From NCBI GenBank assembly GCA_937124585.1, contig CAKZKT010000104.1:1316-65315 (forward strand): 64,000 nt of DNA, in the 5' to 3' direction. The notes beneath the pieces were generated by a model. The model was not told where the DNA came from. It searched no databases and saw nothing but the letters and a program-made list of their open reading frames with translations. Position numbers and translations under genes: made by a program. This document shows, one piece after another, positions 1 through 64,000 of the stretch. Source of the stretch: an uncultured Anaerolineae bacterium. Its GTDB lineage: Bacteria > Chloroflexota > Anaerolineae > CG2-30-64-16. How positions within the stretch are numbered: position 1 is the stretch's first letter; the number at the start of each line of letters is the position of its first letter.

Positions 1-212
1 AGATCGAGCATGGCGCCGGAGCGGGCCATTGCCTCGGTCAGATCGGCGGTTTCCTGTGGCGTCATGCCGCGGAAGAAGATCGCCATGCAGAGGGCCGCTG
101 CCTGGTAATCCGGCACGTCGCCGCTGACATAGCCCTGTACGAAGAACTCGATCTCCGCGCGAGAGAGCGCGTTGCCGTCTCGCTTCTTGGTGATGATATC
201 CACGATGCGCAT
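1..212 (-). CDS. pdp: pyrimidine-nucleoside (thymidine) phosphorylase, N-terminal fragment; the gene continues beyond the window start
   Basis: Reverse-complement translation from the ATG at 212 gives [71 protein letters not shown]. This is the conserved N-terminus of Pdp/DeoA-type phosphorylases (..KKRDG..L...EI.FF..GY..G..PDYQ..A..MAI.F.GM...E...LT.AM..SG..). Confidence 0.65.
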
Positions 213-237
213 GCGAACCTCGGTATACGATGAGCTC

Positions 238-909
238 CTACGATGGCCGCAACATTTCGGCGCACGCGTAGACCGCGCCGACCAGGAAGCTGCCCGCGTT
301 CACCCAAAAGCCCCAGCCCAGCGGCAGCGTCTGGCGGTAGAGCGCCTCGATGCCGGGATGAACCTGCAGAAAGCCCCACGTCGGCACAAGCGCCGCCGCC
401 AGGTCGAGCAGGGCGATCAGCGCCAGGATGAGCCGTGCGGGCAGATAACGGGTGAGCAGCACGCCCGGCACAAGCAGCCAGCAGACCAGAATGGCGATGA
501 CCTGCACCCGAAACTCCGGCAGCTGGAGCACAGCTGGACTCCACGCCGGCGGCAACATGGCCGCCGCGCAGGGAATGCTCGCCAGAGCCAGCAGCGTGCG
601 CAGCCACACCGGCAATGCCCCGCGGCGGCCGGCGATCAACGCAGCGCTGACGCTGGCCGCGCAGAGGGGCAGATAGAAGAGCTCGCGGCGAAACACTACC
701 CGGCCCGCCATCACGTCGGGCAAAAACTTGACATATTCTGCCAGATCGAGACCGATGACCGTCAGGCCGGCCGCTTTGTGCGGGACCCATGGCCCGTAGT
801 AGCCGATCAGGCCGATGATGGCGGCCAGGATCAGCAGGAGCCAGCGTCGCCTGGCGCGGCGTGCTTGCCGGTGTGCCTGGAGATAGGAAGAGTTCATGGA
901 AAACCTCAC
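238..909 (-). CDS. hypothetical polytopic membrane protein
   Basis: 223-aa ORF with several hydrophobic TM-like segments. It shares the strand with GT4 and pdp; its start overlaps the GT4 stop (ATGA). The alternative overlapping ORFs 62..982(-) and 172..927(+) are Arg/Pro/Gln-rich, typical of wrong-frame translation. Confidence 0.45.
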
Positions 910-2030
910 GCAACTGCCGCCCGGTAGGCTTCCAACGCCGCACGCGCCGAATTGTGCCAGGTGAAACGTCGGGCCTGAGCATACCCGCGCGCGATCATGG
1001 CGTGACGCAATGTGCTGTCCTCGATGACCTCAGCCATCGCCTGAGCCAACATGTCCGTGTCCTCAGCGCGGATCAGCCGCGCCGCGTCGCCGGCCACTTC
1101 TGGCAAGCTGGAATTGTCGCTCGTGACGACGGGCGTGCCACAGGCCATCGCTTCGAGCACAGGGATGCCGAAGCCTTCGTAGCGAGACGGATAGGCAAAG
1201 AGATCGGCCAACGTGTAAAGCGCCGGCAGGTCGGCGTCGGCCACGAAGCCGAGAAAGCGCACACTATCGGCCAGTTGATCGCGTTCGACCTGTCGGTAAA
1301 TCTCCTCGTAGAGCCAGCCCGGCCGGCCGGCGATCACCAGGGCGTGGGGCAGCGCGCGGGCACGGCGCAGCCGGCCATAGGCGCGGATCAGCCCGGCGAA
1401 ATTCTTGCGCGGCTCAAGCGTCCCCACGCTCAGGATGAACCGCTCTGGCAGCCCGTAGCGTTGTCGCACCGCCGCGAGACGCACTGCGTCGGTCTCGCGG
1501 CGAAAATGCGGCTCGACACCCGGCGTCACGACGTTGATCTTTGTGGCCGGCACATCGAGCAGCGCAATCAGGTCGCGGCGGGTGTTTTCGGAGTCGGCGA
1601 GGACACGGGTGGCGCGTGCTACCGCCGCAGGAGTCGCGCGCTCGAGGAAGGCGCGCAGTCCGGGATCAGCGCAGTCTGGGACGCGCAGGAACGAGAGATC
1701 GTGAATCGTGACGATGCCTCGCGCGCGACGCAGGGGCGGCAGCGTGAAATCGGGCGCATGATAGAGGTCGCACGCTCCGGTCAGCAGGTCGGCCGCCAGC
1801 GGCAGATGCAGGCGATGCCAGGCGATGGTCAGCCAGCGCGCCGGGAGGGGGCTTCGCTGCCAGGTGAAGTTCGCCGGCCAGCGCGCTGACGCCGGAGTAG
1901 GTGCGGCGCAGAACAGGACATAACGATTGATCGTGTCCATCTCGGCCAGCGCTGCGACCAGCCCGCGCGTGTAGCGGCCGATGCCGGCGCCCTGCGTCAC
2001 GGCAGGGGTATAATCAATCGCGATTCTCAA
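906..2030 (-). CDS. glycosyltransferase family 4 (GT-B, retaining)
   Basis: 374 aa. The C-terminal motif EGFGIPVLEAMACGTPVV..D..S.PEV.GDAA and the overall GT4 architecture are present. Confidence 0.85.
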   Translation of the reverse strand: MRIAIDYTPAVTQGAGIGRYTRGLVAALAEMDTINRYVLFCAAPTPASARWPANFTWQRSPLPARWLTIAWHRLHLPLAADLLTGACDLYHAPDFTLPPLRRARGIVTIHDLSFLRVPDCADPGLRAFLERATPAAVARATRVLADSENTRRDLIALLDVPATKINVVTPGVEPHFRRETDAVRLAAVRQRYGLPERFILSVGTLEPRKNFAGLIRAYGRLRRARALPHALVIAGRPGWLYEEIYRQVERDQLADSVRFLGFVADADLPALYTLADLFAYPSRYEGFGIPVLEAMACGTPVVTSDNSSLPEVAGDAARLIRAEDTDMLAQAMAEVIEDSTLRHAMIARGYAQARRFTWHNSARAALEAYRAAVA

Positions 2031-2051
2031 ACCGGCGCCTCCCTCCGGCGC

Positions 2052-2633
2052 TCACTGGATGCCGCGATAGGTCCACGCCCGATTTACAAAATAGTTCCAG
2101 AATAGCACAATGCCGATGGCGATCACCTTGGCGGCCAGGTATGCCGGCGGATCAGGCAACATCAGGGCAAAGATCGGATGCAAGCCGAGCACGACAACCT
2201 CGTTGATGCCCAGGCCGATGACGTTGACGATGGCGAACTGAACCATCTGGCTGCCGATGGGACGCTGGCGGCTCTCCGGAAAGGTCCACAGCCGGTTCCA
2301 GGTGAAGTTGCTCAGCACAGCCACAGTGAAGCCGAGCCCGATGGCGACCTCCAGAGGCAGGCGCAATATCTCTCGGCAGAACGTGAGCACCGACAGGTCA
2401 ACGAGCATGCCGAAGGCGCCCACGGTGGCGAATTTCAGAAAGCGCGTGAATTCTTTGGGCCGTTGTGCCAGCCCCAGCCGGTTGATGATCGGCAGTCGGG
2501 CAAACCACTCCAACAGGGGCGGCAGCTCCGAGCTGGCAGTGATGCCGGAATCGGTCAAGACCATAACTCCGCAGAATGGATGCATGTGCCTCATGGCAGA
2601 TGCTTGCGTTTTTACAGCCCTCGCCAGGTCCAC
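2052..2633 (-). CDS. GtrA-family membrane protein (polysaccharide-synthesis associated); the true start is probably internal (Met at 2594 or 2564)
   Basis: RFLKFATVGAFG...FTWNRLWTFPES... is the GtrA signature with 4 TM helices. The full ORF would overlap the upstream GtrA paralog by 22 nt, so a later start is likely. Confidence 0.7.
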   Translation of the reverse strand: MDLARAVKTQASAMRHMHPFCGVMVLTDSGITASSELPPLLEWFARLPIINRLGLAQRPKEFTRFLKFATVGAFGMLVDLSVLTFCREILRLPLEVAIGLGFTVAVLSNFTWNRLWTFPESRQRPIGSQMVQFAIVNVIGLGINEVVVLGLHPIFALMLPDPPAYLAAKVIAIGIVLFWNYFVNRAWTYRGIQ

Positions 2634-3067
2634 AGGCGATTGACGCTGAAATTCCAGAAGAGCCCCACGCCGCTGGCGGTTGCCTTGGCCAGATTCCAGG
2701 CAAAGGTCGCCGGCAACAGGTATCGCCAGACGAGCGCGTGGCTGCTCAGGAAGACGATTTCATTGATCGCGTACCCGATCAGACTGACCGTGAAGAACTG
2801 TGCCAGTTGCCGGCTAACTAATCGTTGCCGGCTCTCTGGGACAGTCCACAGCCGGTTGAATGTAAAAGTGTTCAGCACAGCGATCGAAAATGAACATGTG
2901 TTGGCAAGCCAGGCCGGAAAATGGGCCACGAACATGAGAAAGTTGAGCACACTGAAGTCAACGATAAAACCCCACGTCCCCACCACAGAGAATTTCAGAA
3001 AACGGTCGAGCTCGCGTCGTCCCCGGGGGGTGCGCAGCCCGTGCAAACAAGCGGTCAAAAAAGTCAA
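2612..3067 (-). CDS. GtrA-family membrane protein (second tandem paralog)
   Basis: RFLKFSVVGTWGF...FTFNRLWTVPESRQR... has the same signature as the downstream paralog. Its start overlaps the stop of the O-antigen-ligase-like gene. Confidence 0.75.
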   Translation of the reverse strand: MTFLTACLHGLRTPRGRRELDRFLKFSVVGTWGFIVDFSVLNFLMFVAHFPAWLANTCSFSIAVLNTFTFNRLWTVPESRQRLVSRQLAQFFTVSLIGYAINEIVFLSSHALVWRYLLPATFAWNLAKATASGVGLFWNFSVNRLWTWRGL

Positions 3068-4587
3068 CAGGTTACCTCACGACGATCGGTGTTGGCAACA
3101 CATGCCAGAAGCAGCGCGAGCTGGAGCTGCATGTGTTGCACGAATAGATTATCGAAAATGCTGTGCGCGGTCAGATAGATCAAGCTGCCGAGCACGCCGA
3201 TGGCCAGCGCCTGCATCGTCGGGTGGCCGGTGGCATTTCGTCTCGCCCGCTGCCAGCACAGACGCCAGGCGCCTGCCCAGAACAGCACAAAGGCGCCCAG
3301 CCCCGCGATCCCCGTCTCTGCCAGGAAGTTGATAAAGACATTATGGGCATGGCCAAGCGGCTCATACCAGTGGGGCGGCGCATAATCCGGATATGCCGCC
3401 GCATAATTGCCGATTCCCACGCCGAGCCATGGATGATCTGCAAACATTGCCAGCCCGACCTGCCAGTGCGCCAGACGCTCCAACACTGCGAAATTCTCAT
3501 CCGTGATCTCGGTGCGCGTCGGATCAGGGCCGATCAGGTAATCGCCGAGATCGTGCAGGCGTCCGGCGATCGGGCCGGGCAACGGACCGCCCAGCCCGAT
3601 GTAGGCCGCGCCGATGCCGACCAGCACCAGTATCACCGCGGCCGTGCGGCGGCCGCGCAGGCCGATGACCGCCGTCCAGGCCGCGACCAACGCCATCCAG
3701 CCGCCGCGTGACCAGCTCATGCCGATGCCGGCTGCCAGCGAGAGCGCCACGGCGCCGTAGCCCAATCCCGCCTTCAGATCGCGCGGGCGTCGGCCCTCGC
3801 CCCAGCGCCAGAACGCGGCGACCGCCAGGCTGGCGGCCACGGGCGCCAGGTAGCCCAGATAGCCCGCATAGGGATTGGGCTGACGAAACGTCCCGTGGGC
3901 GCGCAAATAGCCGCCCGCCAGGGCAAAGGCCGGCGGGCCGACTTGTCCCCAGAACTGATACGCGCCCAGCGCGGCCTGTATCATGCCGGCGGCCAGCAGA
4001 GCCCCGATGACCCAGCCGATCTGTAGACGCGTCCTCAGCAGCTGCGTTGCCACCCCGTAGAGCAGGGCGAATTCCACCCATTTGAGCCATTCGGCCGCGC
4101 CTTCGCTCCAGGAACGGGCCTGCGTCAGACTGAGCGCCAGCATCCACACCAGCACGGCCAGAGCTACCGCAAGCGGCGGCCGGCGAAATCGGATCTCTCG
4201 CGTGGCGATTTGACCGGCGGCCCAGCCGGCGATCACGGCCAACACGAGCAGGTCCACGCCGTTCACCCCTGGCGCGGGAATGGGAATCGTGTTGCCGAAG
4301 GGGATCAGCAGCGCGATGGCCGCCAGCCCCGCGGTCGGGCGCACGGCAATGACGGTTGCCAGGCCCGCCGTCCCGAGCAGCGCCGTGGCCCATTGCAGCG
4401 GCATGAAGCTGATGACGGCGGCGACAAGGGCCAGACTTGCCAGCTCTCGCGCGACGATAGGGAATCGCCGGCGCCGATCGCCGCGAAAGATCATCAGCGT
4501 TCCCGGGGCCATGGCCGTGTATCCCTTTCGACTTCCCGCCATTCGATCGTTTCGCCCATTTGCCGCGCTTAAGTCATCATACGGCAA
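3064..4587 (-). CDS. O-antigen ligase / Wzy-like polymerase family membrane protein (the start may be the Met at 4512)
   Basis: More than 10 TM segments. The Wzy_C-like motif ...GMSWSRGGWMALVAAWTAVIGL is present. It is followed by a large periplasmic-loop region. Confidence 0.6.
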   Translation of the reverse strand: MPYDDLSAANGRNDRMAGSRKGYTAMAPGTLMIFRGDRRRRFPIVARELASLALVAAVISFMPLQWATALLGTAGLATVIAVRPTAGLAAIALLIPFGNTIPIPAPGVNGVDLLVLAVIAGWAAGQIATREIRFRRPPLAVALAVLVWMLALSLTQARSWSEGAAEWLKWVEFALLYGVATQLLRTRLQIGWVIGALLAAGMIQAALGAYQFWGQVGPPAFALAGGYLRAHGTFRQPNPYAGYLGYLAPVAASLAVAAFWRWGEGRRPRDLKAGLGYGAVALSLAAGIGMSWSRGGWMALVAAWTAVIGLRGRRTAAVILVLVGIGAAYIGLGGPLPGPIAGRLHDLGDYLIGPDPTRTEITDENFAVLERLAHWQVGLAMFADHPWLGVGIGNYAAAYPDYAPPHWYEPLGHAHNVFINFLAETGIAGLGAFVLFWAGAWRLCWQRARRNATGHPTMQALAIGVLGSLIYLTAHSIFDNLFVQHMQLQLALLLACVANTDRREVTC

Positions 4588-4597
4588 AGCCTGTTCC

Positions 4598-4625
4598 TTG
4601 TCAATTAAGACGCCTGTGGTATACT
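4598..4625 (+). promoter_or_regulatory. sigma-70-type promoter for the dsbA-like gene
   Basis: TTGTCA-16 nt-TATACT with an extended TGn motif, about 65 nt upstream of the ATG at 4694. The region is divergent from the envelope-glycosylation operon. Confidence 0.5.
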
Positions 4626-4693
4626 ATCGTTCATTATCAGCGGGCCGGCGCGCGTCGCGGCCGCGCTGGATCGTGTGGCGAGAGGAGTAGAGG

Positions 4694-5416
4694 ATGCCAA
4701 AGCGTGTACAGATGCCGAAATCGGTCGGCGCGACCGTCGCCCGGCCGCGGCCGGCGGCCCGCAAGCAGGCCGGCTCGCCGGTCGTTCTTTGGGCGGTGAT
4801 TGGGGCTGTGGTGTTGATCTTGGTCGCTGTGATTTTGTTGCAGATGCAAGCCATGAACCGGCCTGTCCAGACCAGCGGTGTGATCAGTGCGGGGATGGGA
4901 TGGGGGCCTGAGGACGCGCCGGTGAAAATCATCGAGTATTCCGACTTCGGCTGCACATATTGCCGGCTTTTTGCGTTGACCGCCGGCAAGTTGCTGCGCC
5001 AGGAGTACGAGGCGACCGGGAAAGTGCGCTTCGAGTACCGGAGCTTCATTATCGAGGGTGCAAGCACCCGTGAGGCGGCCAATGCAGCCTACTGTGCGGC
5101 CGATCAGGGGCGCTTCTGGGATTACGCCGAAGTGCTCTTCAATCGTTCTGGCACAGGTCCGGTTCAGACTGTGTTCAGCCGGGCTGCCCTCAAGGACTAC
5201 GGCACGCAGATCGGTCTCGATATGGGCAAGTTCGGCCGTTGCGTGGAAAGCGGCCAGTTCATCCCAGAGGTGCAGAACCAGCACGCCGAGGCCGCGCGGT
5301 TGGGCGTTCAGGCGACCCCGACCTTCTTTATCAACGGCAGCAAGGTCGAGGGCGCGGTGCCCTATGAGGAGTTCAAGGCGATGATAGAGGCCGTGCTGCG
5401 CTCGGCAGGCTCATAG
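4694..5416 (+). CDS. DsbA-family thiol:disulfide oxidoreductase with an N-terminal membrane anchor
   Basis: An N-terminal TM helix is followed by a thioredoxin fold with CTYC active site (SDFGCTYCR). Confidence 0.8.
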   Translation: MPKRVQMPKSVGATVARPRPAARKQAGSPVVLWAVIGAVVLILVAVILLQMQAMNRPVQTSGVISAGMGWGPEDAPVKIIEYSDFGCTYCRLFALTAGKLLRQEYEATGKVRFEYRSFIIEGASTREAANAAYCAADQGRFWDYAEVLFNRSGTGPVQTVFSRAALKDYGTQIGLDMGKFGRCVESGQFIPEVQNQHAEAARLGVQATPTFFINGSKVEGAVPYEEFKAMIEAVLRSAGS

Positions 5417-5453
5417 GCCGGCGCGGACATAGGATGACGCCTGGGTGGACATT

Positions 5454-5493
5454 GGCGGCGACATTTGTCGCCGCCAATATTTTGTGTGTTTTT
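5454..5493 (+). terminator. Rho-independent terminator of the dsbA-like gene
   Basis: Perfect hairpin GGCGGCGACATTTGTCGCCGCC followed by AATATTTTGTGTGTTTTT. Confidence 0.7.
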
Positions 5494-5494
5494 G

Positions 5495-5580
5495 ATGATT
5501 ACTTCGTGTAGTCAATACACTACAATAACAACCCCCAAAAAACAACAAAAACACCCAAAAAACTATGCGAAAAACAGCGC
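5495..5580 (+). repeat. A/C-rich low-GC intergenic element, copy A (promoter-like TTACTT-16-TACAAT followed by an ~55-nt C/A-rich tract and CTATGCGAA); homologous to the inverted copy at 24556-24640
   Basis: By-eye alignment to the reverse complement of 24556-24640 (TTCGTGTAG[T/C]CAATA[C/T]ACTACA, then CCCAAAAA/ACAACA repeats, then CTA[T/C]GCGAA). The region is markedly AT-rich in a GC-rich genome. Confidence 0.5.
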
Positions 5581-5598
5581 GAAGGACTGCGCTTCATC

Positions 5599-5633
5599 GG
5601 CCTGCCAGATGCCCTTTCGGACATCCGGCAGGC
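5599..5633. terminator. symmetric hairpin between copy A and the mtnP stop; likely the mtnP terminator (U-rich tract on the minus strand)
   Basis: GGCCTGCCAGATG-loop-CATCCGGCAGGC. On the minus strand it is followed by a GU-rich run containing TTTTT. Confidence 0.45.
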
Positions 5634-5661
5634 TTCTATCCCGGCGCGGTTTCAACAGTTT

Positions 5662-6543
5662 TTATTGGAAATATTTGCCGATCAACAAATCAAGTCGCGC
5701 CCGCAGGGCAGGGGGGATCACAGCGGAATTGGTGATGATCGCATCGCGCAGGGCATCGGCATATGGAGTAGGGGGCGCGTCGCGCAGGGCACGAACCGCG
5801 TTGACGACGGCGTTCCTGGCGACGTCCGCATTGGCGAGCAACTGTCGCACGACCATTTCCACCGTAACCGGTGATTCCGTCTCGTGCCACACATCGTAAT
5901 CGGTCACATGGGCCATGGTCGCATAGCTCATGCCGGCTTCCCGAGCCAGAAAGACCTCGGGAACGGCGGTCATGCCCACGATCGCAAAGCCCATCTGCTG
6001 AAAGAACCGGCTTTCGGCTTTGGTGCTGAAACGCGGCCCCTCGATCGTGACAAAAACGCCCCCGCGGTGCACCGTGTGGCCGGTCTGCTCCACGCTCTGC
6101 GCCACAAGTTCGCTCAAATACGCGCAGAATGGCTCGGCGACCGAGACGTGCACGACCAGGCCATCCGTGCCCACCGTCGGATCATCAAAGAAACTCAGTG
6201 GGCGCAGCCGTGTGCGGTCGAAAACCTGATCGGGCACTACGATGTCGCCGGGTTTGTAGGCCGGCTGCAGGCTGCCGCACGCGCTGATCGAGATCAGATA
6301 CTCGACACCGAGCATCTTGAAGCCGTAGATGTTCGCCCGGCTGTTGAGCTGCGTGGGGCTGATCCGGTGGCCGCGGCCGTGACGCGGCAAAAAAGCGACC
6401 GGCTGCCCGCCGATCCGCCCGACGATGTAGGCGTCAGACGGCGCACCGAACGGCGTCTCGAGCCGCACCTCCTGCACGTCGGTGAGCTGGCTCATATCGT
6501 AGATGCCGCTGCCTCCGATGACTCCGATGCGGATTTTATCCAT
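5662..6543 (-). CDS. mtnP: S-methyl-5'-thioadenosine phosphorylase
   Basis: 293 aa, MDKIRIGVIGGSG... PNP/MTAP family with the characteristic phosphate- and purine-binding segments (GVIGGSG, ...MTxxPE...). Confidence 0.85.
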   Translation of the reverse strand: MDKIRIGVIGGSGIYDMSQLTDVQEVRLETPFGAPSDAYIVGRIGGQPVAFLPRHGRGHRISPTQLNSRANIYGFKMLGVEYLISISACGSLQPAYKPGDIVVPDQVFDRTRLRPLSFFDDPTVGTDGLVVHVSVAEPFCAYLSELVAQSVEQTGHTVHRGGVFVTIEGPRFSTKAESRFFQQMGFAIVGMTAVPEVFLAREAGMSYATMAHVTDYDVWHETESPVTVEMVVRQLLANADVARNAVVNAVRALRDAPPTPYADALRDAIITNSAVIPPALRARLDLLIGKYFQ

Positions 6544-6581
6544 GTCTCCGTTTCTCCCTCACGTGTATGGGGTCTTTGGGA

Positions 6582-7505
6582 TTACCAGGCGACGCCAGGA
6601 CATGTGTTGACCCCGGCGTGAACGCCCAGCCTTTTGATCATGCGCACGCGATCCCATCGTTCGCCGAGAATGTCATCGTGAATGGCCCAGGAACGGCCTC
6701 GCACCGTGTCGGCGAGCTCGGGTTGACGGAAAGGAGAAGAGCCATCCAGCCGCGCGCGCAACGGCCCTCCGATCGCAAAGCCAGCGTGGATCTCCTCCAT
6801 GTACGCCTGCCCGAGCAGATAGCCGAAGCCGGCGCGCTCGAAAAGCACAGCCGTGTGGTAGTATAACGGCTGCACGATGTAGCTCGTGTGGCCCAGACAC
6901 AACATGAAAGTTTCCATGTGCTCGACGGCGCGATTGAAGTCGCCGAGGCCACGACGTATCTGACCCGGGGCCAGTCCGTGCGCCAAAGCGGCTGCCTCGG
7001 CGGCCAGATGACGACGGGCAGTGCCGCGCCATGTTGGCGTGCCGTCAGGCATGACATCGGTATCAAAACGGGGCGCGAACGGATCTTGCAGCGTCAGCCA
7101 CAGCGCCTCAAGCTGGTTATGTTGTGTGTCGCACAGCTCGATCTCCATGAACGCATCTCGCGCATCGCCTGCATGTCGCACTTCCAGGCGCATGCTGCGG
7201 GCTGCGGGATCGAAGATCGTCTGCATCACGCTGCGGCCCTGCGAGTCGGTCAGAGTGATCGGGGCTATGCCGAACCGGACGAGATAATTGACGGGCAACA
7301 ACACGCGAAAGAGAAGGCTCTGGCGCTGCGGATCCCAGTCCATCACCTCGCGCAGCGTGATGGGGCGGGTGCTTTCCCGGCCCCAGGCCGAGCCATCGCG
7401 CCGCTCAGCGACGCCGGCGTTCGACGACGCCAGCGTCGCATGATCGCCGGCGCAGACGGCGGCTTTGATGCTGAAACTCCCCGAAAGATCGGCGATCGTG
7501 CCCAT
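6582..7505 (-). CDS. hypothetical protein (no family recognised)
   Basis: 307-aa ORF in the correct frame and context, between the inositol-monophosphatase-family gene and mtnP on the same strand. Composition is not Arg/Pro-skewed. No motif recognised by eye. Confidence 0.4.
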   Translation of the reverse strand: MGTIADLSGSFSIKAAVCAGDHATLASSNAGVAERRDGSAWGRESTRPITLREVMDWDPQRQSLLFRVLLPVNYLVRFGIAPITLTDSQGRSVMQTIFDPAARSMRLEVRHAGDARDAFMEIELCDTQHNQLEALWLTLQDPFAPRFDTDVMPDGTPTWRGTARRHLAAEAAALAHGLAPGQIRRGLGDFNRAVEHMETFMLCLGHTSYIVQPLYYHTAVLFERAGFGYLLGQAYMEEIHAGFAIGGPLRARLDGSSPFRQPELADTVRGRSWAIHDDILGERWDRVRMIKRLGVHAGVNTCPGVAW

Positions 7506-7522
7506 CGTCAGATTGATCCGTG

Positions 7523-8434
7523 TTACTGAAAGCCGAAGTCCGGCTCGACGCCCGCCTCATCGAGGACTTGGCCGACGGCCTCGACGAGATGCGGATGAGC
7601 CGGCCCGTTGCTGGCCAACAGGCCAAAACGACGCACCACATCGGGCTGATTGTAGCGCAGGGGCCGATCCCAGCAATCGGTCATCCGGCCACCGGCTTCG
7701 CGCAGGATGATCTCCGGTGCGCAGGTATCCCATTCGCGAGTGCCCGGATTGGGATGCACGTAGCAGTCGGCCTGGCGTCTGACGATCAGGCCGATCTTCA
7801 GGCCCACGCTGCCGACGCTGCGCACCTTTTGGATGCCCGCGCGCGTGATGATGGCGTCAACCAGGGGCGCGCGATGCGAACGGCTGACCACCATGCGCAG
7901 CCGTTTCGGGGTGGCTTCTTTGGACACGCGCAGCGGAAACCGCTCGCCGAACTCTTCGATGAAGCCACCCGATCCCAGCGCGGCTGCGTAGAGAACGTCG
8001 TCAATGGGCTGATAAACGACGCCGACTATTGGCTCGTGATCCAGTGCCAGGCCGATCATGATGCAAAATTCGCCGTTGCGGGCGATGAACTCCAGCGTGC
8101 CGTCCAGCGGATCAATGATCCAAACGCGACGTTTGCTCAGTCGGGCAGGGTCGTCTTTGGATTCTTCGGCCAGGATGCCATCAGCAGGGTAGGCCTGGCC
8201 GAGCTGTTTGACCAGGTAGGCATTGACGGCGCGGTCAGCCTCGGTCACCGGTTCGGTCGGGTCTTTCCACCGGATATTCGGCGATACCTGGTAGAATGTC
8301 TTGACGATTTGGCCGGCCTCGCGCGCCAGGCGCGTGGCCAGGGCCAGCTCCTCTGTGAAGGAGCCGATTGTGGGAAAAGGCAATCCGCCGATACTCGTGC
8401 TCAAATCGTCTCTCTGTGGCATGAATTGGCTCAT
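7523..8434 (-). CDS. inositol monophosphatase family protein (IMPase / CysQ / HisN-like)
   Basis: WIIDPLDGT metal-binding motif plus ...EE..DP.. The start ATG at 8434 (MSQFMPQ) sits behind a good promoter (8484-8512). The longer ORF back to 8548 runs into the tmRNA terminator and is unlikely. Confidence 0.75.
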   Translation of the reverse strand: MSQFMPQRDDLSTSIGGLPFPTIGSFTEELALATRLAREAGQIVKTFYQVSPNIRWKDPTEPVTEADRAVNAYLVKQLGQAYPADGILAEESKDDPARLSKRRVWIIDPLDGTLEFIARNGEFCIMIGLALDHEPIVGVVYQPIDDVLYAAALGSGGFIEEFGERFPLRVSKEATPKRLRMVVSRSHRAPLVDAIITRAGIQKVRSVGSVGLKIGLIVRRQADCYVHPNPGTREWDTCAPEIILREAGGRMTDCWDRPLRYNQPDVVRRFGLLASNGPAHPHLVEAVGQVLDEAGVEPDFGFQ

Positions 8435-8461
8435 CCGGCCGGCACATGTGCCGGCCGGATG
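8432..8461. promoter_or_regulatory. perfect 15-bp-arm palindrome overlapping the IMPase-family start codon (leader hairpin or operator)
   Basis: CATCCGGCCGGCACA|TGTGCCGGCCGGATG. On the minus strand the 3' arm ends in the ATG start codon of the IMPase-family gene. Confidence 0.4.
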
Positions 8462-8483
8462 AGCGGTTCTGCGGGCGGCAAGA

Positions 8484-8512
8484 TCATAACATGGGGATGC
8501 GGATTTCGTCAA
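8484..8512 (-). promoter_or_regulatory. sigma-70-type promoter of the IMPase-family operon
   Basis: Minus strand: TTGACG-17 nt-TTATGA, about 45 nt upstream of the start codon. Confidence 0.45.
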
Positions 8513-8547
8513 TGCGGCCGCGACCGGTGCTGTTGCTCTCGCCGGCA

Positions 8548-8580
8548 AGCAAAAGGGCTGCCCGCTCGAGCAGCCCTTTT
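8548..8580 (-). terminator. Rho-independent terminator of tmRNA
   Basis: Minus strand, immediately after the tmRNA 3' end: GGGCTGCTCGAGCGGGCAGCCC followed by TTTTGCTTGCC. Confidence 0.7.
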
Positions 8581-8588
8581 GCGTTCGC

Positions 8589-9003
8589 TGGTGGAGATGC
8601 CGGGAGTCGAACCCGGGTCCGAAACAAACGACCGTATGCCTCTACAAGCTTAGTTGCTGATTCGCATTTCACCGGGCGGTCCGACAGCAACCACCGTCCT
8701 CTAGTCCGGCTAGCCGATGATCTTAGGCCCGCCTATCGGCATCCGCGGGCTGCACCTTACGGTTTATGACGATGCGTTGCGACGCCGCCGGGCCCCGTCG
8801 CAGGCACCGTGGTCACCCTGCGGCGACCAGTTTGTTCGCTGCCTCTCTGTTACGCAGCCAGCGCGAGCGCGTTGGCGCGAGCAGACGGGAAGACGAACGC
8901 ATTGGTGCTCTTGGCACTTGTCTTTTTGCTCTGGATTAACGAGGTAAGAGCGCCTCGGCTTGCAGCCTACGACCCATTTGCCCCGTCGAGACCAGTCATC
9001 CCC
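8589..9003 (-). ncRNA. ssrA: tmRNA (SsrA), about 415 nt
   Basis: The minus-strand 5' end is GGGGAUGACUGGUCUCGACGGGG (tRNA-like acceptor/5' domain). The 3' end is ...GGGUUCGACUCCCGGCAUCUCCACCA (T-arm plus CCA). An internal tag reading frame ends ...P-S-A-R-A-N-A-L-A-L-A-A-UAA. It lies directly downstream of smpB. Confidence 0.9.
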
Positions 9004-9014
9004 AGGGCGATTTT

Positions 9015-9043
9015 ACTATACCACAATTTTACGCATTGCGCAA
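9015..9043 (-). promoter_or_regulatory. tmRNA promoter
   Basis: Minus strand: TTGCGC-17 nt-TATAGT with a TGg extended -10, placed about 7 nt upstream of the GGGG 5' end of the tmRNA. Confidence 0.6.
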
Positions 9044-9064
9044 GTCGCAATTTGCGCCATCGCG

Positions 9065-9544
9065 TTATTCGCGCTCCCACTCTTTGATCGCCCGTCGCAG
9101 ATCGCGATTGGCATCGCGCTCGGCGATCGCATCTTTCTTGTCGTAGAGTCGTTTCCCGCGCACCAGGGCGATCTCGACTTTGGCGCGGCCGTTCTTGAGA
9201 TACATGCGCAGCGGCACAATGGTCCAGCCTCGCTCCGCAACCTTGCCCTGGAGCTTGCGGATTTCCTGCCGGTGCAAAAGCAGTTTGCGCTCGCGTCGCG
9301 GCTCGTGATTCTCTCGATTGCCGAAGTCATAGGGCGAGATGTGGACGTTGACGAGCCACGCTTCGCCGTTGCGCAGCTGCACGAAGCCGTCGCGCAGATT
9401 CACGCGCGCCGCGCGTACCGATTTGATCTCGGTCCCGGTCAGCACGATGCCCGCTTCGTAAGTATCCTCCAGGAAATAGTCGTGATATGCCTTGCGGTTG
9501 GTGGCAACCTGTTTGACTTCCTCTCCTTCGCTCTGTCTGGCCAC
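9065..9544 (-). CDS. smpB: SsrA-binding protein SmpB
   Basis: 159 aa, ...NRKAYHDYF.E...EAGIVL.GTEIKS.R....NL.DGF... is a canonical SmpB. Confidence 0.9.
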   Translation of the reverse strand: MARQSEGEEVKQVATNRKAYHDYFLEDTYEAGIVLTGTEIKSVRAARVNLRDGFVQLRNGEAWLVNVHISPYDFGNRENHEPRRERKLLLHRQEIRKLQGKVAERGWTIVPLRMYLKNGRAKVEIALVRGKRLYDKKDAIAERDANRDLRRAIKEWERE

Positions 9545-9558
9545 AAAACCTCCCCTCT

Positions 9559-10920
9559 CTATCTGACGCCTTTCTCCAGCAGATACTGGATGGCGCGCTC
9601 CAGCTGTGGATCGCGTTTCGCCTCCACATCCTCTTTGGTCATTGGCACCTCGATATCCGGCACCAGCCCGATCTTGTGAATCTCGCGATCCTTCGGGGTG
9701 AACCAGCGAGCAATCGTGACCCGCAACTGCGAGCTATCGCTGAGCGTGTTGGGCAGCTGCACCGAGCCTTTGCCGAACGTCTTTTCGCCGATCAGGATGC
9801 CGGTGCCGGCGTCTTGAATTGCGCCGGCGACGATCTCCGACGCGCTGGCACTGCCGCCATCCACCAACACGACCAGTGGCGTATTCCCAAGCAGGTAGCG
9901 CCCTTGCCGTTCGTATGTCTTCTGACTGCCGTCTTTCATGCGTTCGATCAGAATCGGGCCTTCCGGCACGAAATAGCTGCCGATGCGCACCGCAGCATCC
10001 AGCAAGCCGCCCGGATTGCCCCGCAGGTCCAGGATCAGGCCGACCGGCTTCTGCGCCAACGCGTTATTGATTGCCTCGGACAGCCGGGCCGGCGCAATGC
10101 TGCTGAATTCGCTCAGCGCCACGTACTGGATCTTGCCCTCTGCCAGGACGTCGGTCTTGATTACGGGGATCTCGATGCGATCTCGGATGACCGTGACATC
10201 GAACGGCGCCTCCTGGCCGCGGCGGATGGTCAACACGACCTTCGTGTTGCGTGGGCCGCGGATCAGGGTGATGGCCTCCAACAGGCTGAGCTTTGTGATG
10301 TCTTTGCCGTCCACGGCGATGATGACATCACCTACCTGGAGGCCAGACTTCTCGGCCGGCTGGCTGGGGAAGAGGTAGCGCAAGCGCACTCCGCCGCCCT
10401 CCGCCAGTTCCACCTGGGCGCCGATCCCCTCGAAGCTGCCTTGCATGTCGGAATTGAACAGGGCTGCAGCCTTCGGGTCAACGAAAGCGGTGTGTTGGTC
10501 GCCCAGGCGCTCGACGACGCCGCGAATGGCGTTGTAGGTGACCTCTTTGCCCTGCGGCAGGTCGCCGTAGAACTGCTTTCTCAGCAACGTCCAGACCTCG
10601 CGGAGCAGGGCCTCGTCGAACGGATCATCTTCGGTCAAGCTGTCGTCAACTGCCGCGCGCGGGGCCTGGGTTGGCGTCGGTGTGGGCGGCGGCGTCGGTC
10701 GCGGCGTCGCAGTGGCAGGCGGTAGGGTAGGGGAGGGCGCCGGAGCAGCCGCCACGCTGTCGTCAGGCGCTTCTCGGGCGACGACCGAGATCGCGGCAAC
10801 GGTGCGCGCGCTGGCCATGCCTGCGCTGAAGCCCGCGCCGAAGGCGGTCACGACCAGAATCAGGGCAAATGTCACGCTTAGAAAAATTTTCACGAGAGTC
10901 GCTGAATTGTTGTCTTTCAT
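9559..10920 (-). CDS. S41 family carboxyl-terminal processing protease (CtpA/Tsp-like) with a PDZ domain
   Basis: N-terminal TM anchor, Pro/Thr-rich linker, PDZ (GLQVGDVIIAVDGKDI) and an S41 catalytic domain (ILIGEKTFGKGSVQ). Confidence 0.85.
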   Translation of the reverse strand: MKDNNSATLVKIFLSVTFALILVVTAFGAGFSAGMASARTVAAISVVAREAPDDSVAAAPAPSPTLPPATATPRPTPPPTPTPTQAPRAAVDDSLTEDDPFDEALLREVWTLLRKQFYGDLPQGKEVTYNAIRGVVERLGDQHTAFVDPKAAALFNSDMQGSFEGIGAQVELAEGGGVRLRYLFPSQPAEKSGLQVGDVIIAVDGKDITKLSLLEAITLIRGPRNTKVVLTIRRGQEAPFDVTVIRDRIEIPVIKTDVLAEGKIQYVALSEFSSIAPARLSEAINNALAQKPVGLILDLRGNPGGLLDAAVRIGSYFVPEGPILIERMKDGSQKTYERQGRYLLGNTPLVVLVDGGSASASEIVAGAIQDAGTGILIGEKTFGKGSVQLPNTLSDSSQLRVTIARWFTPKDREIHKIGLVPDIEVPMTKEDVEAKRDPQLERAIQYLLEKGVR

Positions 10921-10974
10921 TTTTCCTTCCCCACCATCCTGAAAACCGCTTGCGAAATCAATCTGGTCTGCAGC

Positions 10975-12219
10975 TCATCGTTCTCCGCGCAACCATGCCT
11001 GCGCGCGCGCCAGCTGCGGATCGCGGCCGGCTTCGCGGTCGGCCGCCGAAATGTTGACCTGGAGATCGGGCGTCAACCCGACCCTGTCTATCTGGTGACG
11101 CGCCGGGGTGAGCCAGCGCGCCACGGTGACGTGCAGCGAGGAGCCATCGGGCAGCTCATGCACCTCCTGCACAGAGCCTTTGCCGTAGCTTTTTTCGCCG
11201 ATCAGGATGGCCCGTTGCGCATCGCGCAGTGCGCCGGCCACGATCTCCGAAGCGCTTGCCGTGCCCGCATCTATCAAGATCACCAATGTCCACTTTTGGG
11301 CCGGACTGTTGAGCTTCTTGACAGGATAGTAGCGCTCTTCGCCCCCACGTTTGGCCTCGTAAAGCACGATGCCGTCGGCAAGGAAGCGGCTGGTGATGTC
11401 CACGGCCGCGTCCACGAGGCCGCCGCCGTTGCCGCGCAGATCGAGCACCAACCGATCTACATCCTGGTCGGCCAGCTCGGCCAGAGCAGACTCCAGCTCT
11501 TGATTCGTGCGTTCACCGAAGACGCTTATTTTGACATAACCGATGTGATCCTGTGGACTCAATACCCGCCAGTCCACGCTCGGCATCTCGATGCGCTCGC
11601 GCATGATCGCGACATCAAATGGAGTCGCCCCGCCGGAACGCTTGAGTGTCAACACGACTCGCGTGCCCACATCGCCGCGCACCAAGGCGACCACATCCTG
11701 GACGTTCATCTGCGGGGTGATCGGCTTGCCGTCCACGGCCAGCAAAATATCGCCGTCTTTGATGCCTGCCCTCGCGGCCGGCCGGTCTCGCATGACCGTG
11801 AGCACCAGGTCCCCGGCTTCGTTGCGGCCCATCGTGGCGCCGATGCCGCCGAAATGGCCGCGAATCTCATCGCGCTCGATGCGCCGCGAGGTCGGCTCCA
11901 GGAAGACGGTGTGAGGGTCTTTGTACGAGCCGACCAGGCCGCGAATGGCACTATACAGTTGCGCCTGCGCGTCCGGGATCTCGCCCATGAAGCGGTCACG
12001 CAGCAAATCGCGCACGCGCCACAACAGGCCGAAATCCGCCGGCGTATCCATGCGGGCATCAGCCTGGGCGTGCCGGTCGCCCAGCAGATAACCGCCAGAA
12101 AACGCGGCGCCGACGAGCAGGGCAACCACGACCAACAAAGCGATGGGTTTGAACGAAACCACCAGTCGGCGCTCATTCACAAGATTGACATAATCAAAAA
12201 TCGTACCATGCATGTCCAT
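10975..12219 (-). CDS. S41 family carboxyl-terminal processing protease (second tandem paralog)
   Basis: Same architecture: TM anchor, PDZ (GIKDGDILLAVDGKPI) and S41 (ILIGEKSYGKGSVQ). Confidence 0.85.
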   Translation of the reverse strand: MDMHGTIFDYVNLVNERRLVVSFKPIALLVVVALLVGAAFSGGYLLGDRHAQADARMDTPADFGLLWRVRDLLRDRFMGEIPDAQAQLYSAIRGLVGSYKDPHTVFLEPTSRRIERDEIRGHFGGIGATMGRNEAGDLVLTVMRDRPAARAGIKDGDILLAVDGKPITPQMNVQDVVALVRGDVGTRVVLTLKRSGGATPFDVAIMRERIEMPSVDWRVLSPQDHIGYVKISVFGERTNQELESALAELADQDVDRLVLDLRGNGGGLVDAAVDITSRFLADGIVLYEAKRGGEERYYPVKKLNSPAQKWTLVILIDAGTASASEIVAGALRDAQRAILIGEKSYGKGSVQEVHELPDGSSLHVTVARWLTPARHQIDRVGLTPDLQVNISAADREAGRDPQLARAQAWLRGER

Positions 12220-12485
12220 TCATGAGAGGCCCTCGTGCGACCCGCTCCGGACACCTCTGGGCAAAACAGGCGGCAGCAGACGCTCTAAACTATATTATAA
12301 CCAGGCATCCGCCGAATACCGTAATAACCGTCACGATACAGCAAAGCACACGGGATGCAGCGCGCCGGAGCGAGCTGAAATAGCCCGACTTATGTCGAGC
12401 GATGCAGGTCAATCCGGCCCATATTCGACATAACATATATAGTGTGAACATGATCAGATGGCGAAAACATGACATAATAATCAGG

Positions 12486-13706
12486 TCAGCCTCCGCCCCG
12501 CTGCGCGCGCGACGGCCACACATAGGGCCGCAGGCGAGACGCCAGACGCGCAGGCGCCTTGCCCCAGACGCGCGTGCCCTCTGGCCCGTGTTCCTCACGT
12601 TCCACAACGCCGCGCTGATGCCACAGGCCCAGCAGGTCGCCGCGCTGGTACGGCAACAGCACGGTGAGTTCGATCATTTCCTCGCTGAGCACTTCTTCAA
12701 TGCGGCTCATCAGCGCTGGCAGACCCTCCCCGGTCAAAGCCGAGATCGGCACGCTGTTCGGTAGATCGGCCAGGGCCACATTTCCGCCCCCCAGGGCGGG
12801 CAGACGGTCAATCTTGTTGAGCGCGGTGATGATGGGCTGGCTCGTGGCCTCGAGTTCCTCGAGCACCTGCAGCACCGTGGCGACCTGCTCCTGGACATTT
12901 TTGTGTGTTATGTCAACTACATGCAGGATCAAATCGGCCTCGGAGATCTCTTCCAGCGTCGCGCGAAATGCCGCGACCAGGGCAGTCGGTAACTTCTGGA
13001 TGAAGCCAACCGTGTCGGTGACGAGCACTTCCCTGCCCCCCGGCAAGGCGATCCGCCGCGTGGTCGGGTCGAGGGTGGCGAAAAGCTGATCGGCGACGTA
13101 CACCTCGGCCCCGCTGAGCGCGTTCAACAGCGTGGATTTGCCCGCGTTGGTGTAGCCGACGAGCGCCATGACGGGAATTCCCTCTTCGAAACGACGCCGC
13201 CGGTAATTCGCTCGATGCGTGCGCACCTCCTCCAATTCTTGTTTCAGGTGCGTGATGCGTCGGCCGATCTCACGGCGATCCACTTCGAGCTGGGTTTCGC
13301 CAGGGCCACGCAGGCCCACGCCGGCCGCACCACCACGGCCGGCCGCGCCGCCCGCCTGACGCGCCAGGTGCGTCCACGCGCGCGTGAGCCGGGGCAACCG
13401 ATACTCGTATTGCGCCAGCTCAACCTGCAGCGCGCCCTCACGGGTGTGCGCGTGCTGCGCGAAGATGTCCAGGATGAGCGCCGTGCGGTCGAGCACCTTT
13501 ACGTTGTCGTTGCCGATGGCGCGCTCCAGCTCCCGCTGCTGAGCCGGCGACAGTTCTTCGTCGAAGATGACCAGCTGGGCACCGGTGTCGGCGCGCAGCG
13601 CAACCAGTTCCGCAACCTTCCCGGTCCCGATCAAGGTGGCCGGATTGGGCCGCTCCAGGCGCTGTTCGAGCACGCCCACCACCTGGACACCGGCCGTCTC
13701 GGCCAA
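12486..13706 (-). CDS. hflX: GTPase HflX
   Basis: HflX N-domain plus G-domain (GYTNAGKSTLLNALSG...DTVGF..LP). Confidence 0.85.
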   Translation of the reverse strand: MAETAGVQVVGVLEQRLERPNPATLIGTGKVAELVALRADTGAQLVIFDEELSPAQQRELERAIGNDNVKVLDRTALILDIFAQHAHTREGALQVELAQYEYRLPRLTRAWTHLARQAGGAAGRGGAAGVGLRGPGETQLEVDRREIGRRITHLKQELEEVRTHRANYRRRRFEEGIPVMALVGYTNAGKSTLLNALSGAEVYVADQLFATLDPTTRRIALPGGREVLVTDTVGFIQKLPTALVAAFRATLEEISEADLILHVVDITHKNVQEQVATVLQVLEELEATSQPIITALNKIDRLPALGGGNVALADLPNSVPISALTGEGLPALMSRIEEVLSEEMIELTVLLPYQRGDLLGLWHQRGVVEREEHGPEGTRVWGKAPARLASRLRPYVWPSRAQRGGG

Positions 13707-13840
13707 TCGCTCCAGCTCGGCCAGCGAATCGGCGAGGCTCCAAGGCGATGGCCTGCCTTTGATTTCGACACCGACCAGAAGCGCCTTCTCCGGCGGCGGT
13801 GCTACATCATGTAAACGAAGCGCGATCCGAACCTCCTTAT

Positions 13841-14794
13841 CTATTGTACTCCCTGCGTTTCCAAAAACGTCTTGATCACCCGGCCGACCCGCTCCAGCGA
13901 AAGCGGCGCCAACTTATCCGGCGTGTCGTGGGTGGTATGCCAGTAAGGATAGTCAAAATCTATGATAACTGCGGCAGGAATGCCCCGCTGCAGGAACGGC
14001 GTGTGATCGTCGATGATCGCCCACTTGTAGATCGGGAGGAAGAACGGCCCATAGCCGAGCCTGGCCGCGATCTCCCATAGCTGGGCCTGGAGCGCCGATG
14101 ACGAATTATACTCCTTGTAGATTTGTTGATCGGCGTCGCCGATCATGTCCACGATGATCACTGCTTTGGGCAGGACAGTGAGATTCTGGGCCATGTAGCG
14201 AGAGCCGGCGATGAACTCCCAACCATCCAGCCCGCCGTTGTCTTCCGCGTCGAAGAAGACCAGCCATACTTCGTTCTTCAGCTTGCGCTTGTCCAATGAG
14301 CGCGCCAGCTCCAACAGGACGGCGACCCCACTGGCGCCGTCGTTGGCGCCGAGCACGGGCTCATTGCGTTGCTGCGGATCCGGGTCATTGTCGGCGCGGC
14401 GCCGTGTGTCGTAGTGTGCGCCGACGATGATAACCGGCCCGGCCCCCGCCCGACCGATGATGTTGCGCCCCTGCACGCCCTGATAGATGAACGGCTGCTC
14501 CTCGACCTGCCAGCCGGTTGCCTTCAGCCTTTCGCTGATGTAGTCGCCCGTCTTGCGATTGGCTTCCGATCCGGTCGGCCGCGGCCCCAGATCGGTCTGC
14601 ATCAGCACATGCCGATACGCGGCCAGGCCGTCGAACTGCCCCACGAGCGGGGTGGGCGTCGGCGGCGGCTTCGGCAGAAAGCCATAGGCCACATTGCCGA
14701 ACCAGGCCACGATGCCCAGCAGGCCGACGACCATGACAGCTTCCAGCCAGCGCGCTCTCAGCCACTCGCCCCAACGCGATAATCTTTGTCTCAT
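13841..14794 (-). CDS. M28 family zinc aminopeptidase with an N-terminal TM anchor
   Basis: IIVGAHYDTRRRAD.. (His/Asp zinc ligands) and FFDAEDNGGLDG. The start Met at 14794 (MRQRLSRWGEW) overlaps the der stop (TGATGA). The longer upstream extension is Arg/Ser-rich and was not called. Confidence 0.7.
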   Translation of the reverse strand: MRQRLSRWGEWLRARWLEAVMVVGLLGIVAWFGNVAYGFLPKPPPTPTPLVGQFDGLAAYRHVLMQTDLGPRPTGSEANRKTGDYISERLKATGWQVEEQPFIYQGVQGRNIIGRAGAGPVIIVGAHYDTRRRADNDPDPQQRNEPVLGANDGASGVAVLLELARSLDKRKLKNEVWLVFFDAEDNGGLDGWEFIAGSRYMAQNLTVLPKAVIIVDMIGDADQQIYKEYNSSSALQAQLWEIAARLGYGPFFLPIYKWAIIDDHTPFLQRGIPAAVIIDFDYPYWHTTHDTPDKLAPLSLERVGRVIKTFLETQGVQ

Positions 14795-14798
14795 CAAC

Positions 14799-16175
14799 TC
14801 AATCCTGGTCTTCTCTGCGGTTGCGGAACTCCAGCCGCAACGGTGTACCGGTGAACGGGTAGGCGCGCCGGATTTGATTCTCCAGGTATCTGGCATAGGA
14901 GAAATGCACCAGTTCACGGTCGTTGACGAACAGGACAAAGGTGGGCGGCGCGATCTCCGCCTGTGTCCCGTAGAAAAACTTGAGCTGCTTGCCCCGCCGA
15001 TTCGGCGCTGGATGGTTTTGCACGGCATCGCGGATCAGCCGGTTGAGTTCTGCCGTGGGGATGCGCAGCTTGCGCTGTTCGGCAATCATCAGCGCCAGCG
15101 GCAAGATCTTGTTCACCCGCTGCCGGGTCAGCGCAGAGACGGTGAGCACGGGCACGTAATCCAGGAAGCGCAGTTCGGTACGAACGGCCTGGGCAAAGGC
15201 TTCGGCCGTGCCGGTCTGCTTGTCCTCGACCGCGTCCCATTTGTTCACGAGGATGGCGACGCTCTTGAAGGCTTCCAGGATGTAGCCGGCGACGTGCGCA
15301 TCCTGTGCGGTGATGCCGGCCGTGGCGTCGAGCACGAGCAGCGCCACGTCGGCGCGCTCGATGGCGTTGATGGCGCGCAGGACGCTGTACTTCTCTACCC
15401 CGCTCTCCACGCGGCCGCGGCGCCGGATGCCCGCCGTGTCAATCAGGATGATCTCGTGGCCCTCCCACTGCAGCGGCGTGTCGAGCGCGTCGCGCGTGGT
15501 GCCCGGAATAGGGCTGACGATCGCCCGCTCCTGTTGCAGCAACGCGTTGAGGAGCGACGACTTGCCCACGTTGGGCCGGCCGACGATCGCGATGCGCACG
15601 GCTTCGCTCTCCTCTTCTTCCGAGGCGGGCGGGAAGCCGGCGACCACGGCGTCCAGCAGGTCGCCTGTGCCGGTGCCGTGCAGGCTCGAGATCGGGTATG
15701 CCTCGCCCAGCCCCAGCTCGTAGAACTCCAGGGCGGCTTGACGCCGCGCCGGGTTGTCCGATTTATTGACGGCCAGGATCACCGGCCGGCCAGAGCGACG
15801 CAGGACATCGGCCACATCCTGGTCGGCTGCAGTGACGCCATCGCGCGCATCCACGAGGAAGACGACCACATCGGCCTCCTCGATGGCGATCTCGGCCTGA
15901 GCGCGGATTTCCGCCACATAATCTTGCGACGAGACGCTCAGCGTCGTGGGCCGGTCTCCCTTCTGGGGCGCTTTCGTGGTGGCCGCGATATCCAGGCCGC
16001 CCGTGTCCACTACGATGAAGGCGCGGCCGGCCCACTCGGCCTCGCCGTACAGCCGATCGCGCGTCGTGCCGGGCTCATCCTGGACGATGGCGCGACGCTC
16101 GCCGATCAGCCGGTTGAACAGGGTAGATTTGCCCACGTTGGGTCGCCCCACCAGGGCAACAATCGGTTTACGCAT
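14799..16175 (-). CDS. der: ribosome-associated GTPase Der (EngA), with two G-domains and a KH domain
   Basis: MRKPIVALVGRPNVGKSTLFNRL... plus a second GxxxxGKS (IAIVGRPNVGKSSLLNAL). Confidence 0.9.
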   Translation of the reverse strand: MRKPIVALVGRPNVGKSTLFNRLIGERRAIVQDEPGTTRDRLYGEAEWAGRAFIVVDTGGLDIAATTKAPQKGDRPTTLSVSSQDYVAEIRAQAEIAIEEADVVVFLVDARDGVTAADQDVADVLRRSGRPVILAVNKSDNPARRQAALEFYELGLGEAYPISSLHGTGTGDLLDAVVAGFPPASEEEESEAVRIAIVGRPNVGKSSLLNALLQQERAIVSPIPGTTRDALDTPLQWEGHEIILIDTAGIRRRGRVESGVEKYSVLRAINAIERADVALLVLDATAGITAQDAHVAGYILEAFKSVAILVNKWDAVEDKQTGTAEAFAQAVRTELRFLDYVPVLTVSALTRQRVNKILPLALMIAEQRKLRIPTAELNRLIRDAVQNHPAPNRRGKQLKFFYGTQAEIAPPTFVLFVNDRELVHFSYARYLENQIRRAYPFTGTPLRLEFRNRREDQD

Positions 16176-16184
16176 CTTTCGTCC

Positions 16185-17462
16185 TCAAGGCGTTCTGCGT
16201 CGGGGGGATGAATCATCCCCCGCGATCGGCGTCTTCGACGGTGTCACCGTGGGGGTGGCTGTGGCCGGCGCGCCGATGGTCACCTCGACCGTCTGCGGCG
16301 TCAACCCCTCGACGCGTACCCCTTCCGGCGTCGGTACCTGCGGCTCCACGACATGGGTGCCGGGGCCGAGGCCGGTCAGATCGAGGATCACCGGCGCCGC
16401 GTCGGGCTTCAGCTCTTCCAGTTTTGGCATCGGCCCGGTCAGGAAGACATTGACGTAGTCAATGCCCAGGGTATAAGTGAGGCCGGGCGCCAGACCCTGG
16501 ATTACCGGCCGACGGCGCACCGTCTGCGCGCCGGAGATGGGCCGGATGGTGACCAGCACGTTGACGCTCTGCGTGCCCAGCGCCGAGACGTTTTCCGGCA
16601 GTCGCAGAGGCACGCGCTCAGCCACATCGGCCCTGGCGTTGTTGATGTCCACCGGCACGGTGATGTAGCCGCTGATGCCGCTCATCACGGCCGGATCGCC
16701 GAACAGGGTCACCAGCTTCGGCTCCGCCGCGACGCCGCTGATGGCGTAGCCAGAAGCAGGCTGCCCGTACGGCTCCACGAGAACGGCGGCCTCGCGATAG
16801 CCGGGCAACTGCGCGATTGGCACCGAGATTTCCGCCTCGGCTGGCGACAGCGTTATGAGGCCGACCGGCTCGCCGGCCCGGTTGCGCGGTGTCAGGCGCA
16901 GCGTACGTTCCACATTTGATCGCGCGCCGCGCAGGTAGATGTCCACCGCGGCAACGTCCACCTGCTCCACCTGCGAGGTGGAGCCGAAGGCAGTGACATG
17001 AGTCGGCGACACGACAGGCGTCAGCCAATCGTAGCCGAAGGCAGGCGAGTCCATGATGTTAACTTGAACCGGCACCAATTTCTCGCGGCGTGCCTCGATG
17101 CGCACCCGCACCCGTTCGGGATTAACGGTGAGCACCTGGACGTCGGGGCCGGGCGGCTTCACCTGGACGCGCACATCATATTCGCCTGCCGACAGGCCCG
17201 ACAAATCCAGCCAGGCCGTGAAATCGCGCGCGGTCAGGTCGCGCCAGCGGCTCTTTGGCGCGCGAATTTCAATGCGCACCTGGTTGATGAGCTCGCCGAA
17301 AATGCTGATGTTTTCGGGCAAGCCGACGCGATTGACGATGATCGGCTCGGCGAACCAGTCGCGCGGGTTTTCCTCGCGCAGGGCGACGATCCAGACAGCT
17401 ATCGCCAGCAACAGCGAAAGCACAGCCGAGCCAAAATAAGAGAGCCAACGCCTCATGACCAC
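16185..17462 (-). CDS. cdaR: YbbR-domain protein (CdaR, diadenylate cyclase regulator)
   Basis: N-terminal TM then repeated YbbR-like beta domains. It is immediately downstream of cdaA with overlapping ends. Confidence 0.7.
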
Positions 17463-18282
17463 CCCTCGCCCTCGAACAGCCGCCGTGGCCGATAGAAATT
17501 TTCCAGCACCCGGCGCAGCCGCTGGCCGTCGAGACGCCGGACCAGCCGGCCGTTGCGGGCCACCGAGATGATCCCGGTCTCTTCGGAGACGACGATGGCC
17601 AAAGCATCGTTTTGTTCGGTGATGCCGGCCGCCGCGCGATGCCGCGTGCCCAGCGAGTTATCGGCCAGGACACGCGCGGTCAGCGGCAACACGCAACCCG
17701 CCGCAACGATCTGATCTCCCCGCAAGATCACCGCGCCGTCGTGGAGCGATGTGCCCGGAAAGAAAAGGGTCGTCAACAAACGCGCCGAGACTTTGGCGTC
17801 CAGGCGTTCCCCCGATTCCATGTATTCCTCCAGGCCGGTGGTCCCTTCGATGACGATCAGGGCGCCGGTTCGCTCGCGCGCCAGCATTTCGACAGCCGCC
17901 ACGAGCTCGAAGATCACCCGCTGCACGATGTTCTCGCGGCTGGCGCGGCCGATCAGGGTGCCCGTGCGTCCCAGGCGTTCGAGGGCGCGGCGCAGTTCCG
18001 GCTGAAAGATCACCGGAATCGCTACCAGGATCATCGGCAACGAGTTGCGCACTAGCCAGTTGAAGGCAGTCAGCCGGCTGGCTGCCAAAGTGGCAATCAG
18101 CACGACGAACAGAATGCCGCGCAGCAACGACACCGCCTGAGTGCCCTGGAACATGCGCAGGATGCCGTAGAAGATCAGGGCCACCAGCAGGATGTCTAAC
18201 AGGCTCAGCAGGCTCGGTGTCGGGATCGTGCCCACCAGCGCGCCGATGTTGGCTTGCCACAATTCCACCAGCCAGTCAATCA
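17453..18282 (-). CDS. cdaA: diadenylate cyclase CdaA (c-di-AMP synthase)
   Basis: Three N-terminal TM helices followed by a DAC domain (..DGAVIL.GD.I.AAG..LP......[22 protein letters not shown]). Start chosen at Met 18282 (MIDWLVELW). Confidence 0.85.
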
Positions 18283-18288
18283 TGGATG

Positions 18289-19203
18289 CTACCTCAAAGT
18301 CAGGGTCACAGCGGACACCAGCATGGCCGCCAACCACCAGGGGCCGCTGCGCGCGAGGCTCTGCTCCAGATCGGTGCCGGCCGCCCGGTCACGCCAGATC
18401 AGCCAGCTCGGCAATAAGAGAAGCGGAGCCACGACGATCAGGGCGATCAGATTGTGCAGGCCGATCAAGGCCAGGATCACAGTGGCCTGGCCCAGCCACA
18501 GGCCGGCCATACGCCGACCCGACGACAGGTGCGCGCGCCGCGCACCCCAGCCCAGGACAGTGAAAGCCAGACCGAGCACGAGGGCCGCAGGGATCTCGAG
18601 CGGCAGCCGCCATGCCGTCGGTTCGGGCAGCGTGAGCGTCCAGCCGAGCAGCCAAGGCAGGCCGACGTTGAGCAGCGCATCGCAGGCGGCCGGCTGCTTG
18701 CCCGTTTGCGCCAGGAACCAGCCCCACAGCGTCACCGTCCAGGCGAGGAGGGTGAGCACCAGCGCTGGCGGTCCCAAGAGAAGTCCCAAAAATGCCGCCA
18801 GTGCCGCTGAGGCGAGCAATTCGCGCCAGCTTGCATCCGCGATCACGTGTCGGAGGAACCGCAATGTGCGGCCCGCCGGCCCGGTGGGCTGATAGTATGG
18901 CAACCGGACGGTCTGGACGATCGCGTCAGGCCCGGCGGCGGGTGACGCGCGCGCGGTCATTCGCCCCAGTGCGCCCCAAGCAGGATCGGCCAGAATCACC
19001 GCGCCGATCAGACGCAACAAAGATGCATCGGCGCTCAGCGGCGCCGCGCTCGCCAGAACGGCCGCCAGCACCGCCCAGGCCGGACCGATCCGCCACAGAT
19101 CGGGCCCAACCCAGATCCGTAAGCCGATCACGGGCCCTACGTCTGCCCCGAAGCGTACGCGCCGGGCCCATCCGGCATCAGACATGACGCCTCCCAAAGG
19201 CAA
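18289..19203 (-). CDS. hypothetical polytopic membrane protein, first gene of the cdaA operon
   Basis: 304-aa ORF with more than 6 hydrophobic segments and no recognisable motif. It is translationally adjacent to cdaA. Confidence 0.4.
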
Positions 19204-19249
19204 ATGGTTGCATGATCAAGGCTATTGTAACAAGCGGAAGGCCGCTGGT

Positions 19250-19305
19250 CAAATGACAAAAAGCGCACGCGCCAGGCGCCTTCATGGACGCCTGGCGCGT
19301 GCGCA
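19250..19305 (-). terminator. Rho-independent terminator of the ECF-sigma operon; its stem is related to the CCAGGC palindrome family
   Basis: GCGCACGCGCCAGGCG-loop-CGCCTGGCGCGTGCGC (16-bp arms), followed on the minus strand by TTTTTGTCATTTG. Confidence 0.6.
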
Positions 19306-19322
19306 TGATCCGGCGAGGCGGC

Positions 19323-20441
19323 TCAGGATGACGACGCGTCCAGATCGGTCGCCGGGGCCTCGGGGCCGGCTGTGCTCGCGCCGGTTGTGCTCACTGGTGG
19401 CAAGGTCATCGCATCGCCTCGCTCGGGTCGGACCGTCGGCTGATCGTCTCGCTCGGGCGGAATCGCCGGCCGACGCGATATCCCCTCCGGCGGCTGCGTC
19501 CCGAACCGGGTCAGCACGACTGCGCCCAGGCCGACGCAACCCAACGCCAGCCCAAACAACGAGCCGATACACCAGGGAAGCCGCGCCAGAACGGTGATGA
19601 TGGCCACACCCAGCGCAATCTCGCCGAGGGCGTTCGCGTTGTGGACACGCAGGGCTTGCAACAGGCGCTGCCCCAGCCACAGGCCGACGGCCAGCCAGCC
19701 GACCACCCCGGCGACCAGCAGGGCCAGCCAGACCAGAAGGCCGCTGCAACAGGCGATCAAGAACAGCAAGCCCAGCAGGAAGCCGACGACCAGGGTCAGC
19801 AGCCCCATGCTGAAGCTCATGAAAGGAGCCGAGGCGGCCTGGTCGGCAATGCGGCCCATGGCCTGCGGCGCTGCAGAGACAGCGATCGCGCCGAGCAGCG
19901 CCAGGCCCACCACCCAGGCCAGCGTGACCAGCTGCCACACCACGATGGCGCCCAACACGTCCCAGATGTCGTTCGACTGGCCCACTCGCGGCCGGAGAAA
20001 TTCCGGCGGCGCGAAATTGCCGCCGATGCGCGGCAGCCATGTGAAGGGCGCCGACAGGCCGCCGATCACTTCGCCCGTGACCACAGCGCCCGGCGCTCGG
20101 TGAATGGCGCCGCCGAACACGGCGAGGTCGCCATTGATCACGGCGCTCTCGTGCAGCGTCGCCGATCCGCCGAACAACACCACGTCACCGGTGACCGTGC
20201 CGTCCACGCCGAGATTGCCGCCGAACACCGCGATATCCCCGCGCACAGCGCTGCCCTGTTGCAGTTCCACTGATCCGCCCAGGACCGCCAGGTTGCCGGC
20301 CAGCGTTTCCTCCGACTTCAGCGTGAAGGATTGGCCGATGATCAGGCGATCGCCGGTGATATCCTGGGCTAAAGCTGTCGGTGCGGCCACGATCAAGATG
20401 AGCAACGCCAGCAGGCCGATGCCTGCAGCTCGACATTTCAT
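19323..20441 (-). CDS. secreted/membrane-anchored bactofilin-like (polymer-forming, beta-helical repeat) protein
   Basis: Signal peptide. Repeated G-D-h-x-V-x-G motifs (GDIAVFGGNLGVDGTVTGDVVLFGGSATL...) are typical of the bactofilin/DUF583 beta-helix. C-terminal TM segments and a Pro-rich tail follow. Confidence 0.55.
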   Translation of the reverse strand: MKCRAAGIGLLALLILIVAAPTALAQDITGDRLIIGQSFTLKSEETLAGNLAVLGGSVELQQGSAVRGDIAVFGGNLGVDGTVTGDVVLFGGSATLHESAVINGDLAVFGGAIHRAPGAVVTGEVIGGLSAPFTWLPRIGGNFAPPEFLRPRVGQSNDIWDVLGAIVVWQLVTLAWVVGLALLGAIAVSAAPQAMGRIADQAASAPFMSFSMGLLTLVVGFLLGLLFLIACCSGLLVWLALLVAGVVGWLAVGLWLGQRLLQALRVHNANALGEIALGVAIITVLARLPWCIGSLFGLALGCVGLGAVVLTRFGTQPPEGISRRPAIPPERDDQPTVRPERGDAMTLPPVSTTGASTAGPEAPATDLDASSS

Positions 20442-21031
20442 CAGACACCTCCCGATATGCGATCAGCATGGCGGTCCATTGCCCGTATTCGTCCGGCAGC
20501 ATCGAGATGGGCCACCCGCCATATCCATAGCCCGATCAGCGCGGCGGTCAGCCCAAGACAGCCGGCCACAGTCGCCTGCAGCGACAACCCGGCGCTGTCC
20601 AGGACGATCTCCAGACCGCGCAGGGGCCACACGAGGGCACCGAGCAGCTGGGCGATTGCGGCGAGCGCCATGCTGGCCTGCACGGGATACATGATCCCCC
20701 ACCACGCGCACGCGATCAGCGTCAGCAGCCCTGTGCAAGCGATGGCTCCCCACGCGACGAGCAGTCCCAGCCAGCCGCCCCAAGACCGACGCCGACTATC
20801 GTGCGCGGCGAGCCGCGCCATGACGCGCGCGGCGAGATCCGGCGGAGGCGCCAGCATGGGCGCCGCGCGGAAGCGCACATCCAGAGCCTGCCAGCGCGCC
20901 CAGGTGGCCGCGCACGCCGGGCAAATCTCCAGATGGGTCTTCAGGGCGCGCAACTGCTCGACATCCGCCTCATGATCCAGCGCCAGCGACATCAACTCGG
21001 TGAAATATGTATGCATAGGCCTATCCTGCAC
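20441..21031 (-). CDS. zinc-finger (zf-HC2-like) anti-sigma factor, membrane-spanning
   Basis: The N-terminal H..(x)..C..C motif (THLEICPACAATWARW) is followed by a TM segment. It is immediately downstream of and overlapping the ECF sigma gene. Confidence 0.6.
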   Translation of the reverse strand: MQDRPMHTYFTELMSLALDHEADVEQLRALKTHLEICPACAATWARWQALDVRFRAAPMLAPPPDLAARVMARLAAHDSRRRSWGGWLGLLVAWGAIACTGLLTLIACAWWGIMYPVQASMALAAIAQLLGALVWPLRGLEIVLDSAGLSLQATVAGCLGLTAALIGLWIWRVAHLDAAGRIRAMDRHADRISGGV

Positions 21032-21632
21032 TCAATACTGTGGCCAAAGCAGATGCGCCGGACGGGATGCGTTCAGCAATTTGCAGCCTGGCCCGATGCA
21101 GCCGGGATTTCACGGCCTGCACCGTGATGCCCATGATCTCGCCGATCTCCGCGTAGGAAAAGCCGTACCAGTAATGCAGGATCAGCGGCACGCGATAGCC
21201 CGGCGCCAGGCGCTGCACAGCCTCCTGCACTTCCAAACGCGCCTCACCGTGCAAAACGGTTTCCTCTGGCCCGGGCCGGAGACTGGGCAGTGTGGCGGCG
21301 ACCGGGTCGTCGTCCAGTGAGAGCCAGGCCAGGCGTCGGCGGCGCAGGCGATCTACGCAGTAGTGCGAGGCGATGGACAGTACCCACGAGATCGGTTTGC
21401 GGGAGGGATCATAGGTGGCCAGCCTCGTGTAGATGCGCACGAATGTCTCCTGTGTGGCATCTTCGGCCTCGGCCGCATCGCCGAGCATCCGGTAAGCCAG
21501 ATTGTAGACCGGCCGCTGATACGCCTCGACCAGGCGGCAAAAAGCCGCGCGATCGCCGCGCTGGGCCAGCTCCCACCAGAGCTTCTCTTGCGCATCTATG
21601 TTCATGCGTTCCACCGTGTTCTCGCTCTCCAT
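21021..21632 (-). CDS. ECF-type RNA polymerase sigma-70 factor (sigma-24 family)
   Basis: Region 2 (YQRPVYNLAYRMLGDAAEAEDATQETFVRIY) and region 4 (SYAEIGEIMGITVQAVKSRLHRAR). Confidence 0.85.
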   Translation of the reverse strand: MESENTVERMNIDAQEKLWWELAQRGDRAAFCRLVEAYQRPVYNLAYRMLGDAAEAEDATQETFVRIYTRLATYDPSRKPISWVLSIASHYCVDRLRRRRLAWLSLDDDPVAATLPSLRPGPEETVLHGEARLEVQEAVQRLAPGYRVPLILHYWYGFSYAEIGEIMGITVQAVKSRLHRARLQIAERIPSGASALATVLSAG

Positions 21633-21763
21633 TTGTTCCTACGCAATCGGAGGGTAAAGGTTTCATCTTTGGACAGAGATTGGGCCGGCAGCGCCCAACT
21701 AGTGTATAATGCGACCGTCATGCGACATCGGGCTTTAACCCCACAGTCTCAAGGAGCCTCATC

Positions 21764-22783
21764 GTGAACACGCGTGCCTACATCGCCATCGAAGGTCCGA
21801 TCGGGGTCGGCAAGACGACCTTGGCGCGCATTCTGGGCGAGACACTGCCGGCCGAAGTGCTGCTCGAAGTCTTCGAGAAGAATCCTTTTCTGAGCGATTT
21901 CTATGCCGACCGCGCGCGTTATGCGTTTCAAACGCAGATCTTCTTCCTGTTAAGTCGTTACCGACAACAGCATGGCGTCATCGCCGAGACGCTGCGTCAC
22001 AGCAGCCTGGTGAGCGACTATTTGTTCGCCAAAGACTGGCTCTTCGCTCACCTCAACCTGCAGGGCGATGAGTTGCAGATGTACGAGCGGGTGCACGCCA
22101 TCCTCGGCGAGCAGATCCCGACGCCGGACCTGGTCGTCTATCTGCGGGCATCTACCGACATCCTGATGGAGCGCATCGCCTTCCGGGATCGGCCCTATGA
22201 ACGGCAGATGTCACGCGCCTACATTGCGGCGCTGAGTGAAGCATACGACCGCTTTTTTGCCGCGTTTACGGCTGCGCCCGTGCTGACGCTGGATACAGAC
22301 GACGTGGACATCGTCCGCGATAGCCTGGCACGCGCGGAAGTCGTTGCGCGGGTGAAAGCTGCGTTGCGCGCCAACGGCCACCAAATGGTCCTGCCAGAAA
22401 TTGACCTGCTGGCGACCGGTTATGAAGGGTCGGCCGGCCGACGCCTGGCCGACCTGCAACGCGGCCTGCGCTCCACATCCGCAGCCCGTTCGCCCAGCCA
22501 GATCTACCGCGCCTACCTGCGTCTGATCGCCCAGCTCGGCGAGCTGGGCCGCCTGCTGGACGACCTGTGGGCGCGCCAGGAGGCGCTTTTGCCGGTAGTC
22601 GGCAATCGCCTGGAGTCGTACGAGCGCTCGGTGGAAGAAGCCGCCGAACGTCTGCAAGAAACGCTCTCGGCGACCCTGGCGGCCCTGCTGCAGGTCGCCA
22701 ACGACAGCGGCGTTGATTTGGAGAGCTGCTATCTCCGCAGCAGCGCCGCCCGAACGGCCAGGATGCCGGAGGAACCGAGATGA
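21764..22783 (+). CDS. deoxynucleoside kinase (dNK/dGK family) with an ~130-aa helical C-terminal extension (possibly MazG-like, tentative)
   Basis: P-loop IAIEGPIGVGKTTL and dNK motifs (..DR....FQ.Q.FFL..R) within residues 1-210. Residues ~210-339 form an acidic/helical extra domain. Start is GTG with an AAGGAG RBS. A TGTATAAT extended -10 lies upstream. Confidence 0.75.
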   Translation: MNTRAYIAIEGPIGVGKTTLARILGETLPAEVLLEVFEKNPFLSDFYADRARYAFQTQIFFLLSRYRQQHGVIAETLRHSSLVSDYLFAKDWLFAHLNLQGDELQMYERVHAILGEQIPTPDLVVYLRASTDILMERIAFRDRPYERQMSRAYIAALSEAYDRFFAAFTAAPVLTLDTDDVDIVRDSLARAEVVARVKAALRANGHQMVLPEIDLLATGYEGSAGRRLADLQRGLRSTSAARSPSQIYRAYLRLIAQLGELGRLLDDLWARQEALLPVVGNRLESYERSVEEAAERLQETLSATLAALLQVANDSGVDLESCYLRSSAARTARMPEEPR

Positions 22784-23418
22784 CCAAACGCTTCATCGCC
22801 ATCGCGGGCAACATCGGCGCGGGCAAATCGAGCCTGACCACGCTGCTCAGCCGGCGGCTGGGCTGGGAGCCTTTCTACGAGGCGGTTTCGGACAACCCCT
22901 ACCTGGCCGACTTCTATGCTGACATGTCCCGCTACGCGTTTCACTCGCAGATATTCTTCCTATCGCGGCGTCTGCGTCATCATCGCCGCCTGCTCGATTT
23001 CCCCGGATCGGTCATCCAGGACCGCAGTGTCTATGAGGACGCGGAGATCTTTGCCCGCGCGCTCTACAATCAGGGCCATATTGTACCACGAGATTATCAG
23101 ACGTACCGCGAGCTGTATGAGGTCCTGGTGTGTTTCCTCCCGCCGCCGGATCTGGTGGTCTACCTGCGCGCCTCGGTACCCACCCTGCTGCAACGCATCG
23201 CCTTGCGCGGCCGCAGCTTCGAGCAGAACATCGCTCCCGGCTATTTGACCGAATTGAACGCGCTGTACGAGGCCTGGATGCAAAGTTTTTCACTGTGCCC
23301 GGTCTTGACGGTTCCGGCCGACCGGCTGGATTTCGTTCACGAGACGGCCCATTTGGACCTGATCGTGTCCAAGATCGAGGAAAAGCTCAGCGGGAAAGAA
23401 GAGGTAATTTTTTCTTGA
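22780..23418 (+). CDS. deoxynucleoside kinase (second tandem paralog)
   Basis: IAIAGNIGAGKSSL P-loop, ...DRS.YED..IFAR.L... Its start overlaps the stop of the preceding dNK. Confidence 0.85.
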   Translation: MTKRFIAIAGNIGAGKSSLTTLLSRRLGWEPFYEAVSDNPYLADFYADMSRYAFHSQIFFLSRRLRHHRRLLDFPGSVIQDRSVYEDAEIFARALYNQGHIVPRDYQTYRELYEVLVCFLPPPDLVVYLRASVPTLLQRIALRGRSFEQNIAPGYLTELNALYEAWMQSFSLCPVLTVPADRLDFVHETAHLDLIVSKIEEKLSGKEEVIFS

Positions 23419-24554
23419 TGTGCAGTTTGCGGATGTCGGGCTTCAGTGCTATGATTGCTGGCGAGGGAGAGGGGGCCAGCAAGACGATGACAACACCGTG
23501 GTCAGTCGGTGAGGAGGTGCCGGTCGCGCCGGCAGAAAGCGCTGAACCGACCAGTGCCATGCTGGGCGATGTGCTGCATGTGGTTTGGAGCCACAACCGG
23601 ATGCTCCATCATGCCTGGCGCGACGCAGAGGGATGGAGCCAGCCGACACCGGTTGCTTATGGTGAGCAGCCGGCACTGGCTGCGGCAGGCGAGCGCCTGC
23701 ATTGTCTTTTCTCGGCGCAATTCATGCGCAATTACGAAATCTATCATGTGGCCTGGGACGGCGTCCGCTGGAGCCTGCCGGTCAACGTTTCGTCCACCTA
23801 CGGCGTCTCACGGCATCCGGTTCTGGCAGCCGGCAGCGATGGCGTGTTGCATGCGGCTTGGGCCGACACGACGCCCGGCTATTCCACGATCTACTACGGC
23901 ACGCGCGGGGCAACATTTTGGGCCAATCGGCCCGTGCCGAGCGGTCGGGGCATCATGCCCGCCATTGCTGTGGCGCCCGACGGCGCGGTTTACATCGCCT
24001 GGTCCGATCGGCGCAGCGATACCGGCGCTTACGATGTCTATTGTGCCCTCTACCGCGACAACATCTGGTATCCACCCGAATCGGTTTCGGACAGCGCCAC
24101 CGCCGACTCACTTTATCCCCAGCTGGCAATAGATGCGCGCGGGGTCTGTCATATCATCTGGAGCGAAGACAACGGCGAGACTTGCCGCATCTATCACGCA
24201 GACCGCAGGCCACAGGGATGGGCGAAGCCGACAGATGTCTCGCAGGCAGACGCTGATCTCGGCCTGGCGCGGCTGGCGATCAACCCGTTTGGCTTCGTGC
24301 ATGTCTTCTGGTCGGACGGCGCCACCATCCATCATCGCATCAAACCGCAGGCGTTCGATGCGGCCTGGCGCAGCTCCGAGCTTGTCACCCCGAATTTTGC
24401 CGAGCCCTCTGCCCTCTCCCCTGCCCTGAGCGCGTCACGTCGAGCGCATGTCGTCTGGTGCGGCCGCGACGCAGCCGGCAGCTGCCGCCTGTTTCACGTC
24501 GAGCGCACACCATTTCCCAGCCCCAGCGTCTTTTTGCCGATTGTTTTTAGGTAA
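23418..24554 (+). CDS. cytoplasmic 7-bladed beta-propeller protein (BNR/Asp-box- or PD40-like repeats), unknown function
   Basis: Seven repeats spaced ~45-50 aa of the form G.hHhhW.D...G...hY (HVVWSHN, HVAWDG, HAAWADT, YIAWSDRRSDTG, HIIWSEDNGET, HVFWSDGAT, HVVWCGRD). No signal peptide. The start ATG overlaps the dNK stop (TGATG). The upstream extension of the raw ORF from 23130 overlaps dNK2 and is rejected. Confidence 0.6.
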   Translation: MCSLRMSGFSAMIAGEGEGASKTMTTPWSVGEEVPVAPAESAEPTSAMLGDVLHVVWSHNRMLHHAWRDAEGWSQPTPVAYGEQPALAAAGERLHCLFSAQFMRNYEIYHVAWDGVRWSLPVNVSSTYGVSRHPVLAAGSDGVLHAAWADTTPGYSTIYYGTRGATFWANRPVPSGRGIMPAIAVAPDGAVYIAWSDRRSDTGAYDVYCALYRDNIWYPPESVSDSATADSLYPQLAIDARGVCHIIWSEDNGETCRIYHADRRPQGWAKPTDVSQADADLGLARLAINPFGFVHVFWSDGATIHHRIKPQAFDAAWRSSELVTPNFAEPSALSPALSASRRAHVVWCGRDAAGSCRLFHVERTPFPSPSVFLPIVFR

Positions 24555-24555
24555 G

Positions 24556-24640
24556 CCGTTTTTTTGATTCGCGTAGTGTGGTGTTGTTTTTGGGATGTTG
24601 TTTGTGGAGTTTTTGGGTGTAGTATATTGGCTACACGAAA
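24556..24640 (-). repeat. A/C-rich low-GC intergenic element, copy B (minus strand: TTGCAA-16-TATACT promoter-like, then a C/A-rich tract and CTACGCGAA); inverted homolog of 5495-5580
   Basis: Homologous to copy A (see there). It lies between the stop of the propeller gene and a bidirectional terminator. Confidence 0.5.
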
Positions 24641-24670
24641 TATTGCAATGTAAATCGCCAAAATAAACGA

Positions 24671-24703
24671 CGCATAAAAAGGCTCGAGGCGCCCGTTGGG
24701 GGC
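24671..24703. terminator. bidirectional Rho-independent terminator
   Basis: Perfect 13-bp-arm hairpin GGCTCGAGGCGCC-CGTTGGG-GGCGCCTCGAGCC. It is flanked by an A-run (plus side) and TTTTTATGCGTCGTTTATTTT on the minus strand, serving the DUF362 gene and possibly the plus-strand operon. Confidence 0.75.
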
Positions 24704-24759
24704 GCCTCGAGCCTTAAAACACACGAAACGGACACGCGGCGTCGCGTGTCATCCCGACA

Positions 24760-25983
24760 TCAAGCCGCGCGGCGCCGGCTCACAGCGTAGGCTGCGCCGG
24801 CCAACAACATGGCCAGACCTGTGGCCAGGACGCCGCCGGCGATGGCTGCAGTGCGCGGCTCCATGCCCGGCATCACAACCTTGCCATCACCATAGCTTTG
24901 GAACAAACGGCCCCACTTCGTCTCAAGCGCGGCCGCCACGCGCGGCCGGCCGACGAACGGATACCAGTACACGTTGTGATAGAAATTGGACGCGAAATAG
25001 CTCCACGGCACCAGCGGCGAACGCAGGAGCAGGTTTTCAAACGGCTTGAGCGCGCCGTGGTAGATCAGTTTTTGGCCGCGGCTGGCAAAGGTGTCCTCCT
25101 GCACAAACCCCCAGTCCTCGGCCGAGATGTCGTAACCTACCACCTCGATCTGCTTCGGATCGCCGATCCCCAGCCCCAGCTCATGCGCCAGACGGATGAA
25201 CTTCAAATCCATAGGGTTGAAGCCCTGCAGCTTGGCCGAGATGGCGTCAATGGCCACCTGGTCGGCCGAGGCCAGGATGATGTCCTTCTCGTGCCAGCGC
25301 ATGGCGCGCGGGCCTGGCCCATCGCCGGCAAAAGTGCCATCCATGACCGCGAACAGCCCGCTGTGGATCTCCTGCTGAATGGCCAACAGGTCCGCGACGG
25401 TCTCATGGATCACGCCATGCGTCCAGTGGCGTTTCTCGTTCAGCAGGCCGCCGAACGCGTTCTTCATGGCGCCGGTGATTACGGTGAAGACGTGTGTCTT
25501 GACTGTCGGCAGCTGGATGATGTTCTTGTCGAAGAAATACTCGGGCAGCAAGATGCCTTCCGGGAAGATCTTGTCCAGGACGAGCATGGGGGCCTTCGGG
25601 GTGTAGCGCACCCAGCGCACCTCCGGCTCGTAGAGGTGCACATTGCGCAGCCCGTATGCGTCCACGACATCTTTGTGCTTGTTGTTTTTCTCGCCCACGT
25701 AGGCGTCCACGACAACGGTCTTGTTGTGGGCCGCGGAGAGGTCGGTGTACCCGTCTGCCAGCAGCTTTTTGATCACGCCCTCGATCTGCCAGGGTGTGCT
25801 GGAGCAGGCCGGGTACCAGGTTTGCCAGGAGATGTTGATCTTCAGGATCGTCTCACGCCCGCGCGGCAGCGCCTGCTGGTAGCCGGCCATATCCATCAGG
25901 CGGCCGATATCTTCCAACACCGTCTCCGGCGTGGTTTTCAAGACGGCGACCTTCCCCTTCCCTGGAAAATCATGCGGTATCAT
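24760..25983 (-). CDS. DUF362-like domain protein with a C-terminal TM anchor
   Basis: About 408 aa from MIPHDFPGKGKVAVLKT. The segment ..ILKINISW.. / ..VKTH...ITGAMKN.FG.. resembles DUF362 (often ferredoxin-associated). The C-terminus has a hydrophobic helix (AAIAGGVLATGLAMLLAGAAYA). Confidence 0.45.
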   Translation of the reverse strand: MIPHDFPGKGKVAVLKTTPETVLEDIGRLMDMAGYQQALPRGRETILKINISWQTWYPACSSTPWQIEGVIKKLLADGYTDLSAAHNKTVVVDAYVGEKNNKHKDVVDAYGLRNVHLYEPEVRWVRYTPKAPMLVLDKIFPEGILLPEYFFDKNIIQLPTVKTHVFTVITGAMKNAFGGLLNEKRHWTHGVIHETVADLLAIQQEIHSGLFAVMDGTFAGDGPGPRAMRWHEKDIILASADQVAIDAISAKLQGFNPMDLKFIRLAHELGLGIGDPKQIEVVGYDISAEDWGFVQEDTFASRGQKLIYHGALKPFENLLLRSPLVPWSYFASNFYHNVYWYPFVGRPRVAAALETKWGRLFQSYGDGKVVMPGMEPRTAAIAGGVLATGLAMLLAGAAYAVSRRRAA

Positions 25984-26081
25984 GGTGGTTTCTCCTTGAT
26001 CAAAATGCAAGTTGCCCGCCGGAGAATGTCCGGCGGGCAACTTGGGTCGGCTGGCAGCAGTCCCAGGCCCGCCGACTGCTC

Positions 26082-28163
26082 TTATTCGTCTTCGGCTTCC
26101 GTGCGTTCGCGCCTGGCCTGCGCGATGATCGGCTCGGCGATGTGCGACGGCACAGGCTCATAGTGCGACAGGGTCATGCTGTAGAAGCCGCGGCCCTGAG
26201 TCATCGAGCGCAGGTCAATCGAGTAGCGCTGCATCTCGGCCAGCGGCACCTGTGCGGTGATGATCCCTTTGCCCTTCACCTGCTCCATGCCCTGCACCCG
26301 ACCGCGCCGCGTGTTCAGGTCGCTCATGATATCGCCCATGTACTCCTCGGGCACGGTGATCTTCACGCTCATCACCGGCTCCAGGAGCACCGGCCCCGCC
26401 TGCATGAAGGTTTTCTTGAAGACCTCGCGACCGGCGATCTGGAAGGCGATGTCTTTGGAATCCACCGGGTGCATCTTGCCATCGTACACCTCGCAGCGGA
26501 CATCCACGACCGGATAGCCTGCCAGCGGCCCCTGGTTCAGCACCTGCTTGATGCCTTTCTCGATGGAGGGGAAGAAGCTGCTGGCGATGGCGCCGCCGAA
26601 CACGCGCGACGTATCGAACTCGAAACCGGTGCCGGCTGGCAGCGGCTTGATCTCCATGTGCACTTCGCCGAACTGGCCGGCTCCGCCGGTCTGCTTCTTG
26701 TGGCGATAGAAGTCGGCCGCGCTGCGCGTGATGGACTCGTGATAGGGCACCTTCGGCACGGACGTCAACACGCTCAGGCCGAACTTGCTCTCCATCCGTC
26801 GGATGGCCAGGTCAATGTGTACCTCGCCCATGCCGGAAAGGATCATCTCGCCGGTGCCCTGCTCGAAGCGCACCGTCAGGGTGGGATCCTCCTCGGTGAT
26901 GCGCTGGAACGTCGGGCCCATCTTGGCCGAATCGGCCTTGGTCTTCGGCGACACGGCGACCGAGAAGAGCGGCTCAGGATAGACCGGCCGCGGCAAGACG
27001 AGCTGATTGCCCTTTTCGGTCAGGGTGTCATTGGTCGCGGTGGCCGAGAGCTTGGTCACGCCGCCGATGTCACCCGCCACCAGACATGGCACAGGAAGCT
27101 GCTCTTTGCCGCGCGGGCTGAAGAGCTGGCTGATGCGCTCCTCGACGCCGCTCGGAAGGCTCCAGACGCGGCTGTCACTGTTCAGTGTGCCGGAGACGAC
27201 ACGGAAGTAGGACACCTTGCCGACGTAGGGATCGGCGACCGTCTTGAAGACCAGCACCGACAGCGGGCCGGTGGCATCGGCCGCCAGCGTCACCTCCTCG
27301 CCGTTTGGCCGCTGCGCCACGTAGGGGCGCGCTGCAACCGGGCTGGGCATGAAACCGATCAAGGCGTCGAGCAGAGGCCGCACCGCCACGTTGCTCAGCG
27401 CAGAGCCGCAGAAGACCGGGATCACGCTGCCCGCGACTATGCCAGCCTTCAGCCCGTCCATGATCTCCTCGGCCGACAGCTCCTCGCCGTCCAGATACTT
27501 CATGATCAGCTCGTCGTCTCCTTCGGCTGCCGCCTCGACGAGCTGGGTGCGCGCTTCGGCAACCGCATCGGCCATGCTCTCCGGAACAGGGGCCGGGGTT
27601 GCGGCCTCACCGAGATACGCCTTCATGGCGACCAGGTCTACCACGCCGCGAAAATCGCCGCCTTCGCCGATCGGCAGCTGCGCCGGCACGATCGTGCCAC
27701 CGAACATACTACGGACGTTGCTCAGGACGCGCTGGAAATTGGCGTTCTCGCGATCCATCTTGTTCACAAAGACCGCCCGCGGCAGACTGCGATCATCCAG
27801 ATAGCCCCAACCCAGCTCCGTGCCCACTTCGACGCCGGCCACCGAGTCTACCACCACCAGCGCTGCATCCGCAACCGTGATCGCGCCCTTTACTTCGCCC
27901 ACGAAATCTATGAAGCCGGGCGTATCCAGTAGATTTACTTTGCAGCCTTGCCATTCGCAAGGAATGACCGATGTCGCCACAGAGATCTTACGCCGGATGG
28001 CCTCTTCATCCCAATCCGACACGGTGGTGCCGTCTTCGACGCGCCCCCGTCGGCTGGTGGCGCCGGTATCGAACAGCAATGCCTCGGCGAGGGTGGTCTT
28101 CCCTGCGCTGCTGTGCCCGATCAGCGCCACATTTCGCAATTGTTCAGTCGTGTAACTTGCCAT
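26082..28163 (-). CDS. elongation factor G paralog (EF-G2-like translational GTPase)
   Basis: 693 aa. G-domain NVALIGHSSAGKTTL...DTPGF.DF, domains II-V are present, and the N-terminus is divergent relative to canonical FusA. Confidence 0.8.
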   Translation of the reverse strand: MASYTTEQLRNVALIGHSSAGKTTLAEALLFDTGATSRRGRVEDGTTVSDWDEEAIRRKISVATSVIPCEWQGCKVNLLDTPGFIDFVGEVKGAITVADAALVVVDSVAGVEVGTELGWGYLDDRSLPRAVFVNKMDRENANFQRVLSNVRSMFGGTIVPAQLPIGEGGDFRGVVDLVAMKAYLGEAATPAPVPESMADAVAEARTQLVEAAAEGDDELIMKYLDGEELSAEEIMDGLKAGIVAGSVIPVFCGSALSNVAVRPLLDALIGFMPSPVAARPYVAQRPNGEEVTLAADATGPLSVLVFKTVADPYVGKVSYFRVVSGTLNSDSRVWSLPSGVEERISQLFSPRGKEQLPVPCLVAGDIGGVTKLSATATNDTLTEKGNQLVLPRPVYPEPLFSVAVSPKTKADSAKMGPTFQRITEEDPTLTVRFEQGTGEMILSGMGEVHIDLAIRRMESKFGLSVLTSVPKVPYHESITRSAADFYRHKKQTGGAGQFGEVHMEIKPLPAGTGFEFDTSRVFGGAIASSFFPSIEKGIKQVLNQGPLAGYPVVDVRCEVYDGKMHPVDSKDIAFQIAGREVFKKTFMQAGPVLLEPVMSVKITVPEEYMGDIMSDLNTRRGRVQGMEQVKGKGIITAQVPLAEMQRYSIDLRSMTQGRGFYSMTLSHYEPVPSHIAEPIIAQARRERTEAEDE

Positions 28164-28321
28164 GACTCCTCCTCGGCCAGATATCCGGCCTGATCAAGAA
28201 GACTTCCGAAGCCGTCGCGGACTTCGGAAGTCGAAACTTGTCTCTCGTCAACCTGATCATTGTACGCAGAAGTGCCCCCTCTGTCAAAGAAAACGCCAGC
28301 CCATCTGCGGCGGAGCCAGAC

Positions 28322-28350
28322 TTGTGCAGGCCAGCCAGGTATTTTATAAT
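28322..28350 (+). promoter_or_regulatory. sigma-70-type promoter for the phosphatase::methyltransferase gene
   Basis: TTGTGC-17 nt-TATAAT, about 75 nt upstream of the ATG at 28425. Confidence 0.4.
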
Positions 28351-28424
28351 GCCGTTGCGCCGATTTCCAGAAAAACCACAGGGTCTCAGCCGATCATTCG
28401 ACGCGCAAGAAAAGCCGAACAGGT

Positions 28425-29870
28425 ATGGCCACAAGCGAACCTCTGGCGACTCACCTTCTTCTGGTTCGACACGGACAGTCGCTCTACAATCGCGCAGAGA
28501 CAGACATGGCGCCCGACAGCGGCCTGACCGAGCTGGGCTGGCAGCAGGCCCATCTCGTCGCCGATTGGTTGAGCCGCAGCTTCACAGTTGACGCGCTGGT
28601 CAGCAGTGCGCTCGTGTGCGCGCGCCAGACCGCCGAGGTGATCGGCCAGCAGCTCGGCCTGGCGGTCGAAATCATGTCCGGCTTCGATGAGACCCATCTG
28701 CCCTATTGGAACGAGTTCCCGACCACCCCCGATGATCCGCTGGCGTGGTGGGATCAGCCCTGGCGCCCCGATCCGGAACACGCGCCGCTCTACACGCGAT
28801 TCCGCCAGGAGCTACGCCAGGCCATGGCCGAGCTATTGTGTCGGCATTTGGGACAGACGGTGGTCGTTGTCTCACACGGCGGCACCATCGGCACGATCGT
28901 GCGCAGTCTGCTCGGCGGGCATCAAACGCCGATCTTCACGGAAAACGGTGGCGTCACCCATTTGGTCTGGCAAGAAGGGCGCTGGCGATTGGTGAGCCAC
29001 AACGAGCGGGCGCACCTGGGAGACCCGGCCTTGCCCGCGCAGCTGCCGTGGGCCGAGGCCGAACCGGCCCGGACGATTGTGGAGCACTTTCAGCGCGTTG
29101 CCGCCTCGTCGGCGCTTGCCCAAACAATGCCCGACGAGGAGCAGGAACGCGCGCTCATTGCCTTTGTCGCGCCCCAGGCGACCGACCGCGTGCTCGACGT
29201 CGGCGCGGGCGCGGGCGCCGCTGCCCTGGCCCTGGCCGCGCACACAACGCATGTCACAGCGGTGGACATCGCGCCGGCCATGCTGGAGCGCGCCGAGAGC
29301 GCCCGGTCGCTCCGGGGCATCACCAACGTGGACATCCGCTGGGCCGATGCAACCTCTCTCCCCTACCCGCCCGCCAGCTTCGACCTCATCCTCTGCCGCA
29401 ATCTCTGCTGCTACATCGCCGATCTCGCTCAGCTTTTCGCCGAGCTGCGCCGCGTCATCCGACCGACCGGCCGGCTGGTGATCGAGGGAATCGTTGCCAG
29501 CGAAGACCCCGTGAAGCGCGCCACCCATCAGGCGCTTGCCATACAGCACGATCCGGCAATCGTTCGGCTCTACAGCGAGTCAGAGATCGAACACCCCCTG
29601 CGCGAAGCCGGCTTTCGGATCGAACGCGCCGAGGTGCACGACGCGCCAACGACGCTAGAGGAATGGCTGGCACTGTCACTGTTGGCAGAGGCCGAACGGG
29701 CCGGGCTGCGGGAGATGGTGCGGGCGAGCATCGAAGAGGACGCGGCCGGGCTGTGCATACAGCGCAACCGGGACGGCATCATCGCCTTCACGTTCCGTCG
29801 TCTTCAGCTCCTGGCGCGCCTCAATGTCGCAGCCGGCCATTCTCAGATCGCATCCGAGGAGGCGTCCTAA
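28425..29870 (+). CDS. fusion protein: histidine phosphatase (phosphoglycerate-mutase-like) N-domain plus class I SAM-dependent methyltransferase C-domain
   Basis: N-terminal LLLVRHGQSLYN...SHGGTI (RHG catalytic His and second His). C-terminal VLDVGAGAGAAALALA...VDIAPAMLERA...LILCRNLCCYIADL (Methyltransf_11-like motifs I-III). Confidence 0.7.
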   Translation: MATSEPLATHLLLVRHGQSLYNRAETDMAPDSGLTELGWQQAHLVADWLSRSFTVDALVSSALVCARQTAEVIGQQLGLAVEIMSGFDETHLPYWNEFPTTPDDPLAWWDQPWRPDPEHAPLYTRFRQELRQAMAELLCRHLGQTVVVVSHGGTIGTIVRSLLGGHQTPIFTENGGVTHLVWQEGRWRLVSHNERAHLGDPALPAQLPWAEAEPARTIVEHFQRVAASSALAQTMPDEEQERALIAFVAPQATDRVLDVGAGAGAAALALAAHTTHVTAVDIAPAMLERAESARSLRGITNVDIRWADATSLPYPPASFDLILCRNLCCYIADLAQLFAELRRVIRPTGRLVIEGIVASEDPVKRATHQALAIQHDPAIVRLYSESEIEHPLREAGFRIERAEVHDAPTTLEEWLALSLLAEAERAGLREMVRASIEEDAAGLCIQRNRDGIIAFTFRRLQLLARLNVAAGHSQIASEEAS

Positions 29871-29909
29871 CGCGCGCGGAAGGCCCCGGGCCGATATCCG
29901 CGCTGCCGT

Positions 29910-30902
29910 TCAGGGCGAGGAGATGCCCAGCAGCGAGCGCAGCCATTCGAGCAGCCCGCCATCGCTGTCGGCCTGAGGCGTAGCCGTCGGCGGCGCCACA
30001 CGGAGCAAAATCGGCGGCGAAGTCGGGCCTGCGGTGGCAACACGCCGCAGGCCCGGGGTCGGCGTCGCGGTGGAGCGCGGCCGGGTCGGCAAGACAGACG
30101 GGGTTTCGGCCGGCGCGAGCAGTTGACTGCCGGGCCGGCCTACGGACATCTCTTCCGGCGTGGGCGATGGCGAAGCGATCGGCGTCTGGCCGGCCGATTC
30201 CATCGCGGCAGGGGTCGGCGTCGTGATCACCGGCGTGAGCGGCGTGGGGAGGAAGCGCGCCACCGCACCACGATCGGCGGCCGCTGTTTGATCGGAAGCC
30301 GGCGCAGTTCTCATCGCCAGCGGGCCGGGCAGACGCGTTGGCCAGGGCGTGGGACGCCACGGCGTCGGCGACACCGGCGGAGTCGGCGTAGGCGTGCTGA
30401 GCACGACGCTGTCGGCCGGCACGACGAAGCGAGTCGGCGCGGCCAGAAGCAGCTCGGCCGGCGAGGAGACGAGATCGGCGGGATCGGCCAGCACGGTCAC
30501 GCCCTCCAGCGGCCGGTCCATGCCCCAGAGCTGGCCAAGCTCATAACTCACATCTACGGCCCACCCGCGCGCGACCAGCATCGGGATGTCCTCGCGGCGG
30601 GCGCAATCTATCACCAGGAACGGGCCGACCGGCTCGCCGCCAGGCGGCTGCAGCCACACCCGCCGACCGATGTCGCCGGCGCGCAGCAGAGCAACCGTGC
30701 CCACGCACGCGTCGCAGCGCAACATCTGGCCGTGAGCGGCCCGCACGTCCAGCACATGCTCCATCATCCCGGCCGCGTAGAAGGTCGCCAGGCCGGTGTG
30801 CGGCAGCGGCGTCTGCTCCCAATAGCCAGGCACGAGAGCCTCAGCCTGCGGAGACGCCGCTAGGCCGGTCATCCCCAACACGACGATCAAGATAAGGCGC
30901 AC
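29910..30902 (-). CDS. secreted protein with an RlpA-like double-psi beta-barrel (DPBB) domain and a Pro/Thr-rich tail
   Basis: Signal peptide MRLILIVVLGMTGLAAS. GLATFYAAGMM...AAHGQML.C..CVG...L..G.IGRRVWLQPPGGEPVGPFLVIDCA......GWAVDVSYELGQLWG fits the RlpA/expansin-like DPBB pattern. The C-terminal ~180 aa are low-complexity P/T/S-rich. Confidence 0.45.
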   Translation of the reverse strand: MRLILIVVLGMTGLAASPQAEALVPGYWEQTPLPHTGLATFYAAGMMEHVLDVRAAHGQMLRCDACVGTVALLRAGDIGRRVWLQPPGGEPVGPFLVIDCARREDIPMLVARGWAVDVSYELGQLWGMDRPLEGVTVLADPADLVSSPAELLLAAPTRFVVPADSVVLSTPTPTPPVSPTPWRPTPWPTRLPGPLAMRTAPASDQTAAADRGAVARFLPTPLTPVITTPTPAAMESAGQTPIASPSPTPEEMSVGRPGSQLLAPAETPSVLPTRPRSTATPTPGLRRVATAGPTSPPILLRVAPPTATPQADSDGGLLEWLRSLLGISSP

Positions 30903-31010
30903 GGCGATTTGAATCCTTGTCCCAATCTACTCGCGCTTCTGGACAATCTGTGCTATACTCAGCTCGGATTATACTCGATCCGGTGATCTACGCAAAGGAT
31001 GTGCGGCGTC

Positions 31011-31991
31011 ATGCGCCTCGGATTCGTCGTCAAACCGCTGGCCCGGCCCGATCTGAAAAGCCATGACAACCGGCGCTGGCAGAACAATCCCCATCTGAGC
31101 GTGAGCCTGGCCTATCTGCGCGATGTCTTCACGCACCTGATCGAGGCCAGGATCGCCATGTACCGCATCTCATCGGAGCTGGCGCCCTACGCCACGCATC
31201 CGGACATGCCGCAGTTTCACCGTCAGGTTGAAGAATGCGCTGCCGAGCTGGCGCAGGCAGGCGCGCTGGCCCGTTCCGCCGATCTGCGCCTTTCGTTTCA
31301 TCCGGCCCAACACGTTGTCCTGAATGCGCCCGGTGCTGAGCTGGCAGCCCGCAGCGCCGCCGACCTGATCGTGCAGGCCGCGATCCTCGATGCGATGGGA
31401 CTGGGGCCCGAGGCGGTTGTCGTGACCCATCTGGGCGGCGTCTACGGCGATCGGATGGCGGCGCGCGAGCGTTTCGTGCGCAACTACGAGGCGCTGCCCG
31501 CGGTCGCCCGTCGCCGGCTGGTGCTGGAGAACGACGACACCCGCTTCAGCGTCGCCGATACCCTCTGGGTCCACGCGCGCACAGGCATCCGCCTGGTCTT
31601 CGACAACCTGCACCACCGCCTGAACGACCCGAGCGGCATCCCGCCCCGAGATGCGCTCGCGGCCTGCCTGGCCACCTGGCCGGCCGACGTGCGGCCCAAA
31701 ATCCATTTCAGCAGCCCACGCACCGAATGGTTGGTGGCAGGCGGCGACGGCAATCAGCCGGCCGAGGTGCGCCAGACGCGCTGGAGCTATCACTCCGATT
31801 ATGTCAATCCATTTGAGTTTATTGATTTCCTGCGGATGGCCGAGGGACTGCGGCCGTTCGACGTGATGCTGGAGGTGCGCGCGAAAGACCTGGCCCTGCA
31901 GCAGTTGCGGGAAGACCTGGCGCGTTTTGCGCCCGACCTGGCCCGCCGGCTGGAGCCAACACCGAAAGCCGCACCGGAGCGGACCGATTGA
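31011..31991 (+). CDS. uvdE: UV DNA damage endonuclease UvdE (UvsE)
   Basis: [10 protein letters not shown]....[11 protein letters not shown].....ARI.MYRISS.L.PYA.HPD... and VLENDD..F.V.D.L are the UvdE TIM-barrel family hallmarks. The start may be the ATG 12 nt upstream (30999). Confidence 0.85.
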
Positions 31992-32068
31992 GGCAGGCCG
32001 TCCTTCTGGTCGAAAGCCAAGTTGCAGAAAACGGAAACACAGTTCACCGGAAAAGGAGCATTCACATT

Positions 32069-33076
<1,008 letters not shown>

Positions 33077-33109
33077 AATTTCAAACTTTGAGACCCAGGA
33101 GATTCAGCC

Positions 33110-34414
33110 ATGCAACAACCTCTTCCGACTGCAGGCGACACGCGCTGGTTCGTCCATGATCGCTTCGGCCTGTTCATCCATTGGGGCACTTACACGCTGG
33201 CCGCGCGCCACGAGTGGGTGAAGCAGCGCGAACGGATTCGCGACGAGGAGTATCAGAAGTATTTCGATCATTTCGACCCGGACCTCTACGACCCGACCAT
33301 CTGGGCGCGCGAGGCCAGGAATGCCGGCATGAAGTACTTCGTCGTCACCACCAAGCATCACGAGGGTTTCTGCCTGTGGGATTCGGCGCTGACCGATTAC
33401 AAGGCAACCAACACGCCCTACGGCAAGGATGTGCTGCGGCCGATGGTGGATGCATTTCGCAACGAGGGCTTCAAAGTCGGCTTCTACCACTCGCTGATTG
33501 ACTGGCATCATCCCGAGTTCCCCGTTGATCCCATCCACCCGATGCGCGATGACCTGGAGTATCGGGAGAGGCACAAAGATCGCGACATCCGCAAGTACGC
33601 CGAATACCTGCACGGTCAGACGCGCGAGCTGCTGACCCAGTTCGGCAAGGTCCACATCATGTGGTTCGATTTCTCTTATGCCAACCGCCAGTATCCCTGG
33701 GGCCGCGGCAAGGGCCGCGACGACTGGCAGTCGGAGAAGCTGGTGCAGATGGTGCGCGAGCTTCAGCCGGGCATCATCCTCAACGACCGGCTCGACCTGC
33801 CGGAGTCGGCCGATGTGCGGACGCCGGAAGAGTATCAGCCGCGCGGCTGGATGACGGTGGACGGCAAGCCGGTCGTGTGGGAGGCCTGCCAGACCTTCAA
33901 CCGGAGCTGGGGCTACTACCGGGACAACATGGACTGGCGCGAGCCGGACGAGCTGATCCGCACGCTGATTGACACGGTGTCGAAGGGTGGGAACCTGCTG
34001 CTCAACGTCGGGCCAAACGGCCGCGGCGAGTTCGACGAGCGCTCGATCGAGCGGCTGCGGGCCATCGGCGCGTGGATGCGACTGCACAGCCGCTCGATCT
34101 ACGGCTGCACAGCCTTCGACCTCACGCCGCCGCCCGACACACGCTTCACCTACAACCCGGCGAAGAAGCGGCTCTACCTGCACCTCTTCGCCTGGCCCTA
34201 CAAACACGTGCATCTCGATGGGCTCGCGAGCCGGGTGGAATATGCTCAGCTCCTCAACGATGCGTCCGAGGTCAAGATGTTCACCGTGGACCCGCACCAG
34301 CAGGCGCAGAACACGACCATGGGCGGCGGTCGAAGCGACACGCTGATCCTGGAGCTGCCCATCGCGAAGCCGAGGGTCGCCGTGCCGGTGGTGGAGCTGT
34401 TCTTGAAGGATTGA
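33110..34414 (+). CDS. alpha-L-fucosidase, glycoside hydrolase family 29
   Basis: FGLFIHWGTYTLAA..EW, ...GMKYFVVTTKHHEGFCLWDS... The GH29 catalytic-domain signature plus a C-terminal beta-sandwich are present. Confidence 0.85.
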   Translation: MQQPLPTAGDTRWFVHDRFGLFIHWGTYTLAARHEWVKQRERIRDEEYQKYFDHFDPDLYDPTIWAREARNAGMKYFVVTTKHHEGFCLWDSALTDYKATNTPYGKDVLRPMVDAFRNEGFKVGFYHSLIDWHHPEFPVDPIHPMRDDLEYRERHKDRDIRKYAEYLHGQTRELLTQFGKVHIMWFDFSYANRQYPWGRGKGRDDWQSEKLVQMVRELQPGIILNDRLDLPESADVRTPEEYQPRGWMTVDGKPVVWEACQTFNRSWGYYRDNMDWREPDELIRTLIDTVSKGGNLLLNVGPNGRGEFDERSIERLRAIGAWMRLHSRSIYGCTAFDLTPPPDTRFTYNPAKKRLYLHLFAWPYKHVHLDGLASRVEYAQLLNDASEVKMFTVDPHQQAQNTTMGGGRSDTLILELPIAKPRVAVPVVELFLKD

Positions 34415-34529
34415 GCGAGAGCGCCCAAAGGCGTTTCCGGAGGTGTCCGGTTTCAGATCCGCACCGATGCGGCAACGACCGCTGGGTTCAGCTCGACGCG
34501 ACGTCTATCGCCCGGTGAGAGTGTTTGAC

Positions 34530-34566
34530 GGTCAGGCGCCTTTCAGAGGTGCCTGGCATGTGATCG
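34530..34566. repeat. degenerate copy of the GTGCCAGGCAC palindromic (REP-like) element
   Basis: GTCAGGCGCC-TTTCAGAG-GTGCCTGGCATGTGA in the intergenic region upstream of the GNAT gene. Confidence 0.4.
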
Positions 34567-34575
34567 AGGCCAAAG

Positions 34576-35040
34576 ATGGCCGTCCAGACACCCTCGATCG
34601 AACCGTATCAAGCAGCGGACCGGCCTGCTATTCGCCAGATTCTCGAGGCCATCGGCTGGGACGAACACTATATCGTCTCTTTCGAGCAGGCCGCCGAGCA
34701 CTTCGCGCAGCGTGCGGACGCGGCCGTCTACCTGGCGCGGCTGGACGAGACCCATGTCGGCTTTCTCTTCGTCCAGTTCTATGCCTGGAATCGGCTGTGC
34801 CAGATTCACGGGCTGGCTGTACATCCTGCCTTCCAGCGCCGTGGAGTCGCTTCCGCGCTCGTGGCGCAAGCCGAAGCCTACGCGCGTGCATGTGGGGCTC
34901 GAGGCATCTACGTGGACACCCCGGTCACGAACGCTGGCGGACGGCGATTCTATGAGGCTGTCGGCTATCAGCTGGGATATATCATGCCGCGCTACTACAA
35001 CGATGCACTGGACGGCGTGACCTATCAGAAGTTCTTCTAA
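34576..35040 (+). CDS. GNAT family N-acetyltransferase
   Basis: 154 aa. GNAT motif A (HGLAVHPAFQRRGVASALV) and the acetyl-CoA-binding fold pattern. Confidence 0.8.
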   Translation: MAVQTPSIEPYQAADRPAIRQILEAIGWDEHYIVSFEQAAEHFAQRADAAVYLARLDETHVGFLFVQFYAWNRLCQIHGLAVHPAFQRRGVASALVAQAEAYARACGARGIYVDTPVTNAGGRRFYEAVGYQLGYIMPRYYNDALDGVTYQKFF

Positions 35041-35119
35041 ACAGCGCCCTGATGCACACAAGCCGTTCGGATACGACATATAAGACCCCTCGGGGGCCTG
35101 AGACTGAGGAATTGCCGTT

Positions 35120-37678
35120 ATGACCCAACAACCATCCTACCTCAACCCATCCCTCCCTCTCGACGCGCGCGCCGACGATCTCGTCAGCCGCCTGACGCTG
35201 GAGGAGAAGATCGGTCAGATGCTCTATGACGCGCCCGCCATCGAGCGGCTGGGCATCCCGGAGTACAACTGGTGGAACGAATGCCTGCACGGCGTGGGCC
35301 GCGCAGGCATTGCCACCGTCTTCCCGCAGGCCATCGGCCTGGCCGCCACCTGGAACGATGATCTGGTGCGCCGCGTGGGCACTGCCATCTCCGACGAAGC
35401 GCGCGCCAAATACAACGATTGGCAGCATCGCGGCATCCGCCAGATCTACACCGGCCTGACTTTCTGGACGCCCAACATCAACATCTTTCGTGATCCGCGC
35501 TGGGGCCGCGGACAGGAGACCTACGGCGAGGACCCCTACCTGACGGCGCGCATGGGCGTGGCGCTCGTGCGTGGGCTGCAAGGAGATGACCCGCGTTATC
35601 TGAAAGTCGCCGCCTGCGCCAAGCACTACGCCGTCCACAGTGGCCCGGAGCCCGACCGCCACGGCTTCAACGCGGTCGTGGACGCGCGCGACCTGCGCGA
35701 GACCTACCTGCCCGCGTTCGAGGCGCTGGTGCGCGAAGCCAGGGTCGAAGCCGTGATGGGCGCATACAACCGCACCAATGGCGAGGCGTGTTGCGCCAGC
35801 CCCACCCTGCTGGAAAAGATCCTGCGGCAGGAGTGGGGCTTCGACGGCCACGTCGTCTCCGACTGCGGTGCGGTTGACGACATCTGGCGCCATCACGGCC
35901 TGGCGGCCAATCGCGAGGAAGCGGCCGCGCTGGCCGTCAAAGCCGGCTGCGAGCTCAACTGCGGCGAGACTTACGCCTCGCTGCTGATCGCCCATCACAA
36001 GGGGCTCATTGACGAGGCAACCCTCAATCGGGCCGTGTGGCGGCTCTTCCGCACGCGGCTCCGCCTGGGCATGTTCGACTCGCCGGAACGCGTCCCCTAC
36101 TCGGCCATCCCCTACGAGGTCGTGAACTGCCCGGCCCATCGCGAGTTGGCGCTCCAGGCCGCGCGGGAATCCATCGTGCTGCTCAAAAACGATGGCCTGC
36201 TGCCCCTGTCGAAGGAAATCGGCAGCATCGCCGTCATCGGCCCCAACGCCGACGACCTGATGGTGCTGCTGGGCAACTACAACGGCACCCCCGCCCAAGC
36301 AGTCACGCCGCTGGAGGGCATCCGCCGGGCGGTCTCCTCCAAGACGGCGGTCTATACGGCCAAAGGCTGTCCGATCGCCGACCGTGTGCCCAACCTGAGC
36401 ATCGTGCCGTCGGCCTGTCTGCGGCCGGCCAACGCCGACGGCCTCCAGCACGGCCTGACCGGCGAGTATTACCCGACCGCTCGCATCGAGGGCAGCCCTG
36501 CGTTCACCCGGCTCGATCCGACCGTGGACTTCATCTGGAAAAACACCACGCCGCTGGCCGGCGAGCGCGGCGACCACTTCGCCGTGCGCTGGTCGGGCTT
36601 CCTCGTGCCACCCACGAGCGGAACCTATCGCCTGGGCGTGAACGGCCACAGCGGCTACAAGCTCTATCTCGACGGCGCGCTGCTGGTGGAATATCATGGG
36701 ATGCACCACGCCCTGCGCCGGACGCAGGAAGTCGAACTGGAGGCCGGCCGGCTGTATCGCATCCAGCTCGATTATGTCAATGATGGCATTGATCCCTGGG
36801 CGCAGCTCGTATGGGCCGTGCCGGGCGTGGACGAGGCCGCCGCAGCGCTGGAGGTTGCGGCGAAGGCCGATGTCGTGGTCATGTGCCTGGGCCTGACACC
36901 GTATGTCGAGGGCGAGGAGATGCCGGTACAGGTGGAGGGCTTCCTCGGCGGCGACCGTACCGACATCGCCCTGCCGGCCGCACAGCAACGGCTGCTGGAA
37001 CGCGTCCACGGCCTGGGCAAGCCGATCGTGCTCGTGTTGCTCGGCGGCAGCGCCATCGCCGTGCCCTGGGCCGACGAACATGTGCCGGCGATCCTGCAGG
37101 CGTGGTATCCGGGCGAGGCGGGCGGCACGGCCCTGGCCGAAGTGCTGTTCGGCGACTACAACCCAGCCGGCCGGCTGCCGGTCACGGTCTATCGCTCGGT
37201 CGCCGACCTGCCGCCATTCACCGATTACGCCATGGCGAATCGTACCTATCGTTACTTCCGAGGCAAACCGCTCTACCCGTTCGGCCACGGGCTGAGCTAC
37301 ACGACCTTCGCATACGGCAATCTGCAACTAAGCAAGGCCACGATCTCCGCCGACGAACCGCTCACCGTCCAGGCCGATGTGACCAACACCGGCCAACGCG
37401 CCGGCGACGAGGTCGTCCAGCTCTATCTGAGCTATCCTGCCACCTCCCCGCGCAACCCGATCCGCCAGCTGCGCGGCTTCCGGCGCATCAGCCTGGCACC
37501 GGGCGAGACGAAGACGGTGCGCTTCACCCTGACGCCGCAGGATTTGGCGCTGGTGAACGACGCCGGCCAGCGGGTGGTGGAACCGGGTGAGTATCGCGTG
37601 AACATCGGCGGCCGCCAGCCATCCGGGGCTGACTCCCCAACCGATCTCGCGACAGGCACATTCCGCGTGAATTCTTAA
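35120..37678 (+). CDS. glycoside hydrolase family 3 beta-glucosidase (BglX-like) with an inserted PA14 domain
   Basis: LTLEEKIGQM..., GH3 N- and C-terminal domains, and a PA14 insertion (GLTGEYY....FTRLDPTVDF.W......GERGDHFAVRWSGFL.P..SGTY.L). Confidence 0.85.
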   Translation: MTQQPSYLNPSLPLDARADDLVSRLTLEEKIGQMLYDAPAIERLGIPEYNWWNECLHGVGRAGIATVFPQAIGLAATWNDDLVRRVGTAISDEARAKYNDWQHRGIRQIYTGLTFWTPNINIFRDPRWGRGQETYGEDPYLTARMGVALVRGLQGDDPRYLKVAACAKHYAVHSGPEPDRHGFNAVVDARDLRETYLPAFEALVREARVEAVMGAYNRTNGEACCASPTLLEKILRQEWGFDGHVVSDCGAVDDIWRHHGLAANREEAAALAVKAGCELNCGETYASLLIAHHKGLIDEATLNRAVWRLFRTRLRLGMFDSPERVPYSAIPYEVVNCPAHRELALQAARESIVLLKNDGLLPLSKEIGSIAVIGPNADDLMVLLGNYNGTPAQAVTPLEGIRRAVSSKTAVYTAKGCPIADRVPNLSIVPSACLRPANADGLQHGLTGEYYPTARIEGSPAFTRLDPTVDFIWKNTTPLAGERGDHFAVRWSGFLVPPTSGTYRLGVNGHSGYKLYLDGALLVEYHGMHHALRRTQEVELEAGRLYRIQLDYVNDGIDPWAQLVWAVPGVDEAAAALEVAAKADVVVMCLGLTPYVEGEEMPVQVEGFLGGDRTDIALPAAQQRLLERVHGLGKPIVLVLLGGSAIAVPWADEHVPAILQAWYPGEAGGTALAEVLFGDYNPAGRLPVTVYRSVADLPPFTDYAMANRTYRYFRGKPLYPFGHGLSYTTFAYGNLQLSKATISADEPLTVQADVTNTGQRAGDEVVQLYLSYPATSPRNPIRQLRGFRRISLAPGETKTVRFTLTPQDLALVNDAGQRVVEPGEYRVNIGGRQPSGADSPTDLATGTFRVNS

Positions 37679-37684
37679 GACACC

Positions 37685-37720
37685 CACGTGCCAGGCACGC
37701 TGCAAGATGCCTGGCACGTC
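37685..37720. repeat. GTGCCAGGCAC palindromic (REP-like) element
   Basis: CACGTGCCAGGCACG-CTGCAAGA-TGCCTGGCACGTC, between the GH3 stop and the AAC(2')-like gene. Confidence 0.55.
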
Positions 37721-37737
37721 TGGTAGAGATACAATCA

Positions 37738-38256
37738 ATGCAAATCGAGATCATTCCGCAAGCGTCGCTGGCCCAGGCGTTGTATGACGACATCGTCGCG
37801 CTCTGCACGCGCGCCTACGAGGAGGAGTTCGGCGAGATCCTGGCCCAGTTTGCCGATTCAACCCATGTCGTCGCCTATCTCAACGGCGAACTGGTCAGCC
37901 ATGCCCTCTGGATTCCGCGCACGCTGATTTACAATGGGACACCGCTGCGCAGCGCGTATGTCGAGGCGGTGGCGACCGAACCGCGCTATCAGGGACGCGG
38001 CTATGCTTCGGCCGTCCTCCGGGCGCTGGCAGGGGCGATCACGGACTATGACATCGCCGCGCTGTCGCCGTCCGATCCGGCCTTCTATGCGCGCCTGGGC
38101 TGGGAACGCTGGCGAGGACCGCTGGCCGTGCTGACCGACAAGGGCGTTGTGCCGACGCCGGACGAGGATGTGATGATCCTGCGCCTGCCCAAGACGCCGC
38201 CGCTCGACCTCCACGGCACGCTGGTGGCACCGTGGCGGCCCGGCGAAATCTGGTAG
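37738..38256 (+). CDS. aminoglycoside 2'-N-acetyltransferase AAC(2')-I family homolog (GNAT)
   Basis: 172 aa. Clear collinear similarity to AAC(2')-Ia/Ic: R.LIY.G..LR..YVEAV....YQGRGYASAVL.A.......Y.L.ALS.S....FY.RLGW..W.GP..VL.....V.TPD.D..I..LP......L.......WR.GE.W, including the conserved C-terminal W-R-x-G-[DE]-x-W. Confidence 0.7.
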   Translation: MQIEIIPQASLAQALYDDIVALCTRAYEEEFGEILAQFADSTHVVAYLNGELVSHALWIPRTLIYNGTPLRSAYVEAVATEPRYQGRGYASAVLRALAGAITDYDIAALSPSDPAFYARLGWERWRGPLAVLTDKGVVPTPDEDVMILRLPKTPPLDLHGTLVAPWRPGEIW

Positions 38257-38281
38257 CCGATGGATGCCCGCGACAAAGCAC

Positions 38282-40294
38282 ATGGAGTTTTCCATGACCA
38301 TCAACTGGCACGAACACGTCTTCTTCGGCATCCACTACGACCTGCACGCGAACGCGTCCGACACCGAGCTGGGCCGCGAGCTGACGGCCGAGCACCTGCG
38401 GGAGCGACTGCTGCGCGTGCGCCCCGATTGGATCCAGGCCGACTGCAAGGGACATCCAGGCTACACGAGCTGGCCCACCGCGGTCGGCTCAACCTCGCCG
38501 GGCGTGGTGAACGATGCGCTGCGCATCCACCGCGACGTGTCGCGAGCGCTGGGCATCAAGCTGGGGATGCATTACTCCGGCGTCTGGGATTCGCGCGCCA
38601 TCGAGCTGCATCCTGATTGGGCGCGGCGCGATCAGGCCGGCCAGCCCGACCCCAACATGACCTGCCGGTTGAGCGGCTATGATGCGGAGCTGATGATCCC
38701 GCAGATGTTGGAGGTCGTGGAGAAGTACGATGTGGACGGCTTCTGGGTGGACGGCGAGAACTGGGCTTCGAAGCCGTGTTGGTGCGATCGCTGCCGGGCA
38801 GAGTTCACGCGACGAACAGGGATTGAGGAGATTCCGCAGACCGCCGGCGACGCACATTGGGACGCGTGGCTGGCGTTTCACCGCGATCTGTTCGTGGAAC
38901 ACGTGACACGCTACGCCGACGCGATCCACGCCCGCAAGCCGACCTGCCTGGTGTGCAGCAACTGGATGTACACTGTCCGCCAGCCCGACCCGATCGTCGC
39001 GCCGGTGGACTATCTGAGCGGCGACTACGATTGGGCGTGGGGCGCGAACCGGGCGGCCGTCGAGGGCCGCGTGCTCGACGGCCGTGGCAAATCGTGGGAC
39101 CTGATGGCGTGGGGCTTCACCAAAACCGGCGCAATGGGCACCAACCCGCCGTGGGTGATGAAAACGGCCACGCATCTCTGCCAGGAATTGGCGGAGGTGA
39201 TCGCACTCGGCGGCGCAGTGATGGTCTACAACACGCCGCAGCGCACCGGCTGGCTGACCGGCTGGCATCAGGACCTGCTGGCTGAGGTCGCAGAGTGGTG
39301 TCGGGCGCGCCAGGAGGTCTGCTTTGGCATGCGCAGCGCGTCGCAGGCAGCCATCCTCCACCTTGCCGACCACTATTATTCGTGCAACCAGCCGCTCTTC
39401 AACTACGGCGAGGCAGTGCAGCCGGTAGAGGGCGCGTTGCACGCGCTGCTGGAGACGGGCCGCTCGACCGATATCCTGACCGAAGACGCCGCCCTGAGCC
39501 GGCTGGGCCACTACGCGCTCGTCGTCGTCCCCGAACAGACGCGGCTCTCCTCTGCCATCATCGCCGCGCTCGAGGCGTTCGCCCAGGCTGGCGGCCACGT
39601 GCTGATGAGCGGCAGCCACCTGGCCCACGAATGTCCGGCGCTCGTGGCTGCGACGCCCGCCGGCGCACCGATCACCGGCGAGACAACCTGCCTGCCGGTA
39701 CCTCTCCCCCACCCCCTCTCCTCGCAGGAGAGAGAGGCCACCGGGGTGAGGGCAGTGCCCGTCAGCGGGCCGTGGCAGCCGGTGCAGCCGCTGGCCGGCA
39801 CCGAGATCCTGGCCCGTCGTCTGGCGCAGCAGGAGCCGGAGAAAGACGCGACCGACCAGACGATTGTCACGCGCCGATCTGTGGGCAGGGGTTCGGTGAC
39901 CGCGATCCATGGCCCGATCTTCCGCGACTACTTCCTGGACCACTATCCGCTGCTGCGCCGGTTCATCGGCGGGCTGATCGAGGGCCTGGACATCCTCTGG
40001 GAAGTGACGGTCGAAGCGCCGCCCTGGTTGGAACTGATTGCCCGCCGCAAAGACGGCAAACTCGTCGTCAACCTGATTAACCGCGGCGCAGGCGAGGCGC
40101 TCTCGCCGAACCGCGTGATCGTGGAAGAGCTGCCGCCGGTCACGGATGTCGTGCTGCGCATCCGACGCACTCACGCGCCCGAATCGGTGGTAGTCGTGCC
40201 GGACAACACCACACCGTGGTGGGCCTGCGAAGGCGGAACATTGACGATCAAGATTCCGCGCGTGGCGATACACAGCGCGGTCGTCGTCGTGTAA
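38282..40294 (+). CDS. putative glycoside hydrolase (TIM-barrel, GH42/GHL-like with a Cys cluster) plus C-terminal beta domains
   Basis: ~670 aa. ..HYSGVWDSRA...HPDW..., DGFWVDGENWASKPCWCDRCR (C-x-C-x2-C as in the zinc sites of GH42-type galactosidases), and C-terminal beta-sandwich-like regions. The start (38282 or 38294) is uncertain. Confidence 0.45.
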   Translation: MEFSMTINWHEHVFFGIHYDLHANASDTELGRELTAEHLRERLLRVRPDWIQADCKGHPGYTSWPTAVGSTSPGVVNDALRIHRDVSRALGIKLGMHYSGVWDSRAIELHPDWARRDQAGQPDPNMTCRLSGYDAELMIPQMLEVVEKYDVDGFWVDGENWASKPCWCDRCRAEFTRRTGIEEIPQTAGDAHWDAWLAFHRDLFVEHVTRYADAIHARKPTCLVCSNWMYTVRQPDPIVAPVDYLSGDYDWAWGANRAAVEGRVLDGRGKSWDLMAWGFTKTGAMGTNPPWVMKTATHLCQELAEVIALGGAVMVYNTPQRTGWLTGWHQDLLAEVAEWCRARQEVCFGMRSASQAAILHLADHYYSCNQPLFNYGEAVQPVEGALHALLETGRSTDILTEDAALSRLGHYALVVVPEQTRLSSAIIAALEAFAQAGGHVLMSGSHLAHECPALVAATPAGAPITGETTCLPVPLPHPLSSQEREATGVRAVPVSGPWQPVQPLAGTEILARRLAQQEPEKDATDQTIVTRRSVGRGSVTAIHGPIFRDYFLDHYPLLRRFIGGLIEGLDILWEVTVEAPPWLELIARRKDGKLVVNLINRGAGEALSPNRVIVEELPPVTDVVLRIRRTHAPESVVVVPDNTTPWWACEGGTLTIKIPRVAIHSAVVVV

Positions 40295-40434
40295 CACGCG
40301 AAGTTCCCTGCGAATTGAACCGGGCACAGATAATTCACACACCAGCACAGCTTGATGAGTTTTATCATACCGGTCGGGCGGCAGGCGTGCTACGGTATGT
40401 TGCGTCGTTCCATTTCACGTCAGGAGCAGATCTC

Positions 40435-41172
40435 ATGTCGAGACCGATTGCACTGCAACTGTATTCCCTCCGCGAAGCCGCGGCCAAAAACTTCGAAGCG
40501 GTCGTCCGCCAGGTAGCTGCGATGGGCTACGACGGCGCGGAGCCGGCGGGCTTCCCCGGCACCACCGCGCAGGCCGCAGGCAAGCTGTTCAAGGAGTTGG
40601 GGCTGCAGGTCCCGGCCGCGCACATCTTCCCGCCGCCGACCGGCGCCAAATCCGCCGAGGTCGCCGACACATTGGCGGCCATCGGCTGCCGACGTATCGT
40701 CACCGGCTTCGGCCGCGATAACTTCAAGACGCTCGACGAGACCAGGCGCAGTTGCGACATCTTCAACCAGGCTTATGCCGAGGCAAAGGCGCGTGGCCTG
40801 CGCCTGGCGATCCACAACCACTGGTGGGAATATCAGCTGGTCGAGGGGCAATACCCGTACCAAATCATGCTGAAGGAGCTCGATCCGGGCATCGAGCTGG
40901 AGATTGACACCTACTGGGTGAAGACCGGGGGCGTGGATCCGGTCGCAGCGATCCGGGAAGCCGGCCCACGCGCCACCCTGCTGCATATCAAGGACGGCCC
41001 GGCGACCACGACCGAGCCCATGGTAGCGGTCGGCGACGGGGTGATGGATTTCCCGGCCATCCTGCAGGCCGCCGATCATACCGAATGGCTGATCGTAGAG
41101 CTCGATCGCTGCGCGACCGACATGGCCGAAGCCGTGGCCAAGAGCCTCAGGTATCTGCGTCAGATCGCGTGA
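40435..41172 (+). CDS. sugar phosphate isomerase/epimerase (xylose-isomerase-like TIM barrel)
   Basis: AGGAG RBS then ATG at 40435. ...AMGYDGAEPAG... and ..IHNH..E... are metal-binding His/Glu typical of the AP-endonuclease-2/xylose-isomerase-like family. Confidence 0.7.
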   Translation: MSRPIALQLYSLREAAAKNFEAVVRQVAAMGYDGAEPAGFPGTTAQAAGKLFKELGLQVPAAHIFPPPTGAKSAEVADTLAAIGCRRIVTGFGRDNFKTLDETRRSCDIFNQAYAEAKARGLRLAIHNHWWEYQLVEGQYPYQIMLKELDPGIELEIDTYWVKTGGVDPVAAIREAGPRATLLHIKDGPATTTEPMVAVGDGVMDFPAILQAADHTEWLIVELDRCATDMAEAVAKSLRYLRQIA

Positions 41173-41294
41173 GCGAGGGGACAACCGAAACCCAACGCGG
41201 CCTTTATCAAATCTTTACAGCCATCTGCTATCTTCCGATCAGACAGGCGGGCGGCCTGAAAGATATCTACAGAGATCGGAGGTATGCAGAAGGC

Positions 41295-41825
41295 ATGAAG
41301 AAGAAGTGGTTTGCGGTTGTGGGCGCTTTGGCGCTCTTCGTACTGGTAGGCGCGGTGGTGGCGGGCACGGTATCCGCCCAGGCCCCGACGCCAACGCCGG
41401 CGCCGAACACTTTTCTGGGCAAATTGGGCCGCGGTTTGGGCTTCTGGGGCGGCCCGAACAGTGAGTTCGATGCCATCGCCAAGGCGCTGAATCTGACGCC
41501 GACGCAACTGTTCGAGCAACTGCACAGCGGCAAGACGCTGGAGGAGATCGCGCAGGCGCAGGGTGTAGATCTAACTAAAGTTCAGGAAGCGGTCAACGCC
41601 AGCCGGCTTCAGGCCATGAAGGATAGAATCGCGCAGGCTGTGAAGGATGGAAAGATGACCCAGGAGCAGGCCGACTGGCTCCTGCAAGGACTGGAGAAGG
41701 GCTACATGCCGGGCGGTCGCGGTGGTCGGTTCGGTGGGTTCATGGATCATGGTGGGATGCGTGGTTTTGGCGGCAAGGGTTTCCCGAAGACGCCGAGCAC
41801 CCCGACGCCGGGCACTTCCTCGTGA
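41295..41825 (+). CDS. small secreted protein with a Gly-rich C-terminus (hypothetical)
   Basis: GGAGG RBS. Signal peptide MKKKWFAVVGALALFVLVGAVVAGTVSAQA, a helical middle and a C-terminal GGRGGRFGGFMDHGGMRGFGGKG. It sits directly upstream of the two-component system. Confidence 0.55.
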   Translation: MKKKWFAVVGALALFVLVGAVVAGTVSAQAPTPTPAPNTFLGKLGRGLGFWGGPNSEFDAIAKALNLTPTQLFEQLHSGKTLEEIAQAQGVDLTKVQEAVNASRLQAMKDRIAQAVKDGKMTQEQADWLLQGLEKGYMPGGRGGRFGGFMDHGGMRGFGGKGFPKTPSTPTPGTSS

Positions 41826-41881
41826 TGCCGGCACGCTGAGAGCGCCGGCTCGAATTCGATTCAGGGCGCTCGTCTGATAAG

Positions 41882-41916
41882 GAGGGGGAACAAGAGCTAT
41901 GCTTTTGTTCCCCCTC
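41882..41916 (+). terminator. probable terminator hairpin after the small secreted protein gene
   Basis: GAGGGGGAACAA-GAGCTATGCTT-TTGTTCCCCCTC followed by TTGCGCTT, which is a weak U-tract. Confidence 0.45.
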
Positions 41917-41971
41917 TTGCGCTTCCCGTCAACTGCTCATGGGGCTGGACAGGAGGAGTAGCACAGCGGAG

Positions 41972-42670
41972 ATGAATCGCACCATCCTGGTTGTGGATGA
42001 CGACCACAAAATCGTAGATCTGGTGGCACTTTATCTCAAGCGAGACGGATACAATGTCCTGACCGCCTACGACGGCCAGGAGGCTTTGGACACGGCACGG
42101 CGCAAGCGGCCTGACCTCATCGTGCTCGACCTGCTCCTACCCGAACTGGACGGCGCGGACGTGTGCCGGCTTTTGCGCGCCGAATCGAACGTGCCGATCA
42201 TCATGTTGACCGCGCGCAGCACCGACGATGACAAGCTCCGCGGGCTTGATCTGGGCGCCGACGACTATGTGACCAAGCCGTTCAATCCGCGCGAGCTGAT
42301 GGCGCGCATCCGCGCCGTCTTACGTCGCGCGCATCCTCAGGAGGAGCCGACCGGCGACATGCATTTCGGCGACCTCACCATCAGCCTGCTGCGACACGAA
42401 GTGCTCCTCCGCGGCCAGTCCGTCTCGCTTACGCCGACCGAATTCCGCCTGCTCGAAACGCTGGCGCGCGAGCCCGGCCGGGCCTTTTCGCGCGCCGAAC
42501 TGTTGGATCGCGTCTTCGGCTATGACTACGTCGGCGTGGAACGCACGATTGACGTCCATGTGATGAACCTGCGGCGCAAGATCGAAGCGGAGCCAGGCCG
42601 GCCGCGCTACATCGGCACCGTGCCCGGCCTCGGCTATCGCTTCGAGGCGCGCGCCGATCGGGAGGCCTGA
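41972..42670 (+). CDS. OmpR-family two-component response regulator
   Basis: Receiver domain ILVVDDD...D..L. plus a winged-helix DNA-binding C-terminus (..LT..EF.LLE.L......SR..L...V.G). Confidence 0.85.
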   Translation: MNRTILVVDDDHKIVDLVALYLKRDGYNVLTAYDGQEALDTARRKRPDLIVLDLLLPELDGADVCRLLRAESNVPIIMLTARSTDDDKLRGLDLGADDYVTKPFNPRELMARIRAVLRRAHPQEEPTGDMHFGDLTISLLRHEVLLRGQSVSLTPTEFRLLETLAREPGRAFSRAELLDRVFGYDYVGVERTIDVHVMNLRRKIEAEPGRPRYIGTVPGLGYRFEARADREA

Positions 42671-44025
42671 TGGGACATAGCTTGCGCGTTCGCCTGCTCG
42701 GCGCGATCCTGCTGGCAGTGCTGATCGCGGTCGGCGTCACGGGGCTGGTCGCCAGCCAGCGGACCGCCGGCGAATTTCAGCGCTATGTTGCCGACCGCGG
42801 GGACATGCGCTATCGGCGCTTTGCCATGTTCCTCGGCCGGGCCTACGAACACGCGCAGCGCTGGGAAGATGTCCAGGCCGAGGTCGAGCGCGTGGCACAG
42901 ATGAGCGGCCAACGCGTCGTCATTGCCAGGGCGGACGGGCAAATCGTCAACGACTCCGAGCGCGCCCTGATCGGCCGCGCTGTCGGTGCGAGCTGGCAAC
43001 CGGCTGCGATTCTGACCGCGCGCGGCAACCCTGTCGGCTATCTCTACATAGACCCGAACACGGAACCGTCGGCTGCTGATGCGGCCTTTGTCACGGCCAT
43101 CAATCGCTCGGTCATCCTCGGCGCGCTGGTGGCCAGCGCGGCCGCGGTGCTGGCTACACTGGCGCTCTCCGATCGCATCGTGCGGCCGATCGCACACGTC
43201 ACCCAGGCCGCGGAACGCATGGCCAAAGGCGACCTCACGGTGCGCGTGCCGGTCGAATCCGCGGACGAGGTCGGCCATCTGGCCAGGGCGTTCAACGCCA
43301 TGGCCGACAGCCTGGCCCAACAGGAACAATTGCGCCGCAACATGGTCGGCGATGTCGCGCACGAGCTGCGCACCCCGTTGACCAACCTACGCGGCTACCT
43401 GGAGGCCGCGCGCGATGGACTGCTACCCACCGATGCCGCGCTGGTGAACAATTTGTACGAGGAAACGATGCTGCTCAGCCGACTGGTCGCCGATCTTCAG
43501 GAGCTGGCGCAAGCAGAGGCCGGCCAGTTGACCCTGGTGCGCCAGCCGACTGCGCTTCCTGTGCTCATCGGCCAGGCTGTAGCCGCTTTTCAGCCCCAAG
43601 CCGAAGCCAAGGGCCTGACCCTGCGCCAGGATGTGCCTGCCGACCTGCCGCCGGTGGACGTAGATCCGGAGCGAATAGGCCAGGTGTTGCGCAATCTGCT
43701 GAGCAACGCCATCGCCCACACTCTGGCAGGCGGCGACATCACCATCAGCGCGGCGCCAGCCGGCCGCTTTGTGGCCATCACGGTGCGCGATACCGGCACC
43801 GGCATCGGCCCGGCCGACCTCCCGCACGTCTTCGACCGCTTCTATCGCGCCGACAAGTCGCGCGCGCGGCAGACTGGCGGCGCCGGATTAGGCCTCGCCA
43901 TCGCCAAATACCTGGTCGAGGCACATGGCGGCACGATCTCGGTCGAGAGCGCGCCGGGTCAGGGCGCTGCATTCACCTTCACAGTGCCGCCGGCGACCGA
44001 GACCTATCCTCCGGCCCGATATTGA
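42670..44025 (+). CDS. sensor histidine kinase (TM, HAMP, HisKA, HATPase_c)
   Basis: Two TM segments with a periplasmic loop, a HAMP domain, the H-box HELRTPLTNLRGYLE and N/G boxes (..NLLSNAI.HT.....DTG.GI....GGAGLGLAI). Confidence 0.85.
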   Translation: MGHSLRVRLLGAILLAVLIAVGVTGLVASQRTAGEFQRYVADRGDMRYRRFAMFLGRAYEHAQRWEDVQAEVERVAQMSGQRVVIARADGQIVNDSERALIGRAVGASWQPAAILTARGNPVGYLYIDPNTEPSAADAAFVTAINRSVILGALVASAAAVLATLALSDRIVRPIAHVTQAAERMAKGDLTVRVPVESADEVGHLARAFNAMADSLAQQEQLRRNMVGDVAHELRTPLTNLRGYLEAARDGLLPTDAALVNNLYEETMLLSRLVADLQELAQAEAGQLTLVRQPTALPVLIGQAVAAFQPQAEAKGLTLRQDVPADLPPVDVDPERIGQVLRNLLSNAIAHTLAGGDITISAAPAGRFVAITVRDTGTGIGPADLPHVFDRFYRADKSRARQTGGAGLGLAIAKYLVEAHGGTISVESAPGQGAAFTFTVPPATETYPPARY

Positions 44026-44086
44026 CCGAAACGCAGAAATCGGGCACAATACGTTCCGTTGGGCTATTTTACCCCAAGGAACGGTC

Positions 44087-45181
44087 ATGGAAATACTGCT
44101 CACTGTCCTCACATTTGTGCCATTGATCTTCATCCTGTGGCTGGCGAATCTCGCCGAGCGGTCTGCGACGGCGGCTCGTGCTGCGCGGCCAGCCATCAGT
44201 GCGGCCTGGGAAGAGATTACGGCGCCGCACGAGCCATCCCGGCTGCCTGCAATACTGGCCTACCTGCTGCTCGTGATCTTTTACGGGATGCTGATCTCGT
44301 TCGGGATACTCATCCAGGCCATCGGCCTGCTTGCCGGCGGGCCCATGGCCCCCTCTCTCGGCGAGGCCTACACGCAGATGGGCATCGCCCCGGAAGCGTT
44401 CGGCCGCATGGGACTGGGGCTGTGGTTGCCGTCGCTCTTCGGCATTCTCTTCCTGCTGCCGTTCGTGCGCGGCCTGGCCAGCCGCTTGCTCCCCGAATTC
44501 CGGCGGGAGAGTCCGGTCCATGCGGTCGCCCTGTCCTACACGGCCCTGATCATCGCCAATCTGCTCTTCACGGTCGGGATGGGGCTGGGCAACATCGCGA
44601 ACCTCATGCAGCAGTCTGCCCCGCTCGATCTCACCCCGACGCTGTGGGCGCAGGAGATCTGCATGGCGCTCATGGCCCTGATCGGCGTCGGCTGGTTGAC
44701 GCGACGGAGCCTGGCCGAGGGGCTGCGCCGGCTGGGCATCGTGCCGCTGAAGTGGAACCAGATTTTGGCCGGTGTCGGCATCGGCGCGACGCTAGGGGTG
44801 GCCGTCGTGGTGCTCGAAATGCTGCTGGCCAGGATCGGCATCGTGACGGATGCCGATGTAGAGCGGCTGAGCGAGCAGCTGCTCGGCCCGCTGGTGAAAA
44901 CGCCGTTCGGCATCCTCACACTCGGCCTGGCGGCCGCACTGGGCGAGGAACCTCTCTTTCGCGGCGCGCTGCAACCCCGCTTCGGCGTGCTCGTCACGAC
45001 GGTGCTTTTCGCGCTGCTGCACAGCACCTACGGCCTCTCGTTGGCCACCGCCATCGTCTTCGGGGTCGGGCTGGTGCTGGCGCTGGTGCGCCTGCGCGCG
45101 AACACCTCGACCTGCATGTTGGTACACGCGACCTACAACATCACGCTGGGCGTGATCGCGGCCTCTGGCTTGTTGCGCTGA
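44087..45181 (+). CDS. CPBP family intramembrane glutamic endopeptidase (CAAX protease / Abi-like)
   Basis: Polytopic. Motifs EEPLFRG (EExxxR), FALLH and ...H.. as in CPBP. Start chosen at MEILLTV (44087). Confidence 0.7.
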   Translation: MEILLTVLTFVPLIFILWLANLAERSATAARAARPAISAAWEEITAPHEPSRLPAILAYLLLVIFYGMLISFGILIQAIGLLAGGPMAPSLGEAYTQMGIAPEAFGRMGLGLWLPSLFGILFLLPFVRGLASRLLPEFRRESPVHAVALSYTALIIANLLFTVGMGLGNIANLMQQSAPLDLTPTLWAQEICMALMALIGVGWLTRRSLAEGLRRLGIVPLKWNQILAGVGIGATLGVAVVVLEMLLARIGIVTDADVERLSEQLLGPLVKTPFGILTLGLAAALGEEPLFRGALQPRFGVLVTTVLFALLHSTYGLSLATAIVFGVGLVLALVRLRANTSTCMLVHATYNITLGVIAASGLLR

Positions 45182-45228
45182 CGTAAAAAGGACTCGTTTC
45201 CATCAAATCATGCCACCAGGAGGCAAAT

Positions 45229-47022
45229 GTGCTTTATCCGATTCAAAACCGTGTGCGCAACCGATTGGACATCTCCGGCATCTGGGACTTCAAGCCCGAC
45301 CCCGACGGCATCGGCGAGGCCAACGGCTGGGCGCTGGGCCTGACGAACGCCCGGCCGATCGCGGTGCCGGGCAGCTGGAACGAACAATACGAAGACCTGT
45401 TCGGCTATCTGGGCCTGGCCTGGTACGTCAAAAGAATTTATGTGCCGGCCGGCTGGCGTGGCGAGCGCGTATTTCTGCGCGTCGGCTCGGCGTGCTACCT
45501 GGGGACGGTGTACGTCAACGGCGTCAAAGTCGGCACACACGAGGGCGGCCATCTGCCCTTCGCGTTCGAGATCACCGACCATATCCGCTGGGACGAAGAG
45601 AACATCGTGGCAATCAGCGTCGAGAATGAGCTGCGGCCCGACCGCGTGCCTTCCGGCAACATGCCCCGCCGCGAGCGCGGCATGTTCATGGGGACGCCGG
45701 CGACGACGTTCGACTTCTACCCGTTCGCCGGGCTGCATCGGCCGGTCGTCCTCTACACCGTTCCCCAGACGCACATCGAGGACATTACGGTCATCACCGA
45801 GGTCAACGGCGCCGGTCCACGGGCCACAGCCGATGGGGTGGTGAAAGTGCAGGTGAAACTGAACGCTGCAGCCGACGGGCCGGGCCGCGTGCAGTTGAAA
45901 GGCGATGCAACCAGCATCACAGCCGATCTCGCCTTCGTGAAGGGGGTGGCCGAGGCAGCGCTGCATGTGCCCGATGCCCGGCTGTGGTCCGACAAAGCCC
46001 CGTACCTCTACGATCTGACCGTGACGACGGCGGCCGATCAATACAGCCTGAAGGTCGGCATCCGCACCATTGCGGTGGCCGACGGCCAGATCCTGCTCAA
46101 CGGCCGACCGGTGAAGCTCAACGGTTTCGGCCGGCACGAGGATTTCATCGCCAGCGGCAAGGGGCTGAACCTGCCGCTGCTGATCAAGGATTACCAGCTG
46201 ATGCGCTGGACGGGCGCCAACAGCTATCGCACCTCACATTATCCCTACAGCGAGGAGGAGATGCAGCTCGCCGATCGCGAGGGTTTTCTCATCATTGACG
46301 AGATCCCGGCCGTCAGCCTGCAGTTGGCCGACGAGGCCAACAACCCGGCGCGGCTGCGCCTCTGCCTGCAGCAGATCGAGGAGCTCATCGCGCGCGACAA
46401 GAACCACCCGGCCGTCGTGATGTGGAGCGTCGCCAACGAACCGATGCCCGCCGGCTTCGGTGTGGGCGAGCTCGGCTCACATGCCGATGACGAGAAGAAC
46501 CGGGCCGGCAAAGCCTTCCTGGATGCCCTGCTGGACAAAGCCCATGCGCTCGATCCGACCCGGCCGGCGACGATCGTCATGATCATGGGCAGCCCGCTGT
46601 CGTGGCTGGAGCAGTGCGACGTGATCTGCGTGAACCGCTACTGGGGTTGGTACACGCTGGGCGGCCAGCTCGACCTGGCGCGGCAGAGGCTCATCGCCGA
46701 ACTCGATCAGATGTGGGCCCAGTTCCACAAGCCGATCATCATGACCGAATTTGGCGCCGACACGATTCCGGGCTATCATGGGCACCCAGGCCTCATGTGG
46801 ACGGAGGAATACCAGGCCGACTACGTCCGCTGTCATCTGGAGGTGGCTGCGACGCGCGATTACGTGGCCGGCATGCAGGTGTGGAACTTTGCGGACTTCG
46901 CCGCAGTGCCGAGCATCATGCGCGTCGGCGGCCTCAATCACAAAGGCGTCTTCACGCGCACTCGTACGCCGAAAATGGCGGCACATGTGCTACGCGAGTT
47001 CTGGACGAAGACGAGCAAATAG
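45229..47022 (+). CDS. uidA: beta-glucuronidase, glycoside hydrolase family 2
   Basis: Collinear with E. coli UidA: ...IAVPGSWN.Q......Y.G..WY.....P.GW.G.R..LRF.....Y..VYVNG..V..H.GG..PF..., GFGRHED, WTGANSYRTSHYPY, ARDKNHP.VVMWS.ANEP, WNFADFA.....RVGG..KG.FTR.R.PK. Confidence 0.9.
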   Translation: MLYPIQNRVRNRLDISGIWDFKPDPDGIGEANGWALGLTNARPIAVPGSWNEQYEDLFGYLGLAWYVKRIYVPAGWRGERVFLRVGSACYLGTVYVNGVKVGTHEGGHLPFAFEITDHIRWDEENIVAISVENELRPDRVPSGNMPRRERGMFMGTPATTFDFYPFAGLHRPVVLYTVPQTHIEDITVITEVNGAGPRATADGVVKVQVKLNAAADGPGRVQLKGDATSITADLAFVKGVAEAALHVPDARLWSDKAPYLYDLTVTTAADQYSLKVGIRTIAVADGQILLNGRPVKLNGFGRHEDFIASGKGLNLPLLIKDYQLMRWTGANSYRTSHYPYSEEEMQLADREGFLIIDEIPAVSLQLADEANNPARLRLCLQQIEELIARDKNHPAVVMWSVANEPMPAGFGVGELGSHADDEKNRAGKAFLDALLDKAHALDPTRPATIVMIMGSPLSWLEQCDVICVNRYWGWYTLGGQLDLARQRLIAELDQMWAQFHKPIIMTEFGADTIPGYHGHPGLMWTEEYQADYVRCHLEVAATRDYVAGMQVWNFADFAAVPSIMRVGGLNHKGVFTRTRTPKMAAHVLREFWTKTSK

Positions 47023-47039
47023 GAGAAAAGGAGCAAGCT

Positions 47040-48122
47040 ATGCGTTATGGTCTGAATCTTAAACCAGAAGGAGCGCTGGATCTGGTCGCGCTGGGCGCGC
47101 TGGTTCACCGCCTTGATCCGGGGATCGTGCCTTTCCGGAAGGCCACCCATTGCGACATCCACGTGAGCGGCGGCGAGTTCAACGTGGCCGCGAACCTGGC
47201 CGACTGCTTCGGCCTGCGCACGGGCATCGTGACGGCCATGGTGGACTACCCGATCGGCGACCTGATCGCCGAGCGCGTGCGCGCCATGGGCGTGAAGCCG
47301 TTCTACAAGCGTTTCGAGCATAACGGCGTGAACGGCCCCAACATGGCAACAGTCTACAGCGACCGGGGCTATGGCGTGCGCGCGCCGGTGGTGTTCTACA
47401 ACCGTTCCAACGAGGCCGCTGCCCGGCTCAAGCCAGGCGATTTCGACTGGGATGCCATCTTCGCAGGCGGTGTGCGCTGGTTCCACAGCGGCGGTATCTT
47501 CGCTGCTCTCTCCGAGACCACCGGCGAGCTGATCATCGAGGGCATGCAGGCAGCCAAGGCAGCCGGCGCAGTCACGTCGTTCGACCTGAATTATCGGGCC
47601 AAGCTCTGGAACATCTGGGGCGGCCAGGCGATCGCGCAGTCGGTCCTGAAGCGCATCGTCGCCCACGTGGATGTCCTCGTGGGCAACGAAGAGGATTTGC
47701 AGCTGGGGCTTGGCCTGCGCGGGCCCGATGTCCACGCCAAATCGAAGCTCGATCCGTCCGCTTTCTTTGGCATGATGGAAGGGGTCAAGACCATGTATCC
47801 GCAGGTGAAGATCGTGGCCACAACCCTGCGCGAGGTGCATTCCACCAACCGCCACAGCTGGGCTGCAGTGGCCTGGATCAACGGCCAGACCTACATCTCG
47901 CCCACCTGCGAACTGGACGTCTATGATCGGGTCGGCGGCGGCGACGGCTACGCAGCCGGCTTCTTCTACGGCCTGCTGACCGGCGAGTCGGAGCAGGAGG
48001 CGGTCAACCTGGGCTGGGCCCACGGCGCGCTGCTGACCACCTTCCCCGGCGACACGACCATGGCCACACTGGAACAGGTGCGCGCATTCGCAAAAGGCGG
48101 CTCGGCGCGCATCCAGCGGTAG
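47040..48122 (+). CDS. PfkB-family sugar kinase, probably 2-dehydro-3-deoxygluconokinase (KdgK-like)
   Basis: GGAGAAAAGGAG RBS. PfkB motifs (FDLNYR..LW, ...GGGDGYAAGFFYGL). It is adjacent to uidA, consistent with a glucuronide to KDG pathway. Confidence 0.6.
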   Translation: MRYGLNLKPEGALDLVALGALVHRLDPGIVPFRKATHCDIHVSGGEFNVAANLADCFGLRTGIVTAMVDYPIGDLIAERVRAMGVKPFYKRFEHNGVNGPNMATVYSDRGYGVRAPVVFYNRSNEAAARLKPGDFDWDAIFAGGVRWFHSGGIFAALSETTGELIIEGMQAAKAAGAVTSFDLNYRAKLWNIWGGQAIAQSVLKRIVAHVDVLVGNEEDLQLGLGLRGPDVHAKSKLDPSAFFGMMEGVKTMYPQVKIVATTLREVHSTNRHSWAAVAWINGQTYISPTCELDVYDRVGGGDGYAAGFFYGLLTGESEQEAVNLGWAHGALLTTFPGDTTMATLEQVRAFAKGGSARIQR

Positions 48123-48124
48123 CC

Positions 48125-48226
48125 CGCCGCCAGACGTGCCAGGCACCCTCCCAGGTGCCTGGCACGTGATGTTCCACCGCCAGACGTGCCAGGCACCCTC
48201 CCAGGTGCCTGGCACGTGATGTTTCA
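48125..48226. repeat. two tandem ~51-bp units, each containing the GTGCCAGGCAC palindrome (REP-like element)
   Basis: CGCCAGACGTGCCAGGCACCCTCCCAGGTGCCTGGCACGTGATGTT occurs twice back to back (48127-48173 and 48178-48224). Each copy forms a 13-bp-arm hairpin. It lies between the convergent kdgK-like and aminotransferase genes. Confidence 0.7.
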
Positions 48227-49591
48227 CTCTGCCAGCGCCTCCTGTACGCTCTCGGTGAAAATATCCATCATCAGGTCCAGCTCGGCCTCGCTGATCACGA
48301 GCGGCGGCGCAAAGGCGATCCAATCCGGATCGAAACGCAGGATGAGGCCCTTCGCCAGCGCGCGGCGGCCCACCCGCAAGCCGAGCTTCGCATCGGCCGG
48401 GAATCGCTCCTTCGTGCGCGTGTCTCGCACGAACTCGACGCCGATCAGCAGGCCCCGGCCCCGAATTTCGCCCACGACGCCGAGCTCCTGCACCGCTTCC
48501 AGCCGATGAAGAAGCTGTCCGCCCAGCTCGCGCGCCCGGCGGGGCAGGTCGCGCTCGATGATCTCGGCAATGCTGGCCAGGCCGGCCGCGCATGAAAGCG
48601 GATTGCCGCCATACGTGTGTCCGTCGGCGAACTCGACCTGATCCTCCTCCTCGCCCCAGAACGCAGCGGCCACATGATCCCGGCAGGCGAGCGCAGCCAG
48701 CGGCGCATAGCCGCTCGTGATCCCCTTCCCCATGCAGAGGATGTCAGGCAGCGTGTCGAATGTCTGCGCGGCGAACATCTGACCGGTGCGGCCGAAGCCG
48801 GTGATGATCTCGTCGAAAATCAGGAGCACGTTGTAGCGGTCGCAGATACGGCGCAGCAGCGGCAGATACTCCGGCGGCGGCGTGACGATGCCGCCCGTGT
48901 TGCCGATCGGTTCCAGGATCAGACCGGCGACCGTCTCCGGGCCTTCGAGCTGGATGGTGTCTTCGACGATCGTGGCGCAACGAATGCCGCAGCCCGGATA
49001 GCTCAGGCCGAACGGGCAGCGGTAGCAGGTGGGCGGCCACACATGGACGAAGCCCTGCAGGGTCGGCTCGAACATCCATTTCCGCCGCACCGTGCCGGTG
49101 GCACTCAGCGCGCCGAAGGTCGCGCCGTGATAGCCCCAATAGCGCGAGATGATCTTGTACTTCTGGGGATGCCCGGTCTGGCGATGATATTGACGGGCCA
49201 TCTTCATGGCGGCCTCGGTGGCCTCAGAGCCGCTGCTCATCAGCTTGACCGTGTTCAAGTCGCCGGGCAGGATCTCGGCCAGCTTCTCGACGAGTTGGAG
49301 CGCGGGCAGGTTCGTGGCATGCAGCGGCGGCGTGAAGGCCACCTGATCCAGCTGATCGCGCATCGCCTCGATCACGCGGCGATTGTTGTGGCCAACGGTC
49401 ACGACGAAGATGCCGGACAGGCCGTCCAGATAGCGCTTGCCATGCACATCCTCGTACCACACCCCATCGGCGCGCGCGATGACCAGAGGATCGGCGACGA
49501 ACGTCTTCATCTGGCGCAGATCCAACATGATGCGAGGCAGGGCTCCTGCGCCGGGAAAAGCGAACGGCGCGGATGACGTGAATGGTTTCAT
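48224..49591 (-). CDS. class III (AT-III family) pyridoxal-phosphate aminotransferase
   Basis: About 455 aa from MKPFTSSAPF (GGGGGAAA RBS upstream). ...LLIFDEIITGFGRTG..., KG.TSGY.PL and the AT-III fold. The longer ORF back to 49804 has an Ala/Ser-rich unlikely N-terminus. Confidence 0.8.
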   Translation of the reverse strand: MKPFTSSAPFAFPGAGALPRIMLDLRQMKTFVADPLVIARADGVWYEDVHGKRYLDGLSGIFVVTVGHNNRRVIEAMRDQLDQVAFTPPLHATNLPALQLVEKLAEILPGDLNTVKLMSSGSEATEAAMKMARQYHRQTGHPQKYKIISRYWGYHGATFGALSATGTVRRKWMFEPTLQGFVHVWPPTCYRCPFGLSYPGCGIRCATIVEDTIQLEGPETVAGLILEPIGNTGGIVTPPPEYLPLLRRICDRYNVLLIFDEIITGFGRTGQMFAAQTFDTLPDILCMGKGITSGYAPLAALACRDHVAAAFWGEEEDQVEFADGHTYGGNPLSCAAGLASIAEIIERDLPRRARELGGQLLHRLEAVQELGVVGEIRGRGLLIGVEFVRDTRTKERFPADAKLGLRVGRRALAKGLILRFDPDWIAFAPPLVISEAELDLMMDIFTESVQEALAE

Positions 49592-49724
49592 GAGCGTTTC
49601 CCCCACTGCAAAGCTAGATGCGGCAGTCAAAAAGAGCGCATCACGACGCCGCGTTGACGAATCGCTGTCGCTATGATATGTTTCCCCTGTCGGTCTGTCA
49701 AACCTCACGAACGGAGCGCGCCGC

Positions 49725-50900
49725 ATGGACAAACTGATCGCCGCACTGCTGAGCCAGCTCGACGCCGAGGAGATCGCCCGCCGGGCCTGTGAACTGCTCG
49801 CCATCCCCAGCCCGACGGGCGATTCGGCTGCCGTTACCGACTATTACGCCGATCGCCTGACCGAGCTGGGCCTGGAGGTGCACCGGGATGAGGAATTCGC
49901 GGGCTCGCCGAGCGTTATTGCTTATGTCAATGGCGCGCATCCCGGCCCCACCCTCGAGCTCGCCGGCCACCTCGACGTGATCCCGGTGGCCCAGGAACCG
50001 CCCTATCGCGCCGGTGATCTGCTCTACGGACGCGGCGCGTGCGACATGAAGGGGCCGATGGCGGCCGTGCTGGAGGTGACGCGGCTGCTCGCCGGCGTGC
50101 GCCAGCATATGCACGGCCGGCTGATGGTGTGTGCCTATGGGCTGCACGAGGCGCCGCTGGGCCGCGGGCAAAGCCTGTTGCGCCTCATCGCGCGCGGGAA
50201 CATCGGCGATGCAGTGATCTGTGTCGAGGGGCCAGACGACGCGCTGGCGATCACCGGCCGCGGCATGTGCACCTACGAGATCAGCATTGCCGGGCCGGGC
50301 GATCCCGTGCACGAATTGCAGGCAACGGCCGACACGCCCCATCCCCTGCTGATCGGTCTGGACGTGGCGGCCATGCTGCGGGACTGGGCCACCGAGCTCC
50401 GCGCCGGCCCGACACTGCCATATGTTGGCACCGAGTCCCTCTTCATCGGCCAGTTCGAGAGCGGCGATTTCTACAATCGCGTCCCCGGCCATTGTCGGAT
50501 CGTGGGCACGCGACGCTACGCGCCGGGCCGACGCTTCGACGAGGTGCTGGCCGAATTCGAGCAGCGGCTGGAAGCCATCCGGCGCACCACCGCTACACCC
50601 ATCCGCCTGACGCTGACCAAAACCAGAGACGGCTTCCGCACTGCCGAGGACGATCGACTCGTGCAGGCGCTACAAGCGGCATATCAAGAAACGGTCGGCG
50701 CGGCGTTGCCGCTGGCGGCGTTTGCTGCGGTCGGCGATGCCTCGTTGTTTGCCAATGAAGGCGGCCGGCCGGCGGTCTACTTCGGCTGTGGGCTGGAACG
50801 CGCCCACGCCACGCCCGAATACGTCAGCCTGGCCCGGCTGGCGCGCCAGGCGCGCGTGCTGACCGCGGCCGCAGCGCGCTACCTGGGCATCACAGCCTGA
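49725..50900 (+). CDS. M20 family metallopeptidase (ArgE/DapE/ACY1-like deacylase)
   Basis: AGHLDVIPV, ..GRGACDMKG.. (metal ligands His/Asp/Glu) and the dimerisation-domain pattern. Confidence 0.8.
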   Translation: MDKLIAALLSQLDAEEIARRACELLAIPSPTGDSAAVTDYYADRLTELGLEVHRDEEFAGSPSVIAYVNGAHPGPTLELAGHLDVIPVAQEPPYRAGDLLYGRGACDMKGPMAAVLEVTRLLAGVRQHMHGRLMVCAYGLHEAPLGRGQSLLRLIARGNIGDAVICVEGPDDALAITGRGMCTYEISIAGPGDPVHELQATADTPHPLLIGLDVAAMLRDWATELRAGPTLPYVGTESLFIGQFESGDFYNRVPGHCRIVGTRRYAPGRRFDEVLAEFEQRLEAIRRTTATPIRLTLTKTRDGFRTAEDDRLVQALQAAYQETVGAALPLAAFAAVGDASLFANEGGRPAVYFGCGLERAHATPEYVSLARLARQARVLTAAAARYLGITA

Positions 50901-51021
50901 AGCCCATCCGGCCACGAGTCACGATCTCGCAGAGCCGCCGAGCCGGCGAGGCAGAACGTCCCGGCGCCGCCGGCATTTCTCCGACACCTTTCGACGTCGC
51001 GCGTTTTCACAGGAGGAAGCG

Positions 51022-51405
51022 ATGAGCCCTATCCGCATGGCGCGCCTGGAATCGGCCAGCCGCGCCGCGCTGGCATTCCAGGAAGCCTTCAATCGCCACG
51101 ACATCGTTGCCATGACGCAGTTGATGCACAATGACTGCGTGTTCGAAACCTTCGCGCCGGCGCCGGATGGCAGCATCTGCACCGGGCGAGCCGCCATTGC
51201 CGCATACTGGCAGGACTTCTTTCGCCGCTCACCGCAAGCCCGCCTCACTGCGGAAGAGGTCTTCGGCTTTGGCGACCGTTGCCTCATGCGCTGGCGGTGT
51301 GACTGGCTGGATGGCGACGGAACGGCGAGACATCTGCGCGGCATAGATGTGATCCGGATGAGAGATGATCTGATCGGCGAGGTGCTGTCTTATGTCAAAG
51401 GATAG
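51022..51405 (+). CDS. NTF2-like (SnoaL/ketosteroid-isomerase-like) small protein
   Basis: 127 aa. ...FNRHDIVAMTQLMHNDCVFE... and the overall cone-shaped alpha+beta pattern. Confidence 0.5.
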   Translation: MSPIRMARLESASRAALAFQEAFNRHDIVAMTQLMHNDCVFETFAPAPDGSICTGRAAIAAYWQDFFRRSPQARLTAEEVFGFGDRCLMRWRCDWLDGDGTARHLRGIDVIRMRDDLIGEVLSYVKG

Positions 51406-51434
51406 CCCCGCGCGCTGAACATCACGCGGCCAAG

Positions 51435-51462
51435 TTGACAGTCCGGCCGTCTGTGCTATACT
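51435..51462 (+). promoter_or_regulatory. sigma-70-type promoter of the FMN riboswitch-transporter operon
   Basis: TTGACA-16 nt-TATACT. Confidence 0.65.
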
Positions 51463-51479
51463 TCACGCGCTGAAAAACA

Positions 51480-51728
51480 CCTTCGGGGCAGAGTGCGTTC
51501 TGACCAGAACAATTCTCGACCGGCGGTATGGCCCACGCAGGATCGGGCCGAGCCCGCGAGCAGCGCTAAGAGCAGCGCCGCAGACCCGGTGTCAGGCCGG
51601 GGCCGACGGTACAGTCCGGATGGGAGAAGGTGGCGCAGATAGACCGCTTTGGGCCTTCACAGGCTCAGACGCGGGCATGTGCACGCGATAGCCCCAGGGT
51701 GTGTGGTCTGCCCTGGGGCTTTTTTATT
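51480..51728 (+). promoter_or_regulatory. FMN riboswitch (RFN element) with an intrinsic terminator expression platform
   Basis: Aptamer motifs CTTCGGGGCAGAGTG..., CGACCGGCGGTA, GCCCGCGAGC and GCCGACGGTACAGTCCGGATGGGAGAAGG match the RFN consensus (cf. B. subtilis ribD leader ...GGGGCAGGGTG...CGACCGGCGGTA...GCCGACAGTGAAAGTCTGGATGGGAGAAGG). They are followed by a terminator hairpin AGCCCCAGGGTG-TGTGGTCTG-CCCTGGGGCT plus TTTTTTATT (51689-51728). Confidence 0.85.
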
Positions 51729-51749
51729 GTGAAGAACGAGATCGTCGTC

Positions 51750-52562
51750 ATGAATGTACAGGTACAAAAGTTGTGGCGGTCGCCGACACACGCGATGAGC
51801 CGACGGCTGATACGGATCGAGATCGCGTTGATCCCGTTGGCGCTGGTCGTGTTTCTCTCGGCCTGGGAGCTGTTGGTGCGCTGGCAGGGCTACCCGGCGT
51901 TCATCCTGCCCAGTCCGGCCCTGGTCTGGCAGCGCTTCCTGGCGTTGCTGGCCGACGGCCGTCTGCTGATGCACACAACTGCGACGGTGACGGAGGTGTT
52001 GGGCGGCCTGGCGCTCGGCCTGACCGTGGCGCTGGTGGCCGGCTATGGCCTGGCCAAATCCCCGCTGCTCGAACGCATCCTCTCGCCGTACATCGTCGCC
52101 TCGCAGGCCGTCCCGATCGTGGCGCTGGCGCCGCTCCTGGTGATCTGGTTCGGCTTCGGCAGCCTGTCAAAAATCCTGGTTTGCGCGCTGACCGTCTTCT
52201 TCCCGGCACTGGTGACGACCATGGTGGGCATCCGCTCGGTAGATCCAGACCTGCGCGCGCTCATGCGGTCGCTGCAGGCCACGCGCTGGCAGACCTTCGC
52301 GCTGCTCGAGGCGCCGAGCGCCCTACCCGTGATGTTCGGCGGGCTGAAGGTGGCCGTCACGTTGGCCGTGATCGGCGCCGTGGTCGGCGAGTTCGTGGGC
52401 GCCGATCGCGGGCTCGGGTTCCTGATCAACCTGGCGCGCGGCATCCTGGATACGCCGATGCTTTTCGTGGCGCTTTTCACTCTGGTCGCGATCGCCCTGG
52501 CGCTCTACACGGCAGTGGTCCTGCTCGAATACGTGTTGCTCAAATGGCAGCGCCAACGCTGA
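51750..52562 (+). CDS. ribX: ABC transporter permease, NitT/TauT (ThiX/RibX-like) family
   Basis: 6 TM segments with the EAA-like loop characteristic of the BPD_transp_1 permeases of this family. It is the first gene after the FMN riboswitch. Confidence 0.7.
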   Translation: MNVQVQKLWRSPTHAMSRRLIRIEIALIPLALVVFLSAWELLVRWQGYPAFILPSPALVWQRFLALLADGRLLMHTTATVTEVLGGLALGLTVALVAGYGLAKSPLLERILSPYIVASQAVPIVALAPLLVIWFGFGSLSKILVCALTVFFPALVTTMVGIRSVDPDLRALMRSLQATRWQTFALLEAPSALPVMFGGLKVAVTLAVIGAVVGEFVGADRGLGFLINLARGILDTPMLFVALFTLVAIALALYTAVVLLEYVLLKWQRQR

Positions 52563-52658
52563 GCGACAGGGCGCGCTGTATCATACGAGATCAAATGCCC
52601 CGTCCCACAGGGAGGCTTCGCGCTGAACGGGGCTATTCTGGAAAGGAGTGACCCGACG

Positions 52659-53669
52659 ATGAAACGCACGCTCGCTCTCATGGCATTGATGGCCCTCGTG
52701 CTGGCGGCCTGTATCGCCGCGCCGGCTGCCGGCCCGGACACCGCGCCGACCGCAGCCAAAGTCGCGGCCGAGCCGGTCAAACTCACGCTGGCGATGGGCT
52801 ATATCCCCAGCGTGCAGTTCGCGCCCTTCTACGTGGCGCAGGAAAAGGGCTATTTTCGGGATGCCGGCCTGGAGGTCACCTTCCGCTACGGGTTCGAGTC
52901 CGACCTGCTGAAGCTGGTAGGCACCAACGAGCTGCCGTTCATGATCGGCAGCGGCGAGGAGGTGATCCTGGGCCGCAGTCAGGGCCTTCCGGTACGTTAT
53001 GTCATGCGTTGGTATCGCAAATTCCCCGTCGTGATCTTCGCCAAAGCCGAAAAAGGCATCCGCAGCCCGGCCGATCTGATCGGCAAAAAAGTCGGCATCC
53101 CCGGCCTGTTTGGCGCCAGCTATGTGGGCTGGGAAGCAGTAGTTTTCGCCAGCGGGCTGGATGCCAGCAAAGTGACCCTTCAGAGCATCGGCTTCACGCA
53201 GGCGACGGCCGTCAATCAAGACCAGGTAGATGCCGCCCTGGACTATGTGGTCAACGGCCCGGTGCAGCTGCGGCTAGCCGGCCAGGAGGTGACCGTCCTG
53301 GCGGTGTCGGACTACATTGACCTGCCCTCTAACGGCATCATCACCAACGACCAGGTGATACGCACCCGGCCAGAGCTGGTTCGGGCACTGGTGCAGGCCG
53401 TCCTGCGCGGCCTGTCCGACACATTGGAGCAGCCCGACGCGGCGTTCCAGGCCAGCCTGCGGGCGGTGCCGGAGGCCGGCGGCGCCAACGAGCAGGTGAG
53501 CCGGGCCATCTTCGACGAGTCGCTCAAATTATGGCGGAGCGACCCGGGGATGTTAGGCCTCTCGGATCCGGTCACATGGGAGAAGGCCGCCGCCTTCATG
53601 AAGCAGATGGGGCTGATCCAGACGGCTGTCGCGCCGGCCGATCTGTTCACGAACGAGTTCGTGCGGTAG
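52659..53669 (+). CDS. ribY: ABC transporter substrate-binding lipoprotein, NMT1/THI5-like (ThiY/RibY-like)
   Basis: Lipoprotein signal [18 protein letters not shown], and an NMT1/SsuA-like periplasmic binding fold (..[22 protein letters not shown]...G.). Confidence 0.7.
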
Positions 53670-53674
53670 TCGCG

Positions 53675-54439
53675 ATGACTGCGTTTCTCGAAGCTATAAA
53701 CCTGCGCAAGACGTTCCTCGATCCGACGCGCTCGACCCTGCTGGCGCTCGATGGCTTGTCGCTCTTGGTGGCCGAGGGAGAGTTCCTGGCCATCGTCGGC
53801 CCGTCGGGCTGCGGCAAAAGCACCCTGCTCCGCCTGCTGGCCGGCCTGGAACGCCCCATCTCCGGCCAGGTGCGTCTGCGCGGCCAGCCGCTCACCGCGC
53901 CGCGTCGCGAGATCGGCTTCGTCTTCCAGCGCGCCAACCTGATGCCCTGGCGCACCGTCCTGGACAACATCGCCCTGCCGCTGATCGTGAGCCGCAGCGG
54001 CCAGACGCGCCAGGCGCAGGCAAAGGCGCGCGAGTGGGTGACGCTGGTGGGGCTGGAGGGCTTTGCCCATGCCTACCCGGCCCAGCTCTCCGGCGGCATG
54101 CAGCAGCGCGTGGCGCTGGCGCGCGCCCTGATCCACGAGCCCACCCTGCTGCTGCTCGATGAGCCGTTCGGCGCGCTCGACGCACTGACGCGCGAGCGAA
54201 TGAACAGCGAGCTGTTGAACATCTGGGATCGCCGGCGGGTGACGGTGGTGATGGTGACGCACAGCATCAGCGAGGCGCTCTTCCTGGCCGATCGCGTGCT
54301 GGTGATGGCCCCGCGGCCCGGCCGGGTGCGCGCGGAGTTCGCGGTGCCCCTGGCCCGGCCGCGCGACCGCGCCCTCATCACCGAGCCGGAGTTCGTGCAG
54401 CTGGTGCGCGCGGTGCGGGCCGAAATCAGCGACGTGTGA
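53675..54439 (+). CDS. ABC transporter ATP-binding protein (NitT/TauT family)
   Basis: Walker [11 protein letters not shown]-loop, signature [15 protein letters not shown], Walker [13 protein letters not shown] and an H-loop. Confidence 0.85.
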
Positions 54440-54508
54440 AGCGGGCGAGGCCAAAACGCCCACGCGTCGGGCATCTTGCAGCGAGCGCGAGACATCTGGC
54501 CGCGCGCT

Positions 54509-55639
54509 TCACAGCAGGTCGGCCAGTGTCTCGATCAGCCGTGCGATCTGCTCAGGCGTGTGCGTGGCGAAGATGGCAATGCGCAGCGCGCCGCCCGGCG
54601 GGGTGCTGCTGTAGCTGGTCACATGGGCCACGCAGATATCGCGCGCGAACAGCTCATCGCGCAGTCGCGCCAGGTCGAGGCCGGGCCGCGCGGTCAGGCA
54701 GAGGATCGGCACGGGCAGATCGGGCAGCGCCCAGCCCAGACGGCGCAATCCGGCCCGCGCCTGCGCGATGTTGGCGCGCAGCCGGCTGCGCAATTCCGTG
54801 TCTCCGGCCATGAAACGGAGCGCCCAGGCCGCGGCACCGGCTGCCGGTAGCGGCGAGGGGCTGGTGGCCACCAATGCCTTCGCCTGCCGATTGAGCCGGG
54901 CGATCAGCGCCGCGTCGCCGGCGATCACCCCGCCATGGCTGCCGAGTGCTTTGCTCAGCGTGTGCGCCGCGTAGCAACGCACACCGGCATCGGTCGTCAA
55001 TCCCCAAAACTCCAGCGTGCCCCGCCCCCGCTCGCCCAAAACGCCGGTCGCGTGCGCGTCGTCCAGGCAGAGCAGCGCGGCGTCATAGCCGGCCAGCACA
55101 TCGCGGTAGGCCGACGCCGGCGCGATCTCACCGGAGATGGGGAAGACGCCATCGCTGAGCACGAGTGGCCGCTCTCCGGGCCGGAGATGACGACGCAGCT
55201 GACCGGCCAGATCATCGGCGTCCAGGTGGCGGAAGGGATGCACCGGCATGGCCGTCGTGCGCGCGCCGTCCCAGACGCTGTAGTGGCTGGACTCGTCCAC
55301 GAAGATGCGATCGTAGTTCCCGCGCAGGCCCTGTGCCAGGACAGCATTGCCCAAGTAGGCCGTCACATAGTAGAGTGCGGCCTCGCTCTCCCAATAGGTC
55401 GCGGCCGTGGCCTCGACCTCCCGGTAGAGCGGATGCTCGCCGTAGCCGCCGCGCGAGGTTGCCGTTCCCAGGCCATAGCGCTGCAGCGCCGCAACGGCGG
55501 CATCGAGCAGGCCAGGGTGGCTCTGCAATCCCAGATAGCTGCACCCGGCAAAGTAGTCGCGCCATCGCCCGCCGATCAACGTACGCGCGCCGACCGGGCT
55601 TTCCATCGCATAATCCATCATTGTGCCTGATCCGATCAA
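54509..55639 (-). CDS. PLP-dependent class I/II aminotransferase-fold enzyme of the alpha-oxoamine synthase (BioF/Kbl-like) family
   Basis: ...[15 protein letters not shown]..., [17 protein letters not shown] (PLP-lysine region) and the fold-type-I pattern. Confidence 0.65.
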
Positions 55640-56661
55640 ACCGCCGATCCCACAAACGTGCGCGCGGCGATGAAACTATCTCGCAGATGCGCCGTCGTCT
55701 GGACATCGTCCTCGTATACGCCGTTGCGGGAACGGGACGAATGCAAGATGTGCCAGTCGCCCAGGCTGATGCCCACATGGGTGATCCTGGGCTGCCCATT
55801 CCGCTCGCCGAAGAAAAGCAGGTCGCCGGGCTGAAAAGGCGGCTCGACCGGCCGGCCGGCCGCGTACTGCATATCCGCATCGCGAGGCAGGGTCAGGCCG
55901 GCCAGACGATGCACGAGCTGAGCAAAGCCCGAGCAGTCAATGCCCAGCGCGGTGCAACCTCCCCACAGGTAAGGCGTGCCGATGAAGCGCGGGGCATCGG
56001 CGACGATTTGGCGACGCTGCGCGGCCGCGCCGACCGGCAGGGTGTTCAACGGCCGCAGGTCACGGGCAGCCGCCCAGCCCGTCTGCCCGCCGACGAGCGT
56101 CACGCGGCACCAGCCGCCCTCGGCTGCGTCCACGACAACCGCGGTCGGCGCCGGCACGCGCGTCACGAGCGCCGCATCGTCCGCGGGCCCCGCACGCAGA
56201 AAGCTCACCGCTGCGGCGACGAGGTGTGTGGCCTCGAATCTTGCCGCATCGGCCAGGTAGGGCCGATAGGCCCAGCCCAGGTAGCCGTCATCCTGGCGCA
56301 CGAAGCACCACCGTTCCTCTTCCTGCAGGATTTCCAGCCGCTGGCCGTTCAGCAGCTGGCTGAGTTGCTCGGCCAGGAAGGAAGGTTCGGCATAGAGGCC
56401 GGTCAGATTGGTCGCCACGCTCATGTGCTTCGGCTCGGGCCGGCGCAGGATGGTCACCGCGTCGGCAGTAAAAGCCAGGCCGGGGAAACGATCGGCCAGG
56501 TGGTCGAGCACGGCGGCCAGGGTCGCCGCGTCGAGCACTGCGCCCGTCAGCGCACAACGGCCCCAGTCGAGGGCAGTTGCACCCAGCCGACACACCCGCA
56601 CGCGGCGGTCTGCGTAGCTGCGGCCGATCTCGGCCAATGCGCTGCGAATATCATCCAGCAT
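55636..56661 (-). CDS. NlpC/P60 (C40) family peptidase with N-terminal SH3b-like domains (YkfC-like gamma-D-glutamyl-L-diamino acid endopeptidase)
   Basis: C-terminal GTPYLWGGCTALGIDCSGFAQLVHRLAG...GDLLFF...HVGISLG (Cys-His-His catalytic arrangement). Confidence 0.75.
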   Translation of the reverse strand: MLDDIRSALAEIGRSYADRRVRVCRLGATALDWGRCALTGAVLDAATLAAVLDHLADRFPGLAFTADAVTILRRPEPKHMSVATNLTGLYAEPSFLAEQLSQLLNGQRLEILQEEERWCFVRQDDGYLGWAYRPYLADAARFEATHLVAAAVSFLRAGPADDAALVTRVPAPTAVVVDAAEGGWCRVTLVGGQTGWAAARDLRPLNTLPVGAAAQRRQIVADAPRFIGTPYLWGGCTALGIDCSGFAQLVHRLAGLTLPRDADMQYAAGRPVEPPFQPGDLLFFGERNGQPRITHVGISLGDWHILHSSRSRNGVYEDDVQTTAHLRDSFIAARTFVGSAV

Positions 56662-56684
56662 CAGAAAATGCTCCTCTTATCGGA

Positions 56685-57770
56685 TCATCCCAGGACTTCA
56701 GCGTAAACGCGCGCCATGTTGCGCCAGCAGACCTTCTCCACCTGCGTCGGGGTGAGCCCGGCCGCCGACAGCAGCTCGGCGATAGCGGGATAGCTCTCCG
56801 CGCCGGTGAGACCCGCCGGCATGGTCAGGATGCCGTCCAGGTCGCCGCCCAGGCCGATGCAATCTTCACCGCCCACCGCGATGGCATGGAGGACATGCCG
56901 CGCGATCCAGGTGGCCGGTGGCAACGGCAAATTGCGTAGTTTCTGGCGGGTCTCCTCGTAGATGCGCTTCTTCTCGGCCGGATCAGACGCCTGGCCGGCG
57001 GCAGCATAGGCCGGTTTGGCGATGGCATCCCACAGCGCCAGATAATCCGGCGCCAGGAAATCGGCCGACAGGTTGATGCCCATCACCCCGCCCCGATCTG
57101 CCAGCGCCCGAATCTGGGCATCGGTCAGGTTGCGCGGGCTGGGGCACAACGCGCGGCAATTGGAATGGCTGGCAACGAAAGGCCGCCTGGTGATCTGGCA
57201 GATCTGGTCGAAAGCGGCGTCCGAGGCGTGCGACACGTCTACCATCACGCGCAGCGCCTCGGCCAGTTCGACCAGCCTGATCCCCTCGGCTGTCAGCGGG
57301 CCGCCATCGCCCATGCTGGTGCCCGCGAATTCATTGTCGCTCCAGGCGGGGATCAGGTTGCGCACGCCCAGCCGGTGAAAATGGCGCAGGTTCTCGGCCT
57401 GGCCCTCCAACGGATCGGCGCCTTCGAGGCCGAGCAGAGCGCAGAGCCGGCCATCGGCCGCGCCGGCATCCTGCACATCCTGGCCCGTGAGGCCCAGCCA
57501 CATCCGGCCGGCCGCCGCCTCGATCCAGCCTCTGATCACGGCGATGATCTCTTCGGCGAAGGACTGCAGGCTGCGATCGGGATAGCGGCTGCGCGGAGCG
57601 AAGACGGCGAACACTTGCACGCGATGTCCGGCCGCCAGCAGGCGTGGCAGGTCTGTATGGCTGCGACCGCGGCCGGCCACAAAATCGAACTCGCCATCGA
57701 ACGCCCGCATGACAGTGTCGCAGTGGACGTCGAAAAACTTCGGTTTGAGAACAGAAGGATTCATCATCAT
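56685..57770 (-). CDS. membrane dipeptidase, peptidase family M19
   Basis: About 360 aa from MMMNPSVL. FDVHCDT (HxD zinc motif), ..GL.G.D... and VDVSHASD match the renal-dipeptidase fold. The longer ORF back to 57899 overlaps the epimerase gene and is not supported. Confidence 0.75.
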   Translation of the reverse strand: MMMNPSVLKPKFFDVHCDTVMRAFDGEFDFVAGRGRSHTDLPRLLAAGHRVQVFAVFAPRSRYPDRSLQSFAEEIIAVIRGWIEAAAGRMWLGLTGQDVQDAGAADGRLCALLGLEGADPLEGQAENLRHFHRLGVRNLIPAWSDNEFAGTSMGDGGPLTAEGIRLVELAEALRVMVDVSHASDAAFDQICQITRRPFVASHSNCRALCPSPRNLTDAQIRALADRGGVMGINLSADFLAPDYLALWDAIAKPAYAAAGQASDPAEKKRIYEETRQKLRNLPLPPATWIARHVLHAIAVGGEDCIGLGGDLDGILTMPAGLTGAESYPAIAELLSAAGLTPTQVEKVCWRNMARVYAEVLG

Positions 57771-57810
57771 GGGAAGACGCACCAGGTCTTTTATGTCAAA
57801 ATGAGCGCGT

Positions 57811-58866
57811 TCAGGCGCCGTCGCTGCGCGGCAGCGCGCCGATGCCCGGTCGGGCCGGCACGTGGACGCGGCCGGCGCCCTCATACTGCACGCCGACAAA
57901 CGGATCGTCGGCGATCAGCAGCGGCGCGTCCAGGTCGAGCCAGTCGGCCAGGCCGGCAAGATGCGCCATGGCGGTCACGCCGAGGGAGGTCTCGATCATG
58001 CAGCCGAGCAGCACGCGAAGGCCGAGCTGCCGCGCCCGGCGAAGCATAGCCACGCCCGGCCCCAGTCCGCCGACCTTTTGGAGCTTGAGGTTGATGCCGG
58101 CCACACCGGCCGCGGCCAACGCCTCTACATCGGCCGGCGTCTGCACCGATTCATCGGCGATCACCGGCAGATGGGTGCGGGCCTGGACCCGGCCCATGCC
58201 TACGATGTCGTGTCGGCCGACCGGCTGCTCGATCATTTCCAGGTCGTAGCGTTCGAGCTGCGCGATGCGCGCTACGGCCTCCTCGGCCGACCAGCCGGCA
58301 TTGGCATCCACGCGCAGAACGGCGTCGGGGCGGGCCGCGCGCACGGCGGCCAGGCGGGCCGCGTCATCGTCGGAGCCGAGCTTGATCTTGAGGATCGGGA
58401 AACGGGCTGCTTCGCGGGCCAGCCGCGCCATCTCCTCCGGCTCGGCGATGGCGATGGTGAAAGAGGTGGACAGAGGGGCCGGCGGCGGCAAACTCAGCAA
58501 TGCGTGGAGCGGCACCCCGGCCGCACGGGCCAGGCGGTCGTGCAGGGCCAGGTCGAGGGCGCAACGAGCCGGCGCCGGGCCTTCTTCGCCAACCCAGGCG
58601 GCGATCCCCTCCACGGTCTCGGGAAACGGCTCCAACCGCCGGGCAGCCGCTTCCCAAACCGCGATCATGGCCGTGTCGGGCACGCCGTAGTAGGGCGGGA
58701 TGGCGGCCTCGCCCCAGCCGGAATCGTCGGCCAGGCGCACCCAAAAGGAAGTTCTCGTCTCGCTGACGCCGTAGGAGAGGCGAAAAGGATTGCGCAGATG
58801 CAGTGTGTGACGTTGCCAGCACAGGCGCGGCAGAGTTTCGGACATAACGCTCCGTTCGGATGTCAA
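57811..58866 (-). CDS. dipeptide epimerase (L-Ala-D/L-Glu epimerase-like), enolase superfamily MR/MLE subgroup
   Basis: ...KIKLG..., VDANAGW, ...IEQP... and ..DES... are the metal-binding K/D/E/D pattern of the MLE subgroup. Confidence 0.75.
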   Translation of the reverse strand: MTSERSVMSETLPRLCWQRHTLHLRNPFRLSYGVSETRTSFWVRLADDSGWGEAAIPPYYGVPDTAMIAVWEAAARRLEPFPETVEGIAAWVGEEGPAPARCALDLALHDRLARAAGVPLHALLSLPPPAPLSTSFTIAIAEPEEMARLAREAARFPILKIKLGSDDDAARLAAVRAARPDAVLRVDANAGWSAEEAVARIAQLERYDLEMIEQPVGRHDIVGMGRVQARTHLPVIADESVQTPADVEALAAAGVAGINLKLQKVGGLGPGVAMLRRARQLGLRVLLGCMIETSLGVTAMAHLAGLADWLDLDAPLLIADDPFVGVQYEGAGRVHVPARPGIGALPRSDGA

Positions 58867-59012
58867 GATAGCGGCGAGGTCAGGGTCGCCGAACGCCCTT
58901 CAAGGATACCACAGGGAGGCGCCTCCGACAAAAGAAGCCTGCGCCATTGGGAAAGATCGGGCAACCTGGTGTAAAATTAGGCCCGATCCCGACAGAAAGG
59001 AAACGTCCGACC

Positions 59013-59909
59013 ATGAGAAACGATTTCTACGGCTTGCCGATCCGCACTTTGGACAACGGCGCGATCCGTCTGGACTACCTGGCCGAGGCCGGCCCGCGCA
59101 TTGTCCGTCTGTTCGCAGCCGGTTCAGATGAGAATCTGTTCGCCGAGCTGCCCGACCTGCAAATCGAGACGCCGCATGGCCCCTACTTCATCCGCGGCGG
59201 CCATCGCCTGTGGCATTCGCCCGAGGCATTTCCGCGCTCCTACCTGCCCGACAATGCCGGCCTGAGCATCACCGAGCTGGCCGATGGAGTACGGCTCACC
59301 CAACCCATCGAGGAACCGACGGGCATCCGCAAGTCGCTGGAGATCCGCCTGACGCCGGATCAACCCATCGTCACCATCACGCACGAGCTGAAAAACGAGT
59401 GCATCTGGCCGGTCGAGCTGGCGCCATGGGCCATCACGCAGATGCGATTGGGAGGCGTCGCGATCCTGCCGCAGCAGACAACTGCGCTCGACGCCACGGG
59501 GCTATTGCCGAACAGACATCTCGTGCTGTGGCCTTACACGCGCTGGAGCGATCCACGCCTGCAGCTCGGCGACGACCTGGTCCTGGTGCGCGGCCAGGCG
59601 TTGTTGCCGCCCTGTAAGATCGGTTACCTCAACCGGCATGGCTGGTCGGCCTATCTGAACGGCAGTACGCTTTTCGTCAAACGCTTTGCGCCGGCCGCTG
59701 ACCTAGCGCATCCCGACTACGATTGCAACGCCGAGGTCTACGTGTGCGACCGCTTCATCGAGGTGGAGAGCATCGGCCCGCTCAGCCTGTTGTCGCCGGG
59801 CGCGTCTGCCTTCCACATCGAGACATGGGAGGTGCACACCGGCCTTCTGGAGACCGATACGCCCGAGGGCCTGCGCGCGGCGCTGCGCAGCCTCAAGCTG
59901 ATCGAGTGA
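59013..59909 (+). CDS. hypothetical protein (beta-rich, possibly mutarotase-like fold)
   Basis: AAAGGAAA RBS then ATG at 59013. About 298 aa. No motif confidently recognised. Its stop and the next gene's start are 2 nt apart. Confidence 0.4.
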   Translation: MRNDFYGLPIRTLDNGAIRLDYLAEAGPRIVRLFAAGSDENLFAELPDLQIETPHGPYFIRGGHRLWHSPEAFPRSYLPDNAGLSITELADGVRLTQPIEEPTGIRKSLEIRLTPDQPIVTITHELKNECIWPVELAPWAITQMRLGGVAILPQQTTALDATGLLPNRHLVLWPYTRWSDPRLQLGDDLVLVRGQALLPPCKIGYLNRHGWSAYLNGSTLFVKRFAPAADLAHPDYDCNAEVYVCDRFIEVESIGPLSLLSPGASAFHIETWEVHTGLLETDTPEGLRAALRSLKLIE

Positions 59910-59910
59910 G

Positions 59911-60585
59911 ATGCCGATGGCCGACGATGCTGTACTGATCGAGTTTGAGACGCGCTTGACGGCTGCCGAACGGGCCGCCCTGGCCGAACTGGACAGCCCG
60001 GCCGCCATTCAGGCCTACCTGGACGCCACGCCCTACAGCGTGGATGAACGCGATCGTTGCCCGCTCAGCGTGATGCGCGACCGGGTAGCGCACTGTCAGG
60101 ACGGCGCGCTGTTTGCGGCCATGGCGCTGCGCCGCCTGGGCTATCCGCCCCTGATCGTAGATCTGCTGCCGGAACCCGGCCTGGATGACGACCATATGCT
60201 GGCGGTCTACAGGCAAGATGGGTATTTCGGCGCGGTGGCGAAATCCAACTTCGTGGGGCTACGCTATCGGGAGCCGGTGTATCGCACCCTGCGAGAGCTG
60301 GTGATGTCGTACTTCGAGGTCTACTTCAACGTGGACGGCGTGAAAACGCTGCGCGGCTACACGGTGCCGCTGAATCTAGCCCGGTTCGATCAGCATGGCT
60401 GGATGTGGGACGATAAGGGACTGCGGCCAATCGAGGCGGCGCTCACCAGAGCGCGGCGTTTCGCAATCGCCGATCCGGCCATCATGGTCAAACTCAGCCG
60501 CGTGGATGAGCTCACCTATCGGGCCGGGCTGCTGGTCGCCAACCCGGCCGGGCTGTTCAAGCCCGACCAGGCGAAGGAAACGTAA
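59911..60585 (+). CDS. transglutaminase-like cysteine-peptidase-fold protein
   Basis: 224 aa. The ..AHCQDGALFAAMALRRLGYP.......DDDHMLAVYRQDGYFG.. spacing of Cys/His/Asp matches the transglutaminase-like core. Confidence 0.45.
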   Translation: MPMADDAVLIEFETRLTAAERAALAELDSPAAIQAYLDATPYSVDERDRCPLSVMRDRVAHCQDGALFAAMALRRLGYPPLIVDLLPEPGLDDDHMLAVYRQDGYFGAVAKSNFVGLRYREPVYRTLRELVMSYFEVYFNVDGVKTLRGYTVPLNLARFDQHGWMWDDKGLRPIEAALTRARRFAIADPAIMVKLSRVDELTYRAGLLVANPAGLFKPDQAKET

Positions 60586-60617
60586 AGACGGATTCGCTTT
60601 TTGCGGGTGAAAATTGC

Positions 60618-60682
60618 CACGTGCCAGGCATCCCCGGCCCGACCGGCGGAACCGGGCGGGCTTGCAGAGTGCCTGGCACGTG
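60618..60682. repeat. GTGCCAGGCAC palindromic (REP-like) element with an extended internal loop
   Basis: CACGTGCCAGGCA-[38-nt GC-rich loop with its own small hairpin]-GTGCCTGGCACGTGA, between convergent genes. Confidence 0.55.
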
Positions 60683-60710
60683 AGCACGGCTATTTTCAGG
60701 ACAACACACC

Positions 60711-61190
60711 TTATTCTTCGATCTCGTCCTCGTCTGGATCATCCGCGTCGTCCGCATCGGCTTCATCCGCAGGATGGCCGACATTCGGCAGCCGCGGCGA
60801 CCACCTTTCCACTGCATGGCGCTGCACGATCAGCGGTTCCTCTGCGCCGACGTCGAGCGCCAGTGCGCCCAGATCCCACCACATCACGGTGCCCGTGACG
60901 ACCTGACCGTTCCACAGGTGGAGCGTAAGCGGCTCCTGGCGGAGGGACATGGCCATCAGCGTTCGGCTGAGGGCCTTGCGCGGCCAGTCGAACCGCCAGC
61001 GCAGCTCTGCGAACGGCACGCCATAGAAATCGGCCAACATGCGAATGACGTCATCGTCCCCCATGGCCCGATAGCGCTGCTCCAGCTGGCGGTAAAGGCC
61101 CTTCGGCAGCTCGGTCGCTGCTTCGATCTCCCAGGGCGTGATGCCCTGTCGTTTGGCGCGCAGCAAGCGCAGGTAATCACCCAGGCTCAT
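60711..61190 (-). CDS. XRE-type helix-turn-helix domain protein with a C-terminal Hfq/Sm-like domain and an acidic tail
   Basis: N-terminal LGDYLRLLRAKRQGITPWEIEAATELPKGLYRQLEQ...MLADFYGVPFAEL (HTH_XRE-like). C-terminal LTLHLWNGQVVTGTVMWWDLGALALD...IVQRHAVE matches the Hfq Sm1/Sm2 pattern (hL.NG..l.G.i..fD.f.lll....lv.KHAI). A DEADADDADDPDEDEIEE tail follows. Translationally coupled to the upstream paralog. Confidence 0.55.
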   Translation of the reverse strand: MSLGDYLRLLRAKRQGITPWEIEAATELPKGLYRQLEQRYRAMGDDDVIRMLADFYGVPFAELRWRFDWPRKALSRTLMAMSLRQEPLTLHLWNGQVVTGTVMWWDLGALALDVGAEEPLIVQRHAVERWSPRLPNVGHPADEADADDADDPDEDEIEE

Positions 61191-61936
61191 GGCGTCGGCT
61201 CCTGGCGGCGTGGCCGGCGAGTGTAGCAGACGATCGCCAGCTTGTTCACCGTGACCTCGGCGCCATCGGGCGTCTCCACGGTGATGCTGTACGGACTGAA
61301 ACCGACGACGACACCGTCCACGGTTGAGCCGTCGAACAGCGTGAAATGGAGCAGATCGCGATGCTCCTGGGCGGCCGTCAGATAGCGGGCCTCGAACTCA
61401 TCCACGGCCTCCGGCAGGTAGGCGCGGTGGCGGGCCGGCATGGGCGTCGCCTGTACCCGGGCCTGCAGATCTTTGAGCAGCGTGCTGAAGGCACTGCGGT
61501 CCAGCGAGGAGAGCGGTTTGCCGAGTTCGGCTTCAAGCTCGGCTGTGGTCTTCTTGATGCGCTTGAGCAGGTTGTCGAGGTGCGCCAGCTGGCTCGGCCG
61601 CGGTGGCACGGGCGGCCGGGGGACCGGTTTGGGCCGCGCCGACTTTTCGCGCGGCCGCGGCGCCGGCGGCTTGGGAATCGTCACGGGCGCCGGCGGCGTC
61701 TCGCGGACGGGCTGGCGTTCGAGCGGTGCAGCGCCCGGCCGCGGATCTGACTGCAATTTAATGGTGCTCTCTTCTACGTAAAGGGCGCGGGCAAGCCGGC
61801 TGAGATGGCGAGGGTCAATGCTACGCTGGCCCGACTCGTATTCCATAATCAGGCCGATCGGCAGGCCGGCGCGATTCGCCAGCGCCGCAACGCTGATCCG
61901 CTTCTGCTCGCGCAACGCCCATAAATTTTCTGCCAC
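61187..61936 (-). CDS. XRE-type helix-turn-helix domain protein with a Pro-rich linker and a C-terminal Hfq/Sm-like domain (paralog of the downstream gene)
   Basis: GTG start with a CCAGGAGG RBS. N-terminal ISVAALANRAGLPIGLIMEYESGQRSIDPRHLSRLARALYV (HTH_XRE). A ~60-aa Pro-rich linker. C-terminal LLHFTLFDGSTVDGVVVGFSPYSITVE...VNKLAIVCY (Sm-like). Confidence 0.55.
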   Translation of the reverse strand: MAENLWALREQKRISVAALANRAGLPIGLIMEYESGQRSIDPRHLSRLARALYVEESTIKLQSDPRPGAAPLERQPVRETPPAPVTIPKPPAPRPREKSARPKPVPRPPVPPRPSQLAHLDNLLKRIKKTTAELEAELGKPLSSLDRSAFSTLLKDLQARVQATPMPARHRAYLPEAVDEFEARYLTAAQEHRDLLHFTLFDGSTVDGVVVGFSPYSITVETPDGAEVTVNKLAIVCYTRRPRRQEPTP

Positions 61937-62035
61937 AGTAACAACCTCCTGGTAGTCGCCACACTCAAAGTGAGCCTATCACTAAAGTATGAGGGAAGCC
62001 GCCAAATGTCGGTGTGAGCGATTACGTTTCCCGTC

Positions 62036-62635
62036 TCAGACGTTCGCCTCCGGCAATTGAGGCAGATCGGCGAGGCTTTCCAGGCCCAGATATTGCAGGA
62101 AACGCGCTGTCGTGCCGTACAAAAAGGGGCGGCCGGGCTGCTCCAGGCGGCCCACCGGCTCGATCAGCTCGCGCGCCAGGAGCGTACGCAAGACGCCATC
62201 GCAGTTGACGCCGCGCACCGCCTCCAAATCGGCTCGCGTCAGCGGTTGCTTGTATGCGATGACCGAGAGCGTCTCCAACGCGGCCGGCGATAGCTTGCTG
62301 GCGGCATCAACGCCCAAAAAGCGCTCGACATACGACGCCGCCTCAGGCGCGCTGACCAGTTGCACGCGATCGCCTTTGCGCTGAAGGCGAATGCCCCGCC
62401 GCCCGGCCCGATACATGTCGGCCAGGTCGGCCAGCGCGATCTCTACCGCCTCCTGGCTCGTTTCCAACAGCTGCGCCAGGCGGCCCACGGCCACCGGTTC
62501 GGCCGCCACAAACAGGATGCTCTCAATCAATGTCGGCAGCGTCGCCGCTTCGACAGGTGTATCACGCCTGGTTGCGGGCGACGAGACATCTTGTGATTCG
62601 ACAGGGAGTGCAGAGATCGGTTCGGATTCTGGCAC
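62036..62635 (-). CDS. scpB: segregation and condensation protein B
   Basis: Two winged-helix repeats: ...IESILFVA.EP......L.......A...L..L.......RG..L......V.L..... and ...LS.AALETL.VIAYKQP.TRA.LE.VRGVN.DGVLR.L..R.LIE..GR...PGRP.LYGTT..FL. GTG start at 62635 with a GAGGAG RBS and a TATAAT -10 about 35 nt upstream. Confidence 0.8.
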   Translation of the reverse strand: MPESEPISALPVESQDVSSPATRRDTPVEAATLPTLIESILFVAAEPVAVGRLAQLLETSQEAVEIALADLADMYRAGRRGIRLQRKGDRVQLVSAPEAASYVERFLGVDAASKLSPAALETLSVIAYKQPLTRADLEAVRGVNCDGVLRTLLARELIEPVGRLEQPGRPFLYGTTARFLQYLGLESLADLPQLPEANV

Positions 62636-62676
62636 AAGCTGCTCCTCACAGCCGATATAATGCCATGCGGCGCTGA

Positions 62677-64000
62677 TTATACCGCATTTCGGCCGGAATC
62701 GTGCATATGGCCGCGGCGCGGCGCGCAAGTCGCTGCCCAGACCAGCGCCAGCAACACCAGCGTAGCCAGGCTGATCGCCCGACCCCAGCGCCAGCTCGCC
62801 GGATCATAGGCGAAGACGATCTGATGAAGGCCCGGCGGCAGGGCCACTGCGCGAAACATCAGATTGGCGCGCAAAATCGGCGCGGCAATGCCGTCCACGG
62901 CAGCCGTCCAGCCGGGATACCAGGCGTCTGCCAGAACCAGAAACGCTGCCTGGCTCACATGGGCCTCCAGCACGATCCGCTCGGCCTCGTAGGAGACCAC
63001 GCGCACGGCTTCATCGGGCAACGCCGCGGCCGGCGGCTGCGCCGGAACATCGGCGGCCAGCAGCACAGTCTGGCGTGGATCGAAACGCGCAGCGGCCAGC
63101 AGGCTCGCCGCCTCGTCCTGATCTCGCACCGGCACGACGCCGTGGACCAGCCAGGCGCGGCCGGGCGCTCCGGTCCGCTCGTAGATCTTCACATCGCCGG
63201 AATGAATGCGCCGCAGGTCGCCGCGCGGCGAGAGGGTGATGGACTGATGCGCGCCGGTGCGGTCATCGTAGAGGCTCAGCCCGCGCAGCGTCAAGCCGGC
63301 GTCGGCGGGCGCTGCGACGGCGATGGCAGTCGGCGTCAGCGCAGTGCCAAACGCCAGCATCACCGGTTGCGTCACGGCGCTGGTCGGCTGCAGCGCCAGG
63401 CGCAACGCCACCGTCTGGCCGTGCAGATCCGTCACCCGCACGTCTGCGCCGACGGGCGCGTCGGCCGCAGCGACGATGCCGAGCGCCGTCGCCGCGAACG
63501 GCGGATAGGTCGTCAGATCGAGGGTCAGCCGCTCGGCCGACGCGAGCGTGACCGTCTGCTCCAGGTCGTAATACACATCATCGGCCCACAGATCGCGCTG
63601 CTTGTCGGTGATGACAAAGCGAACGCCCGTGAGGTCGAGCAGGCGGTCTGGAGGAAGGCTGCGCAACTGCTCGCGCAGCCGGCCGTCGGGCAGCCGTGTC
63701 TCCGACGGCACAAACAGCGCCTGCAGCCGGCCATAGTCCGCCGTGGGCAGGATGCCACCGTCATACCCGTCCACAGCAGGCAGGCGCAACGCAATGGACA
63801 GATTCGGCGCGATGACTTCGGTCCATTTGGCCGCACGCACGAAGCGCTCCACTGCCTCCGCGGGCAGCCTGTCCGCCTGAAGCGCGCGCAGTTCGGCCAA
63901 GTCGCCGGGATCATAGCGAATGTCGGACATGCTCAGGAAGCGATCGCGGCCGGCAGGCGGCTGAGCGGCCATCGCGGCGAGCAGCGCTGCGGGCGCGTTG
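62677..64000 (-). CDS. YfhO-like membrane protein, C-terminal part (the gene continues beyond the window end)
   Basis: C-terminal region ...ADAWYPGWTAAVDGIAAPILRANLMFRAVALPPGLHQIVFAYDP plus a terminal TM matches the conserved end of the YfhO family. There is no start within the window. Confidence 0.55.
   Translation of the reverse strand, partial: NAPAALLAAMAAQPPAGRDRFLSMSDIRYDPGDLAELRALQADRLPAEAVERFVRAAKWTEVIAPNLSIALRLPAVDGYDGGILPTADYGRLQALFVPSETRLPDGRLREQLRSLPPDRLLDLTGVRFVITDKQRDLWADDVYYDLEQTVTLASAERLTLDLTTYPPFAATALGIVAAADAPVGADVRVTDLHGQTVALRLALQPTSAVTQPVMLAFGTALTPTAIAVAAPADAGLTLRGLSLYDDRTGAHQSITLSPRGDLRRIHSGDVKIYERTGAPGRAWLVHGVVPVRDQDEAASLLAAARFDPRQTVLLAADVPAQPPAAALPDEAVRVVSYEAERIVLEAHVSQAAFLVLADAWYPGWTAAVDGIAAPILRANLMFRAVALPPGLHQIVFAYDPASWRWGRAISLATLVLLALVWAATCAPRRGHMHDSGRNAV

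What the first reader, a model, noticed from the sequence alone, without database searches (positions are those of the whole stretch)
5495..5633. Low-GC A/C-rich intergenic element with a near-consensus promoter; homologous inverted partner 19 kb away (copy A)
Between the dsbA-like terminator and the convergent mtnP there is a strongly AT-rich stretch, in contrast to the GC-rich surroundings. It contains a good sigma-70 promoter (TTACTT-16-TACAAT) and a ~55-nt G-free tract (AACAACCCCCAAAAAACAACAAAAACACCCAAAAAAC). That tract is made largely of AAC/AAA (ARN-like) triplets. A CTATGCGAA box and then a stable hairpin follow. A recognisably homologous element, in the opposite orientation, lies at 24556-24640. 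It has TTCGTGTAG[T/C]CAATA[C/T]ACTACA, then CCCAAAAA and ACAACA repeats, then CTA[T/C]GCGAA. In both copies the element sits in a convergent-gene gap next to a bidirectional terminator. A transcript from it would be a short C/A-rich RNA partly antisense to the 3' end of the neighbouring gene. Candidates are a small-RNA gene family, a conserved 3'-UTR element read from the opposite strand (GU-rich), or a repeated regulatory cassette. The ARN-rich composition is noteworthy given the Hfq-like proteins encoded elsewhere in this window.
Basis: seen in the sequence. Interest (0 to 1): 0.6.

Follow-up and report, generated by a model that had tools for sequence, protein, structure and literature searches.

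The report
Conserved G-free small-RNA gene family
Two copies of a short intergenic unit (a nearly invariant 22-base box, about 40 bases of almost only A and C, then a 9-base motif) are real, are kept at the same gene gaps in about a dozen related Anaerolineae genomes, and are most likely genes of an undescribed small-RNA family, though no transcript has been seen.

Summary
The box TTCGTGTAG[Y]CAATA[Y]ACTACA occurs exactly twice in the window, at 5503-5524 (+) and 24618-24639 (-), with 0 expected by chance. Each box is followed by a 38-41 nt A/C tract and then CTAYGCGAA. These tracts lie in the two longest G-free runs of the window (55 and 58 nt).

The unit is not low-complexity noise and not a high-copy repeat. 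Copy A is kept between the dsbA-like gene and mtnP in eight other genomes, down to 58% DsbA identity. Copy B is kept in two others. Further boxes lie upstream of genes.

No Rfam family matches. The box holds a -10-like hexamer (A15 in 16/17, T19 in 17/17) of the type used by this organism's FMN-riboswitch promoter. It also holds a palindrome, TGTAG-N8-CTACA. There is no conserved -35.

The first 9 nt of the box are complementary to the downstream motif, through G-U pairs on the C/A strand only. The spacing is 59-66 nt.

Best reading (about 0.55): an sRNA gene family whose box is its promoter/operator and whose working part is the G-depleted single-stranded tract. The main rival is that the box itself is transcribed and switches between two pairings. 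The transcription start and the RNA's partner are unresolved.

The parts
5451..5494 (+). Intrinsic terminator of the upstream dsbA-like gene: hairpin 5451-5478 plus a T-rich tail. The element starts 24 nt after the hairpin.
   Evidence: Terminator scan. Gene identity from Pfam PF13462/PF01323.
5503..5524 (+). Copy A box, TTCGTGTAGTCAATACACTACA. It holds arm a (5503-5511), the palindrome TGTAGT-CAATAC-ACTACA (5507-5524) and the -10-like hexamer TACACT (5516-5521).
   Evidence: Exact or near-exact in orthologous gaps. Pair counts. PWM TTGATG-18-TACACT scores 9.1 bits.
5525..5562 (+). Copy A tract of A and C only (A25 C12 T1). It lies inside the 55-nt G-free run 5512-5566. This is the proposed single-stranded working part of the RNA.
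   Evidence: Composition is conserved but sequence is not in 12 family members (A 47%, C 35%, U 14%, G 4.5%).
5563..5571 (+). Copy A motif c, CTATGCGAA. It is complementary to arm a (UUCGUGUAG) with two G-U pairs.
   Evidence: RNAfold pairs a with c in the minimum-energy structure.
5576..5633 (+). Two hairpins (5576-5593 and 5600-5633) between motif c and the stop of convergent mtnP (5662). They are the likely 3' end of RNA A and are shared with mtnP as a two-way terminator region.
   Evidence: Fold z = -5.0. The - strand terminator call at 5593..5576 is.
24681..24713 (-). Terminator hairpin of the upstream DUF362 gene, followed on the - strand by TTTTTATGCGTCGTTTATTTT.
   Evidence: DUF362 assignment.
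24618..24648 (-). Copy B box, TTCGTGTAGCCAATATACTACA (24639-24618), with the promoter-like TTGCAA-16-TATACT (24648-24621).
   Evidence: 12.5 bits. Orthologous boxes in L025 and L004.
24577..24617 (-). Copy B A/C tract (A22 C17 T2). It lies inside the 58-nt G-free run 24573-24630.
24568..24576 (-). Copy B motif c, CTACGCGAA. It pairs with arm a at 9 of 9 positions, one of them G-U. It lies about 14 nt from the stop of the convergent ORF, with no hairpin in between.

Best explanation
The two elements are paralogous genes of a lineage-specific (Anaerolineae/Chloroflexota) family of small non-coding RNAs transcribed on the C/A-rich strand.

The 22-nt box is the promoter core. It holds a -10 hexamer, [T/A]A-N-[A/G]-[C/T]-T, at box positions 14-19. 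This hexamer sits inside a nearly invariant recognition sequence (TTCGYRTAG-YCA, palindrome TGTAG-N8-CTACA). That sequence is inferred to be the operator of an unidentified regulator, which would make these RNAs, and a few protein genes that carry the same box, one regulon.

Transcription is inferred to start about 4-8 nt after the box, near 5527-5530 for A and near 24611-24614 on the - strand for B. The RNA would then open with about 40 nt that cannot fold because it has almost no G, followed by the conserved CUAYGCGAA and hairpins.

The G-depleted A/C platform is the proposed effector. It would either pair with G-rich sequences of mRNAs, as the C-rich regions of RoxS/RsaE do, or bind a protein that recognises A/C-rich single strands.

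Shown: the anatomy, the conservation, the strand asymmetry and the -10-like invariants. Inferred: transcription, the start site, the regulator and the target.
For: 1. The family is real and under selection.
- The exact box was found in only 4 of 185,579 species genomes, all Chloroflexota/Anaerolineae, and in 1 JGI metagenome contig.
- Copy A is retained in the dsbA-like/mtnP gap in L001, L009, L011, L013, L014, L015, L017 and L019, at DsbA identity 77-58%. The box is nearly unchanged there while the spacer has diverged beyond alignment.
- Copy B is retained in L025 and L004 next to the same convergent gene.

2. There is strand-specific selection on an RNA-like property. The spacers are 4.5% G against 35% C. 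The two longest G-free runs of the window are the two copies.

3. The box looks like a promoter.
- A15 is kept in 16 of 17 boxes and T19 in 17 of 17. These are the two critical -10 positions.
- The same hexamer type (TATACT) serves the FMN-riboswitch promoter of this window, TTGACA-17-TATACT. The tmRNA promoter is TTGCGC-17-TATAGT.
- In a PWM scan, the most recurrent -10 position is box position 13/14. Copy B passes the consensus scan.

4. The geometry fits. Upstream terminators end 17-37 nt before the box. That leaves room for a -35 region belonging to a box-internal -10, but not for a whole promoter upstream of the box.

5. The box occurs without the A/C tract and motif c at places where promoters are expected. 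In L017 it lies 38 nt before the M28 peptidase start codon. In L002/L005 and L003 it lies in divergent-gene gaps upstream of an S41 peptidase gene and a solute-binding-protein gene.

6. L004 shows a complete small-gene layout: box, 41-nt spacer, motif c, then a 12-bp hairpin followed by CUUUUU.

7. The element is not coding. The ATG inside motif c is present in only 7 of 13 copies and no ORF is conserved.
Against: - There are no expression data of any kind.
- No conserved -35 was found, so a box-internal promoter would need an activator or be weak.
- The 9-nt complementarity between arm a and motif c (94% of cells paired, spacing 59-66 nt) is not explained if arm a is not transcribed.
- Many copies also have an xAxxxT hexamer directly upstream of the box. 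L003 has an excellent TTGAAA-17-TAAAAT there (15.3 bits).
- Window copy B has no terminator and no significant fold (z = -0.4).
- Complementarity to a Shine-Dalgarno-like sequence is no better than in shuffled spacers in 10 of 12 members.
- The sample is small and phylogenetically related, so the covariation statistics are weak.
Confidence: 0.55

Rival explanations
1. The box is itself transcribed. On this reading it is the 5' module of the RNA, or of an mRNA leader or intercistronic region. Its arm a (UUCGUGUAG) alternates between a local hairpin with b (CUACA) and a long-range helix with c (CUAYRCGAA). The long-range helix closes the A/C tract into a loop of about 50 nt. In L017 it would sequester the M28 peptidase start codon. 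This would be a switch or 'panhandle' RNA read by a protein that recognises the invariant hairpin.
For: - The a:c helix is 94% paired at a conserved register. Sliding the partner by 1-3 columns drops pairing to 23-62%. RNAalifold selects this helix as the consensus structure.
- The tandem U-G/G-U pairs exist only on the C/A strand. In some lineages they become C-G/A-U (L013/14, L019) or U-A/G-C (L004, L017a).
- The a:b hairpin has two pairs with changes on both sides, G-C to A-U and U-A to C-G.
- Spacing varies from 59 to 66 nt, which suits an RNA loop better than phased DNA sites.
- In L017 motif c coincides with the ATG CGA A of a protein gene, exactly 60 nt from arm a.
- The box is conserved in an all-or-none way: nhmmer scores fall from 16 bits or more to 7.5 bits or less. 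That pattern is more typical of an RNA or a dedicated signal than of a transcription-factor operator.
Against: - No pair of the a:c helix shows a change on both sides, and the shuffle control is not exceeded.
- L025 (C-C) and L009 (C-A) have internal mismatches.
- Only 17-18 nt separate the upstream terminator from the box in L015 and L017, too little for an upstream promoter.
- L002 and L003 have the box but no motif c.
- The wobble evidence for the local hairpin points to both strands about equally.
Confidence: 0.22
2. The unit is a DNA-level regulatory cassette with no functional RNA. A protein would bind TTCGYRTAG in inverted orientation at arm a and at motif c, about six helical turns apart. 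It would also bind the a/b palindrome, looping or insulating the DNA between convergent genes.
For: - Arm a and the reverse complement of c are the same 9-11-mer, TTCGYRTAGYC, in several members.
- There is a palindrome, TGTAG-N8-CTACA, whose half-sites change together.
- In copy A the A-tracts start 10 bp apart (5537, 5547, 5557; read directly), which could bend DNA.
Against: - The strong C-over-G asymmetry of the spacer on one strand has no rationale for a double-stranded DNA site.
- The a-to-c spacing spans most of a helical turn (59-66).
- The centre of the palindrome (C11, A12, A15) is invariant and asymmetric.
- The A-tract phasing is not seen in copy B or in L001.
Confidence: 0.1
3. The unit is a back-up Rho-dependent terminator. 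The G-poor, C-rich, unstructured tract would be a Rho loading (rut) site that stops read-through from the upstream gene before it runs into the convergent gene.
For: - C:G is about 8:1 over an unstructured stretch of roughly 40-55 nt.
- The A and B types always follow the terminator of a co-directional gene and face a convergent gene.
- That rut sites are C-rich, G-poor and unstructured is established knowledge, taken from memory.
Against: - It does not explain the nearly invariant box or motif c.
- It does not explain boxes in divergent-gene gaps (L002, L003) or inside an operon (L017).
- The upstream intrinsic terminators look strong.
Confidence: 0.06
4. The functional strand is the G/U-rich one. 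On this reading the unit is a conserved 3'-UTR element of the convergent gene (mtnP, or the uncharacterised ORF at copy B).
For: - Three orthologous groups all abut the 3' end of a convergent gene.
- On that strand the tract forms a long U-rich tail after the hairpin at 5593..5576, which the scan calls a terminator.
Against: - On that strand the a:c pairs become A-C/C-A mismatches in most members.
- L017b would be antisense to the der-M28 operon.
- L002 and L003 lie in divergent gaps.
- The convergent genes differ between the groups.
Confidence: 0.04
5. The unit is a mobile or selfish repeat (MITE or REP-like), or a chance low-complexity similarity.
For: - The unit has 9-bp inverted ends, is about 70 bp long, and contains GTAG.
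- In L017 a copy appears between der and the M28 gene, where relatives have no spacer.
Against: - Copy number is low: 2 in 64 kb, none in 63 kb of L022-L024, and one exact box per hit genome.
- There is long-term syntenic retention in a fixed orientation.
- No target-site duplication is visible in the flanks.
- The conserved parts are not the low-complexity parts.
Confidence: 0.03

Closest known systems
RoxS/RsaE of Firmicutes (C-rich trans-acting sRNA with a conserved repressor operator at its promoter)
   Same: - It is a short intergenic RNA gene.
- Its working parts are C-rich single-stranded regions that pair with G-rich sequences of targets.
- A transcription-factor site (Rex) at the promoter is conserved across genera (PMC5419742).
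   Different: - There is no sequence or structure match to any Rfam family.
- Here there is one long linear A/C tract with almost no G, rather than four short C-rich regions.
- There is no measurable enrichment of anti-Shine-Dalgarno pairing.
- The phylum is different.
- The box-to-motif complementarity has no counterpart.
CrcZ/CrcY of Pseudomonas (A-rich 'CA-motif' RNAs that titrate Hfq/Crc); comparison from memory
   Same: - There are runs of AAnAAnAA/ARN triplets in an unstructured RNA. Copy A has AAA-AAC-AAC-AAA-AAC.
- The conserved property is composition rather than sequence, which suggests a protein-binding platform.
   Different: - These RNAs are about 5 times shorter, with one tract instead of six motifs.
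- No Rfam match was found.
- No canonical Hfq is encoded in the window.
- The promoter type differs.
Regulon-defined paralogous sRNA families (for example the CiaR-dependent csRNAs of streptococci and the Qrr RNAs of vibrios); comparison from memory
   Same: - There are several paralogous small genes per genome.
- They are recognisable by a shared, highly conserved promoter-proximal sequence, an unpaired effector region and a terminator.
   Different: - The regulator is unknown here.
- The transcribed effector region is not conserved in sequence even between orthologues.
Rho utilisation (rut) sites; comparison from memory
   Same: The RNA is C-rich, G-poor and unstructured, and lies downstream of a gene.
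   Different: rut sites have no conserved flanking sequence motifs and are not paralogous families.
REP/BIME and MITE repeats; comparison from memory
   Same: It is a short extragenic unit with inverted ends, found in convergent-gene gaps near terminators.
   Different: It is low-copy, AT-rich, syntenically conserved over family-level divergence and fixed in orientation.

Membership tests
Any curated RNA family (Rfam 15, 4227 models) | A covariance-model score at or above the family's gathering threshold. | tested here: not met
   The whole window gives only tmRNA and the FMN riboswitch. Permissive scans of both copies give only sub-threshold chance hits, the best being 28 bits against a threshold of 70. 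Related loci give nothing at the element.
Sigma-70-type promoter | A -10 hexamer with A at position 2 and T at position 6. | tested here: met
   In frame 14-19 of the box, A15 is present in 16/17 copies and T19 in 17/17. TATACT is also the -10 of the FMN-riboswitch promoter in this window.
Sigma-70-type promoter | A -35 hexamer (TTGACA-like) 16-18 bp upstream. | tested here: inconclusive
   It is present in copy B (TTGCAA-16), weak in copy A (TTGATG-18), and absent or poor in most orthologues.
Sigma-70-type promoter | A mapped transcription start. | not testable with these tools
   No expression data are available.
Independent trans-acting sRNA gene | Intergenic and non-coding, with its own promoter and terminator. 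| tested here: inconclusive
   It is intergenic and has no conserved ORF. A clean terminator is seen only in L004. Copy A has hairpins without a U-run, and window copy B has nothing.
Independent trans-acting sRNA gene | Conservation in related genomes. | tested here: met
   There are two syntenic orthologous groups: 9 genomes for type A and 3 for type B.
C-rich anti-Shine-Dalgarno sRNAs (RoxS/RsaE-like mechanism) | Effector region complementary to the ribosome-binding site beyond what composition alone gives. | tested here: not met
   Duplex energy with AAGGAGGUGAUC is no better than for shuffled spacers in 10 of 12 members. Only L019 and L004 stand out.
Structured RNA with a conserved helix (a:c) | Base pairs supported by compensatory changes on both sides. 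| tested here: inconclusive
   94% of cells are paired, but 0 pairs show a change on both sides and the shuffle control is not exceeded. The local a:b hairpin has 2 such pairs.
REP/MITE repeat | High copy number, dispersed, variable presence. | tested here: not met
   There are 2 copies in 64 kb, none in 63 kb of L022-L024, and one exact box per genome among the genome hits, with stable synteny.
Hfq-dependent sRNA | An Hfq protein encoded by the organism, and (ARN)n or U-rich binding sites in the RNA. | tested here: inconclusive
   ARN runs are present in copies A and B. No canonical Hfq is encoded in the window. There is only an HTH-Hfq_1 fusion at 26.7 bits against a cut-off of 27. The rest of the genome was not seen.

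The most novel reading that the evidence does not exclude
The box is an RNA module, not a promoter. This would be a Chloroflexota-specific riboregulator class. A nearly invariant 5' hairpin (a:b) would compete with a long-range helix (a:c). The competition would expose or enclose a G-free A/C platform in the small RNAs, or a start codon in mRNAs as at the L017 M28 peptidase gene. The switch might be read by the HTH-plus-Hfq-like fusion proteins encoded at 60.7-61.9 kb, which could bind both the palindromic DNA and the ARN-rich RNA.
Probability: 0.15. Interest if true: 0.75.

Novelty: new member of a known kind. Interest (0 to 1): 0.5.

Why it matters
I found no paper describing regulatory RNAs in Anaerolineae; that rests on one literature search plus the Rfam scans. 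The class is abundant in sludge, sediments and hot-spring mats, and according to the record titles every genome segment used here comes from a MAG or a metagenome assembly.

A conserved, easily recognised 22-nt signature that marks two syntenic small genes and several protein genes gives a concrete entry point to a regulon. It also gives a post-transcriptional regulator in this phylum that can be tested by mapping existing metatranscriptomes.

The nearly complete exclusion of G from about 40 nt, kept while the sequence itself drifts freely, is an unusual form of constraint. It points to recognition of a composition or of single-strandedness rather than of a seed sequence.

Tried and rejected
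- **Rfam.** Scans at gathering and permissive thresholds on both copies and on related loci found no family.
- **Small protein starting at the ATG of motif c.** Rejected. The ATG is replaced by ACG, ACA, ATA or ATC in 6 of 13 copies, L011 reads ATG TGA, and there is no Shine-Dalgarno sequence.
- **Anti-Shine-Dalgarno enrichment.** Negative beyond what composition gives.
- **Canonical Hfq in the window.** None was found. There is only a borderline HTH-Hfq_1 fusion.
- **IMG/VR scan with a relaxed box.** It gave 2 hits in AT-rich phage contigs. One overlaps the start of an ORF, the other was not examined for ORFs, and neither has an A/C-rich, G-free tract after the box. About 2-3 hits were expected by chance (my estimate), so they were treated as chance.
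- **Copy B synteny through the DUF362 gene.** The element is absent in L022-L024, where PHP and PrsW genes fill the gap. It is present in L025 and L004.
- **More distant type-A orthologue, L018 (51% DsbA identity).** The element is absent there and only a hairpin remains.
- **Weak box-like hits.** Hits inside hflX (12925) and at 6857-6904 are coding-region noise.
- **A 36-bp inverted repeat in L005 containing TTCGTGTAGT.** Its count is compatible with chance.
- **Promoter on the opposite strand.** A TTGACT/TTGGCT is present inside the reversed box, but no consistent -10 follows it.
- **Invertible-promoter idea.** Rejected. Orientation is identical in all assemblies.
- **Phage-type RNA polymerase promoter.** The resemblance (ACACTATA in L013) is from memory only. 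The G-free start region argues against it, and it was not pursued.
- **Literature search for the literal motif.** It returned only primers.
Full report
**1. What is in the sequence**

Copy A lies between a dsbA-like gene and a convergent gene.
- The dsbA-like gene is at 4694-5416 (+) and carries Pfam Thioredoxin_4/DSBA. Its intrinsic terminator is the hairpin 5451-5478 plus a T-run.
- The convergent gene is mtnP (5662-6543, -; PNP_UDP_1).
- In between lie the box TTCGTGTAGTCAATACACTACA (5503-5524), a 38-nt tract of A25 C12 T1 (5525-5562), CTATGCGAA (5563-5571), and two hairpins (5576-5593, 5600-5633).

Copy B is the same layout on the minus strand.
- The terminator hairpin of a DUF362 gene is at 24681-24713.
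- The box TTCGTGTAGCCAATATACTACA is at 24639-24618, followed by a 41-nt tract of A22 C17 T2.
- CTACGCGAA is at 24576-24568. About 14 nt further on is the stop of a convergent ORF with no Pfam match.

The box pattern matches only these two places in the window even with 3 mismatches, and never in shuffles. The G-free runs that contain the tracts (55 and 58 nt) are the longest on their strands in the 64 kb. The next longest, 39 nt, encodes a protein N-terminus. The observation therefore stands.

TTACTT is a 2/6 match to TTGACA, and the consensus scan finds no promoter there.

**2. It is conserved, and it is a small family**

A scan of one genome per species (185,579 species) for the exact box, with the two variable positions left free, gave four hits against roughly one expected by chance (my estimate). 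All four are in Chloroflexota/Anaerolineae MAGs. The JGI metagenome scan gave one more, from the same species as one of the four. The window itself comes from GCA_034432295.1.

I fetched orthologous loci through the dsbA-like protein. The element sits in the same dsbA-like/mtnP gap, in the same orientation, in L001, L009, L011, L013, L014, L015, L017 and L019. DsbA identity there is 77-58%. It is absent in L018, at 51%.
- Across this range the box changes at a handful of positions and motif c hardly at all.
- The spacer between them is unalignable. It keeps its length (37-44 nt) and its composition (A 47%, C 35%, U 14%, G 4.5%).

Copy B is likewise retained next to the same uncharacterised convergent gene in L025 and L004. 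It is missing where two other genes occupy the gap (L022-L024).

Further boxes occur in other settings.
- A third syntenic group has a diverged right half and lies 14-26 nt from the stop of a convergent gene (L015 5511, L017 5981).
- One lies between der and an M28 peptidase gene in L017.
- Others lie in divergent-gene gaps upstream of an S41 peptidase gene (L002/L005) and of a solute-binding-protein gene (L003).

Scores are either 16 bits or more, or 7.5 bits or less. Copy number is low. This is neither a REP/MITE-type repeat nor a low-complexity coincidence.

**3. Anatomy of the conserved parts**

Within the box, T1, C3, G4, T7, A8, G9, A12 and T19 are invariant, and C11 and A15 are kept in 16/17. 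Three overlapping features can be read.

(i) A -10-like hexamer lies in frame 14-19: TACACT, TATACT, TAAACT, TATGCT, AACATT and so on. Its two critical positions, A15 and T19, are kept. This organism uses ordinary promoters with exactly such hexamers. The FMN riboswitch is preceded by TTGACA-17-TATACT and the tmRNA gene by TTGCGC-17-TATAGT.

(ii) A palindrome, TGTAG-N8-CTACA (arms a and b), is 87.5% pairable. Two of its positions change on both sides: G-C to A-U in L009/L013/L014, and U-A to C-G in L019.

(iii) The first nine bases, TTCGTGTAG, are the complement of motif c, CTAYRCGAA, which lies 59-66 nt downstream.
- Pairing is 94%, against 23-62% when the register is slid.
- In most members the two central pairs are U-G and G-U. 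In others they are C-G/A-U or U-A/G-C.
- These wobble pairs exist only on the C/A strand.
- No pair shows a change on both sides, and the shuffle control is not exceeded. The helix is therefore suggestive rather than proven.

Single-sequence folding chooses a:c in some members and a:b in others.

**4. Which strand, and is it RNA?**

The near-absence of G against abundant C on one strand, kept while the sequence drifts, is hard to explain for double-stranded DNA. It is what selection for an unstructured transcript would give. This, together with the strand-specific wobble pairs, makes the C/A strand the functional one.

It argues against the 3'-UTR reading on the G/U strand. On that reading the L017 der-M28 copy would also be antisense to an operon.

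No conserved ORF starts at the ATG of motif c, which is present in only 7 of 13 copies.

**5. Where does transcription start?**

This is the main unresolved point.

For a start just downstream of the box, with the box acting as promoter/operator:
- The -10 invariants are kept.
- Box position 13/14 is the most recurrent predicted -10 position.
- The consensus scan calls a promoter for copy B.
- The box occurs alone at places where promoters are expected.
- Upstream terminators end only 17-37 nt before the box. That is enough for a -35 region serving a box-internal -10, but not for a complete upstream promoter.

Against this reading:
- No -35 is conserved.
- The invariant TTCGYRTAGYCA would lie in the promoter spacer.
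- The a:c complementarity is left without a role.
- Several copies have a -10-like hexamer immediately upstream of the box. L003 has an excellent full promoter there.

I put about 0.55 on the promoter/operator reading and about 0.22 on the transcribed-box (alternative pairing) reading. Both imply an RNA that displays the A/C platform.

**6. What the RNA would do**

The closest mechanistic analogues are C-rich sRNAs such as RoxS. Its C-rich regions pair with G-rich target sequences, and its promoter carries a conserved Rex operator (PMC5419742).

However, the spacers are no more complementary to a Shine-Dalgarno-like sequence than shuffled versions in 10 of 12 members, and their sequence is not conserved even between orthologues. 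A composition-reading partner fits better. Candidates are a protein that binds A/C-rich single strands through ARN triplets, as on the distal face of Hfq, or Rho.

The window encodes no canonical Hfq. One ORF (60711-61190, -) combines an HTH domain with a borderline Hfq-related domain (26.7 bits against a 27-bit cut-off; weak matches to solved Hfq structures). Its neighbour is weakly similar to it. A link to the element is pure speculation.

An antisense role against the convergent gene is possible only for window copy B. Type-A copies and L004 have hairpins or a terminator before the convergent coding region.

**7. Comparison with known families, and novelty**

Nothing in Rfam matches. A literature search returned no description of regulatory RNAs in this class or of this motif.

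It works most like a regulon-defined family of small RNAs, so I file it as a new member of a known kind, not as a member of any named family.

The unusual aspects are:
- the all-or-none conservation of a 22-nt box over family-level divergence;
- the compositional rather than sequence constraint on the effector tract;
- the complementarity between box and motif c.

**8. Verdict**

The finding is real and conserved, and is probably a new sRNA gene family of Anaerolineae. Its promoter assignment, antisense role and Hfq link are not. Interest is moderate (0.5). A single strand-specific 5'-end data set would settle the open questions.

Noticed in passing
window 60711-61190 (-) and 61187-61936 (-): Two adjacent genes have an N-terminal XRE-type HTH domain. 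In the first, the C-terminal part matches Pfam Hfq_1 at 26.7 bits against a cut-off of 27, and weakly matches solved Hfq structures (6gwk, 3hfo). The second has a weakly similar C-terminus. They look like HTH-Sm/Hfq-like fusion proteins of unknown role.
   Followed up: partly
window 8589-9003 (-) and 51475-51635 (+): A one-piece tmRNA gene lies next to smpB, and there is an FMN riboswitch. Both are preceded by textbook promoters: TTGCGC-17-TATAGT and TTGACA-17-TATACT. These were useful as in-genome promoter references.
   Followed up: yes
L017 19886-19975 (-): In GCA_964551735.1 a box lies directly after the der stop codon. Motif c, CTATGCGAA, supplies the ATG CGA A (Met-Arg-Lys) start of the M28 peptidase gene. 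Relatives have no spacer there. The 11 nt ATGCGAAAAAC are identical to window copy A at 5565-5575.
   Followed up: partly
window 24425-24500 (+): The 13-mer TCACGTCGAGCGC occurs twice, about 60 nt apart, near the 3' end of the uncharacterised ORF 23130-24554. That ORF has no Pfam match. Orthologues of 357-364 aa suggest the real start is later than the listed GTG.
   Followed up: no
L005 10640-10745: A perfect 36-bp inverted repeat lies at the 3' end of the S41 peptidase gene, whose 5' side carries a box. The repeat contains TTCGTGTAGT and its complement. The count is compatible with chance, but the co-location is odd.
   Followed up: partly
window 35123-35161 (+): This is the third-longest G-free run in the window. 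It encodes the N-terminus of the 852-aa ORF at 35120-37678 (MTQQPSYLNPSLPL...) and is unrelated to the element.
   Followed up: yes
L015 14273-20714; L002 5459-5567: A WYL/Cas3 and type I-E-like cas gene cluster lies downstream of the conserved block in L015. L002 has a glycine riboswitch. Neither is related to the element.
   Followed up: no
window 5537-5562 (+): The three A-tracts of copy A start exactly 10 bp apart (5537, 5547, 5557), the phasing that bends DNA. This is not reproduced in copy B or in L001.
   Followed up: partly
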